A stretch of DNA of 51,759 bases from Escherichia phage vB_EcoD_Fulano1, in the sequence record OL539459.1, one strand, 5' to 3'. The notes under the pieces are model-generated. The model was not told the DNA's origin. It ran no database searches and saw nothing but the letters and a program-made list of their open reading frames with translations. Below, piece after piece: positions 1-51,759 of this stretch (position 1 is the first letter of the stretch; each line of letters starts with the position of its first letter). Both the position numbers and the translations under genes were made by a program.

Positions 1-49
1 TGCCTGCAATTTGTCTATAATGATGCTTTGTTGTAAAGGAGGGCGCATT

Positions 50-571
50 ATGGCTAAAAACGTTGAGCCAGCAGTAAAGGCTTGCAATTTTAAAAAACTA
101 TATAATAAGCAATATGGCGATATTGCAAAAATGACAAAGGCGCACAAGTACACGCCGGAACAGGTATTTGATCTGGCTGTACGTTACTTTACGTGGGCGG
201 AGGAAAACCATATACAGGCTGCGGAAACGGCATCCTTTCAGGGTGACGTATACGAAAGCAAGATTCACAAGCCGCGAGTGTTCACCTTAAACGGATTCCG
301 ATTATTCGCTGGCCTTTCTGCTTCCGTACTTGAAAAATGGCGACGTGAGCCAGGATTCAGCGATGTTATGGACTTTATCGACGGCGTTGTTTACGAGCAA
401 AAATTCCAGCTTGCTGCAAACAATATTGTTAACGCCGGATTCATTGGTAAGGAGATCGGCATTGAAAAGCCAGCTACCGTTACCATTGAGAATAACACAA
501 GCGCCAGCGTTGACGCTGTAACGGCGGAGGAAGTCAAAGAGGCGGTAATTGACATTCTGGAGAAGATATAA
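50..571 (+). CDS. terminase small subunit (T1-like)
   Basis: ORF track 11..571 trimmed to ATG 50 behind RBS AAGGAGGG (36-43); stop overlaps start of large terminase (ATGA at 571); size and position typical of TerS. Confidence 0.5.
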   Translation: MAKNVEPAVKACNFKKLYNKQYGDIAKMTKAHKYTPEQVFDLAVRYFTWAEENHIQAAETASFQGDVYESKIHKPRVFTLNGFRLFAGLSASVLEKWRREPGFSDVMDFIDGVVYEQKFQLAANNIVNAGFIGKEIGIEKPATVTIENNTSASVDAVTAEEVKEAVIDILEKI

Positions 572-2139
572 TGCTGATTTGGGAAGACTTAACAGCGGCG
601 CAAAAACGCGCCGTTAAGGAAATGAGCGAATATTCATTCGAAAAGATGATCCGCATTTGGTTTCAATTATTGCAAGGTCAGAAATTCTTAGGAAACTGGC
701 ATTTTAGCTACCTATGCAGCGAAGTTGAAAAAATCATCAAAGGAGAGTCACAGAATGTAATTTTCAACATAACGCCAGGCAGCGGTAAAACAGAGATATT
801 CTCGATCCATATGTCACCTTATGCGTCATTGAAAAGTAAGAAGGTGAGAAATCTCAATTTGTCGTTTAGTGATGGCCTTGTCCAGCAGAATAGCAACCGC
901 ATCAAAGAGATTATTGGTTCTCCAGAATGGCAGGAGCTATGGCCTGGAAAGCTGGCAAAGGCGAGCGCAAAGGATTTGATTGTAACCGATGGCGGCAAGG
1001 TTAAATTGCAAGTTAACTCGCGTTCTATCGGTGGTCAGGTTACTGGTCTGCGTGGAGGCTACATGGACGATGGCTTTACTGGTATGCTGGTTCTTGATGA
1101 TCCAGACAAGCCGGATGACATGCTTTCTAAGGTGAAGCGCGAAGCCGGACACATGCGCCTAAAGAACACGGTTCGATCGCGTCGAATGAAGGACACCACG
1201 CCAATTGTGATGGTTCAGCAACGCCTACACGTCAATGATTCAACATGGTTCATGACAAACGGAGGTATGGGCGGCATCCAGTTTAAGGTGGTTAGTATTC
1301 CGGCGCTCGTTACTAAGGAATATCGCGAAACTCTTCCTGATTGGTTAAGGCATGAGTTTGATCGCGATGTTTTGTCCAGCAAGCCAGTAATGATTGATGG
1401 AGTTGCTCATTATTCATTCTGGCCTGCTAAGGAAAGCGCGGAGGAATTACTTGCACTTCGCAATGCTGATCCGTACACGTTCGCTAGTCAGTATCAGCAA
1501 CAGCCTGTTGCGCTTGGCGGTAACGTGTTTAAAACAGAGTGGTTTCAGTATTACGGCAGCAGCGAGAAATGCACGCTACCAAAACCGGATCGCTTTGAAT
1601 ATACATTTATCACGGTTGATACCGCACAGAAAACAGGGGAGCTTAACGACTACTCCGTGATCTGTTATTGGGGGATGTATAAAGATCGCGTTTACTTCAT
1701 TGATGGTGTTCGCGGAAAATGGGAAGCACCAGACCTTGAGACTAATTTTGTTGCGTTCGTTAATCAGTGCTGGAAGCGCAATAAAGAATGCGGAACGTTG
1801 CGAAGGATTCATGTTGAAGATAAATCGTCTGGCACTGGTTTGATTCAGAGTGCAGCGAAAAAAATAATGATCAAGATCAATCCCGTTCAGCGTGATAAAG
1901 ACAAGGTTACTCGCGCAATGGACGCAGCGCCAGTAATGCGCGCCGGACGCGTAGCACTTCCAGAATCGCATCATATGCTGGCTGAGATACTTGCGGAGGT
2001 TGCGGCTTTTGCTTATGATGATTCAGCGCCACACGATGATATTGTGGATACTATAATTGACGCTGTAAACATTGAGCTTAACCTTGCTGATGATGCCGTT
2101 GGTCGAATGAAAAAATTGGCAGGTTTGCGGAACAAATAG
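571..2139 (+). CDS. terminase large subunit
   Basis: 522 aa; P-loop PGSGKT near N-terminus; acidic C-terminal half (DDSAPHDDIVDT) consistent with nuclease domain; first large gene of structural module. Confidence 0.8.
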   Translation: MLIWEDLTAAQKRAVKEMSEYSFEKMIRIWFQLLQGQKFLGNWHFSYLCSEVEKIIKGESQNVIFNITPGSGKTEIFSIHMSPYASLKSKKVRNLNLSFSDGLVQQNSNRIKEIIGSPEWQELWPGKLAKASAKDLIVTDGGKVKLQVNSRSIGGQVTGLRGGYMDDGFTGMLVLDDPDKPDDMLSKVKREAGHMRLKNTVRSRRMKDTTPIVMVQQRLHVNDSTWFMTNGGMGGIQFKVVSIPALVTKEYRETLPDWLRHEFDRDVLSSKPVMIDGVAHYSFWPAKESAEELLALRNADPYTFASQYQQQPVALGGNVFKTEWFQYYGSSEKCTLPKPDRFEYTFITVDTAQKTGELNDYSVICYWGMYKDRVYFIDGVRGKWEAPDLETNFVAFVNQCWKRNKECGTLRRIHVEDKSSGTGLIQSAAKKIMIKINPVQRDKDKVTRAMDAAPVMRAGRVALPESHHMLAEILAEVAAFAYDDSAPHDDIVDTIIDAVNIELNLADDAVGRMKKLAGLRNK

Positions 2140-2153
2140 CACGAATCGACAAA
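2136..2153 (+). promoter_or_regulatory. recurrent element, variant ATAGCACGAATCGACAAA
   Basis: overlaps TerL stop TAG; TATATAAT follows. Confidence 0.3.
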
Positions 2154-2168
2154 CCAATATATAATCAA

Positions 2169-2193
2169 AGGCTGGTGAATCCAGCCTTTTTTA
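2169..2193 (+). terminator. intrinsic terminator
   Basis: stem AGGCTGG/CCAGCCT, loop TGAAT, T-run. Confidence 0.6.
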
Positions 2194-2207
2194 TTGGAGG
2201 AAAGATA

Positions 2208-3488
2208 ATGAGTAAATCACGAATCGTTAAGGCTGATGGCTATAACGAGATCTTTAAAGGCGAGAATTGCAAATCGCGAGTAGAGCAACCATTCTACATG
2301 CAATCAATGCCATACAAGACACTTGCTGACTTTTACGAAAAAGACGGCCTGGCAAAAAGGGTTATTGACGTAGTACCAGAGGAAATGGTTTCCCCTGGCT
2401 TCACGGTTGACGGCGTGGCAGACGAGGCAGCATTCCGTTCTTTGTGGGATGAGAAGCGATTGAATGCAAAAATTATTGATGCGCTTTGCTGGTCGCGTTT
2501 GTTTGGCGGATCTGCAATCATTGCTCTTGTTCAGGATGGGCGGGCGCTCAAATCACCTGTAAAGCCTGGTGCCACGCTGGAAGACGTGCGCGTTTACGAT
2601 CGTTATCAGATTCGCGTTGAAGCGCGAGAAACAAATCCCCGCAAGGTTCGCTATGGTGAGCCAGTGCTTTACACTGTAACGCCAGGAGGAGACTTGCCGG
2701 AATACCAGGTACACTACACGCGCGTTTGCATTATCGACGGTGAGCGGATACCTAACGCAAAGCGACGCAGCAATGACGGCTGGGGTGAGTCAGTTCTTAA
2801 CAAGCGGCTTGTTGAGGCTATTGTTGATTATAACTATTGTGAAACATTAGCTACGCAATTATTGCGAAGAAAACAACAGGCAGTATGGAAGGCCAAAGGT
2901 CTTGCTGACTTGTGCGATGATGAGGAGGGTGTTAGCGCGGCACGCTTGAGACTTGCGCAGGTTGACGACGAGGGCGGCGTTGGCAAGGCCATTGGTATTG
3001 ATGCTGAGGATGAGGAATATGATGTTCTTAACTCTGACATTAGCGGCGTTGATTCTTTTCTGGAAAAGAAAATGGATCGCATCGTTTCCCTTTCAGGTAT
3101 TCATGAAATCATCCTGAAAAATAAAAACGTTGGCGGAGTTAGCGCAAGCCAAAACACGGCGCTTGAAACATTCTATAAACTTATTGAGCGAAAACGCGTC
3201 GAGGATTACAAGCCTATCCTTGAATTTCTATTGCCGTTCATCATTAGTGAGCAGGAATGGAGCATTGAGTTTTCACCTTTGAGCGTACCTAGCGATAAAG
3301 ATCAGGCTGAAATTCTGAATAAGAATATCGACTCAATCAGCAAGGCTATTGATGGTCAGTTCCTTGATGTTGAAGAAGCGCGCGACACGTTGCGAGCAAT
3401 CGCACCAAGCGTTAAACTAAAGGACACCAATAAAATCAAGCTGCCGGAGCCAACTGAGCCGGAGCCAGGCACACAGGGGAATGAGTAA
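2208..3488 (+). CDS. portal protein
   Basis: ORF track 2175..3488 trimmed to ATG 2208 behind GGAGG (2196-2200); ~430 aa gene directly after terminase, acidic C-terminus; position-based call. Confidence 0.65.
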   Translation: MSKSRIVKADGYNEIFKGENCKSRVEQPFYMQSMPYKTLADFYEKDGLAKRVIDVVPEEMVSPGFTVDGVADEAAFRSLWDEKRLNAKIIDALCWSRLFGGSAIIALVQDGRALKSPVKPGATLEDVRVYDRYQIRVEARETNPRKVRYGEPVLYTVTPGGDLPEYQVHYTRVCIIDGERIPNAKRRSNDGWGESVLNKRLVEAIVDYNYCETLATQLLRRKQQAVWKAKGLADLCDDEEGVSAARLRLAQVDDEGGVGKAIGIDAEDEEYDVLNSDISGVDSFLEKKMDRIVSLSGIHEIILKNKNVGGVSASQNTALETFYKLIERKRVEDYKPILEFLLPFIISEQEWSIEFSPLSVPSDKDQAEILNKNIDSISKAIDGQFLDVEEARDTLRAIAPSVKLKDTNKIKLPEPTEPEPGTQGNE

Positions 3489-4252
3489 TGAAAGTGAAGG
3501 GCGTCGTTAAACAATGGCGCTTTCCTGAAGCAAGCGAGCGGCAATTTAGCCGCTCAATTCAGGAGGCAATTAGAGAACTTGTAGTTCTCATGCGCAAGCG
3601 AACAAAAGCGATGAAGTTTGATGCAACAGATAATGAGATCAACAGCGCAGAAGATGAAATTAACAGCCTGGCAACTGACCTTATAGCTGGCATTGTTTCA
3701 ACTCTTCCCGCAATCGCGTTGACAATTTATAAATTCAATGCGAAGCAGTTTATCAATGTTGCCAAGTCAACTGGCGGAAAGGATAATACGGCGGTAATTG
3801 TTTTGATCGCGGTTGGCGCTAACGCTAACGAGGACTGGTATCAGACGCTATACGGTCAATGGCACGGGCTTACAGAATCATCGCTAAGGAAGTTATTCAC
3901 AAACATTGTTTCTGATTGGTCAACAAACATTCGAAATGCAAACTTTCGCGGAAGCAATGATAAACAGGTTAATGATCTTGCAGAAAAGAGATTTGCTGTT
4001 TATAGCTCTTGGGGTAAAACGAGATCAGAAAACATTATCGGCGCGTGGAATAGTCGCCTGATGCGCCAGCGCCTTTATGATGCTAAGGTGACTCATTATT
4101 TCTGGCATGGAATGTTAGATGATAGAGAGCGATTGCAGCATGTGTTATGGGAAGGTAAAAGAATAGCGCTTGATGCAATTCATGATTTCCCTGGTGAGCC
4201 GTGGGGTTGCCGTTGCTGGGCGATTCCAGATTGGAATAATAAAGGAGAGTAA
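3488..4252 (+). CDS. head morphogenesis / minor capsid protein (SPP1 gp7 / Mu F-like)
   Basis: 254 aa, start overlaps portal stop (TAATG); position after portal. Confidence 0.5.
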   Translation: MKVKGVVKQWRFPEASERQFSRSIQEAIRELVVLMRKRTKAMKFDATDNEINSAEDEINSLATDLIAGIVSTLPAIALTIYKFNAKQFINVAKSTGGKDNTAVIVLIAVGANANEDWYQTLYGQWHGLTESSLRKLFTNIVSDWSTNIRNANFRGSNDKQVNDLAEKRFAVYSSWGKTRSENIIGAWNSRLMRQRLYDAKVTHYFWHGMLDDRERLQHVLWEGKRIALDAIHDFPGEPWGCRCWAIPDWNNKGE

Positions 4253-4255
4253 TTA

Positions 4256-5368
4256 ATGAAGGCAAAACAAAGATTTGATAGCGTCCAGGTTAAGGCGCAT
4301 TTTGATGATAATGGCTTTTTAGTGGATCGCCCAATTGTGGCGCGAATTGGTTTGCAGGAGTACCGCACACCGTATGGAATCAGACGAGAGTTCCGACCAG
4401 CGTCAGAAGTGTTTAAGGCGGATTCGCTTGCTACGTTCGCAGGCAAGCCGATCACTATCGGTCACGTCACAGTGACGCCAGATAATGCGGATCAGGTTGT
4501 TGTTGGTTCATGCGCTGGTGCTGGTGTTCCAAATGGTGTTGGCGTTGAAGTTCCGTTAAGTATTTACTCAAAGCGAGCAATTGAGAGCGCAAAAAAGAAA
4601 GACACGGCGGAAATTTCAGTTGGTTACACATCAATTGATATTGATAAACCAGGTTGGGGTAATAATAAAACTGGCGATTACTTGTTTGAGGAAGACATTA
4701 AGGAAGACTGGAAGCCTGATTCCCCTGATTGGGTTAAATTTGACGCCATTCAGACGAATATCCGTGTTAATCACATTGCACTTGTCTTTCGTGGTCGTGC
4801 TGGCATTGCCAAATTAAATCTTGATAGTGAACAAGATTTTCCGTATAGTGACGAGGTTCTAAATGACAAAGGAGATGAGGAAATGACAGTAAAAATTAAA
4901 CTTGATGGCGCGGTAGAATTTGATGTTCCAAAGGCCGTTGCTGATCATATTGAGGCGTTAAAGGCAGATGCAAAAGCTGCAACAGAAAAAGCTGATGGCC
5001 TTGAGGCCGAGCGCGACGCCCTGAAAACTAAAGTCGATGGCATTCCGGCGCAGATTGCAGAAGCTGTTAAGAAGGCAAAGACTGACGCAGAAGAGCACGC
5101 CAAGCTAGTTGCAGATGCAACTGAAATTGGCATCAAGTGTGACGGCTTGGATGCTAAAGCGATCAAAGTTGCTTACGTCAAAGAAGTCACTGGCGCTGAT
5201 ATTTCAGAAAAAGCCGATGCATATATTGAAACAGCTTTTGACCTTGCGAAGCAGTCTGATAAAATGGCGGCGCAGCGTAAATCTGTTAAGGGCGATTCTT
5301 TCGGGTCTGGCAAGAATGAAAAAACCGACTCCCTTGATCCGACTGCGCGTTTGAAAAAACTTAAATAA
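4256..5368 (+). CDS. putative capsid scaffold-like protein
   Basis: 370 aa; globular N-terminal half followed by long Ala/Lys/Glu-rich coiled-coil-like C-terminal half; lies between head morphogenesis gene and capsid gene. Confidence 0.45.
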   Translation: MKAKQRFDSVQVKAHFDDNGFLVDRPIVARIGLQEYRTPYGIRREFRPASEVFKADSLATFAGKPITIGHVTVTPDNADQVVVGSCAGAGVPNGVGVEVPLSIYSKRAIESAKKKDTAEISVGYTSIDIDKPGWGNNKTGDYLFEEDIKEDWKPDSPDWVKFDAIQTNIRVNHIALVFRGRAGIAKLNLDSEQDFPYSDEVLNDKGDEEMTVKIKLDGAVEFDVPKAVADHIEALKADAKAATEKADGLEAERDALKTKVDGIPAQIAEAVKKAKTDAEEHAKLVADATEIGIKCDGLDAKAIKVAYVKEVTGADISEKADAYIETAFDLAKQSDKMAAQRKSVKGDSFGSGKNEKTDSLDPTARLKKLK

Positions 5369-5380
5369 GGAGAAATAAAC

Positions 5381-5893
5381 ATGGCTACAATTGGAGCAAG
5401 TTATTTTGCTGTAATGTCTCGTGCGTTACCTGGTCAGGTTTCTGACACTTCAGCTTATAATATTGATGGCGCTTGTGTTCTTGAGAATGCGGCAGGCAAT
5501 CAGAATCAGTCTGTTTTTGTTGGTGTGGCGGTCCAGCATGGCGGCGTTGATGCGATGGGTAATAAACTGATCAAGCCTATGGCGGCAAGCGGCAAGGCTT
5601 ACGGTGTTGCAATTCGATCCCACTTCCAGACGACTTCGGCTGACGGTCGAATGATTTATGAGTCTGGCGGCGGAATCAACGTAATGACTGAGGGGCGTGT
5701 TTGGATGTTGGCTAAAGACGCTTCCGCGCCAGCGTTCGGCACTACAATCAAGCTGTCTAATGATGGTCAGGTTGATACAGGGTCTGGCACTATCGAAACA
5801 AACTGGATCGCAACTGGTGACTTTACCGAGTTTCAAGACTTGAAGCTGGTAGAGGTTCAGGTGCAAAAAGTTCCGGCAGTTTCTGCTGGTTAA
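5381..5893 (+). CDS. capsid-associated structural protein, paralog 1 (decoration-like)
   Basis: 170 aa; shares motifs VGVAV and GRVWxL...DAxAPxxG...G(D/N)WIxTG with the next gene; RBS AAGGAG upstream. Confidence 0.4.
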   Translation: MATIGASYFAVMSRALPGQVSDTSAYNIDGACVLENAAGNQNQSVFVGVAVQHGGVDAMGNKLIKPMAASGKAYGVAIRSHFQTTSADGRMIYESGGGINVMTEGRVWMLAKDASAPAFGTTIKLSNDGQVDTGSGTIETNWIATGDFTEFQDLKLVEVQVQKVPAVSAG

Positions 5894-5900
5894 TAAATAT

Positions 5901-5924
5901 GGCGCTCACTGAGCGCCTTTTTTA
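5901..5924 (+). terminator. intrinsic terminator
   Basis: stem GGCGCTC/GAGCGCC then T6. Confidence 0.7.
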
Positions 5925-5938
5925 TATTTGGAGTTATC

Positions 5939-6373
5939 ATGAGTGATTATTCAGTCATTGTTGGCGCTGAGTCGCCAGGGTGCATGGTCGATTCTTCAAT
6001 AATGGTGATTAACGGATCTTTCGTGTGCGGAGATGAATTTATTGAGCCAGGTAAGATTGTGCGACTATCACATATAACAAGTGGATACAAAATAGCAAGT
6101 GTTAATGGGGATCTTGTTATTGGCGTGGCGGTAAGGCCACCGGACTCGTGTATATATGAGGAAGGAGATCCAGTTAATGTAGCAAGTCTAGGCAGGGTGT
6201 GGTGCTTAACGCCTGAGAGAGATGCTCCAGAATACGGAGATAAGGTGTTTGTAACGCAAGATGGTGATGCGTCATACAGTGAAGGCGACTTACTGAGCGG
6301 TTGGATCTTTACTGGCGAACATGTAAAGGTTGATCATGATTCATATATTGTCGGGGTAAGCATTAGCGCATAA
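5939..6373 (+). CDS. capsid-associated structural protein, paralog 2
   Basis: 144 aa; paralogous to 5381..5893 (IGVAV, LGRVWCL, GWIFTGE); preceded by terminator and RBS. Confidence 0.4.
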   Translation: MSDYSVIVGAESPGCMVDSSIMVINGSFVCGDEFIEPGKIVRLSHITSGYKIASVNGDLVIGVAVRPPDSCIYEEGDPVNVASLGRVWCLTPERDAPEYGDKVFVTQDGDASYSEGDLLSGWIFTGEHVKVDHDSYIVGVSISA

Positions 6374-6392
6374 CACAAAATTATGTTGCACG

Positions 6393-6410
6393 TTTAACAA
6401 AAAATGCTAT
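6393..6410 (-). promoter_or_regulatory. recurrent element (reverse orientation) TTTAACAAAAAATGCTAT
   Basis: upstream of major capsid gene but antisense to it. Confidence 0.3.
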
Positions 6411-6456
6411 CATTGGGGCGTTACATACTAACAGCCTTTATATATGGAGGAAGAAA

Positions 6457-7431
6457 ATGGAAAAAGAAAAATTTGATCAGCTAGATGCGGATATTGTTTC
6501 TAGCCATCTGGCTACTCGCGGCGTTAAGGGTGATGCTTCTGATATGGGTATCTGGACGGCGCAAGAGCTTCACAAGATCCGCTCAACTGCTTACGAGAAA
6601 GAGTATCCGGCAGGTTCAGCGCTTCGTGTGTTCCCTGTAACTAATGAGCTTTCTGATACTGATAAGACTTTTGAATATCAGATGTTTGACAAGGTTGGTT
6701 ACGCAAAAATTATCGCTGATTACACCGACGATCTGCCAACTGTTGACGCTTTAATGTCAAGCGAGTTTGGCAAGGTGTTCCGCCTGGGTAACGCGTTCTT
6801 GATCTCCATTGACGAAATCAAGGCTGGTCAGCGCACTGGTAAGAGCCTTTCCACTCGCAAGGCAAACGCAGCGCAAAACGCTCATGATCAGGAAGTTAAC
6901 CGCCTGGTGTTTAAGGGTTCAAAGCCGCATAAGATTATTTCGGTGTTTGAACACCCTAACCTGACAAAGATCGTGTCAACTGGATGGTTGAGCAACGATG
7001 AGAACACCAAGTTCCCCGAGACGGCTTCGGACGATCTTGAAAAGGCGATCGAAACCATCGAGAAGATCACGAATGGTCAGCACCGCGCAACCAATATCCT
7101 GATCCCGCCGTCAATGCGCAAGGTTCTTTCCGTTCGAATGGAAAACACCACTGAAAGTTATCTGGAATACTTCCAGAAACAAAACAGCGGAATCACCATC
7201 GACTCAATCGCAGAGCTTGAGGATATTGATGGCACTGGAACGAAAGGTTGCCTGGTATATGAGAAAGACCCGATGAACATGTCGATCGAAATTCCAGAAG
7301 CATTTAACATGCTTCCTGCGCAACCAAAAGATCTGCATTTCAAAGTTCCGTGTACTTCAAAATGTACTGGCCTGACGATTTACCGTCCGTTTACGCTAGT
7401 TCTTATTACTGGCTTGAAAAAATCAGGTTAA
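6457..7431 (+). CDS. major capsid protein
   Basis: 324 aa; RBS GGAGGA; followed by strong terminator; position and size typical of T1-like major capsid protein. Confidence 0.7.
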   Translation: MEKEKFDQLDADIVSSHLATRGVKGDASDMGIWTAQELHKIRSTAYEKEYPAGSALRVFPVTNELSDTDKTFEYQMFDKVGYAKIIADYTDDLPTVDALMSSEFGKVFRLGNAFLISIDEIKAGQRTGKSLSTRKANAAQNAHDQEVNRLVFKGSKPHKIISVFEHPNLTKIVSTGWLSNDENTKFPETASDDLEKAIETIEKITNGQHRATNILIPPSMRKVLSVRMENTTESYLEYFQKQNSGITIDSIAELEDIDGTGTKGCLVYEKDPMNMSIEIPEAFNMLPAQPKDLHFKVPCTSKCTGLTIYRPFTLVLITGLKKSG

Positions 7432-7444
7432 TCGTATAACATTG

Positions 7445-7474
7445 GGGAATCCTTAACTGGATTCCCTTTTTTTA
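7445..7474 (+). terminator. intrinsic terminator after major capsid gene
   Basis: stem GGGAATCC/GGATTCCC then T7. Confidence 0.75.
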
Positions 7475-7488
7475 TTGGAGGTTATGAA

Positions 7489-7761
7489 ATGGCTAAAGAA
7501 AAAACTGTAACGCTAAAGGTTTCCGGCGTGTGCCTTATCATTGTTGATGGTGAGCATTATCATCCAGGCAAAGAGTTTGACGTAGAAGAATCAAAATTGA
7601 AAACAAGCGCGTTTGAATATCTAATTGCAAAAGGCGATCTGGAGGTTAAAGACAACTCCGCATTGAACGAAGAAATCAAACAGAGCGCAGCAAGCAAACG
7701 TAAAAAAGATCCGCGAGAGGGCAAGAGCAAAGCCGAACTTGAAGACGGCGGCATCTATTAA
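7489..7761 (+). CDS. hypothetical protein
   Basis: 90 aa ORF bracketed by terminators, RBS GGAGG. Confidence 0.45.
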
Positions 7762-7766
7762 TAAAG

Positions 7767-7790
7767 AGGGCGCTTATAGCGCCCTTTGTC
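7767..7790 (+). terminator. terminator-like hairpin
   Basis: stem AGGGCGC/GCGCCCT, weak U-tract TTTGTC. Confidence 0.4.
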
Positions 7791-7808
7791 ATATCTGGAG
7801 GAAACACA

Positions 7809-8225
7809 ATGGTTGATGAATTTTTCACTGACGCAGAAATCACGCAGCAAATCGTGAAATTAGCGCCACCGATGAAACAGATTGATCCAGATTTAATGGT
7901 GGCATGGATTGATCTGGCAAAGGAATTTGTTTGCAAGAAGCGGTTTAAAGAATCATATCCTAAAGCGGTTGCTCTTTATACGTTGCACCTTATGACGCTT
8001 GACGGAGCTATGAAGCAAGAGGGGGAAAGCGTAGAGAGTTACTCACGGCGCGTGGCGTCATTTTCCCTGACTGGTGAATTTAGCCAGACATTTGATCGCG
8101 TGTCCGGCGATTCAAGCGGAAAAGAGATCAGGCAAACCCCGTGGGGTAAAATGTATGAGACGTTAAATAGAAAAAAAGGCGGTGGATTTGGCCTTGTGAC
8201 TGGATTTCGGAGGCGCTGCAAATGA
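7809..8225 (+). CDS. putative head-tail adaptor
   Basis: 138 aa, RBS GGAGG, first of four translationally coupled genes between capsid and major tail. Confidence 0.45.
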
Positions 8226-8593
8226 ACTATAACGAGATCGCAAGAATGGCAACCGAAGGAATTAACTTCTTTAGTGATAGCGACGGTGAGTTTAAGTGCA
8301 TAACGCAGCGTGGAAGCGTTGAAATCATCGGAGGCGAAGAAGTAGAAAAGCCAGAGATTAGTGTAATGATTAAGGGTTTAATTAGATCACCCAAAGTCCG
8401 AGAGGTTGACGGCGAGACAATACGAGTAACCGATAAGTTGGGAGTTTTTAACAATAAAGTTGAAATTAAGAACGGGTATCATATTGATGTTGATGGTGAA
8501 TTATATGTTGTAGTTGAAGCAAGACCAATCAGACAAACCAATGTCACAGTTGCTTATCGGCCTATTTTGAGAAGGATTTCCGTGCATGGCTAA
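8222..8593 (+). CDS. putative head-tail joining protein
   Basis: 123 aa, start overlaps previous stop (ATGA). Confidence 0.4.
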
Positions 8594-9029
8594 AAACTAC
8601 ACGATAAGGGAATTTCACGGCAACATTGATGCGTGGATAAACGCCGTTGATAGTGGACTAAAAGATTGCGTGGAATTGTTCGCCGAAAAAGTACACACAG
8701 ATTTGGTTAAGCGTTCTCCGGTAGATACTGGTCGTTACCGTGGAAACTGGCAGGTAACAGCAAATAAGCCGCCATTGTATGCGCTTAACCAGTACGATAA
8801 GCACGGAGACAAAACGATCGCGGAAGGCAAGCGCGCCATATACGCGATTTTACGAGGTGGCGGCGCAGTAAGAGCCATTTATTTTTCTAACATGCTTATT
8901 TATGCTAACGCGCTTGAGTACGGTCATTCAAAACAAGCGCCAGCGGGTGTTCTTGGGATTGTAGCGGTTAAGTTGAGATCTTATATGGCTGAAGCAATAA
9001 AAGAGTCGAGGGCTAAAAATGCACTATGA
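8586..9029 (+). CDS. tail completion protein (HK97 gp10-like)
   Basis: 147 aa; motif PVDTGRYRGNW typical of HK97 gp10 family. Confidence 0.55.
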   Translation: MAKNYTIREFHGNIDAWINAVDSGLKDCVELFAEKVHTDLVKRSPVDTGRYRGNWQVTANKPPLYALNQYDKHGDKTIAEGKRAIYAILRGGGAVRAIYFSNMLIYANALEYGHSKQAPAGVLGIVAVKLRSYMAEAIKESRAKNAL

Positions 9030-9417
9030 ATTAATGCTATCGGCGCGTAAGGCGCTGGCGACTGAATACGAAAGCAGATTCATGATCGCTTATGAAAACG
9101 TAGAGTTTACGCCACCTGGTGACGGTTCGCCGTGGTTGAAGTTTGACTATGCCGAAGTTGATACAGAATACTTGTCATTGGATCGAAAATGCGTTTCTTA
9201 TATCGGAATGATTCAGGTTGGCATTGTGTTTCCACCAGGTTACGGAACTGACAGGCCGCGCGTTCTCGCTAAAGAGATTGCGCAATTCTTTTACGATGGT
9301 AAAATGCTGGAGCATGGTTATATATATGAGGGTGCAAGAGTTCACAAGCCGCTCAAGAGTGAAAGCGGATGGCTTCTCCCTATAAGGTTTTATGTTCGAA
9401 TTGAAACAAAGGAGTAA
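9019..9417 (+). CDS. putative tail terminator protein
   Basis: 132 aa, immediately upstream of major tail gene. Confidence 0.4.
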   Translation: MHYELMLSARKALATEYESRFMIAYENVEFTPPGDGSPWLKFDYAEVDTEYLSLDRKCVSYIGMIQVGIVFPPGYGTDRPRVLAKEIAQFFYDGKMLEHGYIYEGARVHKPLKSESGWLLPIRFYVRIETKE

Positions 9418-9422
9418 AAATT

Positions 9423-10085
9423 ATGCATTTACCAAATGGATCGCAAATTTTCGTTGAGAGCAATCGCGGAAGCGAAATCCAAGCAACAGCAGTGTCAAAC
9501 GCCAAAGATCCTGTTTTCACTGTTGCATCTGGCGGCACTGCGTACAAGAAAGGTGATTATGTGATCATCACTGCGTCTTCTTGGGGTAAGCTGATTGATC
9601 GTGTTATGCGTGTAAAGGCTAACGGTGAAGAAACAAGCGTGACTCTTGAAGGTGTAGATACTACTGATCAGAACGTTTTCCCGACTGGCGGTACTGCATC
9701 TTTTGCCAAAATTGATGCATGGACTGAGATCCCTTGCGTTCAGGATTTGTCGCAGGACGGCGGCGAACAGCAATACTACACTTATCAGTGTTTGGCAGAC
9801 GATCAGGAACAGCAGTTACCTACCTATAAGAGCGCCGTTTCTCTTACCTACACTTTTGCGCACGAATACGATAACGCGATCTATCCGCTATTGCGTTCAG
9901 CAGATGAATCAGGCGCTGTAACGGCGCTTCGCATGTATGTACCAAAAGCAAAAGAGATGCGTTGCTGGGCTGGTGTCCTTTCGTTTAACGAAATCCCGCA
10001 GACCACAGTTAACGAAATGGAAACCGTTTCCCTGTCTGTATCCCTGAAAGGTCGATTCACCTTCCTACCTTCTCAAGTAGCATAA
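9423..10085 (+). CDS. major tail protein
   Basis: 220 aa, RBS AAGGAG, followed by strong terminator; position before chaperone/tape-measure genes. Confidence 0.65.
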   Translation: MHLPNGSQIFVESNRGSEIQATAVSNAKDPVFTVASGGTAYKKGDYVIITASSWGKLIDRVMRVKANGEETSVTLEGVDTTDQNVFPTGGTASFAKIDAWTEIPCVQDLSQDGGEQQYYTYQCLADDQEQQLPTYKSAVSLTYTFAHEYDNAIYPLLRSADESGAVTALRMYVPKAKEMRCWAGVLSFNEIPQTTVNEMETVSLSVSLKGRFTFLPSQVA

Positions 10086-10090
10086 TCACA

Positions 10091-10114
10091 AGGGGCGTTG
10101 CGCCCCTTTTTTTG
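10091..10114 (+). terminator. intrinsic terminator after major tail gene
   Basis: stem GGGGCG/CGCCCC then T7. Confidence 0.75.
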
Positions 10115-10152
10115 TTACTGTACAATCATGCTACACGATTCATAATCAATTC

Positions 10153-10171
10153 TTTTAACAAAAAGTGCTAT
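10153..10171 (-). promoter_or_regulatory. recurrent element (reverse orientation) TTTTAACAAAAAGTGCTAT
   Basis: between major-tail terminator and chaperone RBS; antisense to flanking genes. Confidence 0.3.
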
Positions 10172-10184
10172 CAAGGAGAAAGAA

Positions 10185-10502
10185 ATGTCAAAAATGAAAT
10201 TGACGATTGGGCCGCTTCCTGACTTTAAATTACCAGTGAAATTTGCAATGCCTAACGGAGAAGATCAAACAATTATCTTCACAGTTCGCCACCGCAAAAC
10301 AAGTGAGATTCACGAGCGCTACACGTCAGATACTCCAATGAGAGATGTTGAAATGATCACCTTCCTTGCTTCAGGTTGGAATCTTGATGATGAATTTAAC
10401 GAAGAAAATATTAAACAGCTTCTTGATTACTACCCAGCAACAGCAATCGGATTAACTAGCGCATACATGAAAGCGCTTGCGGGGCAGCGAGTAAAAAACT
10501 AA
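10185..10502 (+). CDS. tail assembly chaperone (lambda G-like)
   Basis: 105 aa between major tail and tape measure genes; ends VKN-stop inside slippery heptamer. Confidence 0.7.
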   Translation: MSKMKLTIGPLPDFKLPVKFAMPNGEDQTIIFTVRHRKTSEIHERYTSDTPMRDVEMITFLASGWNLDDEFNEENIKQLLDYYPATAIGLTSAYMKALAGQRVKN

Positions 10503-10813
10503 AAAGGGCGGTTTACCTGTTTTATCAGAAACCGCCGACAGATGCAGAGCTTGAGGCCGTTGGCCTTACAAGGGCAGACTATGAAGGAGAAGATCCGCCA
10601 GAGGTTATATTTGATGAAAGCATGATGCAATCATGGGATATATTTTGCGCAATGAAAACGCAATGGAGATGTTCTGGCGGTGGCGCTTACGGATTTGATT
10701 ATAATGTCTTGCCTATGCTTTTTGAGATTTACAAGGTTGAGGATCGCGAGATGGCGCTAAACGACTTGCGAATCATGGAGCAAAAAGCACTTGAAATGAT
10801 GCATTCAAAATAA
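10185..10813 (+). CDS. tail assembly chaperone GT-like fusion via -1 frameshift
   Basis: slippery A_AAA_AAC at 10493-10499 in 0-frame; -1 frame is open from 10499 to stop 10811-10813. Confidence 0.6.
10493..10499 (+). promoter_or_regulatory. -1 programmed ribosomal frameshift slippery heptamer AAAAAAC
   Basis: X_XXY_YYZ in frame with chaperone codons AAA-AAC immediately before stop TAA. Confidence 0.6.
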
Positions 10814-10833
10814 GCGCCTACGGGCGCTTTTTT
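10812..10833 (+). terminator. intrinsic terminator
   Basis: stem AAGCGCC/GGCGCTT then T-run; overlaps stop of GT frame. Confidence 0.65.
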
Positions 10834-10852
10834 ATTACCTGGAGGATTAATA

Positions 10853-13525
10853 ATGTCAGAACAATACGCAGGTTTGACGCTTGGGGTTGACGTTTCTCAA
10901 CTCAACAATGCTGTAAAGTCTTTGCAGCAATTCAAGAAGGCAAACGACGACGCAAAGGGGAGCGTTGAGAGTTTTGTTGATTCAGAGGTTGTTGCAAGAC
11001 AAAGAGCCAAACAACTGGCTGAGGAATTGGCAAAGCAGAAGCAAGAATTTAAAGCAATTCAGTCGGCAATAGATCCGACAGCAAGCAAAATGGATAAGTT
11101 GCGCCAGGCTGCGACACAGCTTGATGCGCTTTGGAAAAAAGGAATTGTGCCGGATGATACATTCTTTGAGTTAGGATCAATTCTTGAGACGCAGCAAAAC
11201 AAACTGATCGCAACTAAAAAGGCGCTAACTGAAGAAGGTCGCGCGGCGCTTGAGGAAGCAAAGAATAAAGCCAGGGCAGAGGCTGAGGCCAGAAAGTTCA
11301 TTGCGGCATTGCAGGCGCAAGCTGAAGCAGCCGGAAAAAGCAAGTCTGAATTGCTGGAAATGAAAGCGGCACAGCTTGGAGTTAGCCAAGAGGCGGCGCC
11401 TTACATCGCAAGACTGAAAGAGCAGGAAAAGCAGATTCAAAAACTTGGGATTTCTATGGGGCAGTACAAGCAAGCAATGGCGCAATTGCCAATGCAGATC
11501 ACTGACGTTGTTACTTCTCTTGCTTCAGGTATGCCAGTATGGTTGATCGCAATCCAGCAGGGCGGGCAAATCAAGGACTCATTTGGCGGTGTTGCTAACA
11601 CGTTTAAAGCGCTAATGACATTTGTCACGCCTTTAAGTGTAGGAATGACGGCGCTGACTGGTGCGCTTGGTTATGCTGCATATAATGCATACAAAGCAAA
11701 TGCGCAACTGAAGGAGATCACAAAAACCGTTCAGGAGGCAACTGGTCTTTCTGGTGATTTTGCGGAGCGGATTGCAACTGGAATCCAGGCGCTATCTGAC
11801 AAGACAGGTGAGAGCGCCGACAATCTGGCAAAGGCATACATAAGCACTAAGGATGGAGCAACCGAGGCCATACAAAAACTAGTCGATGTTGGATTTACCT
11901 ATGACGAAGCAAAGGCAAAAGTAAACGAATACAAAAACGCATCAAGTTTTGTAAGTCTTAACAATGAAATTGCTGATCACAAAAACAAAGTTCTTGAGCT
12001 TGGCGATTCATGGTATGCGGTCTTAAAAGCAAAACGTGATTATGCTTCACCGTCCGGCGGGCTGTTGGGGAAAGAGCTTGGTTATGTGAATCCAATGCTG
12101 CAATTTGCGAAGAACACCTATGAGGATATAGGAAAGATTGTAAAAGATGCGAATAAGGATATGGCGGAACGAGCAGCACGCATCGACAGAGAAAACCTTT
12201 CCTTAAACAGAGTTCGAGCGGCGCAAGAGGCTTTAAACAAAGCCATAGAGGATCAGAAGAACGTAGCAAGGACAGCAGACGAAGAGTTGAAGAAGCGCGC
12301 GGCTGAGAACGTGGAGTTCAGGCGAAAAGAGCTTGAAGAGGCGAAGAAGGCGCAGCAGCAAAAGGAAAAAGTTGGTGGAGTTGTAAAAGCACCAACAGAG
12401 CAGCTTGATAAGGAGCTATATGTTCTCAAGGCGCAACTTGAAACGCTGAAAGAGCACAGAACTGTAAATGATGTTATTTCACGCCAGAGGAAATCTTTGT
12501 GGAGCATTGAAAAGCAGATCCAGATCCTTGAGGAAGCGCAAAGTAAACGAAAGCTGACAAAAGCGGAACAGGCGTTACTAAACGAGCAAAAAGCAGTTAT
12601 TGCTATGGCAAAAGAAAAGGCAGAGATAGGCGATCAGATTGTTTTGCAACAGAGAAAGAACAAGCAATACCAGGAAGGGCTTAAATTCATTCAGCAAACA
12701 TCAGATGCTATTGACGCTATGAACTTGCGACAGTCTGGAGCTACAGATCTGCAAATCCAGCGAGAGCTTGAGTTGAAGAAGTTGCGAACTGATTATGTTG
12801 CTGGCGGCGGTAGTATCGACGATGAAATTTATCAGCAGATGGAAGCAAAGCTGAAGGAGTATTACGCCACTGAGGATCAACTTAGAAATAACTGGATTGC
12901 AGGAGCAAAGAACGCATGGGAGGTTTACGGACAAGATGCAATGGATATGTACGGCAACGTGCAAGATATTGCAAGCGAGGCGCTCAACGGTCTAACCAAC
13001 CAAATGGCTACATTCCTTGCAACAGGTAAGGCAAATTTTAAGAGCTTCGCAACGTCAATCATCCAAATGATTATTCAGATGATCACAAAGATGGTTATCT
13101 TTAATGCCATATCTGGTGCGATTGGCGGTGACACTTGGACGATTGGAAGCCTTCTTAAAAATGTTGGATTTGCAACTGGTGGATACACTGGAGACGGCGG
13201 CAAGTATGAGCCAGCAGGTGTTGTTCATAAAGGCGAGTTTGTCATGACTAAGGAGGCCACGAAGCGGATCGGAGTTGGAAATCTTTACAAAATGATGCGC
13301 GGTTATGCAAATGGCGGCGTTGTTGGTGGATCTTCATACACTGGCGGCGGCGTTTCATCTGGAGCCACAAATCTTAATATTGGCGGGATCAGCGTTGATA
13401 TTAACAACGGAAGCGATCCGAAAGGGTTGGAGACTGGCGTAAAAATGATTTTCACTGATATGATTAAGCGTTCCTGTACGCAGGGTGGGGAAGTTTACGA
13501 ATTTGTTATGTCTAAGCGGGGGTGA
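10853..13525 (+). CDS. tape measure protein
   Basis: 890 aa, coiled-coil-rich N-terminal half, hydrophobic Gly-rich segment near C-terminus; lambda-like position. Confidence 0.85.
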
Positions 13526-13878
13526 TAGTGAAACTTGAGCAATTCAAATGGTGTACGCAAACGCAAGGAGGTGGCGGCACTATGACCACATCAAATAACG
13601 ACAGGGAAATCTCATTTGGTAATGGTTACACGCAGGTTGCGTCAGGAGGGTTTAACACTGTACGCAGGGAGTTTTCCATTGTATATGTGGGTAATGATTA
13701 CCGAGATGTTGTTGACTTCCTGAATGGTCACAGGTTGAAGCCGTTTTTATGGTTTATGCCTGACGGTCAACCAGGTCTATTCAGGGTGAAATCTGGTAGT
13801 GTTGGATTAACTCCAATATCAGCAACCGTTCAGGAAGTGAAAGCAACATTTACTGAGCAATTTACATCAATGCAATAA
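13522..13878 (+). CDS. minor tail protein (lambda M-like)
   Basis: 118 aa, GTG start overlapping tape-measure stop; first gene after tape measure. Confidence 0.6.
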
Positions 13879-13882
13879 TTCA

Positions 13883-13906
13883 AGCCGCCTTTGTGCGGCT
13901 TTTTTA
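13883..13906 (+). terminator. intrinsic terminator
   Basis: stem AAGCCGC/GCGGCTT then T-run. Confidence 0.7.
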
Positions 13907-13939
13907 TTGATGATACAATGTACGAAAGGAGGTGCAATT

Positions 13940-14701
13940 ATGGCTAATGAAACAACAGGTCGCGCGGATCTTGAAAATTGTCTGCAAAGCCTTTACCCTG
14001 GCGAGATTATCACGCTAATTGAAATTGACGGAACAAAGTTTGGCGCAAACATTTACCGCATACACAATGAGAACATCTCATACACTGCGGAAGAATTATT
14101 GCAGGCGCGAGAAACTGGAGTTCTTCCGCCGAAAGAGATTACATTCCGTGGCGAGGTTTACGGCGCGCGCCCATTCGGAATATCTGGAATCAACTTCACA
14201 AGCAACGGAAAGGCTGATAAGCCACAATTGATACTATCAAACCTTGATAGCCAGGTGAGCGCGATGATTCGCAACTTTAACGGCATGATGCAAGCAAAGG
14301 TTACAATCTGGATCACGCCAGCGGAATTAATGGGGAAAGATGGCAGCATTAAAGATGGAGCCTCAAGAAAGCTGGTTTACTACATTGAGCGCCCAAGCCA
14401 TTACAATAGAATGATGGCGAAATTTGACCTGACATCGCCTTATGATATGGATGGGATAATGATTCCTCCGCGAATAACTCAAAGCGTTTGTTATTGGGCG
14501 CAGCGTGGATGGTATCGAAGCGGAAAAGGTTGCGGATACAATGGATCGCGAATGTTTGACAAAGACAACAATCCTGTAACCGATCCATCTCAAGACTTTT
14601 GCGCCGGAACTGTAACAGCGTGCAAACTTCGTTTTGGTGCAGATAAGCAGCTTGATTTTGGCGGCGCACCAGTAGCAAGCCTGTTAAGGAGAAATCAGTG
14701 A
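13940..14701 (+). CDS. minor tail protein (lambda L-like)
   Basis: trimmed to ATG 13940 behind AAGGAGG; N-terminal LYPGEIITLIEIDG and several Cys in C-terminal half. Confidence 0.65.
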   Translation: MANETTGRADLENCLQSLYPGEIITLIEIDGTKFGANIYRIHNENISYTAEELLQARETGVLPPKEITFRGEVYGARPFGISGINFTSNGKADKPQLILSNLDSQVSAMIRNFNGMMQAKVTIWITPAELMGKDGSIKDGASRKLVYYIERPSHYNRMMAKFDLTSPYDMDGIMIPPRITQSVCYWAQRGWYRSGKGCGYNGSRMFDKDNNPVTDPSQDFCAGTVTACKLRFGADKQLDFGGAPVASLLRRNQ

Positions 14702-15432
14702 TGATTAGTGCAAAGATAAAACTTGAAATAATGCAGCACGTAAAAGATGAATACCCGCGCGAGGCGTGCGGGGTTATCACTCAAAAATCACGCGTGCAAA
14801 AATACCACCGCATAACCAACGTGCATGATGATCCTGAAAATAATTTTGAGATGAACGCAATTGAATACGTTGAGGCTTGTGAAAGTGGCGAGCTTATTGC
14901 TGTTGTGCATAGCCACACTGGAGACGGGGCAAGTACAATTCCAAGCGCCCATGATACATGCATGTGTGATGAGATGGGTGTTTCATGGGTTATTGTGTCA
15001 TGGCCCGAAGGTGATATGAGAATCATTGAGCCTGAATCTCGTCCTCTGATTGGTCGCCCGTGGTCGCTTGGGGCGTATGATTGCTGGGGGCTTATTATGG
15101 CATGGCATAAGCAACATGGCGTTATCCTGAATGATTTCAGGAAACCATATGAATGGTGGAAGCCTGAGCACGGCGAAAATCTTTACCAGGAGAATTATCT
15201 GAAAGAGGGTTTTGTTGAAACAGGAGAGCCGCCAAAACCTGGTGATATGGTTATCTTTCAGCTTTCCGCGCCAGTGTGGAATCATGCAGGCATTTATCTT
15301 GGAAACAATCAGTTGCTTCATCATGCCTTTGGCAAGTTGTCAAGGGTTGATTTGTATTCTGGATGGTATCAGGAACATGCAAAAATGGTTTGTAGACATA
15401 AGGATCTGAAATATGACTTTGAAGGTAATTAA
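14698..15432 (+). CDS. tail assembly protein (lambda K-like; JAMM/MPN + NlpC/P60)
   Basis: JAMM motif HSHTGDGASTIPSAHD followed by NlpC/P60-like Cys (YDCWGL) and His. Confidence 0.75.
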   Translation: MMISAKIKLEIMQHVKDEYPREACGVITQKSRVQKYHRITNVHDDPENNFEMNAIEYVEACESGELIAVVHSHTGDGASTIPSAHDTCMCDEMGVSWVIVSWPEGDMRIIEPESRPLIGRPWSLGAYDCWGLIMAWHKQHGVILNDFRKPYEWWKPEHGENLYQENYLKEGFVETGEPPKPGDMVIFQLSAPVWNHAGIYLGNNQLLHHAFGKLSRVDLYSGWYQEHAKMVCRHKDLKYDFEGN

Positions 15433-16009
15433 ATTATCTGGATCTTTAGGCCGAAGATTTGGAGTATTTCATAAGCTGGCTGTTGATTCATACCCCGAAG
15501 CAATACGCGCATTATCTTCGCAGGTGGAAGGATTCAAGGACTACATGCAAAGCGAAGTAGGATCGCGAATGCGTTACGCTGTATTTGTTGACGGTAATAA
15601 TGTAGGGCAGCACGATGAAAAAGCGTGGCAATGTGCAAAGGAAGTGAGGATTATTCCAATCCCAACAGGTTCAAAGTCTGGCGGGTTGTTTCAGGTTGTT
15701 CTTGGCGCGGTTATTATGGCGACTGCATTTTTCACTGGCGGCGCTTCACTTGCGTTGATGGGTGCTTTTGCATCGTCTGCTTTCATGATGGGTGGAGCAA
15801 TGGTACTTGGCGGAGTAATGCAAATGATTTCACCGCAGCAAGGCGGATCAAGATTGTCCTCGCAGTCAGCAGAAAACAAACCGTCTTATGCTTTCGGTGG
15901 CGCTGTTAACACAACGGCAGCAGGATACCCAATACCATTGCCATATGGTCAAAGGACAGTTGGGGGAGCTATCTGGTCGGCTGGCAGCTATGCAGAAGAT
16001 AATGCTTAA
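15413..16009 (+). CDS. tail assembly protein (lambda I-like)
   Basis: 198 aa; region KSGGLFQVVLGA...MVLGGVMQM resembles lambda gpI. Confidence 0.7.
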   Translation: MTLKVIKLSGSLGRRFGVFHKLAVDSYPEAIRALSSQVEGFKDYMQSEVGSRMRYAVFVDGNNVGQHDEKAWQCAKEVRIIPIPTGSKSGGLFQVVLGAVIMATAFFTGGASLALMGAFASSAFMMGGAMVLGGVMQMISPQQGGSRLSSQSAENKPSYAFGGAVNTTAAGYPIPLPYGQRTVGGAIWSAGSYAEDNA

Positions 16010-16019
16010 TATAAAAGAG

Positions 16020-16046
16020 TCGCGCGTTGCGCGGCTTTTTTTTTGC
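16020..16046 (+). terminator. intrinsic terminator
   Basis: GC stem CGCGC/GCGCG then T9. Confidence 0.7.
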
Positions 16047-16089
16047 CCGTATAATTCAACAAATCAAATAGCACAAAAGGTGAAAAAGC

Positions 16090-19000
16090 ATGGCTGAAAA
16101 TATGATAACTGGCAGTAAGGGTGGATCATCAAAACCTTATGTGCCGAAAGAGATGGAAGATAACCTGATCTCAATCAACAAAATCAAAATCCTTCTTGCC
16201 GTTTCCGATGGTGAGTGCGATCCAGATTTCACGCTTCGCGATCTGTATCTCGATGATGTTCCGGTAATTGCAGATGATGGAACTGTTAACTATCAGGGTG
16301 TGAAAGCTGAATTTCGACCTGGAACGCAGACGCAAGATTACATCCAGGGGTTTACTGACACATCAAGCGAAGTGACGCTGGCGCGTGACATTACGACAAC
16401 AAATCCTTATGTAATTTCCGTAACCAACAAAACATTATCGGCTATCAGAATCAAAATGCTAATGCCAACAGGCATTAAGCAAGAGGATAACGGCGATCTT
16501 GTCGGCGTTAAGGTTACTTATGCTGTTGATATGGCTGTTGACGGAGACTCTTACAAAGAAGTATTGCGAGACACTATCGAAGGTAAAACGCGATCAGGTT
16601 ACGACAGAAGCAGAAGGATTGACCTTCCGGAATTTAATGATCGCGTATTACTTAGGGTTAGAAGGGTTACGGCAGACAGCACATCCTCTCGTGTTACTGA
16701 TCTGATTAAACTACAAAGTTACGCTGAGGTTATTGATGCAAAATTCCGTTATCCTCTGACTGGTCTTGTATACGTTGAATTTGACAGTGAGTTGTTCCCT
16801 AACCAGATCCCTAACATTTCAATCAAGAAGAAATGGAAGTTGATTAATGTTCCTAGCAATTACGATCCGGTAATGCGAGAGTATCACGGTTCATGGGATG
16901 GTACGTTCAAGAAAGCGTGGTCGAACAATCCGGCGTGGGTACTTTATGACATTATCACAAACCAGCGATACGGATTAGATCAGCGAGAGCTTGGTGTACA
17001 GGTTGATAAATGGAGTCTTTACGAAGCGGCGCAATACTGCGATCAGAAAGTTCCTGACGGGAAAGGCGGTACAGAGCCGCGTTATCTATGCGACGTTGTG
17101 ATTCAAAGCCAGATTGAGGCTTATCAGCTTATTCGTGATATTTGCTCAATCTTCAGAGGCATGAGCTTTTGGAATGGAGAGAGCTTGTCAATCGTCATTG
17201 ATAAGCCGCGCGATCCGTCGTACATCTTCACAAATGACAATGTTGTTGATGGTGATTTTCAGTACACAACAGCAAGTGAAAAGAGCATGTACACGCAGTG
17301 CAACGTGACGTTCGATGACGAACAAAACATGTATCAACAGGACGTAGAGGGTGTATTCGACACAGAGGCCGCATTGCGATTTGGATACAATCCTACAAGC
17401 ATAACCGCGATCGGATGTACACGCAGGAGTGAGGCTAATCGGCGCGGTCGATGGATACTAAAAACCAACTTGCGCAGCACTACGGTAAACTTTGCTACTG
17501 GACTGGAAGGCATGATCCCATCAATAGGTGATGTGATTGCTATTGCTGACAACTTTCACAGCAGCAACCTTAAGTTAAACCTATCAGGGCGAGTGATGGA
17601 AGTTTCCGGCTTGCAGGTATTCGTTCCGTTTAAGATTGATGCTAGACCAGGTGATTTCATTATCATCAACAAGCCGGACGGAAAGCCAGTTAAGCGCACA
17701 ATCTCAAAAGTAAGCGGTGACGGAAAAACCATTGAGCTAAACATAGGGTTTGGATTTGAAGTTAAACCGGACACGGTTTTTGCAATCGACCGCACTGATA
17801 TTGCATTGCAGCAATACGTTGTAACGAGTATCGGCAAAGGTGATGATGATGATGAATTTACATACTCCATCACGGCTGTTGAATATGACCCGAACAAATA
17901 CGACGAGATTGATTATGGAGTAAATATTGACGACAGGCCAACTTCAATTGTCCAGCCTGACACAATGGCAGCGCCTGAAAATGTGCAAATATCCTCATAC
18001 TCGCGAATTGTCCAGGGTGCAAGCGTTGAAACAATGGTTGTGTCGTGGGATAAAGTACCTTACGCATCGCTGTATGAAATGCAATGGCGAAAAGGTGATG
18101 GCAACTGGCTGAATACACCACAGACCGCAAACAAAGAAATTGAGGTTGAAGGTATTTATTCAGGAAACTACCAGGTAAGGGTTAGATCTGTTTCTGCTTC
18201 AGGTTCGACTTCTCCGTGGTCCAGAATTGTAACAGCCTCACTGACAGGTAAGGTAGGAGAGCCAGGCGCTCCAGTTAACTTAACCGCATCCGACAATGAG
18301 GTGTTTGGCATTCGTGTTAAGTGGGGGATGCCAGAAGGGAGCGGAGACACGGCATACATTGAACTTCATCAGTCGCCAGATGGAACAGCGGAAAACTCAA
18401 GCCTGTTAACGCTGATCCCATATCCACAATATGAATACTGGCACGGTACGCTTCCGGCTGGTCATGTTGTATGGTATCGGATCAGGAGCGTAGACAAGAT
18501 CGGCAACGTTTCCGGTTGGACTGATTTTGTTAGAGGTATGGCTTCAGATGATGTTGAGGCTGTTTTAGGAGATATTCTTGATAAGATTTTTGATACTGAA
18601 GCAGGTCAGGATCTGAAAGAGAACGCCATTGACAGTGCAAACAAGATAAAGGACCAGGCGCAAGCAATCATCCAGAATGCTCTTGCTAATGATGCTGATA
18701 TTAAGTGGACGCGAGTACAAAACGGAAAGAGAAAGGCTGAATATGGTCACGCTCTTGAGCTTATCGCCACAGAGACTGAGGCGCGAGTTACGCAGATTGA
18801 AGAATTGAGGGCGTCAATCGACGAGGATATTGTTTCAAGCATAAAGACAGTGCAGGAGGCTATCGCCACAGAATCTGAAACGCGAGCAACTCAAATAAAT
18901 GCTTTGGATTCAAAATTCACAACTGAAATTGACGGTGTAAAACGCGATACAGCCGCAAGCATTAATCAAGTGAATCAAACCATTGCCAATGAGTCAGAAG

Positions 19001-19668
19001 CGCGCGCGCAGGCCGTTAACGCGCTTGATGCGAAGTTCACAAAGGAGATCGAAGATTTAAACGGAGTCATTAAGACTGAGGTTGAGGCTAACATCTCTGA
19101 AGTGAAACAGGCTATCGCTAACGAGACAGAGGCAAGGGTACAGGCTGACCAGGCGTTAACAGCTAAGTTTGGAGACGTTGAATCTGCATTAGCTCAAAAA
19201 CTTGATTCATGGGCTGGCGTATCGTCTGTTGGTGCTAAATACTCAATGAAACTTGGGTTAACTTACAACGGGCAGAAGTACAGCGCAGGAATGGTAATGC
19301 AGCTTTCGCAGAGTTCATCCGGCCTTATCTCGCAAATCTTGTTTGACGCGAACAGGTTCGCGATTATGACTAGCTCGACTGGCGGAACGTTTACTTTGCC
19401 TTTTGTTGTTGAAAACAACCAGGTTTTCATTAATAGCCTGTTAGTTAAAAACGGTTCAATCACAAATGCTATGATCGGTAATTATATTCAGTCGAATAAC
19501 TTTGTTGCCAATCAGCAGGGTTGGAGGCTGGATAAAAGCGGAAGATTTGAGAACTACGGTTCTACATCTGGAGAAGGGGCCATGAAGTTGACAAATGAAA
19601 CGATAAGTGTACGAGACGCAAACGGGCGCTTGCGTGTTCAGATTGGTAGGCTTACTGGTACGTGGTAA
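16090..19668 (+). CDS. host specificity protein J-like central tail fibre
   Basis: 1192 aa, lambda J-like position; C-terminal periodic repeats (ETEARxxQ...ALxAKF). Confidence 0.85.
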   Translation: MAENMITGSKGGSSKPYVPKEMEDNLISINKIKILLAVSDGECDPDFTLRDLYLDDVPVIADDGTVNYQGVKAEFRPGTQTQDYIQGFTDTSSEVTLARDITTTNPYVISVTNKTLSAIRIKMLMPTGIKQEDNGDLVGVKVTYAVDMAVDGDSYKEVLRDTIEGKTRSGYDRSRRIDLPEFNDRVLLRVRRVTADSTSSRVTDLIKLQSYAEVIDAKFRYPLTGLVYVEFDSELFPNQIPNISIKKKWKLINVPSNYDPVMREYHGSWDGTFKKAWSNNPAWVLYDIITNQRYGLDQRELGVQVDKWSLYEAAQYCDQKVPDGKGGTEPRYLCDVVIQSQIEAYQLIRDICSIFRGMSFWNGESLSIVIDKPRDPSYIFTNDNVVDGDFQYTTASEKSMYTQCNVTFDDEQNMYQQDVEGVFDTEAALRFGYNPTSITAIGCTRRSEANRRGRWILKTNLRSTTVNFATGLEGMIPSIGDVIAIADNFHSSNLKLNLSGRVMEVSGLQVFVPFKIDARPGDFIIINKPDGKPVKRTISKVSGDGKTIELNIGFGFEVKPDTVFAIDRTDIALQQYVVTSIGKGDDDDEFTYSITAVEYDPNKYDEIDYGVNIDDRPTSIVQPDTMAAPENVQISSYSRIVQGASVETMVVSWDKVPYASLYEMQWRKGDGNWLNTPQTANKEIEVEGIYSGNYQVRVRSVSASGSTSPWSRIVTASLTGKVGEPGAPVNLTASDNEVFGIRVKWGMPEGSGDTAYIELHQSPDGTAENSSLLTLIPYPQYEYWHGTLPAGHVVWYRIRSVDKIGNVSGWTDFVRGMASDDVEAVLGDILDKIFDTEAGQDLKENAIDSANKIKDQAQAIIQNALANDADIKWTRVQNGKRKAEYGHALELIATETEARVTQIEELRASIDEDIVSSIKTVQEAIATESETRATQINALDSKFTTEIDGVKRDTAASINQVNQTIANESEARAQAVNALDAKFTKEIEDLNGVIKTEVEANISEVKQAIANETEARVQADQALTAKFGDVESALAQKLDSWAGVSSVGAKYSMKLGLTYNGQKYSAGMVMQLSQSSSGLISQILFDANRFAIMTSSTGGTFTLPFVVENNQVFINSLLVKNGSITNAMIGNYIQSNNFVANQQGWRLDKSGRFENYGSTSGEGAMKLTNETISVRDANGRLRVQIGRLTGTW

Positions 19669-19675
19669 AATCAAA

Positions 19676-19700
19676 GCGGGGCATTTGCCCCGCATTTATG
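19676..19700 (+). terminator. terminator-like hairpin after J gene
   Basis: stem GCGGGG/CCCCGC, weak ATTTAT tract. Confidence 0.4.
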
Positions 19701-19711
19701 GAGGTTTAATA

Positions 19712-20017
19712 ATGGCTGAATATGGTGTTTCAACGTGGGATGCTAACGGGAAGTATAACAACTACGGAATCAAGCCAGTTTCCGTTGTTGGTGTCATTAG
19801 CCTTGCGGCTGGTCAGACAAGCGGATCGTGGAGCTTTAGCATTCCAAGTGGTTTTAAGGTTGGGTATGTTGTTTCGCTTGATGAGGGTGCTAGAGGGGTT
19901 GGAAGGGAAATAGTAGCATCTGGAAACACAATAAGAATCAGTCCTACATCTTCAGTTGGTGCAAATAGATATTCTTCTTCAAAGTGTGAGTTAGTTGTTT
20001 TTCTTGAGAGGGCTTAA
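19712..20017 (+). CDS. hypothetical tail-associated protein
   Basis: trimmed to ATG 19712 behind GGAGG; begins MAEYG like next gene. Confidence 0.35.
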   Translation: MAEYGVSTWDANGKYNNYGIKPVSVVGVISLAAGQTSGSWSFSIPSGFKVGYVVSLDEGARGVGREIVASGNTIRISPTSSVGANRYSSSKCELVVFLERA

Positions 20018-20018
20018 A

Positions 20019-20657
20019 ATGGCTGAATATGGAGCAATGTTATCTTTATCAAATGGGAATCCATTTATCACACCAAAATCAACGCCATTTTGCTTATATG
20101 GCAAGTACACTTATTCATCTTCTGGCACTTCTGCCTATCATAGCGCAAGCGCAAATATACCATTGAATCAATCTTATCCATGTATGGCATTTATAAAAAC
20201 AACAAACACACAGCAGCCAACTGCATTAATAGCTTACAGGAATGGTGGCAACATTTATGTAAACGGAGGCAATCCATACGGGCAATCATTTACAATGACT
20301 GTTTATATATTTGCCATATTCCCTCAAACTCTACCCAAATATGGTATGGCTATATGGGATGCAAGCGGCAAGTTGGTTTTAACTAATGAAAGCAGGGTGC
20401 TAACAGATCTTGTTACAATTGGTACTCCTGGTTCTTCAGGTGGAACGAATATAGATCAAACGTTATCTGGTTCTTATGCCGTTTGCCCGTCAAGGCTTGG
20501 TGCGGTTGTAGGCATGGGGGCTTCTGATATATACACATCATGCAGGTATAATGGTTCAAGCACAAGGATAGGTGCAGCAAGGACAACGCCAGGAACAGGA
20601 TCTATAACAAATAACGGAAATTCAATAATTGCAATAAAGACTGATATTTACGACTAA
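20019..20657 (+). CDS. hypothetical Ser/Thr/Gly-rich protein (fibre-like)
   Basis: trimmed to ATG 20019; begins MAEYG and contains internal copy of the WDAxGK module. Confidence 0.35.
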   Translation: MAEYGAMLSLSNGNPFITPKSTPFCLYGKYTYSSSGTSAYHSASANIPLNQSYPCMAFIKTTNTQQPTALIAYRNGGNIYVNGGNPYGQSFTMTVYIFAIFPQTLPKYGMAIWDASGKLVLTNESRVLTDLVTIGTPGSSGGTNIDQTLSGSYAVCPSRLGAVVGMGASDIYTSCRYNGSSTRIGAARTTPGTGSITNNGNSIIAIKTDIYD

Positions 20658-20660
20658 TGA

Positions 20661-20690
20661 AAAAGGGGCTTTCGCCCCTTTATTTTTATT
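20661..20690. terminator. bidirectional intrinsic terminator
   Basis: A-run, stem GGGGC/GCCCC, T-run; between convergent genes. Confidence 0.7.
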
Positions 20691-20917
20691 TACAGACTGC
20701 AATCAGCGTTTTTAAAGTTATCAATACTTACCCACTGAAAATTAAACGGATAGCCAGCCTTAACAAGAGTGCGGTCGCCAACTCGTTTCACTCCGAAAAT
20801 AGCAACTGAATACTGCATTCCGCTATTTTCATAAATAGCCGTGCATTCACGTTTAGGCATATTTGCGCACCCAGTCAGGGTTACGGCTGCAATCAAAACG
20901 GCGATTAACTTTTTCAT
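20690..20917 (-). CDS. cor: lipoprotein, Cor-like superinfection exclusion candidate
   Basis: 75 aa, signal peptide MKKLIAVLIAAVTLTGC with lipobox, RBS AAGGAG; located after tail fibre genes as for cor in T1/phi80-type phages. Confidence 0.5.
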   Translation of the reverse strand: MKKLIAVLIAAVTLTGCANMPKRECTAIYENSGMQYSVAIFGVKRVGDRTLVKAGYPFNFQWVSIDNFKNADCSL

Positions 20918-20973
20918 GTTGGTGTCTCCTTAGTTGTTGTTGGTTGCAACTATACACGATCTTGCGGTGGGCG

Positions 20974-20991
20974 TTTAGCAAAAAGTGCTAT
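20974..20991 (-). promoter_or_regulatory. recurrent element upstream of Cor-like gene
   Basis: on minus strand ATAGCACTTTTTGCTAAA then ~21 nt then TATAGT then RBS then ATG 20917. Confidence 0.45.
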
Positions 20992-21160
20992 TCTTGTTCT
21001 TTTTGTTATCCGGCGTTCTCAAATCTGCGGAGTCTTAAATTTAGCTCAAAAAGTGAACAACAATAGAGCGCAATACATACAGATAAATATATACATACAT
21101 ATAAATCAATAAGTTAGCAGTATATATATTCATGTTTGTTCTTTATTGTTATCTATGTTT

Positions 21161-21224
21161 TGTGTGATTTTGTGTGTCTGGTGATTTTTCTGTGATTATG
21201 CATGTGTCAGTGGTTATGTGTGTC
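21161..21224. repeat. phased TGTG/GTGATT short direct repeats (~10 bp period)
   Basis: TGTGTGATTT TGTGTGTCTG GTGATTTTTC TGTGATTATG CATGTGTCAG TGGTTATGTG TGTC. Confidence 0.5.
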
Positions 21225-21360
21225 TATATATCTATATCCGGCGCAAATTGAGGAACAAGAGAACAAAAAGACAACAAAGATATTTATCAATCACTTACAT
21301 GTAAGTTTTGTTATCAAAGCTGGCTAGAACGTTGCTAGAACAGAAAAAACAAAATAACTA

Positions 21361-21388
21361 TTGACTAAACGCATCAAATAGCTACAAT
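21361..21388 (+). promoter_or_regulatory. sigma70-like promoter TTGACT-16-TACAAT for recombination operon
   Basis: TTGACT 21361-21366, TACAAT 21383-21388, about 30 nt before ATG 21418. Confidence 0.55.
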
Positions 21389-21417
21389 GCAGACATACCA
21401 ACCAATGAGGGCAAATC

Positions 21418-22479
21418 ATGAATAAGTTTATGGCGTACACCAGCGAAGAAATGAGCAATGAGCTTTATCACGATCCAGAAGCGTGGACGGCTGATTATGT
21501 TAGCGGTTCAAGCCTGGCAGAGATTTACAGCACATGCCCGGCAGCGTGGAAGTTCAAGCCGCGTGACGACAAGAGCAAGGCGCTAGTTTTTGGTACGCAG
21601 TCGCATACCAACTTTGAAAGCAAGGAGCTTTTCGAAAAAACCTATCGCCGTGCGCCAGCACCAGAAGACTTTAAGGATCTGATAACCAGCCAAACGGCGC
21701 TTGCTGCAAAGCTGAAATCATTTGGCCTGAAAGGTACAACCGGAAAGACTTATCCCGAACTTATAAAAATGATGGTTGACTGCGGAGAAGACCTTAACGT
21801 CATGTGGTTAATCGACATGATCGCAGAAAGTCAGGCCAGGGCCGATGGGGTTCAGTTAATAGAGTCTAAAGATTACGATTCGTGCGTGGCAATGCGCCAG
21901 GTTCTGGAATCAATACCGGAACATAACGCATGTATGAATAGCAAGACGGCACAACGTGAATTATCGTTGTTCGGTGAAATTAACGGCGTAAAAGTCAAAG
22001 TGCGATGCGATCACGTTGACGTAACAAAGAACGTCACAGCAACGCTGATTGATGGTTACGATGAAAAAGGTCATCCGATTTGCCGCGATATTATTTATCC
22101 AGAGGCCATTGTGATCACAGACTACAAAACTACAATGAGCGCGAATCCGGCTGAGTTTATGCGCCTGGCTTACAATCACGGCTATTATTTGAAAATGGCG
22201 TTGCAATGTGATTTATTCAGAAAAGCGTATCCAGAAGAAAAGCGACCTATAGTTGTGCGACTGTTAGCGCAAGAGAAGAAAGAGCCTTATTTGCCGTTGG
22301 CTTTCCGCATGAACAGCGAGCAATTGAAGATCGGGCGCATTCAGTACATGAGCGTAATTAACCAGTTTGCCATGTGCCAGCAACATGACGTTTGGCCTTC
22401 GTATTCAAACGGCGAGCCGGAGGTTTGCCTTGATACTCCTGACTGGGTGCGACGCCAGTTTAAGCAATATCTTATTTAA
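21418..22479 (+). CDS. recombination exonuclease (PD-(D/E)xK family)
   Basis: 353 aa; motif VITDYKT; first gene of exo-Erf-SSB operon behind TTGACT-16-TACAAT promoter. Confidence 0.55.
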   Translation: MNKFMAYTSEEMSNELYHDPEAWTADYVSGSSLAEIYSTCPAAWKFKPRDDKSKALVFGTQSHTNFESKELFEKTYRRAPAPEDFKDLITSQTALAAKLKSFGLKGTTGKTYPELIKMMVDCGEDLNVMWLIDMIAESQARADGVQLIESKDYDSCVAMRQVLESIPEHNACMNSKTAQRELSLFGEINGVKVKVRCDHVDVTKNVTATLIDGYDEKGHPICRDIIYPEAIVITDYKTTMSANPAEFMRLAYNHGYYLKMALQCDLFRKAYPEEKRPIVVRLLAQEKKEPYLPLAFRMNSEQLKIGRIQYMSVINQFAMCQQHDVWPSYSNGEPEVCLDTPDWVRRQFKQYLI

Positions 22480-22560
22480 ACAGCACAAATAGCTAAACAA
22501 ATGAAAAATGCGGTGTTATAATTCACCGCATAAGTTAACAACAAGCGTAAGGAAATAAAC

Positions 22561-22839
22561 ATGGAAAACAAACAAGTGTCAGAGGTGGCAGTTCATATCA
22601 ATAATTTTGCAACTGGCATGGCTATGTTGCTTCGTGACTTTGTAGCGCCGCTTGATCCAACGGCAGGCGCAGAAGAAATGGAGTACATCAGAAAAGTAAT
22701 GGATGCAGTCGATAACGTCGTACTTGTTGCAACAATGAGCGAAGACAACGAGGAAGCAATCAAGGCGGTAAAAGAAAGTTCTGATCGCATGATGGAAAAT
22801 CTGATTAAATTACACACCAAAGAAGAAACAAAACATTAA
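22561..22839 (+). CDS. hypothetical acidic protein
   Basis: 92 aa, Asp/Glu-rich, between exonuclease and erf. Confidence 0.4.
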   Translation: MENKQVSEVAVHINNFATGMAMLLRDFVAPLDPTAGAEEMEYIRKVMDAVDNVVLVATMSEDNEEAIKAVKESSDRMMENLIKLHTKEETKH

Positions 22840-22848
22840 CAGCAATAA

Positions 22849-22864
22849 GGCGGCGAAAGCCGCC
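22849..22864 (+). other. GC hairpin with GAAA tetraloop (no T-run)
   Basis: GGCGGC-GAAA-GCCGCC between 22561..22839 and erf. Confidence 0.4.
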
Positions 22865-22884
22865 ATTAATTACGGGAATTAATC

Positions 22885-23541
22885 ATGAAACTATCAGAGC
22901 AATTCGACAAGGTTTTACCAGCACTGCATAAGGCGCGTAGTTTGTTTGTAAAAGTGAAGAAGGATAAGCAAAACACGCACCTTAAAAACCGTTACGCGAC
23001 ACTTGATGCCGTACTTGATGCAATCACTCCAGCATTGAATGATAACGAGCTAATGTTGATGCAGGACATGATTGAAAGCGAACAACCTAACAGAATCAAG
23101 GTTGAGACAACAGTTCTTCATGTTTCCGGTCAGTGGGTGAAATTCTACGCAGAGCTACCAATAGTTAAAAACGATCCTCAAGGTGTAGGATCTGCATTCA
23201 CATACGCGCGTCGTTATGCAGCAGCCGCAGCATTTGGCTTAAGCCAGGCAGACGATGACGCACAGATTGCCGTTAAATCTGCAAACGACTGGAAACGTGA
23301 CATTGAGAAATGCGAAAGCGTAAACGAATTACAAGAAGTGCTTAAATCAGCATGGAAGGCAAGCGATCCGGCAAGCAAACAGGTAATTAAAGAGCATTAC
23401 GAAAAACGCAAGGCAGAGCTTGAGATAGGCAAAGCACGAGGATTTAATCCAGCGCAACCAAAGAAAAATCTTGCCTCGCCAGAAGTTGACACAAAAAACG
23501 ACGAGCAAGTAAAATCACAAAGTATCACTGATTTTGAATAA
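22885..23541 (+). CDS. erf: Erf-family single-strand annealing protein
   Basis: motif [24 protein letters not shown] matches the conserved core of P22 Erf-family proteins. Confidence 0.65.
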
Positions 23542-23585
23542 TTGACATGGGGCGCTTGCGCCCATTTCTTACAGGAGTATAAAAC

Positions 23586-24047
23586 ATGCATATTATTACT
23601 GGTGAGATCCGAAAAGAGCCGCGAGTAAAGCAAATGCCTAACGGCAGCACACTTTATGTGGTTGAACTTTCAGAGCGATACAAAGATAAAGATGGAAACT
23701 GGCAATATACAAACTACAGTTTCTTTTTTAATGCAAAAACTGACGGACTTAATGGTTTGTATGCTGAGGCGTTCCAGGTTGGCAAGGTTATTTCTGTTTC
23801 TTGTGACACCCTGCGCATTGAAACGCGAGAATACAACGGAAATCTGTATTCAAGTTTAATGCCAGGAGGATTTGCAAATCTTATCTTCAGTCAGCGCGGG
23901 GAAAGCCAGCAACAATATCAGCAGCGAACGCAAGGAGGATGGGGACAACCACAACAACAGAATCAACCGCAACAACCGCAACAACCGCAACAGCCAAGAC
24001 AAAGCAATCAGCCTCCTATGGACTTTGACGACGACATCCCCTTCTGA
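23586..24047 (+). CDS. ssb: single-stranded DNA-binding protein
   Basis: OB-fold-sized N-terminal domain, Gln/Pro-rich linker and C-terminal DFDDDIPF identical to the canonical SSB acidic tail. Confidence 0.9.
   Translation: MHIITGEIRKEPRVKQMPNGSTLYVVELSERYKDKDGNWQYTNYSFFFNAKTDGLNGLYAEAFQVGKVISVSCDTLRIETREYNGNLYSSLMPGGFANLIFSQRGESQQQYQQRTQGGWGQPQQQNQPQQPQQPQQPRQSNQPPMDFDDDIPF
23964..23990 (+). repeat. perfect 9-bp tandem repeat (CAACCGCAA)x3 inside ssb linker
   Basis: three exact copies encode QPQQPQQPQ. Confidence 0.8.
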
Positions 24048-24052
24048 TCAAC

Positions 24053-24076
24053 AAAGGGGCATTACGCCCCTTTTTC
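24053..24076. terminator. bidirectional intrinsic terminator
   Basis: stem GGGGC/GCCCC then T5; between ssb and convergent leftward gene. Confidence 0.7.
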
Positions 24077-24319
24077 ACTTTCAGCCATTCCAAGAACAGC
24101 AATCACCTTAACAGCAATTCTCTTTGCGAGTTCAGTTTGATGAGCGTTAAGTTTTCCAGTGGTCATTATTGACAGCATTCCGCTCATACTTCCAAGCCCG
24201 TTAAAATCTGACATTGCCGATTTCATAATTGATATTGGTGAGTGACCCTCACCAGCTATTGTGTGCGCTCTCTCTGAAAGGTCTTTAACTACCTGATCAA
24301 TTCCTTCACTTTTCGTCAT
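24062..24319 (-). CDS. hypothetical protein
   Basis: 85 aa ORF, last gene of leftward block. Confidence 0.35.
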   Translation of the reverse strand: MTKSEGIDQVVKDLSERAHTIAGEGHSPISIMKSAMSDFNGLGSMSGMLSIMTTGKLNAHQTELAKRIAVKVIAVLGMAESEKGA

Positions 24320-24797
24320 TTGCTTTTCCTTCAGGAGTTGATTGCTGTCCTGGCATTACAGGCCACGGGCTAATTGATTCCCTTTCTGCTACTGGCTTTT
24401 CAGGTTCAATTCCTAAAAACTTTCCTACAAAATCACCAACAAAATTTGAGCTATCGCTTACATAAACATGCATCCTGTCTAGATCTGCAACAGTAACGCT
24501 ATTTGGTGCGATCATGATCCTCTGTTGGTGAAAACCGATATACATCACATTAGCCGGACGCTCAAGAGTTCCCATATTTGGCGCAATTACGCCCATTATC
24601 CAACAATAATGAATGTTGCCATCAAGCGGCTCACATCCAGCGTTAAGCCAGTTTACTTTCTGGTGTGGGAATGCCATTGATGAATCAGTAGCATCACGCC
24701 GCAACGACCATTTAACGCCTCCAATCTCAATGATTTGTTTTGGCCTCATTCCGTTGAATTGAGTCACGCCAGCGCCATTTTGATTAATGTTTTGCAT
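24306..24797 (-). CDS. hypothetical protein
   Basis: 163 aa ORF, no motif recognised. Confidence 0.4.
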   Translation of the reverse strand: MQNINQNGAGVTQFNGMRPKQIIEIGGVKWSLRRDATDSSMAFPHQKVNWLNAGCEPLDGNIHYCWIMGVIAPNMGTLERPANVMYIGFHQQRIMIAPNSVTVADLDRMHVYVSDSSNFVGDFVGKFLGIEPEKPVAERESISPWPVMPGQQSTPEGKANDEK

Positions 24798-24811
24798 ATC
24801 GGTTCACCTTG

Positions 24812-25135
24812 TTACATTGATTTCATTTTACGCAATGCGCAGATACAAGCGGCAGCAAGATCGGTTAATTCTTTCTCAATGCCATGATGCGAGCCGTCTG
24901 CCTTTTCGGTCATTAGCTCTTTGTACTCCATTTCTACAATCGACATTAAGCCGCCAGACTTGTCAATGTGCGCGTCCCAGGTCTTAGGATAGTGCTTAGT
25001 TCTTTCAATAACACTTCCCATAACTGCATCATGTTCATGATCTCGATCATAATCTTTATCATGGCCATTTCCTCCAATTACTACTCGCGGCAAATGCACG
25101 CGCGGTAAATGATAGCCAGCGACAAGAATTTTCAT
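24812..25135 (-). CDS. hypothetical His-rich protein
   Basis: 107 aa, HLPRVHLPRV repeat and HDKDYDRDHEHD cluster; RBS AAGGGGA; terminator immediately upstream. Confidence 0.4.
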   Translation of the reverse strand: MKILVAGYHLPRVHLPRVVIGGNGHDKDYDRDHEHDAVMGSVIERTKHYPKTWDAHIDKSGGLMSIVEMEYKELMTEKADGSHHGIEKELTDLAAACICALRKMKSM

Positions 25136-25150
25136 GAGTATATCCCCTTA

Positions 25151-25176
25151 TAAAAAAGCGCCCCGAAAGGCGCTTG
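25151..25176 (-). terminator. intrinsic terminator (minus strand)
   Basis: minus strand AGCGCCTTTCGGGGCGCT then T6; between glycine-rich ORF and next gene. Confidence 0.6.
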
Positions 25177-25181
25177 GTTTA

Positions 25182-25559
25182 TTAGCAGCCGCAACAGCCA
25201 GTAGGCGGAGTCTGCGGAGTAGGCAACTTGAAGTTTACCAATTGCTCTACCTGGTTGATTTTGCAATTCAGTGCGGCTGTCTGGTTTGCCTGAGATAGAG
25301 CAAATCGCGCCTCCTGCAACTGAGCTTTCATATCGCAAATCAAAACAGCCTGAGAATCAGCAAACTGTTGGCGCATCAGATCTCGCGTTGCATTGCCTTG
25401 TCGCTCAATATTCAGGTTTGTCTCACAGCAACATCTCTCCGATGCAATTTGTGCCTGATAGGAACGCTCAAGAGCATTAACATCAGCAGCATTAATCGCA
25501 GCAACTGTCTGGTTAGTACCGCTAACAATCGCGGTATTCAGTCCGGCGAAACCTTGCAC
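25182..25559 (-). CDS. glycine-rich / Cys-cluster protein; true start unresolved (frame open to 25889)
   Basis: ORF track gives GTG 25559; same frame stays open and codon-periodic upstream to stop at 25890-25892, with RBS AAGAGGA (25869-25875) but no in-frame ATG/GTG/TTG. Confidence 0.4.
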   Translation of the reverse strand: MQGFAGLNTAIVSGTNQTVAAINAADVNALERSYQAQIASERCCCETNLNIERQGNATRDLMRQQFADSQAVLICDMKAQLQEARFALSQANQTAALNCKINQVEQLVNFKLPTPQTPPTGCCGC

Positions 25560-25992
25560 CGATGCAAGCAGGTTTTGCGTATTCTGGCTGGTAATGCCGT
25601 TAAAGGTTGATGCGGCGGAGCGCTCAACGGTAAGGTTTGTGGAGTTTTGGCCTTGCAGAGTTTGCAGCCCCAGGTTGTTTACGCCTGTCTGGATGTTATT
25701 AATACCATCAAGAACAGCGTTAGCACCGACAGCAACAGCAGCACCATCACCACCATAACCACCACGACCATTAAAGCCGTTACCAAACCATGACCCAATC
25801 AGGCCGCCAACAGCACCGCCAAGACCAGCCGCGCCAGCTTCGCCACCAAAACCACCACCAAGTAAATTCCTCTTTGACGTTAAAAAAAATTAAAAAAGTT
25901 TGCAACATTTATGTTACGACAAAGAGTATGCGCCAAATTACCAGGAATAGATATGAAACATTTGTAAGCGATATGTCAGCAAATGGCATAAA

Positions 25993-26024
25993 GACGAAAA
26001 AAGGCGCAGCCGTAGCCGCGCCTT
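25993..26024 (-). terminator. intrinsic terminator after side tail fibre gene
   Basis: minus strand stem AAGGCGC/GCGCCTT then T6. Confidence 0.6.
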
Positions 26025-26038
26025 GTGATTATTTTTTG

Positions 26039-27898
26039 TTAACTCTCAAGAGTTGTAGGCTTGTTGATCAATGCAGAAACAGCCGCTTTCAGTTCTTCAA
26101 CCTCCTTTTCAAGTTTTGATATTCTTTCTTTGTTTTCAACGTCACGCGCACGTAGAGCCTTTATTGCAGCTAGACCATCCATCAGCAGCGGATTAATGTC
26201 AAGAGTCATAATTCCAGATACAGAATCGCTATGAACATACTCCCTATCTATCATCATGGCATCTTGAGCTATTATTCCGCGTCTTGCGCTCCTTTCGTTG
26301 CTATCAAATGTATACCTAAATAATTTGAAGTTCATCCTTGATATATTATCAAGCGCGCATTCAACATTAAGATTTCCTTTAACATCTTTGAATCTAATAT
26401 CAGACGTTCCAGACTTCTGTAATGTGTTCCACGGCGTAGTTGTTTTTGCTACCTTCGGATCTCCTGTATTGTTATATCTAGTGTATGCATTCCCTGCCGT
26501 ATCAATCCAGAATTGAAATATCCTGTATTTATCATAGGATGATTGAAAACCGCCTCCATTTGTAGCAGCCCACGTAGTAAGACCTTCATTATCACTTATA
26601 AACTGACATCCGGAGTTTGTTATATCATTAGCAAGGTTTTTTACTTGACCAACTCCATATTTTGATGCTACAGGATGCCAAACCCAACCACTCCACCTCC
26701 ACGAATCAGAAACCTTGTCATAACTCCTTGAATAGTAAGATGGATCGTCAATAGGGTAATAATATTGATTTGCCTGTTCCGATCCGTTTGCTGTGGAGCT
26801 TGTAACCAGAAGAACACCGGCTTTTTGTACTGGATAGTTATTTTGAGGAGTTGCGTTAGCATTTGCACCCTGATAGTAATAACCAAAATTACTATAACCA
26901 TATAAGTCATTTAGGTTTCCGCTTAATACACCTCTTTGCTGCCTCATTAAATTTAGGTTGTCTCTTACCGACTCGACTGATTTTGATCCTGTTCCTCCTT
27001 TGCTTATCGGCAAAGCTATATCACTCTGTGATGTAGAATCCCACACACCCCAATTGCCATCATTTTTTACAAAAATTCGTTTTGTTCCATCAGCACTTGA
27101 AACAGCAGTCTCTCCAGATGCACCAGTGCCCTGCACCAACCTGTCTACGCTTAGGTTTTTTCTTGCTTCACCTTTATCTGCAACATCGCTAAGGTTGTTG
27201 TTTTTGTTAAGCATATTTTCCGGATTTATGCTATCTGCATATTCTTTCGCCTTATCTTCAGAAGCCTTAGCGGCATTTTTTGATGTCAGGGCGTCAGAAG
27301 CAGATCTGGCAGCTTCGCTTTTGCTTGTATTAGCCGCGATTTCAGAGTTTTTTGCATTAGTCTCTGACGCCTTTGCTGCGATCTTGCTCGCGTTGGCTGC
27401 GTTTTCTGACTCTTTGGCTTTAGTCTCTGACGCTTTTGCTTCGTTCTTTGAATTAAGCGCATCAGAGGCAGATCTTGCTGCGGCATCCTTACTTTGATTC
27501 GCAGACGCTGCGTTTTCTTCCACCTGTTTAGCCAAATCCTGATAATGCTTCCAATCAAACGTCTTAAAAAATTCCAGCGCTTCCCCGATCTCTGATTCTT
27601 TACTCTGATAGTAGCGCAATGTTTCAGCTACATCTTGAGCAAGCCCATCAACAGTTATTGAGTCATGAAGCAAGATTGCGTAATTTGAGCGAGTAACTAC
27701 CGCACCTCCAGTTGTAATTGCACGAATGCTTGTATCGTTGATAACTTCAGTTATTACAGCGATTTGTAACGGCTGAGTTAAGAATACAATGGTCGCACCA
27801 GGGCGAATGAGTGTTAGTTGCTCTCGCCATTTTGTGTCGTATCCAGTGATATAACCTTGTGCGTCCATTGACGCTTGTCCGGTTCTGTAAATTGCCAT
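26039..27898 (-). CDS. side tail fibre protein with C-terminal intramolecular chaperone-like domain
   Basis: trimmed to ATG 27898 behind GGGAGA; Ala/Ser/Lys repeat shaft, Trp/Tyr-rich distal domain, C-terminal coiled coil. Confidence 0.6.
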   Translation of the reverse strand: MAIYRTGQASMDAQGYITGYDTKWREQLTLIRPGATIVFLTQPLQIAVITEVINDTSIRAITTGGAVVTRSNYAILLHDSITVDGLAQDVAETLRYYQSKESEIGEALEFFKTFDWKHYQDLAKQVEENAASANQSKDAAARSASDALNSKNEAKASETKAKESENAANASKIAAKASETNAKNSEIAANTSKSEAARSASDALTSKNAAKASEDKAKEYADSINPENMLNKNNNLSDVADKGEARKNLSVDRLVQGTGASGETAVSSADGTKRIFVKNDGNWGVWDSTSQSDIALPISKGGTGSKSVESVRDNLNLMRQQRGVLSGNLNDLYGYSNFGYYYQGANANATPQNNYPVQKAGVLLVTSSTANGSEQANQYYYPIDDPSYYSRSYDKVSDSWRWSGWVWHPVASKYGVGQVKNLANDITNSGCQFISDNEGLTTWAATNGGGFQSSYDKYRIFQFWIDTAGNAYTRYNNTGDPKVAKTTTPWNTLQKSGTSDIRFKDVKGNLNVECALDNISRMNFKLFRYTFDSNERSARRGIIAQDAMMIDREYVHSDSVSGIMTLDINPLLMDGLAAIKALRARDVENKERISKLEKEVEELKAAVSALINKPTTLES

Positions 27899-27951
27899 GC
27901 GTTTTCTCCCATGTTGCATGTTAATGTCAATGCAGATAATAGCATTTGCTA

Positions 27952-27980
27952 AGGCCAAAAAAAACCCCGCAATGCGGGGT
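27952..27980 (-). terminator. intrinsic terminator (minus strand)
   Basis: minus strand CCCCGC-ATT-GCGGGG then T9. Confidence 0.75.
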
Positions 27981-27996
27981 AAAGTAGCAGTGACAT

Positions 27997-28929
27997 TTAG
28001 AGAAGTGATTCAGGCTTGTAAACCTTTCTCTCCATCCCTTGCCTGTAATTATCATTAATCGGCATCATAATTTCAAGTCCTCTTTCCTCTGCGGCAATGA
28101 TCGAGTCACGGTCTGTACTCTTACAGACAACTCTCATTCTTCTGTTTCCCTTATACCTGTAAGCCACAATCTCAATGTTAGTTGCATCAAAGCAGGCCCA
28201 AACCTCTTGACCAGTTGCAAGGTGAATATGTTGCGCATCAATCCAGTCAACGCAAAGATAGATCGTCTTATCGGTGCTTCCTGTTCTCACAACCGACCCG
28301 CGCGTGTAGTCCTTTGCGAGAAAAGACTGTTTACCATCTTCATCAATGAAAAGCACATTGCACATTTCATCATCAATATCATCGGAATGCACCAGGTAAC
28401 ATGGTAACGCGTGAATGTATCGACCATCTTTAACGCCGCATTCATAATAACCATTTTCAGGAGGATATATCCCTTCATAGGTGCTTAACGGCGTGCGATC
28501 AAATTTTAGTGTTTTTGACATAACGCGCTCGCAGCATTCATGGCTTGCCTGCTTCCCAAACGAATAACCAGAATCACGAGATACTCTCTTATTTGCCTTG
28601 ATCCTATAGTCCTGCGGAACTTTTCCAAGAAAGCGGCCCAAAATATTGATCACTTCGCTGTAAGGTTCTCCGGTTAGCTTCATGATCCAACCAATTCCAG
28701 TATCGTTTCCGCACACATTGCAGATAGCGCCGCCGTCGCCTTTTTTATCTCCAAGTTTATCAGTCCATCTAAAGCGATCCTTTCCGCCGCAGTGGGGGCA
28801 AGATTGATGCTTGCCGTTAAAAACTTCATTTGGAAGACCACAAATACTTTGTAGCGCCTCACGCCATAATCCCTGCATATATGGGAGAACATCTTCCTTT
28901 TGATAAACCATAAAGTTTTCGTTATTCAT
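27997..28929 (-). CDS. putative DNA primase (zinc-ribbon containing)
   Basis: trimmed to ATG 28929 behind GAGGTG; Cys cluster CPHCGGKDRFRW...CNVCG; acidic stretch HSDDIDDE. Confidence 0.45.
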   Translation of the reverse strand: MNNENFMVYQKEDVLPYMQGLWREALQSICGLPNEVFNGKHQSCPHCGGKDRFRWTDKLGDKKGDGGAICNVCGNDTGIGWIMKLTGEPYSEVINILGRFLGKVPQDYRIKANKRVSRDSGYSFGKQASHECCERVMSKTLKFDRTPLSTYEGIYPPENGYYECGVKDGRYIHALPCYLVHSDDIDDEMCNVLFIDEDGKQSFLAKDYTRGSVVRTGSTDKTIYLCVDWIDAQHIHLATGQEVWACFDATNIEIVAYRYKGNRRMRVVCKSTDRDSIIAAEERGLEIMMPINDNYRQGMERKVYKPESLL

Positions 28930-28984
28930 ATACACCTCAAACAAAAAAGCCTGACAGATGATAACATCATGCCAGGCATTGTTT

Positions 28985-29458
28985 TTAGCAATTAGTGCTT
29001 TCAGGTTTATACAGGAATCCGCCAGGTTCATAATCTGACATTCTTACCACTCGCAACATTTCACGCTTATCACATCTCTTTGTGAGCGGTTTGCCATTGG
29101 AATCAAATCGCAGGTCTGGACGACAGAATGATGCGCGATAGCCTTGACATCCATATTTTTTGTAATCGTTATGCACCTTTTGAGCGCCAGCGGCTGAAAT
29201 CATACCACGAACGCGCCACTGATTTACAGTTTGCTGGCTAACGTTAAGACGTTTTGCCATTGCTGACACGCTTCCGTAATACTCAATAAGGATGTCAAGT
29301 CGCGCTTTTAGTCCGGCGCGCACTTCATCTTTTAAAACATAGTATCCCGTAGGGCGCTTGCGCTTCTTCTTGTCCTTGCCTCTTCGAGTTCCGTTATTGC
29401 CATTAATTGTGCGCTTGTCAATCTTTCCTGTTGATACTGCGATTCGTTGCTCTTTCAT
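28985..29458 (-). CDS. HTH DNA-binding protein (putative regulator)
   Basis: 157 aa; basic N-terminus RRGKDKKKRKRP; helix-turn-helix-like MAKRLNVSQQTVNQWR; divergent from helicase gene. Confidence 0.5.
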   Translation of the reverse strand: MKEQRIAVSTGKIDKRTINGNNGTRRGKDKKKRKRPTGYYVLKDEVRAGLKARLDILIEYYGSVSAMAKRLNVSQQTVNQWRVRGMISAAGAQKVHNDYKKYGCQGYRASFCRPDLRFDSNGKPLTKRCDKREMLRVVRMSDYEPGGFLYKPESTNC

Positions 29459-29471
29459 TATTCATTCTCCA

Positions 29472-29518
29472 ATAGCATTTTTTGTTAAACGATGATTTAA
29501 TGATTGTGTATTATACAC
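29472..29518 (+). promoter_or_regulatory. helicase promoter region: recurrent element plus 13-bp palindrome GTGTATTATACAC
   Basis: ATAGCATTTTTTGTTAAAC 29472-29490; perfect palindrome 29506-29518 overlapping -10-like TATTAT. Confidence 0.45.
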
Positions 29519-29547
29519 GCCAAATGGCATTACTCAAAGGTTTTAGA

Positions 29548-31593
29548 ATGATTCCAAACATTGAAAAGCAAATATCAGCACTTGGTGAAGCGGTAATTAA
29601 ATCCATTCAGGAGCGATTCACTGTTGGAGAGATTGTGCCTTACCCTTACCAGTGCGTTGCATACGCTGAGATCGCAAAGCGTATGAAAAATTATGAGCAT
29701 CCATTCTTTGTTAAAGCGTCGGTATCGGCTGGCAAAACATTGATGTTTGCAATGGTTGCTCACCAGTGCCGTAAAATGGGCTTGAAAATGATGGTCCTTG
29801 CTCGCCAGGCTGAGATTGTGGATCAGGATTCTGAAGAGATAACAAATCTTGGCGTGCCGAACTCTATCTATTGTGCAGGACTGAAGACAAAAAGCGCATA
29901 CTTTCCGATCGTTGTTGGTTCTGAGGGAACTGTAGTTAATGGACTGTTTAAAGCGCTTGGCGACTATGTTCCGCACGTTATCGGGATTGACGAGTGTCAC
30001 CAGGTGGATTGGGAAGACCTTGCCGACGCAATAGAGAAAGACGAATCATTTTTACAAATGACGACGAAGAAAGGCGAAAAAGTACCAAATCCAGATTATG
30101 ACATAACAAAGGGAAGCAGGAACAGAAATACAGAGTTCCTGATTGGTGAGGATGGCTTGCCAATGGAGGGAACAGGCCGCACACAATACACTGTCATTAT
30201 CATGGAAATGATGCGACGTTGCAGGAAAGCATATGGCCATGAACTGCGCATATTTGGCATGACTGGATCGGAGTTTCGCGGTGTAGTCCCAATACTGGTA
30301 GAAGATAAAAAGCAGAAAGGATTTTGGCGTGAACAGGTTACTAATATTGACACCAACTACCTGATCAAGTTCGGTTCTGTTGTTCCGACTAATTTTGGCG
30401 ACGTTGGCGATCTCGGGTATGACCTTTCAGAGTTTGAGGCATCAAGCGAGGATGGCGTTGCAGACTTTGACGCTAAAACGCTTCGTAGGATGGAACAAAA
30501 AATTCATGAAGAAGCGACCATGACAAAGCGCATCATGGCGAAAGTGCACGAGATCTGTAAAAACCGTAACGGTGTACTTGTGACATGTGCAGGCGAAAGG
30601 CACTGTAAAGAGGCAGCGGCAGCATTGCCACCTGGAACGACTTACAGGATCATTACTGGTAAGACTGGAGATAACCAGCGAAAGGAGTGGTTGAAAGAAG
30701 CATACGAGGGGAAGGTTAAATACATCTTCCAGGTGCAGGCGCTAACTACTGGCGTTAACGTGCCGTTTTGGGATACGTCTGTTATTCTGCGTAAGATTGG
30801 ATCTCTTACGTTGCTGATTCAGCTTTTAGGGCGCGGAATGCGACTACTTAAGAAGTGGCATAAGGAGCAAGGATTCCAGAAAGATGATCATCTCGTCATG
30901 GATTTTTCAGGAACGATGGACGAGCTAGGGGAGCTTTATTTTGATCCGATACTGGAACAGGCGCAGCATCAGAAGCGATTCAGAAATGGTAAAGATCCGA
31001 AGCCTTGTCCTGTTTGCGGAACTCTTAACAGCTATTATGCTCGTCGTTGTATGCACGTAGACGAAAACGGCAACAGATGCGAGTGGTTCTTTAAATTCAG
31101 GACATGTGATGATCAGATTGACCCGCGCACTAAAAAGATTATTCATCGCGGTTGCGGAACGAAGAATGATATTGCGGCCAGGGTATGCAGACATTGCGAC
31201 ATGTCATTGATTGACCCCAACGAGAAGTTAAGCGGAAAGCACTACACAAAAAACGACTGGTTCCAAGTGCAATCTTTCGCGGTTAACATGACGAAAAACC
31301 AGAAAGGGATAATATTTAATTATGAGCTTTCCGATGGCATAGATACTTTCAAGGCGAGAGAGATATTTTTCCCTGAATCTGAAAGCCAAATTTGTCGCGC
31401 AAAATGGCGAAGCGTTGCTCTTAAGCACATACCAGATCGCCGTGTCGCTGGCATGGTCGCGAGCTATCGTAATGCACGAAAAATAATGCAGTATGTGAAT
31501 CACATTATGCCACCATCGCGCGTTACTCACCGCAAGACTAGCAAGGGCGAAGATAATTTGTACAAGAAGGAATTTAATTATGGCAATGACTGA
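29548..31593 (+). CDS. SF2 DNA helicase (DEAH-like)
   Basis: Walker A SVSAGKT, motif II GIDECHQV, C-terminal Cys clusters; start ATG 29548 (RBS AAAGG) chosen, ATG 29524 possible. Confidence 0.7.
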   Translation: MIPNIEKQISALGEAVIKSIQERFTVGEIVPYPYQCVAYAEIAKRMKNYEHPFFVKASVSAGKTLMFAMVAHQCRKMGLKMMVLARQAEIVDQDSEEITNLGVPNSIYCAGLKTKSAYFPIVVGSEGTVVNGLFKALGDYVPHVIGIDECHQVDWEDLADAIEKDESFLQMTTKKGEKVPNPDYDITKGSRNRNTEFLIGEDGLPMEGTGRTQYTVIIMEMMRRCRKAYGHELRIFGMTGSEFRGVVPILVEDKKQKGFWREQVTNIDTNYLIKFGSVVPTNFGDVGDLGYDLSEFEASSEDGVADFDAKTLRRMEQKIHEEATMTKRIMAKVHEICKNRNGVLVTCAGERHCKEAAAALPPGTTYRIITGKTGDNQRKEWLKEAYEGKVKYIFQVQALTTGVNVPFWDTSVILRKIGSLTLLIQLLGRGMRLLKKWHKEQGFQKDDHLVMDFSGTMDELGELYFDPILEQAQHQKRFRNGKDPKPCPVCGTLNSYYARRCMHVDENGNRCEWFFKFRTCDDQIDPRTKKIIHRGCGTKNDIAARVCRHCDMSLIDPNEKLSGKHYTKNDWFQVQSFAVNMTKNQKGIIFNYELSDGIDTFKAREIFFPESESQICRAKWRSVALKHIPDRRVAGMVASYRNARKIMQYVNHIMPPSRVTHRKTSKGEDNLYKKEFNYGND

Positions 31594-31999
31594 TAAAGGC
31601 GATTATCTGGAGTTTTACGAAAGAGATCCGACAGATACACTAAAAGAAGAATCGCACCAGATAGGCGCGTTTCAATGGGTAACTTATGCTCATCCTGAAT
31701 TACTGGCATGGCATACGAAAAACGAGGGCGACAAGGGGATCGCCACCGCAATGATGGATCAGCAAGCTGGGCTTGTTAAGGGCGTAAGTGATTTTATCAT
31801 CCTGATTGGATTAAAAGGTCGTTACCCGTTCGCGGCAATTGAGATGAAGCGCGTCAATAAGTCCGGCAAGGGTAAGGCTTCACCAGTCAGCAAGGACCAA
31901 AAAGCCTTCTTGCGTCGTGTGCGTGAGCTTGGCGGATTCGCTGCCGTAACATACGGATATAAGCAATTCATGATCGCGGTAGAATACATGATGAAATAG
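31580..31999 (+). CDS. VRR-NUC domain nuclease
   Basis: 139 aa; PD-(D/E)xK-like core GVSDFIILIG ... AIEMK. Confidence 0.55.
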   Translation: MAMTDKGDYLEFYERDPTDTLKEESHQIGAFQWVTYAHPELLAWHTKNEGDKGIATAMMDQQAGLVKGVSDFIILIGLKGRYPFAAIEMKRVNKSGKGKASPVSKDQKAFLRRVRELGGFAAVTYGYKQFMIAVEYMMK

Positions 32000-32015
32000 C
32001 ACTTTTTGTTAAAAC
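31996..32015 (+). promoter_or_regulatory. recurrent element ATAGCACTTTTTGTTAAAAC
   Basis: overlaps stop TAG of 31580..31999; hairpin 32017-32034 then CATAAT 32034-32039. Confidence 0.45.
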
Positions 32016-32073
32016 AGGCGCGAAGGATTGCGCCATAATAACACCAGTTCAACAAGCAACAGGTAATTAAGAA

Positions 32074-32775
32074 ATGAGCAAAGAAACTGAAGTGACATTT
32101 GAACAAATAGAACGCGAAACATTCATTGGCAATGCTCTTGCTACTGGTGGTCATTACCAGGCTGTTAAACCAAATCAATATTTCAAAGTGACTGGCAACC
32201 GCTATAACGGCAGCAATACGCCGGACATTGTGCGCGATTTGTGGTCTACTCCGTATGAGCTTGTCGCATGGATGGAAAGCGAATACGGTGATTATGACAT
32301 CGACGCGGCGGCGAGCAAAGAAAATGCCGTATGTGAAAAATTCTACAGCAAGGAAACAAATTGCTTAAAGCGTTGGTGGGGTAGTAATAAGCATATCTGG
32401 CTTAATCCACCGTACAGCAATATTACGCCTTTTGTTAAGAAGGCGATTGAGCAAATGGAACACAACAACCAGATCGACATACTGTTACCTTGCGACACAT
32501 CAACAGGATGGTTTTATGAAGCGCAACAGCGCGCAGCGGAAATCATCTGGATCACTGGAGAAGTTTACCAGGAGGACGGAACAGAATATTCCCGCACAGG
32601 ACGCCTTGCGTTTACCTCGGCTCTTACAGGTAAACCAGTGCAGGGCAACAACAAAGGAAGCGTTATTTTCATCATGCGCGAACTTAAAGAAGGTGAGCAG
32701 CAGAAAACGCGATACGTTAAAATCAGCGACATTTGCCCTTCGGTGGCAGACCGTCGCGCACGGAAACGGAGCTAA
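32074..32775 (+). CDS. dam: DNA N6-adenine methyltransferase (phage Dam-like)
   Basis: 233 aa; catalytic motif WLNPPYSN (NPPY). Confidence 0.75.
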   Translation: MSKETEVTFEQIERETFIGNALATGGHYQAVKPNQYFKVTGNRYNGSNTPDIVRDLWSTPYELVAWMESEYGDYDIDAAASKENAVCEKFYSKETNCLKRWWGSNKHIWLNPPYSNITPFVKKAIEQMEHNNQIDILLPCDTSTGWFYEAQQRAAEIIWITGEVYQEDGTEYSRTGRLAFTSALTGKPVQGNNKGSVIFIMRELKEGEQQKTRYVKISDICPSVADRRARKRS

Positions 32776-32779
32776 AACC

Positions 32780-33037
32780 ATGCAGAAAGAAAGAAGAGTT
32801 TTACTTAATGAAGATGGCGAATTTCTTTTGTATCGCGCTATGGTATGCGATGCAATTGATAAAAACCCTAACGTGAAAAAGATGATTGATTGCGATCCGT
32901 GGGAATTTTCAAGCGCATTAGATATGAGCTTTGAGGAGACAAAAAAACTCCCGCTTGAAAAATGGCACGAACAAATCAGAAATGACATGCAAGAATTTGT
33001 CGATTCTTGGAATTTTCAGAACGGAATGATCCACTAA
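32780..33037 (+). CDS. hypothetical protein
   Basis: ORF track 32432..33037 trimmed to ATG 32780 to remove overlap with dam. Confidence 0.4.
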   Translation: MQKERRVLLNEDGEFLLYRAMVCDAIDKNPNVKKMIDCDPWEFSSALDMSFEETKKLPLEKWHEQIRNDMQEFVDSWNFQNGMIH

Positions 33038-33056
33038 TAGCACTTTTTGTTAAAAC
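33037..33056 (+). promoter_or_regulatory. recurrent element ATAGCACTTTTTGTTAAAAC
   Basis: directly after stop TAA 33035-33037; hairpin 33057-33075 then CATAAT 33075-33080. Confidence 0.45.
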
Positions 33057-33112
33057 GCCCGGCCTTGTGTCGGGCATAATTATTTCATCAAAACGAACAA
33101 GAGGAAAACAAA

Positions 33113-33292
33113 ATGGTTGTTTACGATCCACGCGCTTTTAAAATTGCTCAAGAAGTTTCACGCGAATCTGTTGCTGGCGGTTCGGTTAACGGCTATCAGT
33201 TTGATTGGTCGGCAGCAATGACCTTGCTTAAGGTTGCATATGGTCACGCGCCAATTGAAACAGCGGAGGAATATTATAAGCATGAAGGTTGA
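33113..33292 (+). CDS. hypothetical small protein
   Basis: 59 aa ORF not in track; RBS AAGAGGA; downstream of recurrent element plus hairpin. Confidence 0.3.
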   Translation: MVVYDPRAFKIAQEVSRESVAGGSVNGYQFDWSAAMTLLKVAYGHAPIETAEEYYKHEG

Positions 33293-33524
33293 ACAAGGTA
33301 GGCAGGCTGTATGGGATCACGCAAAGGAATGCGGGATCGCAGAAGACATATCCAGGATAGCGGAATATTTTGATATTGCTGACATAAGCATTATCAGCGG
33401 CGACAAAATGACATTTCTCAATGAACGCCCGCGCAAGATGCATCGCGTCCCAGCAATACCAACAAAGATTGATTTCAAAGAGGCTATGGCGAAAATTCGC
33501 GAGCCGCGAAAATACTACAAATGA
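33282..33524 (+). CDS. hypothetical protein
   Basis: ORF track 33234..33524 trimmed to ATG 33282 behind GGAGG. Confidence 0.35.
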   Translation: MKVEQGRQAVWDHAKECGIAEDISRIAEYFDIADISIISGDKMTFLNERPRKMHRVPAIPTKIDFKEAMAKIREPRKYYK

Positions 33525-33622
33525 GGATTATTATCATGTGGCGTTTGTTACTTTTGCCCTTACCTGTTATGATGGCGATCTCTATTGTATATGTTGTCAT
33601 AATGAGATAAGGAGAATTTTTG

Positions 33623-34753
33623 ATGAAGCAAATCAAAATCACAGATGAACAATTTATCAATGAGCGCAAGCAGGGAAAGACATATAAGCAGATCGCTAAT
33701 GAATATGGCATGAACGTTCGCAGCATTGAGCGCCGCGCGGCACGATTAGCAAAGCAAGGTAAAGTTACAACCATCGGATCACCTGGTTTTGGTGTTACTG
33801 GAGAATCAAAGCTAATTGATAAAGATGGCAATGTGGTTATGACATGGATTAAGACAAGTAAGGACCGCGAACAGTTAGAAGCATTAATGCAGGCCGCTAT
33901 GGATGCATTTAGCGAAGAAGTTCCTCGACTTGATCCACAGCCAGAATCACAAAAGGATTATAGCGAGACGTTATCACTGTATCCGATCTTTGACATGCAC
34001 TTGGGCGCAATGGCGCATAAGCATGAATGCGGCGAGAATTGGGATACAGCAACAGCAGAGCGCGTAATGAATAATTTCATTGATTATTCCATCCAGTGCG
34101 CACCTGATAGTGAGAATGCTGTTTTGCTGATTGGCGGTGATATGCTTCACAGTGACGGACTGGAAGCGGTAACACCTGCAAGCGGTCACGTATTGGATCA
34201 AGATAGTCGATACGCAAAGCTTGTTTATGTTGCCATCCGGTCAGTGCGTCGAGCAATTACAAAGCTGTTATCAAAACACAAAAACGTCGAGATTCAGATC
34301 ATTGAAGGCAACCACGACCAAAGCGGCATGATCTGGTTGCGCGCAGCAATGGCGGCAGCATATGAGAATGAGCCACGAGTGCATGTTGATGTGTCTCCGC
34401 GAGTAGTTCATCACACACAATATGGCAAAACGTTCCTGGCATACCATCACGGGCATACTATCCGCAAACCTGAAACATTGCTAATGATGTGCGCGGCAGA
34501 CTGGCGCGAAGACTTCGGCAATTCAAAAATGATGTATGCTCACGTAGGGCACTGGCATCATCAAACAGTAACTGAAACAAGCCTGGGCATTGTTGAAGTG
34601 CATAGCACTATGGCGGCAAAAGATGCATATGCTGCGCGCGGTGGATGGCGTTCTCGTCGCCGTGCGGCTGTTATTGTTTATGATAAAGAATACGGAGAAG
34701 TAGGGCGATTTATGCATTATCCAGAAATGGCCGATCGAACTTTTAATTATTAA
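33623..34753 (+). CDS. HTH domain + calcineurin-like metallophosphoesterase
   Basis: N-terminal HTH-like KTYKQIANEYGMNVRSIERRAARL; phosphoesterase motifs DMH, GGDMLHSD, GNHD, GHWHH; ATG 33623 behind AAGGAG. Confidence 0.6.
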   Translation: MKQIKITDEQFINERKQGKTYKQIANEYGMNVRSIERRAARLAKQGKVTTIGSPGFGVTGESKLIDKDGNVVMTWIKTSKDREQLEALMQAAMDAFSEEVPRLDPQPESQKDYSETLSLYPIFDMHLGAMAHKHECGENWDTATAERVMNNFIDYSIQCAPDSENAVLLIGGDMLHSDGLEAVTPASGHVLDQDSRYAKLVYVAIRSVRRAITKLLSKHKNVEIQIIEGNHDQSGMIWLRAAMAAAYENEPRVHVDVSPRVVHHTQYGKTFLAYHHGHTIRKPETLLMMCAADWREDFGNSKMMYAHVGHWHHQTVTETSLGIVEVHSTMAAKDAYAARGGWRSRRRAAVIVYDKEYGEVGRFMHYPEMADRTFNY

Positions 34754-34781
34754 AATATCAATATAAATCATCAATTTAATT

Positions 34782-34812
34782 GGGCGTGGCATTTTGCTTC
34801 GCCCTTTTTTTA
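34782..34812 (+). terminator. intrinsic terminator before lysis cassette
   Basis: stem GGGCG/CGCCC then T8. Confidence 0.55.
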
Positions 34813-34884
34813 TTCCTTTTTGTGCGTTCAATGGTTAGGATACAATCAATTAATTGTTGACTTTTATCTACAGGAGATCTAATC

Positions 34885-35100
34885 ATGAAAGATTTTTTAA
34901 ACGCTGCAACTTCCGGCACTGGCGGCGCGTCAATCACTGGCGCGGTAACTGGTCAAACAACTATTGCAATAGCCAGCTTCGTTTTGATGGCTGCATTTGG
35001 TATGTGGGGAGCTTATCTTCGCTGGCGTGATAGTAAGGCGCTACGTGACGCGCTTGAATGCGGTGATATTAAGAAAGCTATTGAGATCAGAGGTAAATAA
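34885..35100 (+). CDS. holin
   Basis: 71 aa, hydrophobic helices, charged C-terminus, directly upstream of endolysin with ATGA overlap. Confidence 0.55.
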
Positions 35101-35588
35101 TGAGTATAAAACAAAGAGTGACCGCTGCGGCTTTTGGCGTTGCTCTTGCCCTTACTTCTCCGCTACTGGAGGAAATAGAAGGAGTAAAACATAAGCCGTA
35201 CAAAGATATTGCTGGGATATGGACGGTTTGCGCCGGAATAACTGGACCTGACGTAATACCAAGTAAAACGTACACACAGAGAGAGTGCGATGCGCTACTG
35301 GCAAAGCATATCAAGATCGCAAAGGATGAAGTTGATAAACGTGTGAAGGTTGAGATTCCTGATACAATGCGCGCGGCAATGTATTCATTCACATACAATG
35401 CTGGCACTGGTGCTTTCAGAAATTCAACCATGCTTAAGCTGATTAATAAAGGACGTTACATGGAAGCGTGCGATCAGTTATGGCGATGGACAAAATACAC
35501 CAATCCAAAAACAGGAAAGAAAGAAACGTCTAAAGGACTGCGCAACCGCCGCGCTGTGGAATTTAAATATTGCATTAAGGATCTGTAA
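35100..35588 (+). CDS. endolysin (lysozyme, probable SAR type)
   Basis: catalytic triad E-x8-D-x5-T ([16 protein letters not shown]); N-terminal hydrophobic Gly/Ala-rich segment resembles signal-anchor-release domain. Confidence 0.8.
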
Positions 35589-35590
35589 TT

Positions 35591-35989
35591 ATGAGAAAGC
35601 TATCAGCAATCGCGATCGCTGTTATTTTGTCTGGATGTTCAAGCGTTATGCCACTGACCGGATTAATCGGTAGTAAGCCGGAAATCACAGCACAGGCAGG
35701 AGCGGAGAACGTAAAGCAGACCGTTGGCGTTACCGCAAAGCAGGACACCAGCACGAAACAGGAAACTACAATAAAGGAATCTGCGGTTGATAAGGTGGAC
35801 ACTTCCAGCAAGAAGGATTTCACTACGTCAACCATTCAGGCTAACACCATCAAGGCCGATAAAATCCAGGTCGTGCAGGGGGAGCAAAGGAAGTGGTACG
35901 ATCCTATAATCTATTGCGCTGCAATTTTCAGTGGTCTTTTGACTATGCTTTACTTTTCCTACCGCAAAGATAACAAAAAGGAGGCTTAA
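35591..35989 (+). CDS. unimolecular spanin (u-spanin)
   Basis: lipoprotein signal MRKLSAIAIAVILSGC plus C-terminal transmembrane helix; architecture of the T1 gp11 u-spanin. Confidence 0.7.
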   Translation: MRKLSAIAIAVILSGCSSVMPLTGLIGSKPEITAQAGAENVKQTVGVTAKQDTSTKQETTIKESAVDKVDTSSKKDFTTSTIQANTIKADKIQVVQGEQRKWYDPIIYCAAIFSGLLTMLYFSYRKDNKKEA

Positions 35990-36004
35990 CGCCTCCTTTG
36001 TTAT
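35980..36004. terminator. bidirectional terminator after lysis cassette
   Basis: stem GGAGGC/GCCTCC, T-rich on both sides. Confidence 0.55.
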
Positions 36005-36243
36005 TCGATACGCTTTACAGTAACCAACAAAACGCCGTCCTCATCACACAAATTATGCTCTGATATGTTAAACGCTCGCATGTCAGAATGAATGAGCGTT
36101 AACATTGCGTGCATGAAGTCGCCATGTGAGATTTGAGAAGTAGCGCAAAACTTAAGAATTTCATCTATCAGTTTACTTTCCATGATTTTCATGATAACCA
36201 AGTTTAGCCTCTGCTTGTTCTCTTGCCATAATTGCATCATCAA
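36001..36243 (-). CDS. hypothetical protein
   Basis: 80 aa ORF, overlaps 3' end of HNH gene. Confidence 0.3.
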   Translation of the reverse strand: MMMQLWQENKQRLNLVIMKIMESKLIDEILKFCATSQISHGDFMHAMLTLIHSDMRAFNISEHNLCDEDGVLLVTVKRIE

Positions 36244-36646
36244 TGCTTGAAAATAATCCTAAATGAATACTCTTACCTTTATCATATATGGTTGCATGCC
36301 ATTTTTTTTCTTTCTTCCTCCAGCACACTCCAACCCTACCAGATTTATTTCTTTTTAGTAGAGATACGTTTTTGCTGTTCTCTAATCTTGATGCAAGCCT
36401 TAAATTTTCAATCCTGTTATCCAACCTATTGTGCCATATATGATCTATCTCCATTCCTTCTGGTATTTTTCCATTGTGCATTTCCCATATTATCCTATGC
36501 GCCAAAAGCAATACACCATTATACCTTATTCTTACATAGCCATTTTTATCTACACATCCAGCAACGCTTCCTGGCTTTGCTTTTCCCCTTCTGTTTCTCC
36601 ATCTCAATATTCCATTGTCATATATAAATATTTTATTCCAATCCAT
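36173..36646 (-). CDS. HNH homing endonuclease (HNH + AP2-like domain), copy 1
   Basis: motifs HRIIWEMHNG, IDHIWHNRLDNRIENLRL and AP2-like C-terminal segment. Confidence 0.75.
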   Translation of the reverse strand: MDWNKIFIYDNGILRWRNRRGKAKPGSVAGCVDKNGYVRIRYNGVLLLAHRIIWEMHNGKIPEGMEIDHIWHNRLDNRIENLRLASRLENSKNVSLLKRNKSGRVGVCWRKKEKKWHATIYDKGKSIHLGLFSSIDDAIMAREQAEAKLGYHENHGK

Positions 36647-37025
36647 ATCTTTTCCTTAGAGCTTCTATTTGTTGTCTATTAGCATTTGACGTAAACAATT
36701 CTTCATCGCTCATTTCTCCGATCCTTAAAACATCCCTTACCCATTCGTTTTGCATACCTTCCAGGCTGTAAAGTTCAAACGAGAATGGGCGATTTGCTGA
36801 TCCTTTCTTACACCAGAACTTTCCACCAACTCCATCAAGATAACCAGCGGTCATCATTCTTGAGCAAAATTCTTTTGAAACGGCAGTTGCAAACATCCTC
36901 GGCGTAAATCCTGCGGCCCTTGCGAGCCGCTCACATTCTCTATGCTGAAATATAAATTTCGCTATATGTTGACGTGTAAAATAGTCAAAGGATTCGCACC
37001 ACCTATATAGGTCAAGAATAAACAA
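36633..37025 (-). CDS. hypothetical protein
   Basis: 130 aa ORF wedged between two HNH genes. Confidence 0.4.
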   Translation of the reverse strand: MFILDLYRWCESFDYFTRQHIAKFIFQHRECERLARAAGFTPRMFATAVSKEFCSRMMTAGYLDGVGGKFWCKKGSANRPFSFELYSLEGMQNEWVRDVLRIGEMSDEELFTSNANRQQIEALRKRYGLE

Positions 37026-37028
37026 AAC

Positions 37029-37502
37029 TTATCCCCCGTGATTTTTGTGATAGCCAAGTTTTTCTTCTGCTAGTTTTCTTGCGTCTATAGCGTCACTTAT
37101 ATCTAAAAATCTCCCAAGATGTTTTATTCCATTATCTGTCTTTATCTGCGCCTTCCACTTGCCAGAGTAATTATCAAAGTAAACGCCAGTTACACCAGAT
37201 CTATTATTTTTTGATCTTGATTTGTTTTTACTATTCTCCTTGCATGTTACAAGCCTCAAGTTTTCTATCCTGTTATCGGTTCTTATGTGATTTATGTGAT
37301 CTATCTGCATTCCATCAGGAATATCTCCGTTAAACATTTCCCAAACTATCCTATGCACTCTCCTGAATCTATATCCTACATTAACCTGCAAGTATCCATC
37401 AGGTAGCATCCTACCAGCAGGCTCTCCAGCCTTGACGCGACCATAACTACGCTTCCAACGAAGTATTCCATTGTCATAATCAAAAACATCATGCCAATTC
37501 AT
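37029..37502 (-). CDS. HNH homing endonuclease, copy 2
   Basis: paralog of copy 1: NGILRW, HRIVWEMFNG, IDHINH...DNRIENLRL. Confidence 0.75.
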   Translation of the reverse strand: MNWHDVFDYDNGILRWKRSYGRVKAGEPAGRMLPDGYLQVNVGYRFRRVHRIVWEMFNGDIPDGMQIDHINHIRTDNRIENLRLVTCKENSKNKSRSKNNRSGVTGVYFDNYSGKWKAQIKTDNGIKHLGRFLDISDAIDARKLAEEKLGYHKNHGG

Positions 37503-37506
37503 AAAG

Positions 37507-39090
37507 TTACCCCAGCAATGTTGGATTTACGAAAACAACGCCATTAATCACACAAATATAATTTCTTTCTTCAAGCATCGGCAGCAGTTGCGTTTCCATA
37601 CGCTTCATTACGCCAGCCTGACCAACAAACGGCTTAACTTTTCGTGCAGCCTCATATATGGCGCGCACATTCAAGATCCCCTTGTTAGCCTTACCGTGTC
37701 GAGTGATAATCTCGATTAGTTTACCCATTTCAGCATCATCACCAGCATAGCCAGAAGCGTTTGCGGCGCTAATGTATGTTTTGCTCAACTCGCTAAACAT
37801 CAGTAGTGCTTCCTGAACGGTTTCAACCTCAATCTCTTTCGACTTTTGAGGGTATCCGCCAGGATTAAACCAATTGCGGATAGTGTGCAAAACCGAAGCA
37901 ATTCTGATCACCTGCTTATCCATTTTGCCAAGCGCGCCGCGCAGCATTGTATGAGAATACTTTCCGCCATCGGCAAGGTGCGGTTCCATCTCCTGACGAG
38001 CCATGTTAAGCACTCGCATTGCTGATTTGCTGATCTTAAGCTGGATGTTTGATTCGCTCATTATGTTATGGATCAGCTTAAAATATTGGCTTTTCAGTTC
38101 TCCATCAACAGGCTCATAAGTCGAATCACCGTTATCATCAACAAACTTTCGACGACCTAAAAATGATTCCTCACGCACAAGCAAATAACGCTCACTTACA
38201 CCGATACCGCGTGATCCTGCGTCCATGATGGCATTGATTGTTTCATCCTGGGCAATTACCGCCATGCAGCCAAGAGCTTTAAAACTCATATTGTTGTCAG
38301 CGTTTGCACGAGCTATAGAAACATGACCATGATCCCATGCTTTTAGCACAAGTTCGCTGTTTGTTTTGCGTTCGCTATTGGCATATGTCAGGCCTAAAAG
38401 GCTGTTAATACTCGTTGCCTCGTCTGAAATTACAGCAAAGTTACCCTGGCGATTGTTGATTCTTGCAAGTCCTTCAGGCGTGGTGTCTGAAACAGGGAAA
38501 ACAATGTCACACATCTTTTCCAGCTTTTCTTCAAGATCTTCTTTCTCCTGGTATAGCGATTCCATATCAGCGCCAGATCGCTCGCTTTTCATCTCTTTTG
38601 CAAGACCTGCCAACTTTGCCTGAATCTTTTTTCGTTCCTTCTTTCGCTGATCATTAATTCTTTCTACCTCAGCAACCATAGGAGCAAGTGCCAGGCTGTT
38701 AACGGCAGATTTACCAGTTGAAGGAGGCTGACTTGTAACAACGTAAAGAGCAGTTGGTTGATCCGTTCCGTGATACTCAACCGTGAAGCGTCCAAGCATT
38801 GCAGCAGACACGCAGCCGATAAAATGCATATATGCCGATGATTCAGGGAACTGAACTGATCGAGCAATGTTGCGCGCCAACTTACCAACAACATCAACAT
38901 CATTGCCAAGAGAAATTATAGGGTAGCGATCGTTTCCGTTATTAACATCATTAACCTCACCCCAAAAGCTGGACGATTGACGGTATCCGTTTGCCTGAAT
39001 GGACACGCGCACCGGAGATAATCCTTGTGCATCAGCTAATTCGATAATTTGTTTTGGTGTTAGTTTATTGGTTTCAAACGAAAAATTCAT
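37507..39090 (-). CDS. P-loop NTPase (putative replication/helicase-like ATPase)
   Basis: 527 aa; Walker A PPSTGKS, Walker B-like VISDEATS; function not resolved. Confidence 0.4.
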   Translation of the reverse strand: MNFSFETNKLTPKQIIELADAQGLSPVRVSIQANGYRQSSSFWGEVNDVNNGNDRYPIISLGNDVDVVGKLARNIARSVQFPESSAYMHFIGCVSAAMLGRFTVEYHGTDQPTALYVVTSQPPSTGKSAVNSLALAPMVAEVERINDQRKKERKKIQAKLAGLAKEMKSERSGADMESLYQEKEDLEEKLEKMCDIVFPVSDTTPEGLARINNRQGNFAVISDEATSINSLLGLTYANSERKTNSELVLKAWDHGHVSIARANADNNMSFKALGCMAVIAQDETINAIMDAGSRGIGVSERYLLVREESFLGRRKFVDDNGDSTYEPVDGELKSQYFKLIHNIMSESNIQLKISKSAMRVLNMARQEMEPHLADGGKYSHTMLRGALGKMDKQVIRIASVLHTIRNWFNPGGYPQKSKEIEVETVQEALLMFSELSKTYISAANASGYAGDDAEMGKLIEIITRHGKANKGILNVRAIYEAARKVKPFVGQAGVMKRMETQLLPMLEERNYICVINGVVFVNPTLLG

Positions 39091-39143
39091 TGATGATAAC
39101 TCCTTTTTTGATGCGGCAATAATACCGCACCAATGCTACCCGC

Positions 39144-39162
39144 ATTTAACAAAAAATGCTAT
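39144..39162 (-). promoter_or_regulatory. recurrent element ATAGCATTTTTTGTTAAAT
   Basis: overlaps stop TAG of HNH copy 3; hairpin with TATTAT loop; then RBS AAAAGGAG and ATG 39090. Confidence 0.45.
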
Positions 39163-39659
39163 ACGCCATGATTCTTGTGAAATGAGAAATCTTTCTGAGC
39201 TGTTTTTCTGGCAGTTTCTGCTTCATGTATCGACTCATACCGCCCTAAACTTACGTTTTTACCATTAATTTGAATTTGTGCCCTCCACTTTCCAGTTTGT
39301 TTGCAGAATGTAACTCCAGTCACCCCGCTTGAATTATTTATCTGAACAGACTTGTTCATATTGTTTTCAAGCCTTGTTACCAGCCTTAGATTTTCAATCC
39401 TGTTGTCTGCGCGATTGTGGTTAATGTGATCAACCTCCATGTTTGGCGGAATGTCTCCATTGTGCATAATCCAAACAATTCTATGCGCCAGGTATTTCCT
39501 GCCAAAAATACCAATAGAAATATACCCATTACCTTTTTCGCAGCCAGCTATGAAACCTATTTTATTCTTCTTTCCTGTATTGACCCTCCATATCAAATAT
39601 CCATCTTTGTATTCAAACAGCCTCAAAAGTATTTCGCTTGAAATTTTGCAGTTGCACAT
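39159..39659 (-). CDS. HNH homing endonuclease, copy 3
   Basis: HRIVWIMHNG, VDHINHNRADNRIENLRL, AP2-like tail; RBS GGAGGG. Confidence 0.75.
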   Translation of the reverse strand: MCNCKISSEILLRLFEYKDGYLIWRVNTGKKNKIGFIAGCEKGNGYISIGIFGRKYLAHRIVWIMHNGDIPPNMEVDHINHNRADNRIENLRLVTRLENNMNKSVQINNSSGVTGVTFCKQTGKWRAQIQINGKNVSLGRYESIHEAETARKTAQKDFSFHKNHGV

Positions 39660-40006
39660 TCGAAACCCTCCTCGCAGCGATATAGAGTAAAGCGATCACC
39701 TTGTTCATCGTAAACATACCCAGCAACAGCGCCAAGCACTCTACCACTTTCCACTTGATACCTATTTCCTTGCTTGAAAGTTTTCTTAACGCTAAGAGAA
39801 TGGTCAACGTAAGTGCAAAGTATTGTTTTTGTCTTGATGTGACGATAGTCAGACTCAACAACGTTTTGCCACTTGCTACCCTTTGTAATGCTCTTTACCT
39901 GGAATTGTTCCAACTCGATCACATCATCGCTACCAGCAATTTTTTCGTATACAGCTTTATAACGACCGTCCATCAAAACGTTGGTTTTATTGCAGATAAC
40001 TTTCAT
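39623..40006 (-). CDS. hypothetical protein
   Basis: 127 aa, RBS AAAGGAG; promoter-like element upstream. Confidence 0.4.
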   Translation of the reverse strand: MKVICNKTNVLMDGRYKAVYEKIAGSDDVIELEQFQVKSITKGSKWQNVVESDYRHIKTKTILCTYVDHSLSVKKTFKQGNRYQVESGRVLGAVAGYVYDEQGDRFTLYRCEEGFECATAKFQAKYF

Positions 40007-40062
40007 CGTTTATTTCTCCTTTCGTTTCGGTGAAGTGATTATGCCAGGCTTTTACACCTGGC

Positions 40063-40081
40063 TTTTAACAAAAAGTGCTAT
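40063..40081 (-). promoter_or_regulatory. recurrent element ATAGCACTTTTTGTTAAAA
   Basis: overlaps stop TAG of methyltransferase gene; hairpin GCCAGG..CCTGGC then CATAAT then ATG 40006. Confidence 0.45.
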
Positions 40082-40788
40082 TTTGCGTTAGCTTCAAAGA
40101 CTGCGCGGGCAAAACCGCGCGGGGTTAGGGAGCGGATCATCTTTGTGCGAGATGATTTTCCGCCAGTTTTGGCCCAGCCTGGATTATCTTTGTCATTCTC
40201 TTTCGGCAGGATTAAAGCGCGCGGAGGAATAACAAATCCGTTTCCAGTCCAAAGGCATGTTTTCTTAAAGTACCGATCCCGCGCCGGAATAATATCAGGG
40301 AAGTCGGGATGCTTATCATCTTCCGGCAGATAGCCAGCATAATCGCACGGATGGAACGTATAATCAGGCTTACGCCATAACGTTGACAGCTTGCCTACAG
40401 GATTTTCGATCATGTAAGGAACGCCGAAATAATCAGCGATATGCGCCGCGATTCTGCAAGTGTCGGCGGCCTCATCCTGGAAAGAGGGATTCTCAAGGCG
40501 TTTTTTGGACCAATGGCGAGATCCGCTATTTGCAAGGTCAGTGCACGGCGGAAATGCCATAATGAAATCAGGCTTACCCCAATTTTCAAGTTTTGCGGTA
40601 TATTTGAATAGCTCATCAATCCACACATTAACGTAAAAAATATTATCATGGATTATGCGCACTGATTGGTAATCTCCGTGATCGGCATCATCGTAATTAA
40701 AGCAAATGCATTTATATCCAGCATCAGCCCAATCTTTAACGGCTTTACCAGATCCATCAAACAAAGAGAATATTAAACCTTTATACAT
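40078..40788 (-). CDS. DNA cytosine-5 methyltransferase (Dcm-like)
   Basis: motif I LFDGSG, motif IV FPPCTD, motif VI ENPVG. Confidence 0.6.
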   Translation of the reverse strand: MYKGLIFSLFDGSGKAVKDWADAGYKCICFNYDDADHGDYQSVRIIHDNIFYVNVWIDELFKYTAKLENWGKPDFIMAFPPCTDLANSGSRHWSKKRLENPSFQDEAADTCRIAAHIADYFGVPYMIENPVGKLSTLWRKPDYTFHPCDYAGYLPEDDKHPDFPDIIPARDRYFKKTCLWTGNGFVIPPRALILPKENDKDNPGWAKTGGKSSRTKMIRSLTPRGFARAVFEANAK

Positions 40789-40797
40789 TTCATCACC

Positions 40798-41022
40798 TCA
40801 AAACGGAAAGCATCTAGGACAGTTCGGATCAAAATTGCAACCACAATCATTAACAATCATAGTTGGATCTGCAAATGCAGCGCCGCATTCATGGTCCATA
40901 TCCATTTCACCCAACGCATCATCAAGCGTCCTGATTTTATATGCCACTTCAAGCGCTGCCTCTTTATTTAATCCGGCATCTTCAGCCATTTGCAGGCGCT
41001 CAAAAAATCCGTCCTGACTCAT
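40798..41022 (-). CDS. hypothetical Cys-rich protein
   Basis: 74 aa, C-terminal CGCNFDPNCPRC. Confidence 0.35.
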   Translation of the reverse strand: MSQDGFFERLQMAEDAGLNKEAALEVAYKIRTLDDALGEMDMDHECGAAFADPTMIVNDCGCNFDPNCPRCFPF

Positions 41023-41024
41023 TT

Positions 41025-41129
41025 CATAAACTCCTTGACAACAACCAGAATAATAACAAGACCAGCAGTGACAACCAAAAGACCAGCAAGGCCAATCATC
41101 ACTCCAAATAAAATATCAAGAAATTTCAT
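41025..41129 (-). CDS. hypothetical single-TM peptide
   Basis: 34 aa ORF not in track; RBS AAGGTG. Confidence 0.25.
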
Positions 41130-41179
41130 CATTATTATCACCTTTATTTAAAGGGAGGCGAAAACCTCCCATTGATTAA

Positions 41180-41407
41180 TCAGACAGCCTTCCAGCTTTC
41201 AATAAACATGCTGTTTTCTTCCAGCAGTTTAATCAATTCTTCGCGCGTGTATTTGCGGATTTTACTACCTGGATGCGATCCAACAACAAACACACCTTTA
41301 CCGCTCGTGATTGTTAACTGGTTGATTCCACAAGATTTATCCATCTTAATGGCGACGCGGTGATGTGCATCAACAGTGTGCATGATGTTAGTGACTTTAG
41401 CTTTCAT
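41180..41407 (-). CDS. hypothetical protein
   Basis: ORF track 41180..41470 trimmed to ATG 41407 behind GAGGA. Confidence 0.35.
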   Translation of the reverse strand: MKAKVTNIMHTVDAHHRVAIKMDKSCGINQLTITSGKGVFVVGSHPGSKIRKYTREELIKLLEENSMFIESWKAV

Positions 41408-41462
41408 TATGCAATCCTCATTATATTTGGTGTGGTAACTATACCAAGTTTTCGAAATATTG

Positions 41463-41480
41463 TTTAACAATTCGTGCTAT
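41463..41480 (-). promoter_or_regulatory. recurrent element, GAATT variant ATAGCACGAATTGTTAAA
   Basis: ~21 nt upstream of TATAGT; TATAAT + GAGGA precede ATG 41407. Confidence 0.4.
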
Positions 41481-41581
41481 CAGTTGAAATAGCTATGGCG
41501 CTTTGCTCGCTTTCCATCTCCGCCATAATGATCATTTGCAACAGCTACCATCCAGGCATTATGGAATATTATTAGCTTCAT

Positions 41582-41860
41582 CTAATTAATACCCACCACG
41601 TTAAAACTTACAGCTTTTGTTCTAAACACATACGCTTCAACAGCATCACCAAATACACGAATTTTTCCATAGCCGTACTGCGCATTCATATTTCGCCAAA
41701 CCGTCCTGTTAGAGCAGAGCGCGCTACCAGTCTTAATAAGCGTATCCATCTCTTTTCTTAGATCGCGATAGTCCAGCCAGAATCTAAAGGCACGCTGTTT
41801 AATTCGCGCCGCCTTGATTTTTTCTCTTGCGCTATTGAAATCATTCTTTTCGTATGCCAT
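41582..41860 (-). CDS. hypothetical protein
   Basis: 92 aa ORF in leftward early block. Confidence 0.35.
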   Translation of the reverse strand: MAYEKNDFNSAREKIKAARIKQRAFRFWLDYRDLRKEMDTLIKTGSALCSNRTVWRNMNAQYGYGKIRVFGDAVEAYVFRTKAVSFNVVGIN

Positions 41861-42057
41861 TAAATGATCTCCATGTATGTTTCAAAGCCATTTAACTTGA
41901 ACAGGCCGTTTTCACATTTGCGCACGTTCCAAGTTAGCCCTGAGTGGTACGCCTCCATATCATCAAGGTCAATGGTGATTTCAGCACCTTTCTTAAAGAT
42001 TCCTTTCTCGTGAGTGGTGTCACGCTGTACAACTTTAACATCAACTTGATTTTCCAT
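41860..42057 (-). CDS. hypothetical protein
   Basis: 65 aa, RBS GAGGA, downstream of recurrent element. Confidence 0.35.
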   Translation of the reverse strand: MENQVDVKVVQRDTTHEKGIFKKGAEITIDLDDMEAYHSGLTWNVRKCENGLFKLNGFETYMEII

Positions 42058-42113
42058 TTTTAAATCCTCGTTCGTTGTCGATGCGCATAATATACCAATC
42101 AGAGGCGCATCGG

Positions 42114-42132
42114 TTTTAACAAAAAGTGCTAT
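42114..42132 (-). promoter_or_regulatory. recurrent element ATAGCACTTTTTGTTAAAA
   Basis: adjacent to stop of 42133..42399; hairpin 42079-42112 with TATATTAT loop; then ATG 42057. Confidence 0.45.
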
Positions 42133-42399
42133 TTAGTCCATGAATTCGATTTCGCGCTCGCCAGTTAACGGATCTACAAGCCAGAATCCGAGCGGCTCAC
42201 CGTAAACACCGCCATAGAATCCAAGCGCCGCCAGATCTTCACCGTTAACAAATACCAGATCACCGCTACGGCTTACGTGAGACACGTTAACGATAACCGG
42301 AAATGTGCGGTTTTTAAATGCAGGCCGCAGGGCGTAACACCCGTTATTGAGCAAACGTGCTTTGCGCTTAACTGGAATAGGTGCATTGATTCGCGCCAT
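42133..42399 (-). CDS. hypothetical protein
   Basis: 88 aa, stop overlaps recurrent element. Confidence 0.35.
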   Translation of the reverse strand: MARINAPIPVKRKARLLNNGCYALRPAFKNRTFPVIVNVSHVSRSGDLVFVNGEDLAALGFYGGVYGEPLGFWLVDPLTGEREIEFMD

Positions 42400-42412
42400 C
42401 TTTGTTTCTCCT

Positions 42413-42658
42413 TCATTGTTGATCGTGTTTAACGGCCATCAGAACATCACAGGACTCGTTAATAAATTTTGCCATGCGCTTATCATCACCAGCAGGGATT
42501 AGCGCGTTAAACTCGCGTTTGCTACTGAATACCGTCACTTTATGAAACGATGCGAACGGCATCGACGGGAACTCGACTGTTTGCGTCAAGATCCGCAATC
42601 CCATCTTTTTGGCCCTTACCTGGGCCTCAGCGAGTTCAAAATCCACTTCATTAATCAT
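42413..42658 (-). CDS. hypothetical protein
   Basis: 81 aa ORF. Confidence 0.35.
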   Translation of the reverse strand: MINEVDFELAEAQVRAKKMGLRILTQTVEFPSMPFASFHKVTVFSSKREFNALIPAGDDKRMAKFINESCDVLMAVKHDQQ

Positions 42659-42927
42659 TTCTTGATCTCCTCAGCAATAAACTTCAGGACTTTGCGCAAA
42701 AACACTTCATTATTGATGGTCGCTGGCAATTCCTCTTTCACTTCTTGCGGCAGGTAAACGTTGCCATGCCAGGTTAAGCAATCGTAGTTGATACGATAAG
42801 AGCAAAGCCACTCGCAATCGTTATCCGCTTCCCAAATGCAGAGTTGCAGAACATCACCGAAATCCTCAACAGTCAGATCCAGACCGTGACGCTTTGCAAA
42901 GTTGAAAGTGGTTTTGCTGATGTTCAT
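42655..42927 (-). CDS. hypothetical protein
   Basis: 90 aa ORF. Confidence 0.35.
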   Translation of the reverse strand: MNISKTTFNFAKRHGLDLTVEDFGDVLQLCIWEADNDCEWLCSYRINYDCLTWHGNVYLPQEVKEELPATINNEVFLRKVLKFIAEEIKK

Positions 42928-42975
42928 TGCTATCTCCTGATGGCTATCTCGTTTCGATGAGATAACTATACCAGG

Positions 42976-43212
42976 TTATTCCGATCGCGCTTTAACAAAA
43001 AGTGCTATTTGCTGACTGGTCATTATTCCATCTATTCCATTAATCAGGAATAACAGGAATAATTCATTCGCGATCACCTGGATTGTGAGACTTTGAGTTT
43101 GATCAATTTTAATCAGTTGATTAACTTTTTGTGTGGAGGGGATAGAGAAACGCGGCCCTCTTGCGTCCTTTCCAGCAATCCTGGCGCGCGCATCTGTTAT
43201 TTCTGTTCCCAA
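42976..43212 (-). CDS. questionable ORF (may be non-coding leader)
   Basis: 78 aa; contains dyad repeat 43022-43063 and recurrent element 42991-43008. Confidence 0.2.
   Translation of the reverse strand: MGTEITDARARIAGKDARGPRFSIPSTQKVNQLIKIDQTQSLTIQVIANELFLLFLINGIDGIMTSQQIALFVKARSE
42991..43008 (-). promoter_or_regulatory. recurrent element ATAGCACTTTTTGTTAAA
   Basis: ~70 nt upstream of ATG 42927; not at a stop codon here. Confidence 0.35.
43022..43063. repeat. dyad-symmetric element with ATTCC/GGAAT half-sites
   Basis: ATTATTCC (43022-43029), ATTCC (43034-43038), centre ATTAAT, GGAAT (43047-43051), GGAATAAT (43056-43063). Confidence 0.5.
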
Positions 43213-43549
43213 TGTTATCTCAAATAAGCCTCCGCACTTTTAGATAACAGAAACGGCGTTCATCAACAAAAAGAACAAAATAAAATTTATATATATACCC
43301 ATAAAATCAATAAGTTAGTTATATATGTATTTATATTTGTTATTTACTGTTATGCTTGTTCTGTGGGTATGTGGTGGGTGTTGATGATTCCTTCATTTAA
43401 CATTTGTACTTTTTATGCGGTTATATATATAGATTTTGCGGCATTATCGAGACAACCAGTGAACGAGATTGAACGAGCTTTAAAATCAATCACTTGCGCG
43501 CAATTTTGTTATCGCGTCAAAAAAAGATGTTATTAGAACGAAAAATCAG

Positions 43550-43578
43550 TTGACTACCTGGCTGTGAGTATTGATAAT
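43550..43578 (+). promoter_or_regulatory. sigma70-like promoter TTGACT-17-GATAAT for rightward early operon
   Basis: TTGACT 43550-43555, GATAAT 43573-43578, 33 nt before ATG 43611. Confidence 0.55.
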
Positions 43579-43610
43579 GCACGCAGACAAAACGAAAAGG
43601 GAGACAGCAC

Positions 43611-43910
43611 ATGACAAAAATGCTTGCAATAAACCGAAAACTTGAAGTGAAAGAGATGTCACAAGATGATATTGATGATTTGGCGCGCGGCATGACAACA
43701 GGTTACATGCGGAGAATTGTCAATCACTTGATTAACTCTGAACGAAATAAGGCCGTATACATCAGCATAAATCACGCTGGAGGGAATGCTGCATCAATGC
43801 GACAGATGATTAACAACGTGGCAAAAGAGTTAAATGTTGATGTTAAGACGTTTGTTGTTGATGGATTCCTGGGCCTGGTAATACTTGAAGTTAACGAAGC
43901 GTTTGCATAA
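43611..43910 (+). CDS. hypothetical early protein
   Basis: 99 aa, first gene behind TTGACT-17-GATAAT promoter, RBS AAGGGAG. Confidence 0.4.
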   Translation: MTKMLAINRKLEVKEMSQDDIDDLARGMTTGYMRRIVNHLINSERNKAVYISINHAGGNAASMRQMINNVAKELNVDVKTFVVDGFLGLVILEVNEAFA

Positions 43911-43921
43911 GGAGTAAGAGA

Positions 43922-44383
43922 ATGGAGCAAGAATTTATTAACCGCGCGGCATTTTGCGACACGTTGCGAGATATTGGAAGGGCTATCGGTAGCGGTGAGC
44001 GAGAAACCGTATTTATGCCTGAAATCTACCTGAGAAGTCGAGTTGAGGGGGGCGACGCAATTACAGCATCGTACATGCGCCAGGTGGTCAACCGTGTGCC
44101 AGAAGTAAAGCAAAAAGGCGTGATCAGCATTAAGCGAAAGGTGACTGATGAGGGTGATGGCTTTGTGTTTACGCTCACTGAAGCCAAAAGCAAGCCTCGC
44201 GTGCTGACTGGAGACGATATAGCGAAACTTGAAATCAAGTGGCGAGCAAAGTTTATTGCTCAACTTCTGAAAACCCAGCCGAGAATCAGCGACCTGGAAG
44301 GCGAGCGCCTGGAGGGTGCGGCAATCGCACTTGAGAGAATGAATGAAATGCTCAACGAGATGGTAAAGGTGGGGGATGAATAG
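43922..44383 (+). CDS. hypothetical protein
   Basis: 153 aa, RBS AAGGAG. Confidence 0.4.
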   Translation: MEQEFINRAAFCDTLRDIGRAIGSGERETVFMPEIYLRSRVEGGDAITASYMRQVVNRVPEVKQKGVISIKRKVTDEGDGFVFTLTEAKSKPRVLTGDDIAKLEIKWRAKFIAQLLKTQPRISDLEGERLEGAAIALERMNEMLNEMVKVGDE

Positions 44384-44649
44384 TGAATAAGGCATTAATT
44401 GGAGTTTTGATTGCAATTGCTACCCTGACCGGATGCGAAAAGGCATCTGAATCAACGGTAGTCGTAGGCGTGGAGTCAGATTTTAAAGTCGGTCGCCTGT
44501 TTACTGTTGATGGATGCACTGCGTACCGATTCTATGATAACGGTCACGCGATCTATTACACCAACTGCAAGGGCACGACTAGCTGGGAAGTGTCGAAAAG
44601 CAACGGCAAGGTAACGACAACAGAACATATGACAGTGGAGACAAAATAG
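44383..44649 (+). CDS. lipoprotein (signal peptide near-identical to Cor-like gene)
   Basis: GTG start overlapping previous stop; MNKALIGVLIAIATLTGC lipobox. Confidence 0.5.
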   Translation: MNKALIGVLIAIATLTGCEKASESTVVVGVESDFKVGRLFTVDGCTAYRFYDNGHAIYYTNCKGTTSWEVSKSNGKVTTTEHMTVETK

Positions 44650-44665
44650 CACTTTTTGTTAAAAC
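44646..44665 (+). promoter_or_regulatory. recurrent element ATAGCACTTTTTGTTAAAAC
   Basis: overlaps stop TAG of lipoprotein gene; CATAAT 44684-44689. Confidence 0.45.
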
Positions 44666-44744
44666 TCAAAAACGATAACCAGGCATAATAAATCACATAG
44701 GGCGGCACGGCGTCGCCCAGTTAAACCAATCAGGAGAAAGCACC

Positions 44745-45638
44745 ATGTTAAAACTTGCTGACATTAAATTCCCGATCACTTTCGAATCTCGTGGCGTTGG
44801 TCATTACATTTTTACAGATGAGAAAACATGCCATAACGTTTGGTTGCACAGCGATAAGCCAAGCCCATCAAAAATGGAGATTCAGCACTTCATTGATGCG
44901 CATAATCAGCACTACAACTCAATCCGTGACTACGGCTACGCAATGCCAGGCTACACATGCTTGCACTACAAGCCATATAAGGGCCAGGTGTTACCAGTGC
45001 GCTCACCGGAACGCGCAGAGATTCCGATGGTCAATATGAAAACCTGCGACTACAAAAAGCTGTGGTGCTTAAGTCTGGACAATATCAAGTATCCGATCAC
45101 GTTCCACACGACTGGTAAGTCAACGATTCGCTACACATCGCGCGACAATGGCGTTTATAGCGATGGTACGAAATCAGAGTTGAAAGTTGATTTCTTTGTC
45201 AACGGTCACAACAAATTCAATCCGCACAACGAAGAGGATAAAGTGTACTACGTGGAAGATATTACAAAACACTTGTTTGGCGAAACTCCATTCGGCGGCG
45301 GGAAGACGTCAATTCAAAAAATCATTGGCGAGGAGATCCACAAGGCAGCCGCTGAAATGAAAGCACCAGGAGGCTGGCGTATTGATAAGAGCGCAATTTC
45401 CTATCAAGAAATCGTAACGCAGGGCGCTATTGAAGACATGCCAGTTGCCGCCACGCTAAAAGGCGTTCAGCTTGATGACGGCGTGTGGTATGAATTAACG
45501 GCTAAGCCAAAGACGATCGAGATTCATGATGATGTTGTTATTCTTCTGCTTCATTACGGTAGCGCAAAAAACCGTGCCGTTGCGGGTGAGATTAGCATCA
45601 AGCGCGGAACGATGGTTAAGTGGAAGGTTAAGGTGTAA
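44745..45638 (+). CDS. hypothetical protein with internal tandem duplication
   Basis: 297 aa; LADIKFPITFESRG and LDNIKYPITFHTTG repeat units. Confidence 0.45.
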   Translation: MLKLADIKFPITFESRGVGHYIFTDEKTCHNVWLHSDKPSPSKMEIQHFIDAHNQHYNSIRDYGYAMPGYTCLHYKPYKGQVLPVRSPERAEIPMVNMKTCDYKKLWCLSLDNIKYPITFHTTGKSTIRYTSRDNGVYSDGTKSELKVDFFVNGHNKFNPHNEEDKVYYVEDITKHLFGETPFGGGKTSIQKIIGEEIHKAAAEMKAPGGWRIDKSAISYQEIVTQGAIEDMPVAATLKGVQLDDGVWYELTAKPKTIEIHDDVVILLLHYGSAKNRAVAGEISIKRGTMVKWKVKV

Positions 45639-45658
45639 ATAGCACGAATTGTTAAAAC
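45639..45658 (+). promoter_or_regulatory. recurrent element, GAATT variant ATAGCACGAATTGTTAAAAC
   Basis: follows stop TAA; TATAAT 45676-45681 in loop of GGCC stem. Confidence 0.45.
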
Positions 45659-45711
45659 TCAAATGTGGGGCCAGGTATAATGGCCTCACTTTCAACGAAG
45701 GAGATAAAACG

Positions 45712-45916
45712 ATGTACATTATCAAGAAGATGAAATGCGTTTCCGTTAATTATTGTTGTGCTGGAATGTTCAAGCCTAGCGAAATCTATACGGCGCAAAA
45801 ACTGAATCTTTTTACGTGAGCAATAGTAAGGGGCATCGCATGTTCCTGAACGGCGGCGAAGGCACTAAGGTTATGGCACACGCTATGGTAATGGCTGAAT
45901 TTGAGGAGGTGAAATA
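45712..45916 (+). pseudogene. frameshifted paralog of 45917..46150
   Basis: ORF 45712..45819 (35 aa) and -1 frame 45780..45916 together align to the downstream protein; frames meet at A5 run 45797-45801. Confidence 0.35.
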
Positions 45917-46150
45917 ATGATCATCGAAAACAACTTTCTTTGCGTTAAGAGCAATCGACCATTCTTCACGCCTGGCAAGGTGTACCAGGGCAAGAAGGAC
46001 ACAAGAGATGGTCACTCTTATCATGTTCACTGCAACAACGGATACAAGTTTTACCTCAACGGTAATAATGGAACTGAGATTGTTGCGTTTGAAAACGTAA
46101 TTGCCGAGTTCGAGCAGATTACAGACGCGGAATTTGAGGAAGTGAAATAA
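45917..46150 (+). CDS. hypothetical protein
   Basis: 77 aa, RBS GAGGAGG. Confidence 0.4.
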   Translation: MIIENNFLCVKSNRPFFTPGKVYQGKKDTRDGHSYHVHCNNGYKFYLNGNNGTEIVAFENVIAEFEQITDAEFEEVK

Positions 46151-46152
46151 TC

Positions 46153-46362
46153 ATGGATCAGAACAAAACAGCAAAATATAAATTCACTGACGACTACGGA
46201 GACACTATCGACGTTTATCAGCGTGGGAATCAGATCTTTATCGATGGCACTTTCGAATATGGCCGGATGCCAGACTTTCGGGGAATACTTTCGGCAGATA
46301 GCGCGCGACGCATGGCGAACGTGTTAAATAAACTGGCGGCAAAGATTGAGGCGATGCAATGA
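46153..46362 (+). CDS. hypothetical protein
   Basis: 69 aa ORF. Confidence 0.4.
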   Translation: MDQNKTAKYKFTDDYGDTIDVYQRGNQIFIDGTFEYGRMPDFRGILSADSARRMANVLNKLAAKIEAMQ

Positions 46363-46898
46363 AAAAATACACTTTCGAACTATGGGGCAATAAGTACGAA
46401 TTTACGACAAGCAAGCCTATTGTTGTGTGCGATCTCGACGGCACGCTATCGGACGGATCGCATCGTTTGCATTTGCTGCCAAATGAAAACTTGCACCTTA
46501 CGGAATCGTGGCGCGAGTTTAACAGGGCCGCCGCCGGAGATTCACCGATTAAAAGCACTATCGCGGTTATTAACGGTTTATGGGTGTCGGGATTTGCCAT
46601 CGTCATCTTGACCGGACGCAGCGACGAGGTTCGCTATGAAACCTGCAAATGGTTGAATGAGAACGGCGTGAAGTTTGACGAAATCATCATGCGCCGCCAG
46701 GAGGACAACCGAAAGGATACTGTTATTAAAGAAGAAGCCTTGCGCGCTATTGGCCTGGACAATATTGTTTGCGCCTTTGACGATTCGCCGAGCGTGGTTA
46801 AGCACTTCCGCAGCTTGGGGATCACAACCTATCAGGTCACGGAATACGACAAGCCACACGCTCACATACAATCTCACGGCGTGGATGAATTGAAATGA
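46359..46898 (+). CDS. HAD-family phosphatase (polynucleotide 3'-phosphatase-like)
   Basis: motif I VVCDLDGTL, motif II ILTGRS, motif IV FDDSPS. Confidence 0.6.
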   Translation: MKKYTFELWGNKYEFTTSKPIVVCDLDGTLSDGSHRLHLLPNENLHLTESWREFNRAAAGDSPIKSTIAVINGLWVSGFAIVILTGRSDEVRYETCKWLNENGVKFDEIIMRRQEDNRKDTVIKEEALRAIGLDNIVCAFDDSPSVVKHFRSLGITTYQVTEYDKPHAHIQSHGVDELK

Positions 46899-47056
46899 CC
46901 TGGTTACTTTTAATCTTTGTCACAAGTTACAATTCCGCCGCTATTGAATCGCAAGAGTTCCACGGCGAATCAAGATGCCAGGAAGCACGAAAACAAGTTG
47001 TTCTCCACATGTCAGATAGTGGGAAAGATGTAACAGCGCTATGCGTTCGTAAATAG
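46895..47056 (+). CDS. hypothetical small protein
   Basis: 53 aa ORF not in track, ATGA overlap with phosphatase stop, hydrophobic N-terminus. Confidence 0.25.
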   Translation: MTWLLLIFVTSYNSAAIESQEFHGESRCQEARKQVVLHMSDSGKDVTALCVRK

Positions 47057-47072
47057 CACTTTTTGCAAAAAC
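47053..47072 (+). promoter_or_regulatory. recurrent element ATAGCACTTTTTGCAAAAAC
   Basis: overlaps stop TAG of small ORF; TATAGT 47091-47096 in hairpin loop. Confidence 0.4.
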
Positions 47073-47127
47073 ACATTATCGGGCTTGCGGTATAGTAAGC
47101 CCATCGACAACAAGCGAGGATTAAATC

Positions 47128-47391
47128 ATGGTTAATAAAGTTGAGTTTTTCAAAGCGGTAGACAAGATTGACGGCGCGCCAAGTTTCTTTGCTATCCATT
47201 CCATTGACGGCGAAGACGTTGCATACAACGTGATTAGTCGAGACGGTATATCAAAACTTAGTGACCTGGTGGGTTATATTGTGGCAAACGGGAAATGTGC
47301 ATGGCCCGATTCGCCACGAGAGCCGCGCCGCCGCGACATGCAAAATCCAGTCCTGCTTTACACGCTGGTAATTGAAGGAGTCAACAAATGA
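47128..47391 (+). CDS. hypothetical protein
   Basis: 87 aa ORF behind recurrent element. Confidence 0.35.
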   Translation: MVNKVEFFKAVDKIDGAPSFFAIHSIDGEDVAYNVISRDGISKLSDLVGYIVANGKCAWPDSPREPRRRDMQNPVLLYTLVIEGVNK

Positions 47392-47588
47392 TTTGGTTAC
47401 TTGTATTTTTGGTGGTTTTCTTTTATATTTCAGGCTTATTCATCTTCCGTGCGCTGGTGAAAACATGCGATTGCACGGATAAAGATCAGCCTCTTGTTCT
47501 GATGTTCTGGTTTGTGTGGTTTTGGGTTGTGTGGTTTTGGGTTGCGCTTTATCAGATTGTACGGGATAAAAGCGGATTCAAGTGGTGA
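47388..47588 (+). CDS. small membrane protein (Trp/Phe-rich)
   Basis: 66 aa, two hydrophobic segments, FWFVWFWVVWFWV from DNA direct repeat 47508-47540. Confidence 0.4.
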   Translation: MIWLLVFLVVFFYISGLFIFRALVKTCDCTDKDQPLVLMFWFVWFWVVWFWVALYQIVRDKSGFKW

Positions 47589-47782
47589 TTCTTACTATAG
47601 CGCATTCACGCAGTGCGCTATGTTGAGATAACAACATGAGATCATGAAGATGCGAAACTTCGAAAAAATCGTATCCAAAAAGAAGCGATACAGCTACCAC
47701 GAGCACCAAGAGATGAATCAACGCTATCGCAATAAGCGCCAGCGCAAAGGTAAACATTCCGGTAAACATGGAGAAAATCAAT

Positions 47783-48373
47783 ATGAAACGAGACATTATC
47801 ATCCTTAACGGACCGCCAGGAGTTGGCAAAGATACGCTTGCCGCATACTTAACGGGCCATCGTTACGCAGCGGTTAAAGCGTCGTTTAAACAGCCGATGT
47901 TTGATATTGCATTCTCCATGCTTGGCGTTTACAGATATGACGAGTTCATTGATCTGTATAACGACCGCGAGCAGAAAGAAAAGCCTCAAGCAATCTTGCA
48001 AGGCAAGTCTCCGCGACAATTCATGATTTGGATTAGTGAAGAAGTCATGAAGCCAGCTTTTGGCGAGCAATATTTTGGGAATCGCATGGTTGAGCAGGTA
48101 CACGAGATGTACAGAGATTTAGCTGTTGTAATTAGTGATGGAGGATTCCCTGAAGAAATCAAGCCGCTCGTTAAGGCAGGCCATGAAGTTCACATTTGCC
48201 GACTGCATCGCGAAGGATTCACGTTTGATGGCGATTCGCGAAACTATATTGACCTGAGCGGATACCATTACCGAGTCAAGCATTACGACTTCACAATGAC
48301 TGATGGCGAGCCAGAAAAGACTGTTGATGAGATCATCAAAACGGTGCAGTGGAAACACACAAAGATTAAATAG
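47783..48373 (+). CDS. P-loop kinase (nucleotide/polynucleotide kinase-like)
   Basis: Walker A ILNGPPGVGKDT; ORF track 47768 trimmed to ATG 47783 behind GGAG. Confidence 0.55.
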   Translation: MKRDIIILNGPPGVGKDTLAAYLTGHRYAAVKASFKQPMFDIAFSMLGVYRYDEFIDLYNDREQKEKPQAILQGKSPRQFMIWISEEVMKPAFGEQYFGNRMVEQVHEMYRDLAVVISDGGFPEEIKPLVKAGHEVHICRLHREGFTFDGDSRNYIDLSGYHYRVKHYDFTMTDGEPEKTVDEIIKTVQWKHTKIK

Positions 48374-48389
48374 CACGAATTGCTAAAAG
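48370..48389 (+). promoter_or_regulatory. recurrent element, GAATT variant ATAGCACGAATTGCTAAAAG
   Basis: overlaps kinase stop TAG; hairpin then TATAAT. Confidence 0.45.
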
Positions 48390-48443
48390 CGGGGCGCAAT
48401 GCCTCGCTATAATGCAAACACCAATCAACGAGAGGAAACAATC

Positions 48444-48848
48444 ATGGTAGAGTTAAACGACATTCGCGTAGGCACAAAATTTCGCGTAACCTGGGTATAT
48501 GATGAGCGATGCGGCATTCGCAAAGGTGAGATTGTAACGGCTTCCGATCGTTATATCGGATCGTTAAAAGAGTTTAACCGACCACGCATCAAGAATGGCT
48601 ATATCATTACTCGACGACTTGGCTTTGATCATTATTGCGTAGTGGCAACTCAAGGCGTTTTGATTGAGCTTAAGCGAATCAGCGATCATCGCGGCTGCCA
48701 TGTTAAGACAATGAAAACACCATTTCAGCGAGCGCGATACGATGCGCGACGTATGCGCCGACTTGCGCGCAATGCGATCAAGTTCAAAAAGCCTGGTAAT
48801 GATTTTTACGTCATGTACAAGGGGATTGCGCGAAATGCTGGGAAATAA
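48444..48848 (+). CDS. hypothetical protein
   Basis: trimmed to ATG 48444 behind GAGAGGA. Confidence 0.4.
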   Translation: MVELNDIRVGTKFRVTWVYDERCGIRKGEIVTASDRYIGSLKEFNRPRIKNGYIITRRLGFDHYCVVATQGVLIELKRISDHRGCHVKTMKTPFQRARYDARRMRRLARNAIKFKKPGNDFYVMYKGIARNAGK

Positions 48849-48947
48849 CAACAACGCAACAAATCAAAAGCCGCCATTTGATTTTCATGAAATCATGATT
48901 GTGTTATTCTTGATTCTCTTAGTTATTTATTCAGTGAGGGCCGCACT

Positions 48948-49211
48948 ATGGTTTTTAACGCACTAAAACGAATCTTTAAACCTGAATACCGGATCGTTGC
49001 TTGCACAGAATGCAAGATTTATTACCTGCAACGCCGCCGCGTTATTAGTGGCGATTGGGAATATCTGACGGATGATGCTTTCGGCTTTTGGGCTATGGAG
49101 TTCAATAGCTACAGCGAAGCGCGTGAGTACGCTAAAAAGTTGCACAAGTTCAGACCTTACAAGCTGCGTTTGCTGGTTGTCAAAAAATGCGATGTGTTGG
49201 ATCACGAATGA
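48948..49211 (+). CDS. hypothetical protein
   Basis: 87 aa ORF. Confidence 0.35.
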   Translation: MVFNALKRIFKPEYRIVACTECKIYYLQRRRVISGDWEYLTDDAFGFWAMEFNSYSEAREYAKKLHKFRPYKLRLLVVKKCDVLDHE

Positions 49212-49387
49212 AAAGAGTAATTATCATTTTTATTGCCATTATCGCTGGTTGCTACCTGGCTTATAATTATAGCGGCATTGTTGAGTCAATCGGCAGGTTG
49301 ATTATCTTCATGGCTGGCGGGTATGCTGGCTATTATGATGGATTCGAAAACGGAAAGCGTTACATGCTTACCGGAAAAAAGAAGTAA
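49208..49387 (+). CDS. small membrane protein / possible lipoprotein
   Basis: ATGA overlap at 49208; MKRVIIIFIAIIAGC resembles signal peptide with lipobox. Confidence 0.35.
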   Translation: MKRVIIIFIAIIAGCYLAYNYSGIVESIGRLIIFMAGGYAGYYDGFENGKRYMLTGKKK

Positions 49388-49430
49388 TGTTAACCGCGCC
49401 GCTTCGGTGGCGCTAAAAGGAGGAAACAAA

Positions 49431-49718
49431 ATGGCTAAAAGCAATCGTAAAATGTTGATTAACGCATTCGAAAAGGCGGCGCTTGAGCGTGGTTGGAATG
49501 ACTCATTTCACACAGCAAACTGTATCCGCCGTTACGGATTCAAGAATTGCCGATCCTGGGCGCGTCAAATGGCTTCATGGTATGATCTTGATGCGCATTA
49601 CCTTGATATGGATTGCGCCCTGGTTGAAATGATTGAGCAGGCAGCATTAGAGGATCGACCATTAACGCAATCTGATTTTGACGATTTTGTGCGCGATGAA
49701 ATCTATTACATGAGCTAA
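49431..49718 (+). CDS. hypothetical protein
   Basis: trimmed to ATG 49431 behind AAAGGAGG. Confidence 0.4.
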   Translation: MAKSNRKMLINAFEKAALERGWNDSFHTANCIRRYGFKNCRSWARQMASWYDLDAHYLDMDCALVEMIEQAALEDRPLTQSDFDDFVRDEIYYMS

Positions 49719-49737
49719 TAGCACTTTTTGTTAAAAC
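49718..49737 (+). promoter_or_regulatory. recurrent element ATAGCACTTTTTGTTAAAAC
   Basis: directly after stop TAA of 49431..49718. Confidence 0.4.
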
Positions 49738-49793
49738 TTCCGCGAGGGCATTTGTTAAAGTGTCCTCATTGAAGCGAAACAGAGGAAATAAAA

Positions 49794-50006
49794 ATGAAAA
49801 TTCGAATCACCAGGGTTGACATTGACCGTAACGACGGAAGCATTACCCTTGAGCAATGCGGATTCAAAGTTGGTGACATTGTAGAGGTTGACGGATTCTT
49901 TCGCGATGGTTCTTACTGCGTGTTAGCAATCCGAAACACAGAAGAAATTCGAATCGGTGATAACATCGGCGTAAACCATGACGAATGCGAGGTAGTAGAA
50001 GAATGA
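49794..50006 (+). CDS. hypothetical protein
   Basis: 70 aa, RBS GAGGAA. Confidence 0.35.
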   Translation: MKIRITRVDIDRNDGSITLEQCGFKVGDIVEVDGFFRDGSYCVLAIRNTEEIRIGDNIGVNHDECEVVEE

Positions 50007-50236
50007 TCACGATTAACCTGTCAGAGCAGCAAGCAGCACAGATTATGCGTCATATTTCCGTAATGGGTATTGATGGTGATTTCTCTGAAGTGGTGAAGCA
50101 GATTTATCGCCAACTTGCGCCAGCATCAACAATGGCGTCTGAGGTTGCAGTATGGCGTCACGAGGCAGGATACACGCAAAGGATGATTGAAGACTGGAAG
50201 CGCAAAAACGAGACTGCGGAGGATGCAGGATTATGA
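50003..50236 (+). CDS. hypothetical protein
   Basis: ATGA overlap with previous stop. Confidence 0.35.
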   Translation: MITINLSEQQAAQIMRHISVMGIDGDFSEVVKQIYRQLAPASTMASEVAVWRHEAGYTQRMIEDWKRKNETAEDAGL

Positions 50237-50547
50237 TTTACATTCACTACTACCAGATCGGGACAAACGAAAACAAGCATGATCGCAGAGCAATTTGTGA
50301 CACGCTCGAAGATGCGAAAGCACAGCAACGCGTTTTGGGTGGTGTAATTCAGGCTTTTGAGCCAGTGGAAGACATAGAGCACAGAGAGCATTTGAAAGAG
50401 ATTGTTGTTGATGAAATTTCATCACTAATCGACGACATGACAAATCACGGTCCTGGTTCTCCGTGGGAAGAAGCTGGATCGACGGAGTGGGATTGCGCTA
50501 AAGTTGCAACTCTTAACAACTTTCGTGAGTTGCTCGACGATTTTTAA
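50233..50547 (+). CDS. hypothetical acidic protein
   Basis: 104 aa, ATGA overlap. Confidence 0.4.
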   Translation: MIYIHYYQIGTNENKHDRRAICDTLEDAKAQQRVLGGVIQAFEPVEDIEHREHLKEIVVDEISSLIDDMTNHGPGSPWEEAGSTEWDCAKVATLNNFRELLDDF

Positions 50548-50617
50548 TTAAAATTGAATGCCTTATACAGCGAACAGGACGCATTTTGACGAGGCATTTT
50601 TTAGGTAAGGTGATTCA

Positions 50618-50746
50618 ATGGATAACTACATAAAACCGTCGCAGTGGTGCGCACAGATGCAAGAGGAAGCATTAGAACGAGGCGACACTGAAACGGCAAT
50701 GCACTATTTCGAAATGTACAACTTGTGGAAGGGTAGAGGTCTGTAA
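50618..50746 (+). CDS. hypothetical small protein
   Basis: 42 aa ORF not in track, RBS AAGGTGA, stop overlaps next start. Confidence 0.25.
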   Translation: MDNYIKPSQWCAQMQEEALERGDTETAMHYFEMYNLWKGRGL

Positions 50747-50976
50747 TGTTTGGAATGAACGAGGCACAATTCAACGCTGCAAAACGCCAGGCTAAGAAGT
50801 GCGGAGAGGCAATGAAGGCGGATGTTGAAAAGCGCGGAAAGTATGTTGATGAAGTTATGAAGGGCATTATTGCCGAACATTATCAGCCAGTTTCGCCAAT
50901 GCTGACAATTACCCAATTCATCTGGTTGTGTGGTTATCTTCGTGGGCGATGGGGAAACGCATTTGACCGCGAATGA
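50746..50976 (+). CDS. hypothetical protein
   Basis: 76 aa ORF. Confidence 0.35.
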   Translation: MFGMNEAQFNAAKRQAKKCGEAMKADVEKRGKYVDEVMKGIIAEHYQPVSPMLTITQFIWLCGYLRGRWGNAFDRE

Positions 50977-51005
50977 TTGACAACGATTTACTGATTGGTT
51001 AACAT
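50977..51005 (+). promoter_or_regulatory. sigma70-like promoter TTGACA-17-TAACAT
   Basis: consensus -35 with 17-nt spacer, directly after stop of 50746..50976. Confidence 0.45.
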
Positions 51006-51122
51006 CTTCGGTGTTTACATAAGAGCGGCGTTAGTGCCGAACGGGTGGCGCGGTTGCCACGCAACAACGGCGATATGCAGGTTTTTACCGTAATACGTAT
51101 CGCCTTTTTTATAGGTGAATAT

Positions 51123-51356
51123 ATGGAAAAGTACAAATTAACTTTCATGTTTAATAGTATGGTGATGAATCCCTTAAATGGTTACGCTTGCAATAGCTTT
51201 TCTGTTACCGTGAATGAGGATGAAATTGATGATGATGGCAAATTCATTCGAATTGGTGAATACTTGTACCCAGTTCACAATATCAATTGCATCAAACGCG
51301 AGATTGTAAAAGATGAAGTACAAAGTAAAGCTGACGATCAGGCGAATGGGGCGTAA
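51123..51356 (+). CDS. hypothetical protein
   Basis: ORF track 51045..51356 trimmed to ATG 51123 behind AGGTGA; upstream part spans hairpin plus T-run. Confidence 0.35.
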   Translation: MEKYKLTFMFNSMVMNPLNGYACNSFSVTVNEDEIDDDGKFIRIGEYLYPVHNINCIKREIVKDEVQSKADDQANGA

Positions 51357-51501
51357 TTGCCAGTCATGTAGGCAGGATTTTGAATGCGAGATTTCAGCGC
51401 AAAATCCTGTTGACGCGATTCAATGTGCTAAAGTTATATCAGGTGCAGATCCAGAGACGCATCAATTTTCAATAAATTTTGTAAGGGAAGTATCATGTTA
51501 A
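51346..51501 (+). CDS. hypothetical Cys-rich small protein
   Basis: ORF track 51313..51501 trimmed to ATG 51346 to limit overlap. Confidence 0.2.
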   Translation: MGRNCQSCRQDFECEISAQNPVDAIQCAKVISGADPETHQFSINFVREVSC

Positions 51502-51728
51502 ACTTAATTTCTGCTTTTGTTATTGGTTTTGTTTTTGCTGTGATTATTCTGCTTATCGCGTCGGAAAAGATTTGCAAATTTCTTGCTAAGAACGGGAAGT
51601 TTGCAAGCGCGACATGGAATAACAAGATGCAGCGATGGGATGTGCGCGGTCACTATCTGACGATTGGTAGCAGAATCCATCAGCATCTGAAGAATCAAGA
51701 AGATGAAAAAGTAAAATACAAGTGTTGA
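51495..51728 (+). CDS. small membrane protein
   Basis: 77 aa, hydrophobic N-terminal helix; followed by terminator. Confidence 0.35.
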   Translation: MLNLISAFVIGFVFAVIILLIASEKICKFLAKNGKFASATWNNKMQRWDVRGHYLTIGSRIHQHLKNQEDEKVKYKC

Positions 51729-51735
51729 ACAACTA

Positions 51736-51758
51736 CCCGCCAAATGGCGGGTTTTTTA
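51736..51758 (+). terminator. intrinsic terminator
   Basis: stem CCCGCC/GGCGGG, loop AAAT, then T6. Confidence 0.75.
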
Positions 51759-51759
51759 T

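What the first reader, a model, noticed from the sequence alone, without database searches (positions are those of the whole stretch)
50977..51122. Consensus promoter followed by a ~110-nt leader containing a hairpin plus T-run just before a gene
TTGACA(50977)-17-TAACAT(51000) starts directly after the stop of the upstream gene. The leader carries stem GGCGATA/TATCGCC (51069-51075 / 51098-51104) followed by T6 (51105-51110), then RBS AGGTGA and ATG 51123. A terminator-like structure between promoter and start codon is an attenuator layout. Alternatively the gene starts at GTG 51045 or ATG 51075 in the same frame and the hairpin is coding.
Basis: partly seen in the sequence, partly recalled or inferred. 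Interest (0 to 1): 0.4.

Follow-up and report, generated by a model that had tools for sequence, protein, structure and literature searches.

The report
Conserved small RNA gene of T1-like phages
The promoter, hairpin and T-run are real, but they belong to a structured non-coding RNA of about 97 nt that is conserved across the T1-like phages (Drexlerviridae), is unannotated and absent from Rfam, and in this phage ends in a terminator; it is not a gene-specific attenuator or a coding extension.

Summary
The window is a complete Hanrivervirus (T1-like) genome.

- **Start codon.** Comparison with relatives fixes the downstream gene start at ATG 51123. In several close relatives the upstream in-frame extension is closed or frame-shifted.
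- **Structure.** The 110-nt "leader" is a structured RNA. It has a conserved 13-nt single-stranded 5' end (from about G51013), hairpins H1 and H2, and a long hairpin H3 followed by U6.
- **Covariation.** In 21 distinct relatives 96% of cells pair, and 13 pairs show compensatory changes, against 0-3 in slid controls. G-U pairs place the RNA on the + strand.
- **Autonomy.** The promoter and RNA stay together while the genes on both sides change.
- **Distribution.** A model of the 5' end plus H1 and H2 finds the element at the same genomic position in T1, TLS, Rtp, NBD2, IME347 and Ec_L1. In those phages it runs into the next gene or a tRNA. The U-tract is specific to Hanrivervirus, Warwickvirus and Henuseptimavirus.
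- **Negative searches.** There is no Rfam match, no E. coli genome match, no conserved antiterminator and no conserved leader peptide.

Most likely it is a free-standing non-coding RNA whose terminator also attenuates read-through. Its function is unknown. Expression has not been shown.

The parts
50746..50976 (+). Upstream gene (76 aa, phrog_303, homolog of T1 gp59). Its stop codon TGA 50974-50976 abuts the -35 hexamer.
50977..50982 (+). -35 hexamer TTGACA.
   Evidence: TTGAC is kept in all genera examined, even where the upstream gene and its reading frame differ.
51000..51005 (+). -10 hexamer TAACAT, 17 bp from the -35. Relatives have TAGCAT, TAACCT, TACATT, TAGATT or TGnTAGTAT.
51013..51025 (+). 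Predicted transcription start (invariant G51013, 7-8 nt after the -10) and the conserved single-stranded 5' end GUUUACAUAAGAG. The family consensus is GUNNACRNAMGAG.
   Evidence: Invariant columns; unpaired in the MFE fold. The TSS is inferred, not mapped.
51026..51039 (+). Hairpin H1 (CGGC / GCCG, loop GUUAGU).
   Evidence: Covariation across genera (CG/GC, AU and UA variants; 94.6% paired).
51043..51062 (+). Hairpin H2 (core GUGGC 51045-51049 / GCCAC 51056-51060, hexaloop GCGGUU, outer pair G51043-C51062). It is preceded by the conserved linker GAACG.
   Evidence: 5 of 6 pairs show compensatory changes across genera.
51063..51068 (+). Conserved unpaired linker AACAAC.
51069..51104 (+). Hairpin H3, the terminator stem. 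It has a 9-bp base (51069-51077 / 51096-51104), an apical helix G51080-G51081-U51082 / A51087-C51088-C51089 (the two G-C pairs are the ones supported by comparison), and a conserved 3' bulge GUAAUA at 51090-51095. The bulge is GUAAGA in all 21 relatives examined; the T at 51094 is private to this phage.
   Evidence: 100% paired, 5 of 9 pairs compensatory; -14.1 kcal/mol, z = -3.6. Probably homologous (by eye; not statistically tested) to the final hairpin with loop ..CCGUAA in T1, TLS, Rtp, NBD2 and Ec_L1. Private substitution.
51105..51110 (+). U-tract (T6). Expected 3' end of an RNA of about 96-98 nt.
   Evidence: T-run length is 4-9 among relatives of the Hanrivervirus, Warwickvirus and Henuseptimavirus group and absent in other genera. 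The 3' end is inferred.
51113..51125 (+). RBS AGGTGA and the true start codon ATG 51123 of the 77-aa gene (51123-51356).
   Evidence: homologous proteins start here in three genera, and the upstream extension is closed in grams, L057, L044 and the Warwickvirus relatives.
51735..51752 (+). Second, canonical intrinsic terminator before the small terminase gene. It marks the end of the short unit that read-through transcripts enter.

Best explanation
This is an autonomous non-coding RNA module that is conserved across the Drexlerviridae.

Mechanism, step by step:
1. Host sigma-70 RNA polymerase starts at a near-consensus promoter (50977-51005), at about G51013.
2. The transcript has a conserved 13-nt single-stranded 5' end, two short hairpins (H1, H2) joined by conserved A/C-rich linkers, and a long final hairpin (H3) with a conserved bulge.
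3. In this genus H3 is followed by U6. Most transcripts from this promoter, and those arriving from the upstream early operon, should therefore stop at 51105-51110 and release a structured RNA of about 97 nt.
4. The fraction that reads through is the only visible source of mRNA for the three small genes at 51123-51728. The terminator therefore acts as a constitutive attenuator.
5. I take the released small RNA to be the functional product, acting in trans. It more likely works through its conserved unpaired nucleotides and loops on a host or phage factor than by pairing with phage mRNAs.

Shown here: the sequence features, the RNA structure (by covariation), the strand, independence from the flanking genes, the family-wide distribution and the start codon of the next gene.

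Inferred: the transcription start, the 3' end, termination efficiency, trans action and the target.
For: - Promoter and hairpin are at the stated coordinates.
- Structure: on 21 distinct relatives, 96.1% of cells pair, and 13 pairs carry compensatory changes against 0-3 in slid controls.
- The core H1/H2 alignment across at least five genera gives 93.5% paired and 8 of 10 pairs compensatory.
- U-G at the 51076/51097 pair occurs in 18 sequences. It would be A-C on the other strand, so the RNA is on the + strand.
- The MFE of 51013-51110 equals the covariation-supported structure.
- Autonomy: similarity to many relatives ends exactly at the T-run. Three unrelated genes follow the element. In T1 a different gene in a different frame precedes it.
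- The model built without TLS and Rtp finds both, at 39.7 bits (E 8e-9) and a weaker 22.3 bits (E 5e-4), each in the expected intergenic gap.
- The only tRNA gene of Rtp (Arg-UCU) and the tRNA-Ser(GCU) of NBD2 and LF82-10 sit directly after the final hairpin. This suggests the locus is used for making stable RNAs.
- The region is not coding and matches no Rfam family.
Against: - No expression data exist. The TSS, the 3' end and RNA stability are predictions.
- In T1, IME347, Ec_L1 and TLS the homologous RNA lacks a U-tract and runs straight into the RBS of the next gene. The ancestral state therefore looks like a 5' leader, which favours a cis role.
- H3 is an unusually long, interrupted terminator hairpin. 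The ARNold-based annotation of phage G29-2 did not call it.
- No target was found. The 5' end pairs with nothing in four phage genomes better than shuffled controls do. Host targets could not be searched.
Confidence: 0.5

Rival explanations
1. It is a cis-acting leader RNA at the head of the transcription unit that runs into the terminase and structural genes. The nascent H1/H2 RNA would modify the transcribing host RNA polymerase, or recruit a factor to it. The polymerase would then read through H3, the 51735 terminator and the many intrinsic terminators inside the late operon. In function this resembles HK022 put RNA.
For: - The element is always at the same place and in the same orientation, a few small genes upstream of the small terminase gene.
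- In most genera it is a leader without a terminator.
- The + strand of the structural region carries many strong terminators (12 or more are annotated in T1), but essentially none of the phage's repeat-type promoters.
- No N- or Q-type protein is annotated in the relatives inspected. The one regulator scanned is Cro/HTH-like.
- Conserved unpaired nucleotides and the absence of a pairing target fit an RNA that binds a protein.
Against: - No sequence or structure similarity to anything in HK022.
- In Rtp and NBD2 a tRNA lies between the RNA and the downstream genes. RNase P processing would cut the tether that, to my recollection, put needs.
- A near-consensus sigma-70 promoter would fire early, not late.
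- Acquiring a terminator directly after an antiterminator RNA is odd.
- The mechanism cannot be tested with these tools.
Confidence: 0.22
2. It is a trans-acting base-pairing sRNA, Hfq- or ProQ-dependent, whose conserved 5' end is a seed against a host mRNA.
For: - It has its own promoter, a conserved single-stranded 5' end, a terminator hairpin with at least 6 U, and an AACAAC (ARN-like) linker.
- The arrangement, sharing a terminator with the upstream operon, resembles sRNAs derived from 3' UTRs or from prematurely terminated 5' UTRs (PMC9438474 and PMC7815308, titles and abstracts seen).
Against: - The terminator is missing in most genera.
- The seed varies between genera that infect the same hosts (GUUUACAUAAGAG versus GUAGACAGACGAG).
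- No phage target scores above shuffled controls.
- Host targets were not testable. No 20-nt-scale complementarity or homology was found in 5,426 E. coli genomes.
Confidence: 0.15
3. It is a regulated attenuator or riboswitch for the downstream 77-aa gene.
For: The layout is promoter, then hairpin plus U-tract, then RBS. The downstream genes depend on read-through.
Against: - No conserved antiterminator: alifold of the alignment truncated before the 3' arm gives about -0.9 kcal/mol with no pairing of the 5' arm.
- No conserved leader ORF.
- No Rfam aptamer.
- The downstream gene is replaced in close relatives while the element is kept.
- The U-tract is absent in other genera.
Confidence: 0.06
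4. It is operon punctuation only: a terminator for the early operon plus a promoter for the next genes. The intervening sequence would have no function as an RNA.
For: It holds the first clear terminator on the + strand after about 7.5 kb of early genes.
Against: - The promoter lies upstream of the terminator, not downstream of it.
- H1 and H2 play no part in termination, yet they covary across genera.
- The unpaired segments are as conserved as the neighbouring coding sequence.
- The RNA persists where there is no terminator.
Confidence: 0.05
5. It is coding sequence, the N-terminal extension of the downstream protein from GTG 51045, TTG 51054 or ATG 51075. TTG 51054 is the start annotated in GenBank for G29-2 and aaroes.
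For: The frame is open for 120 nt upstream of ATG 51123 in the window and in some close relatives.
Against: - The extension is closed after 39 nt in grams, 30 nt in L057 and L044, and 12 nt in the Warwickvirus relatives, although they encode the same protein.
- A 20-nt insertion and length changes in the T-run lie inside it.
- Homologous proteins align from the ATG.
Confidence: 0.02

Closest known systems
Lambda PR' - 6S RNA - tR' late module
   Same: A strong host-type promoter is followed after about 100-200 nt by an intrinsic terminator. This gives a short abundant transcript, sits upstream of the packaging and structural genes, and makes downstream expression depend on read-through.
   Different: No Q-family protein is known or annotated in T1-like phages; the proteome was not scanned exhaustively. 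The terminator is missing in most genera. The RNA carries covarying hairpins that, as far as I know, have no counterpart in lambda 6S RNA.
HK022 put RNAs (processive antitermination by a nascent RNA; from my own knowledge)
   Same: Two conserved stem-loops lie directly downstream of a promoter, at the head of a unit that must cross terminators. No phage protein partner is evident.
   Different: No homology: the core model has no significant hit in HK022. The 5' end is single-stranded and there is a third hairpin. tRNA genes are inserted downstream in some genera. No functional evidence exists.
T4 stable RNAs C and D (species 1 and 2), co-transcribed with the T4 tRNA cluster (from my own knowledge)
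   Same: They are phage-encoded, structured small RNAs of unknown function that are physically linked to tRNA genes. Here, tRNA-Arg in Rtp and tRNA-Ser in NBD2 and LF82-10 lie directly downstream.
   Different: No sequence relation was tested or is expected. In this window there is no tRNA, and the 3' end is made by a terminator, not by processing.
sRNAs released from 5' UTRs by premature termination, or sharing a terminator with an upstream mRNA (PMC7815308, PMC9438474)
   Same: The promoter-proximal intrinsic terminator would yield a discrete small RNA and, at the same time, limit downstream expression.
   Different: Those are host RNAs with demonstrated Hfq binding or sponge targets. Here no partner is known, and the terminator is lineage-specific.
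trp-type attenuators and transcriptional riboswitches
   Same: A terminator hairpin lies between the promoter and the start codon.
   Different: There is no leader peptide, no alternative antiterminator and no known aptamer. The element is not tied to a particular downstream gene.

Membership tests
Intrinsic (Rho-independent) terminator | A stable G+C-rich stem-loop immediately followed by a U-tract on the transcribed strand. | tested here: met
   A 9-bp base stem with 4 G-C pairs next to U6; -14.1 kcal/mol, z = -3.6; stem kept by compensatory changes. The hairpin is atypical in being 36 nt long and interrupted.
Intrinsic (Rho-independent) terminator | Transcript 3' ends map to the U-tract. 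| not testable with these tools
   No transcript data are available.
Sigma-70 promoter | -35 and -10 hexamers at 16-18 bp spacing, kept in relatives. | tested here: met
   TTGACA-17-TAACAT. TTGAC[A/C/G/T]-17/18-TAnnnT (TTGCAT in Rtp) occurs in Hanrivervirus, Warwickvirus, Henuseptimavirus, Tlsvirus, Tunavirus, Badaguanvirus, Vilniusvirus, Eclunavirus and Rtpvirus. Promoter activity itself was not tested.
Leader-peptide (trp-type) attenuator | A conserved short leader ORF with regulatory codons. | tested here: not met
   The only ORF inside the leader (50995-51093, 32 aa, TTG start) is broken by indels in relatives.
Leader-peptide attenuator / transcriptional riboswitch | A conserved alternative (antiterminator) pairing that competes with the terminator. 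| tested here: not met
   Alifold on the alignment truncated before the 3' arm gives about -0.9 kcal/mol with no pairing of the 5' arm. An alternative exists in this single sequence but is not conserved.
Any Rfam 15 family (riboswitches, sRNAs, leaders, tRNA-like RNAs) | A match to a curated covariance model. | tested here: not met
   No credible hit at E up to 10 in the window region. Only the tRNA is found in NBD2 and LF82-10.
tRNA / tmRNA | Cloverleaf detected by ARAGORN. | tested here: not met
   0 genes in the whole window.
Trans-acting base-pairing sRNA (Hfq-type) | Own promoter, a terminator with a U-tail, and a conserved single-stranded seed. | tested here: met
   All are predicted from sequence, and the terminator holds only for the Hanrivervirus, Warwickvirus and Henuseptimavirus group.
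Trans-acting base-pairing sRNA (Hfq-type) | Complementary target sites conserved with the seed. | tested here: inconclusive
   No phage site scores better than shuffled seeds in four genomes. The host transcriptome could not be scanned. No long complementarity was found in E. coli genomes.
HK022 put antiterminator RNA | Homology to putL or putR. | tested here: not met
   The core model R2, run with filters off, has no hit better than E = 0.83 anywhere in HK022.
HK022 put antiterminator RNA | The nascent RNA makes RNA polymerase terminator-resistant in cis. | not testable with these tools
   This needs transcription assays.
Lambda-type Q-dependent late promoter module | A Q-family antiterminator encoded by the phage. 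| tested here: not met
   None is annotated in KarlJaspers, T1, TLS or Rtp. The single annotated regulator is Cro/HTH-like. The whole proteome was not scanned.
Protein-coding sequence (N-terminal extension) | The reading frame is kept open and in phase in relatives. | tested here: not met
   indels of 1, 2 and 20 nt.

The most novel reading that the evidence does not exclude
The conserved 5' end plus H1 and H2 could be a new kind of nascent-RNA device that makes host RNA polymerase resistant to termination, or loads a host factor onto it. It sits at the head of the unit leading into the terminase and structural genes. This would explain how T1-like phages, which have no RNA polymerase, sigma factor, N or Q of their own, express a 20-kb late region interrupted by a dozen intrinsic terminators.
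Probability: 0.15. Interest if true: 0.85.

Novelty: new variant of a known kind. Interest (0 to 1): 0.6.

Why it matters
T1 is one of the seven classical T phages, and its relatives are very common coliphage isolates and laboratory contaminants. How they control transcription is still essentially unknown.

- **A new RNA family.** This is a structured RNA with its own promoter, kept at one genomic position in every genus examined. It is unannotated, and gene callers routinely cover it with spurious ORFs. It is a defined candidate regulator in a family where none is known.
- **Practical use.** The result corrects the start codon of a gene in many GenBank records. It also gives two covariance models, R1 and R2, that find the element.
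- **Possible significance.** If the RNA acts on RNA polymerase or another host factor, the open question of T1 late gene expression becomes directly testable.

Tried and rejected
- **Coding extension from GTG 51045, TTG 51054 or ATG 51075.** Rejected by comparison with relatives.
- **Known RNA family.** Rfam at E up to 10 gave nothing.
- **tRNA or tRNA-like RNA.** ARAGORN found none in the window. A BLAST hit of the T1 gap to "tRNA-Ser" records turned out to be the RNA segment just 5' of the tRNA, not the tRNA itself.
- **Host-derived or prophage element.** No match in 5,426 E. coli genomes.
- **Antiterminator alternative.** None is conserved.
- **Phage mRNA targets of the 5' end and of the CGCAACAACGG linker.**
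  - For the 5' end, nothing scored above shuffled controls.
  - The linker's complement is somewhat enriched genome-wide (24 versus 13.9 expected). The excess includes a tandem pair at 23968-23987 and is probably a codon or repeat effect. I did not follow it up.
- **put homology.** No hit in HK022.
- **Lambda boxA.** The reverse complement of TAAGAGCG is CGCTCTTA, which from memory is the boxA of lambda. It lies on the untranscribed strand and is not kept in T1-type members (GAAGAGGCG), so I treat it as chance.
- **RfaH ops.** GGCGATATGCAG resembles GGCGGTAGnnTG, but the differing positions covary with the 3' arm of H3, so they are stem bases and not a DNA signal.
- **Second copy.** None in the window: R1 and R2 give only the one locus, plus a 15-bit noise hit at 12543.
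- **Literature.** Searches for a T1 or Drexlerviridae sRNA, TSS map or transcriptome found nothing relevant.
- **Loose DNA patterns in IMG/VR.** Most hits were chance and were filtered out with nhmmer or cmsearch.

Full report
**Context.** The window is a complete genome of about 51.8 kb from a T1-like phage (Drexlerviridae, Tempevirinae, Hanrivervirus). It is 96.8% identical to phage aaroes over the last kilobase. The finding lies near the end of a block of small + strand genes (about 43.5-51.7 kb). That block precedes, in circular order, the small terminase gene and the structural genes.

**Observation.**
These are TTGACA 50977-50982, a 17-bp spacer, TAACAT 51000-51005, stem 51069-51075 / 51098-51104, T6 51105-51110, AGGTGA 51113-51118 and ATG 51123.
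- The promoter scan returns this site with 10 of 12 matches. The whole genome holds fewer promoter-like matches than shuffles predict, about 70 against about 98. The match alone therefore proves little.
- The hairpin is longer than described. It has a 9-bp base (51069-51077 / 51096-51104, including one U-G pair), a short apical helix and a 6-nt bulge.
- On its own it folds at -14.1 kcal/mol, and 0 of 200 shuffles fold as well.

**The start codon.**
- GenBank relatives annotate the downstream gene from a TTG equivalent to window 51054.
- Relatives that encode the same 77-aa protein (MEKYKLT.., MIKYKLT.., MQKFKLT..) have the in-frame upstream extension closed. It closes after 39 nt in grams, 30 nt in two IMG/VR contigs and 12 nt in Warwickvirus phages.
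- Indels of 1, 2 and 20 nt lie inside the supposed extension.
- The gene therefore starts at ATG 51123, and the 110 nt upstream are non-coding.

**The leader is a structured RNA.**
- BLAST found the intergenic sequence in 129 phage records. In many of them similarity stops exactly at the end of the T-run.
- I aligned 21 distinct versions running from the -10 hexamer to the T-run.
- The aligned RNA has a single-stranded 5' end, hairpin H1 (51026-51039), hairpin H2 (51045-51060 with outer pair 51043-51062) and hairpin H3.
- On that structure 96.1% of cells pair. Thirteen pairs show changes on both sides, against 0-3 when the 3' partners are slid by 1-3 columns.
- The 9-bp base of H3 pairs in every sequence, with compensatory changes at 5 of its 9 pairs.
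- RNAalifold independently recovers H2 and H3. The MFE fold of 51013-51110 is the same structure.
- The U-G pair at 51076/51097 is present in 18 sequences. It would be an A-C mismatch on the other strand, so the structure belongs to a + strand RNA. It is not a DNA cruciform or an antisense RNA.

**The module is autonomous.**
- Three unrelated genes follow the element in close relatives.
- In T1 a different gene (ST58), read in a different frame, precedes it. The homolog of the window's upstream gene, T1 gp59, lies one gene further back.
- The sequence AATGATTGAC and the -35/-10 geometry are nevertheless kept.
- The RNA is about as conserved as the neighbouring coding sequence. Against Warwickvirus it is 76-83% identical, compared with 84% for the upstream gene and 66% for the downstream gene.

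**Family-wide distribution.**
- The full-length model R1 hits the window once (117.7 bits) and T1 at 7617-7700. The T1 hit lies in an unannotated 165-nt gap.
- I built a core alignment of the 5' end plus H1 and H2 from Hanrivervirus, Warwickvirus, Henuseptimavirus, Tunavirus, Badaguanvirus, Vilniusvirus, Eclunavirus and unclassified contigs. It gives 93.5% of cells paired, against 19-48% in slid controls. Eight of 10 pairs carry compensatory changes.
- The model built from that alignment, R2, then found members it had not seen. In TLS the hit is at 7824-7877 (39.7 bits). In Rtp it is at 4651-4701 (22.3 bits). Both lie in the expected gap after the gp59 homolog.
- R2 also hit 20 T1-like IMG/VR contigs, most of them corresponding to sequenced isolates.
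- In every case an invariant G lies 7-8 nt after a TAnnnT hexamer. That hexamer lies 17-18 bp after TTGAC (TTGCAT in Rtp). I therefore predict the transcription start at G51013.
- The 5' end has the consensus GUNNACRNAMGAG.

**What differs between genera is the 3' end.**
- All members end in a G+C-rich hairpin whose loop or bulge contains CCGUAA.
- In T1, IME347, Ec_L1 and TLS this hairpin is followed by about 10-15 nt and then the RBS of the next gene, with no U-tract.
- In NBD2 and LF82-10 a tRNA-Ser(GCU) follows it. In Rtp a tRNA-Arg(UCU) follows, which is that phage's only tRNA.
- Only in the Hanrivervirus, Warwickvirus and Henuseptimavirus group is the hairpin lengthened and followed by 4-9 T.
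- The terminator is therefore a derived feature, added to an older promoter-plus-RNA unit.

**What it is not.**
- No Rfam 15 family matches, and it is not a tRNA.
- It is not in any of 5,426 complete E. coli genomes.
- No alternative pairing of the 5' arm of H3 is conserved, and no leader ORF is conserved. A classical attenuator or riboswitch is therefore not supported.
- The 5' end finds no partner in four phage genomes better than shuffled controls do.
- The core model finds nothing in HK022, so it is not a put homolog.
- The flanking proteins are of unknown function. The phage's one annotated regulator is Cro/HTH-like, not Q-like.
- Full-text searches found no description of such an RNA, nor any TSS map for T1-like phages.

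**How it most likely works.**
- In this phage, host RNA polymerase should start at G51013 and mostly stop at 51105-51110. This releases a structured RNA of about 97 nt. Transcripts from the upstream early operon should end at the same place.
- No other promoter lies between the T-run and ATG 51123. The genes at 51123-51728 therefore depend on read-through, and the hairpin acts as a constitutive attenuator.
- I favour the released RNA as the functional product (confidence 0.5). The reasons are the autonomy of the module, the conserved unpaired segments and its linkage to tRNA genes in other genera.
- The main rival (0.22) is a cis-acting leader that alters the transcribing polymerase. Three things favour it. 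The ancestral state has no terminator. The element always sits just upstream of the terminase and structural block. That block is full of intrinsic terminators but lacks the phage's own repeat-type promoters.
- None of these functional statements is demonstrated. Only the sequence anatomy, the RNA structure, the strand, the distribution and the start codon are shown.

**Verdict.**
The attenuator reading holds as a description of the layout but not as the explanation.
- The real finding is a new structured non-coding RNA family with strong covariation support. It is conserved in all nine Drexlerviridae genera examined.

Noticed in passing
window 51094: This phage has a private G-to-T change inside the otherwise invariant bulge GUAAGA of hairpin H3. 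The closest relative, ESh4, and 20 other distinct sequences all have G. It could be a sequencing error or a real mutation at a functional nucleotide.
   Followed up: partly
window, 20 sites, for example 44646, 45639, 47053, 48370, 49718 (+) and 39144, 40063, 41462, 42114, 42990 (-): The 21-nt direct repeat reported for phage TLS (ATAGCACnnnTTGnTAAAA) occurs 20 times against 3.4 expected. Most copies are followed about 18 nt later by a -10-like hexamer (TATAAT, CATAAT or TATAGT), and several share a leader resembling CAUCGA(A/C)AACGA. This looks like a phage-specific promoter class. It is nearly absent from the structural region, and the promoter studied here lacks it.
   Followed up: partly
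L258 (Rtp) 4893-4969; L252 (NBD2) 645-732; L253 (LF82-10) 651-738: The tRNA genes found here (Arg-UCU, the only tRNA in the complete Rtp genome; Ser-GCU in NBD2 and LF82-10) sit directly after the final hairpin of the same conserved RNA. Two different tRNAs therefore occupy the same junction in different genera.
   Followed up: yes
Relatives: G29-2 and aaroes CDS start (equivalent to window 51054); JakobBernoulli bas07_0089; ESh4 CDS at L315 94-192: Gene callers place spurious ORFs or N-terminal extensions over the non-coding RNA in many GenBank records.
   Followed up: yes
Phage database records MG065636-MG065685: About 20 records named 'Campylobacter phage' (host given as C. jejuni) carry this T1-like coliphage sequence at 89-97% identity. 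They are probably mislabelled or contaminant assemblies.
   Followed up: no
window, 34 sites: CTGATTGGT, the motif in the promoter spacer, is over-represented genome-wide at up to 1 mismatch (34 against 11.6 expected). One copy sits just before the -10 of a repeat-type promoter at about 42094. It may be a codon-usage effect (Leu-Ile-Gly) or a real signal.
   Followed up: no
window 23968-23987 (-): A tandem pair of CGGTTGTTGCG, each one mismatch from the complement of the RNA's linker CGCAACAACGG. Overall this complement is mildly enriched (24 against 13.9 expected).
   Followed up: no
window 7414-7467 (+): A promoter-like TTGAAA-17-TAACAT ends 1 nt before a strong terminator hairpin (7444-7467) in the structural region. 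This is a promoter abutting a terminator, in the opposite order to the usual operon boundary.
   Followed up: no
window 51313-51356: The 77-aa gene (51123-51356) and the next gene (51313-51501, phrog_2919) overlap by 44 nt in different frames. In JakobBernoulli and BEK7 the first gene is absent, and the RNA is followed directly by the phrog_2919 homolog.
   Followed up: partly
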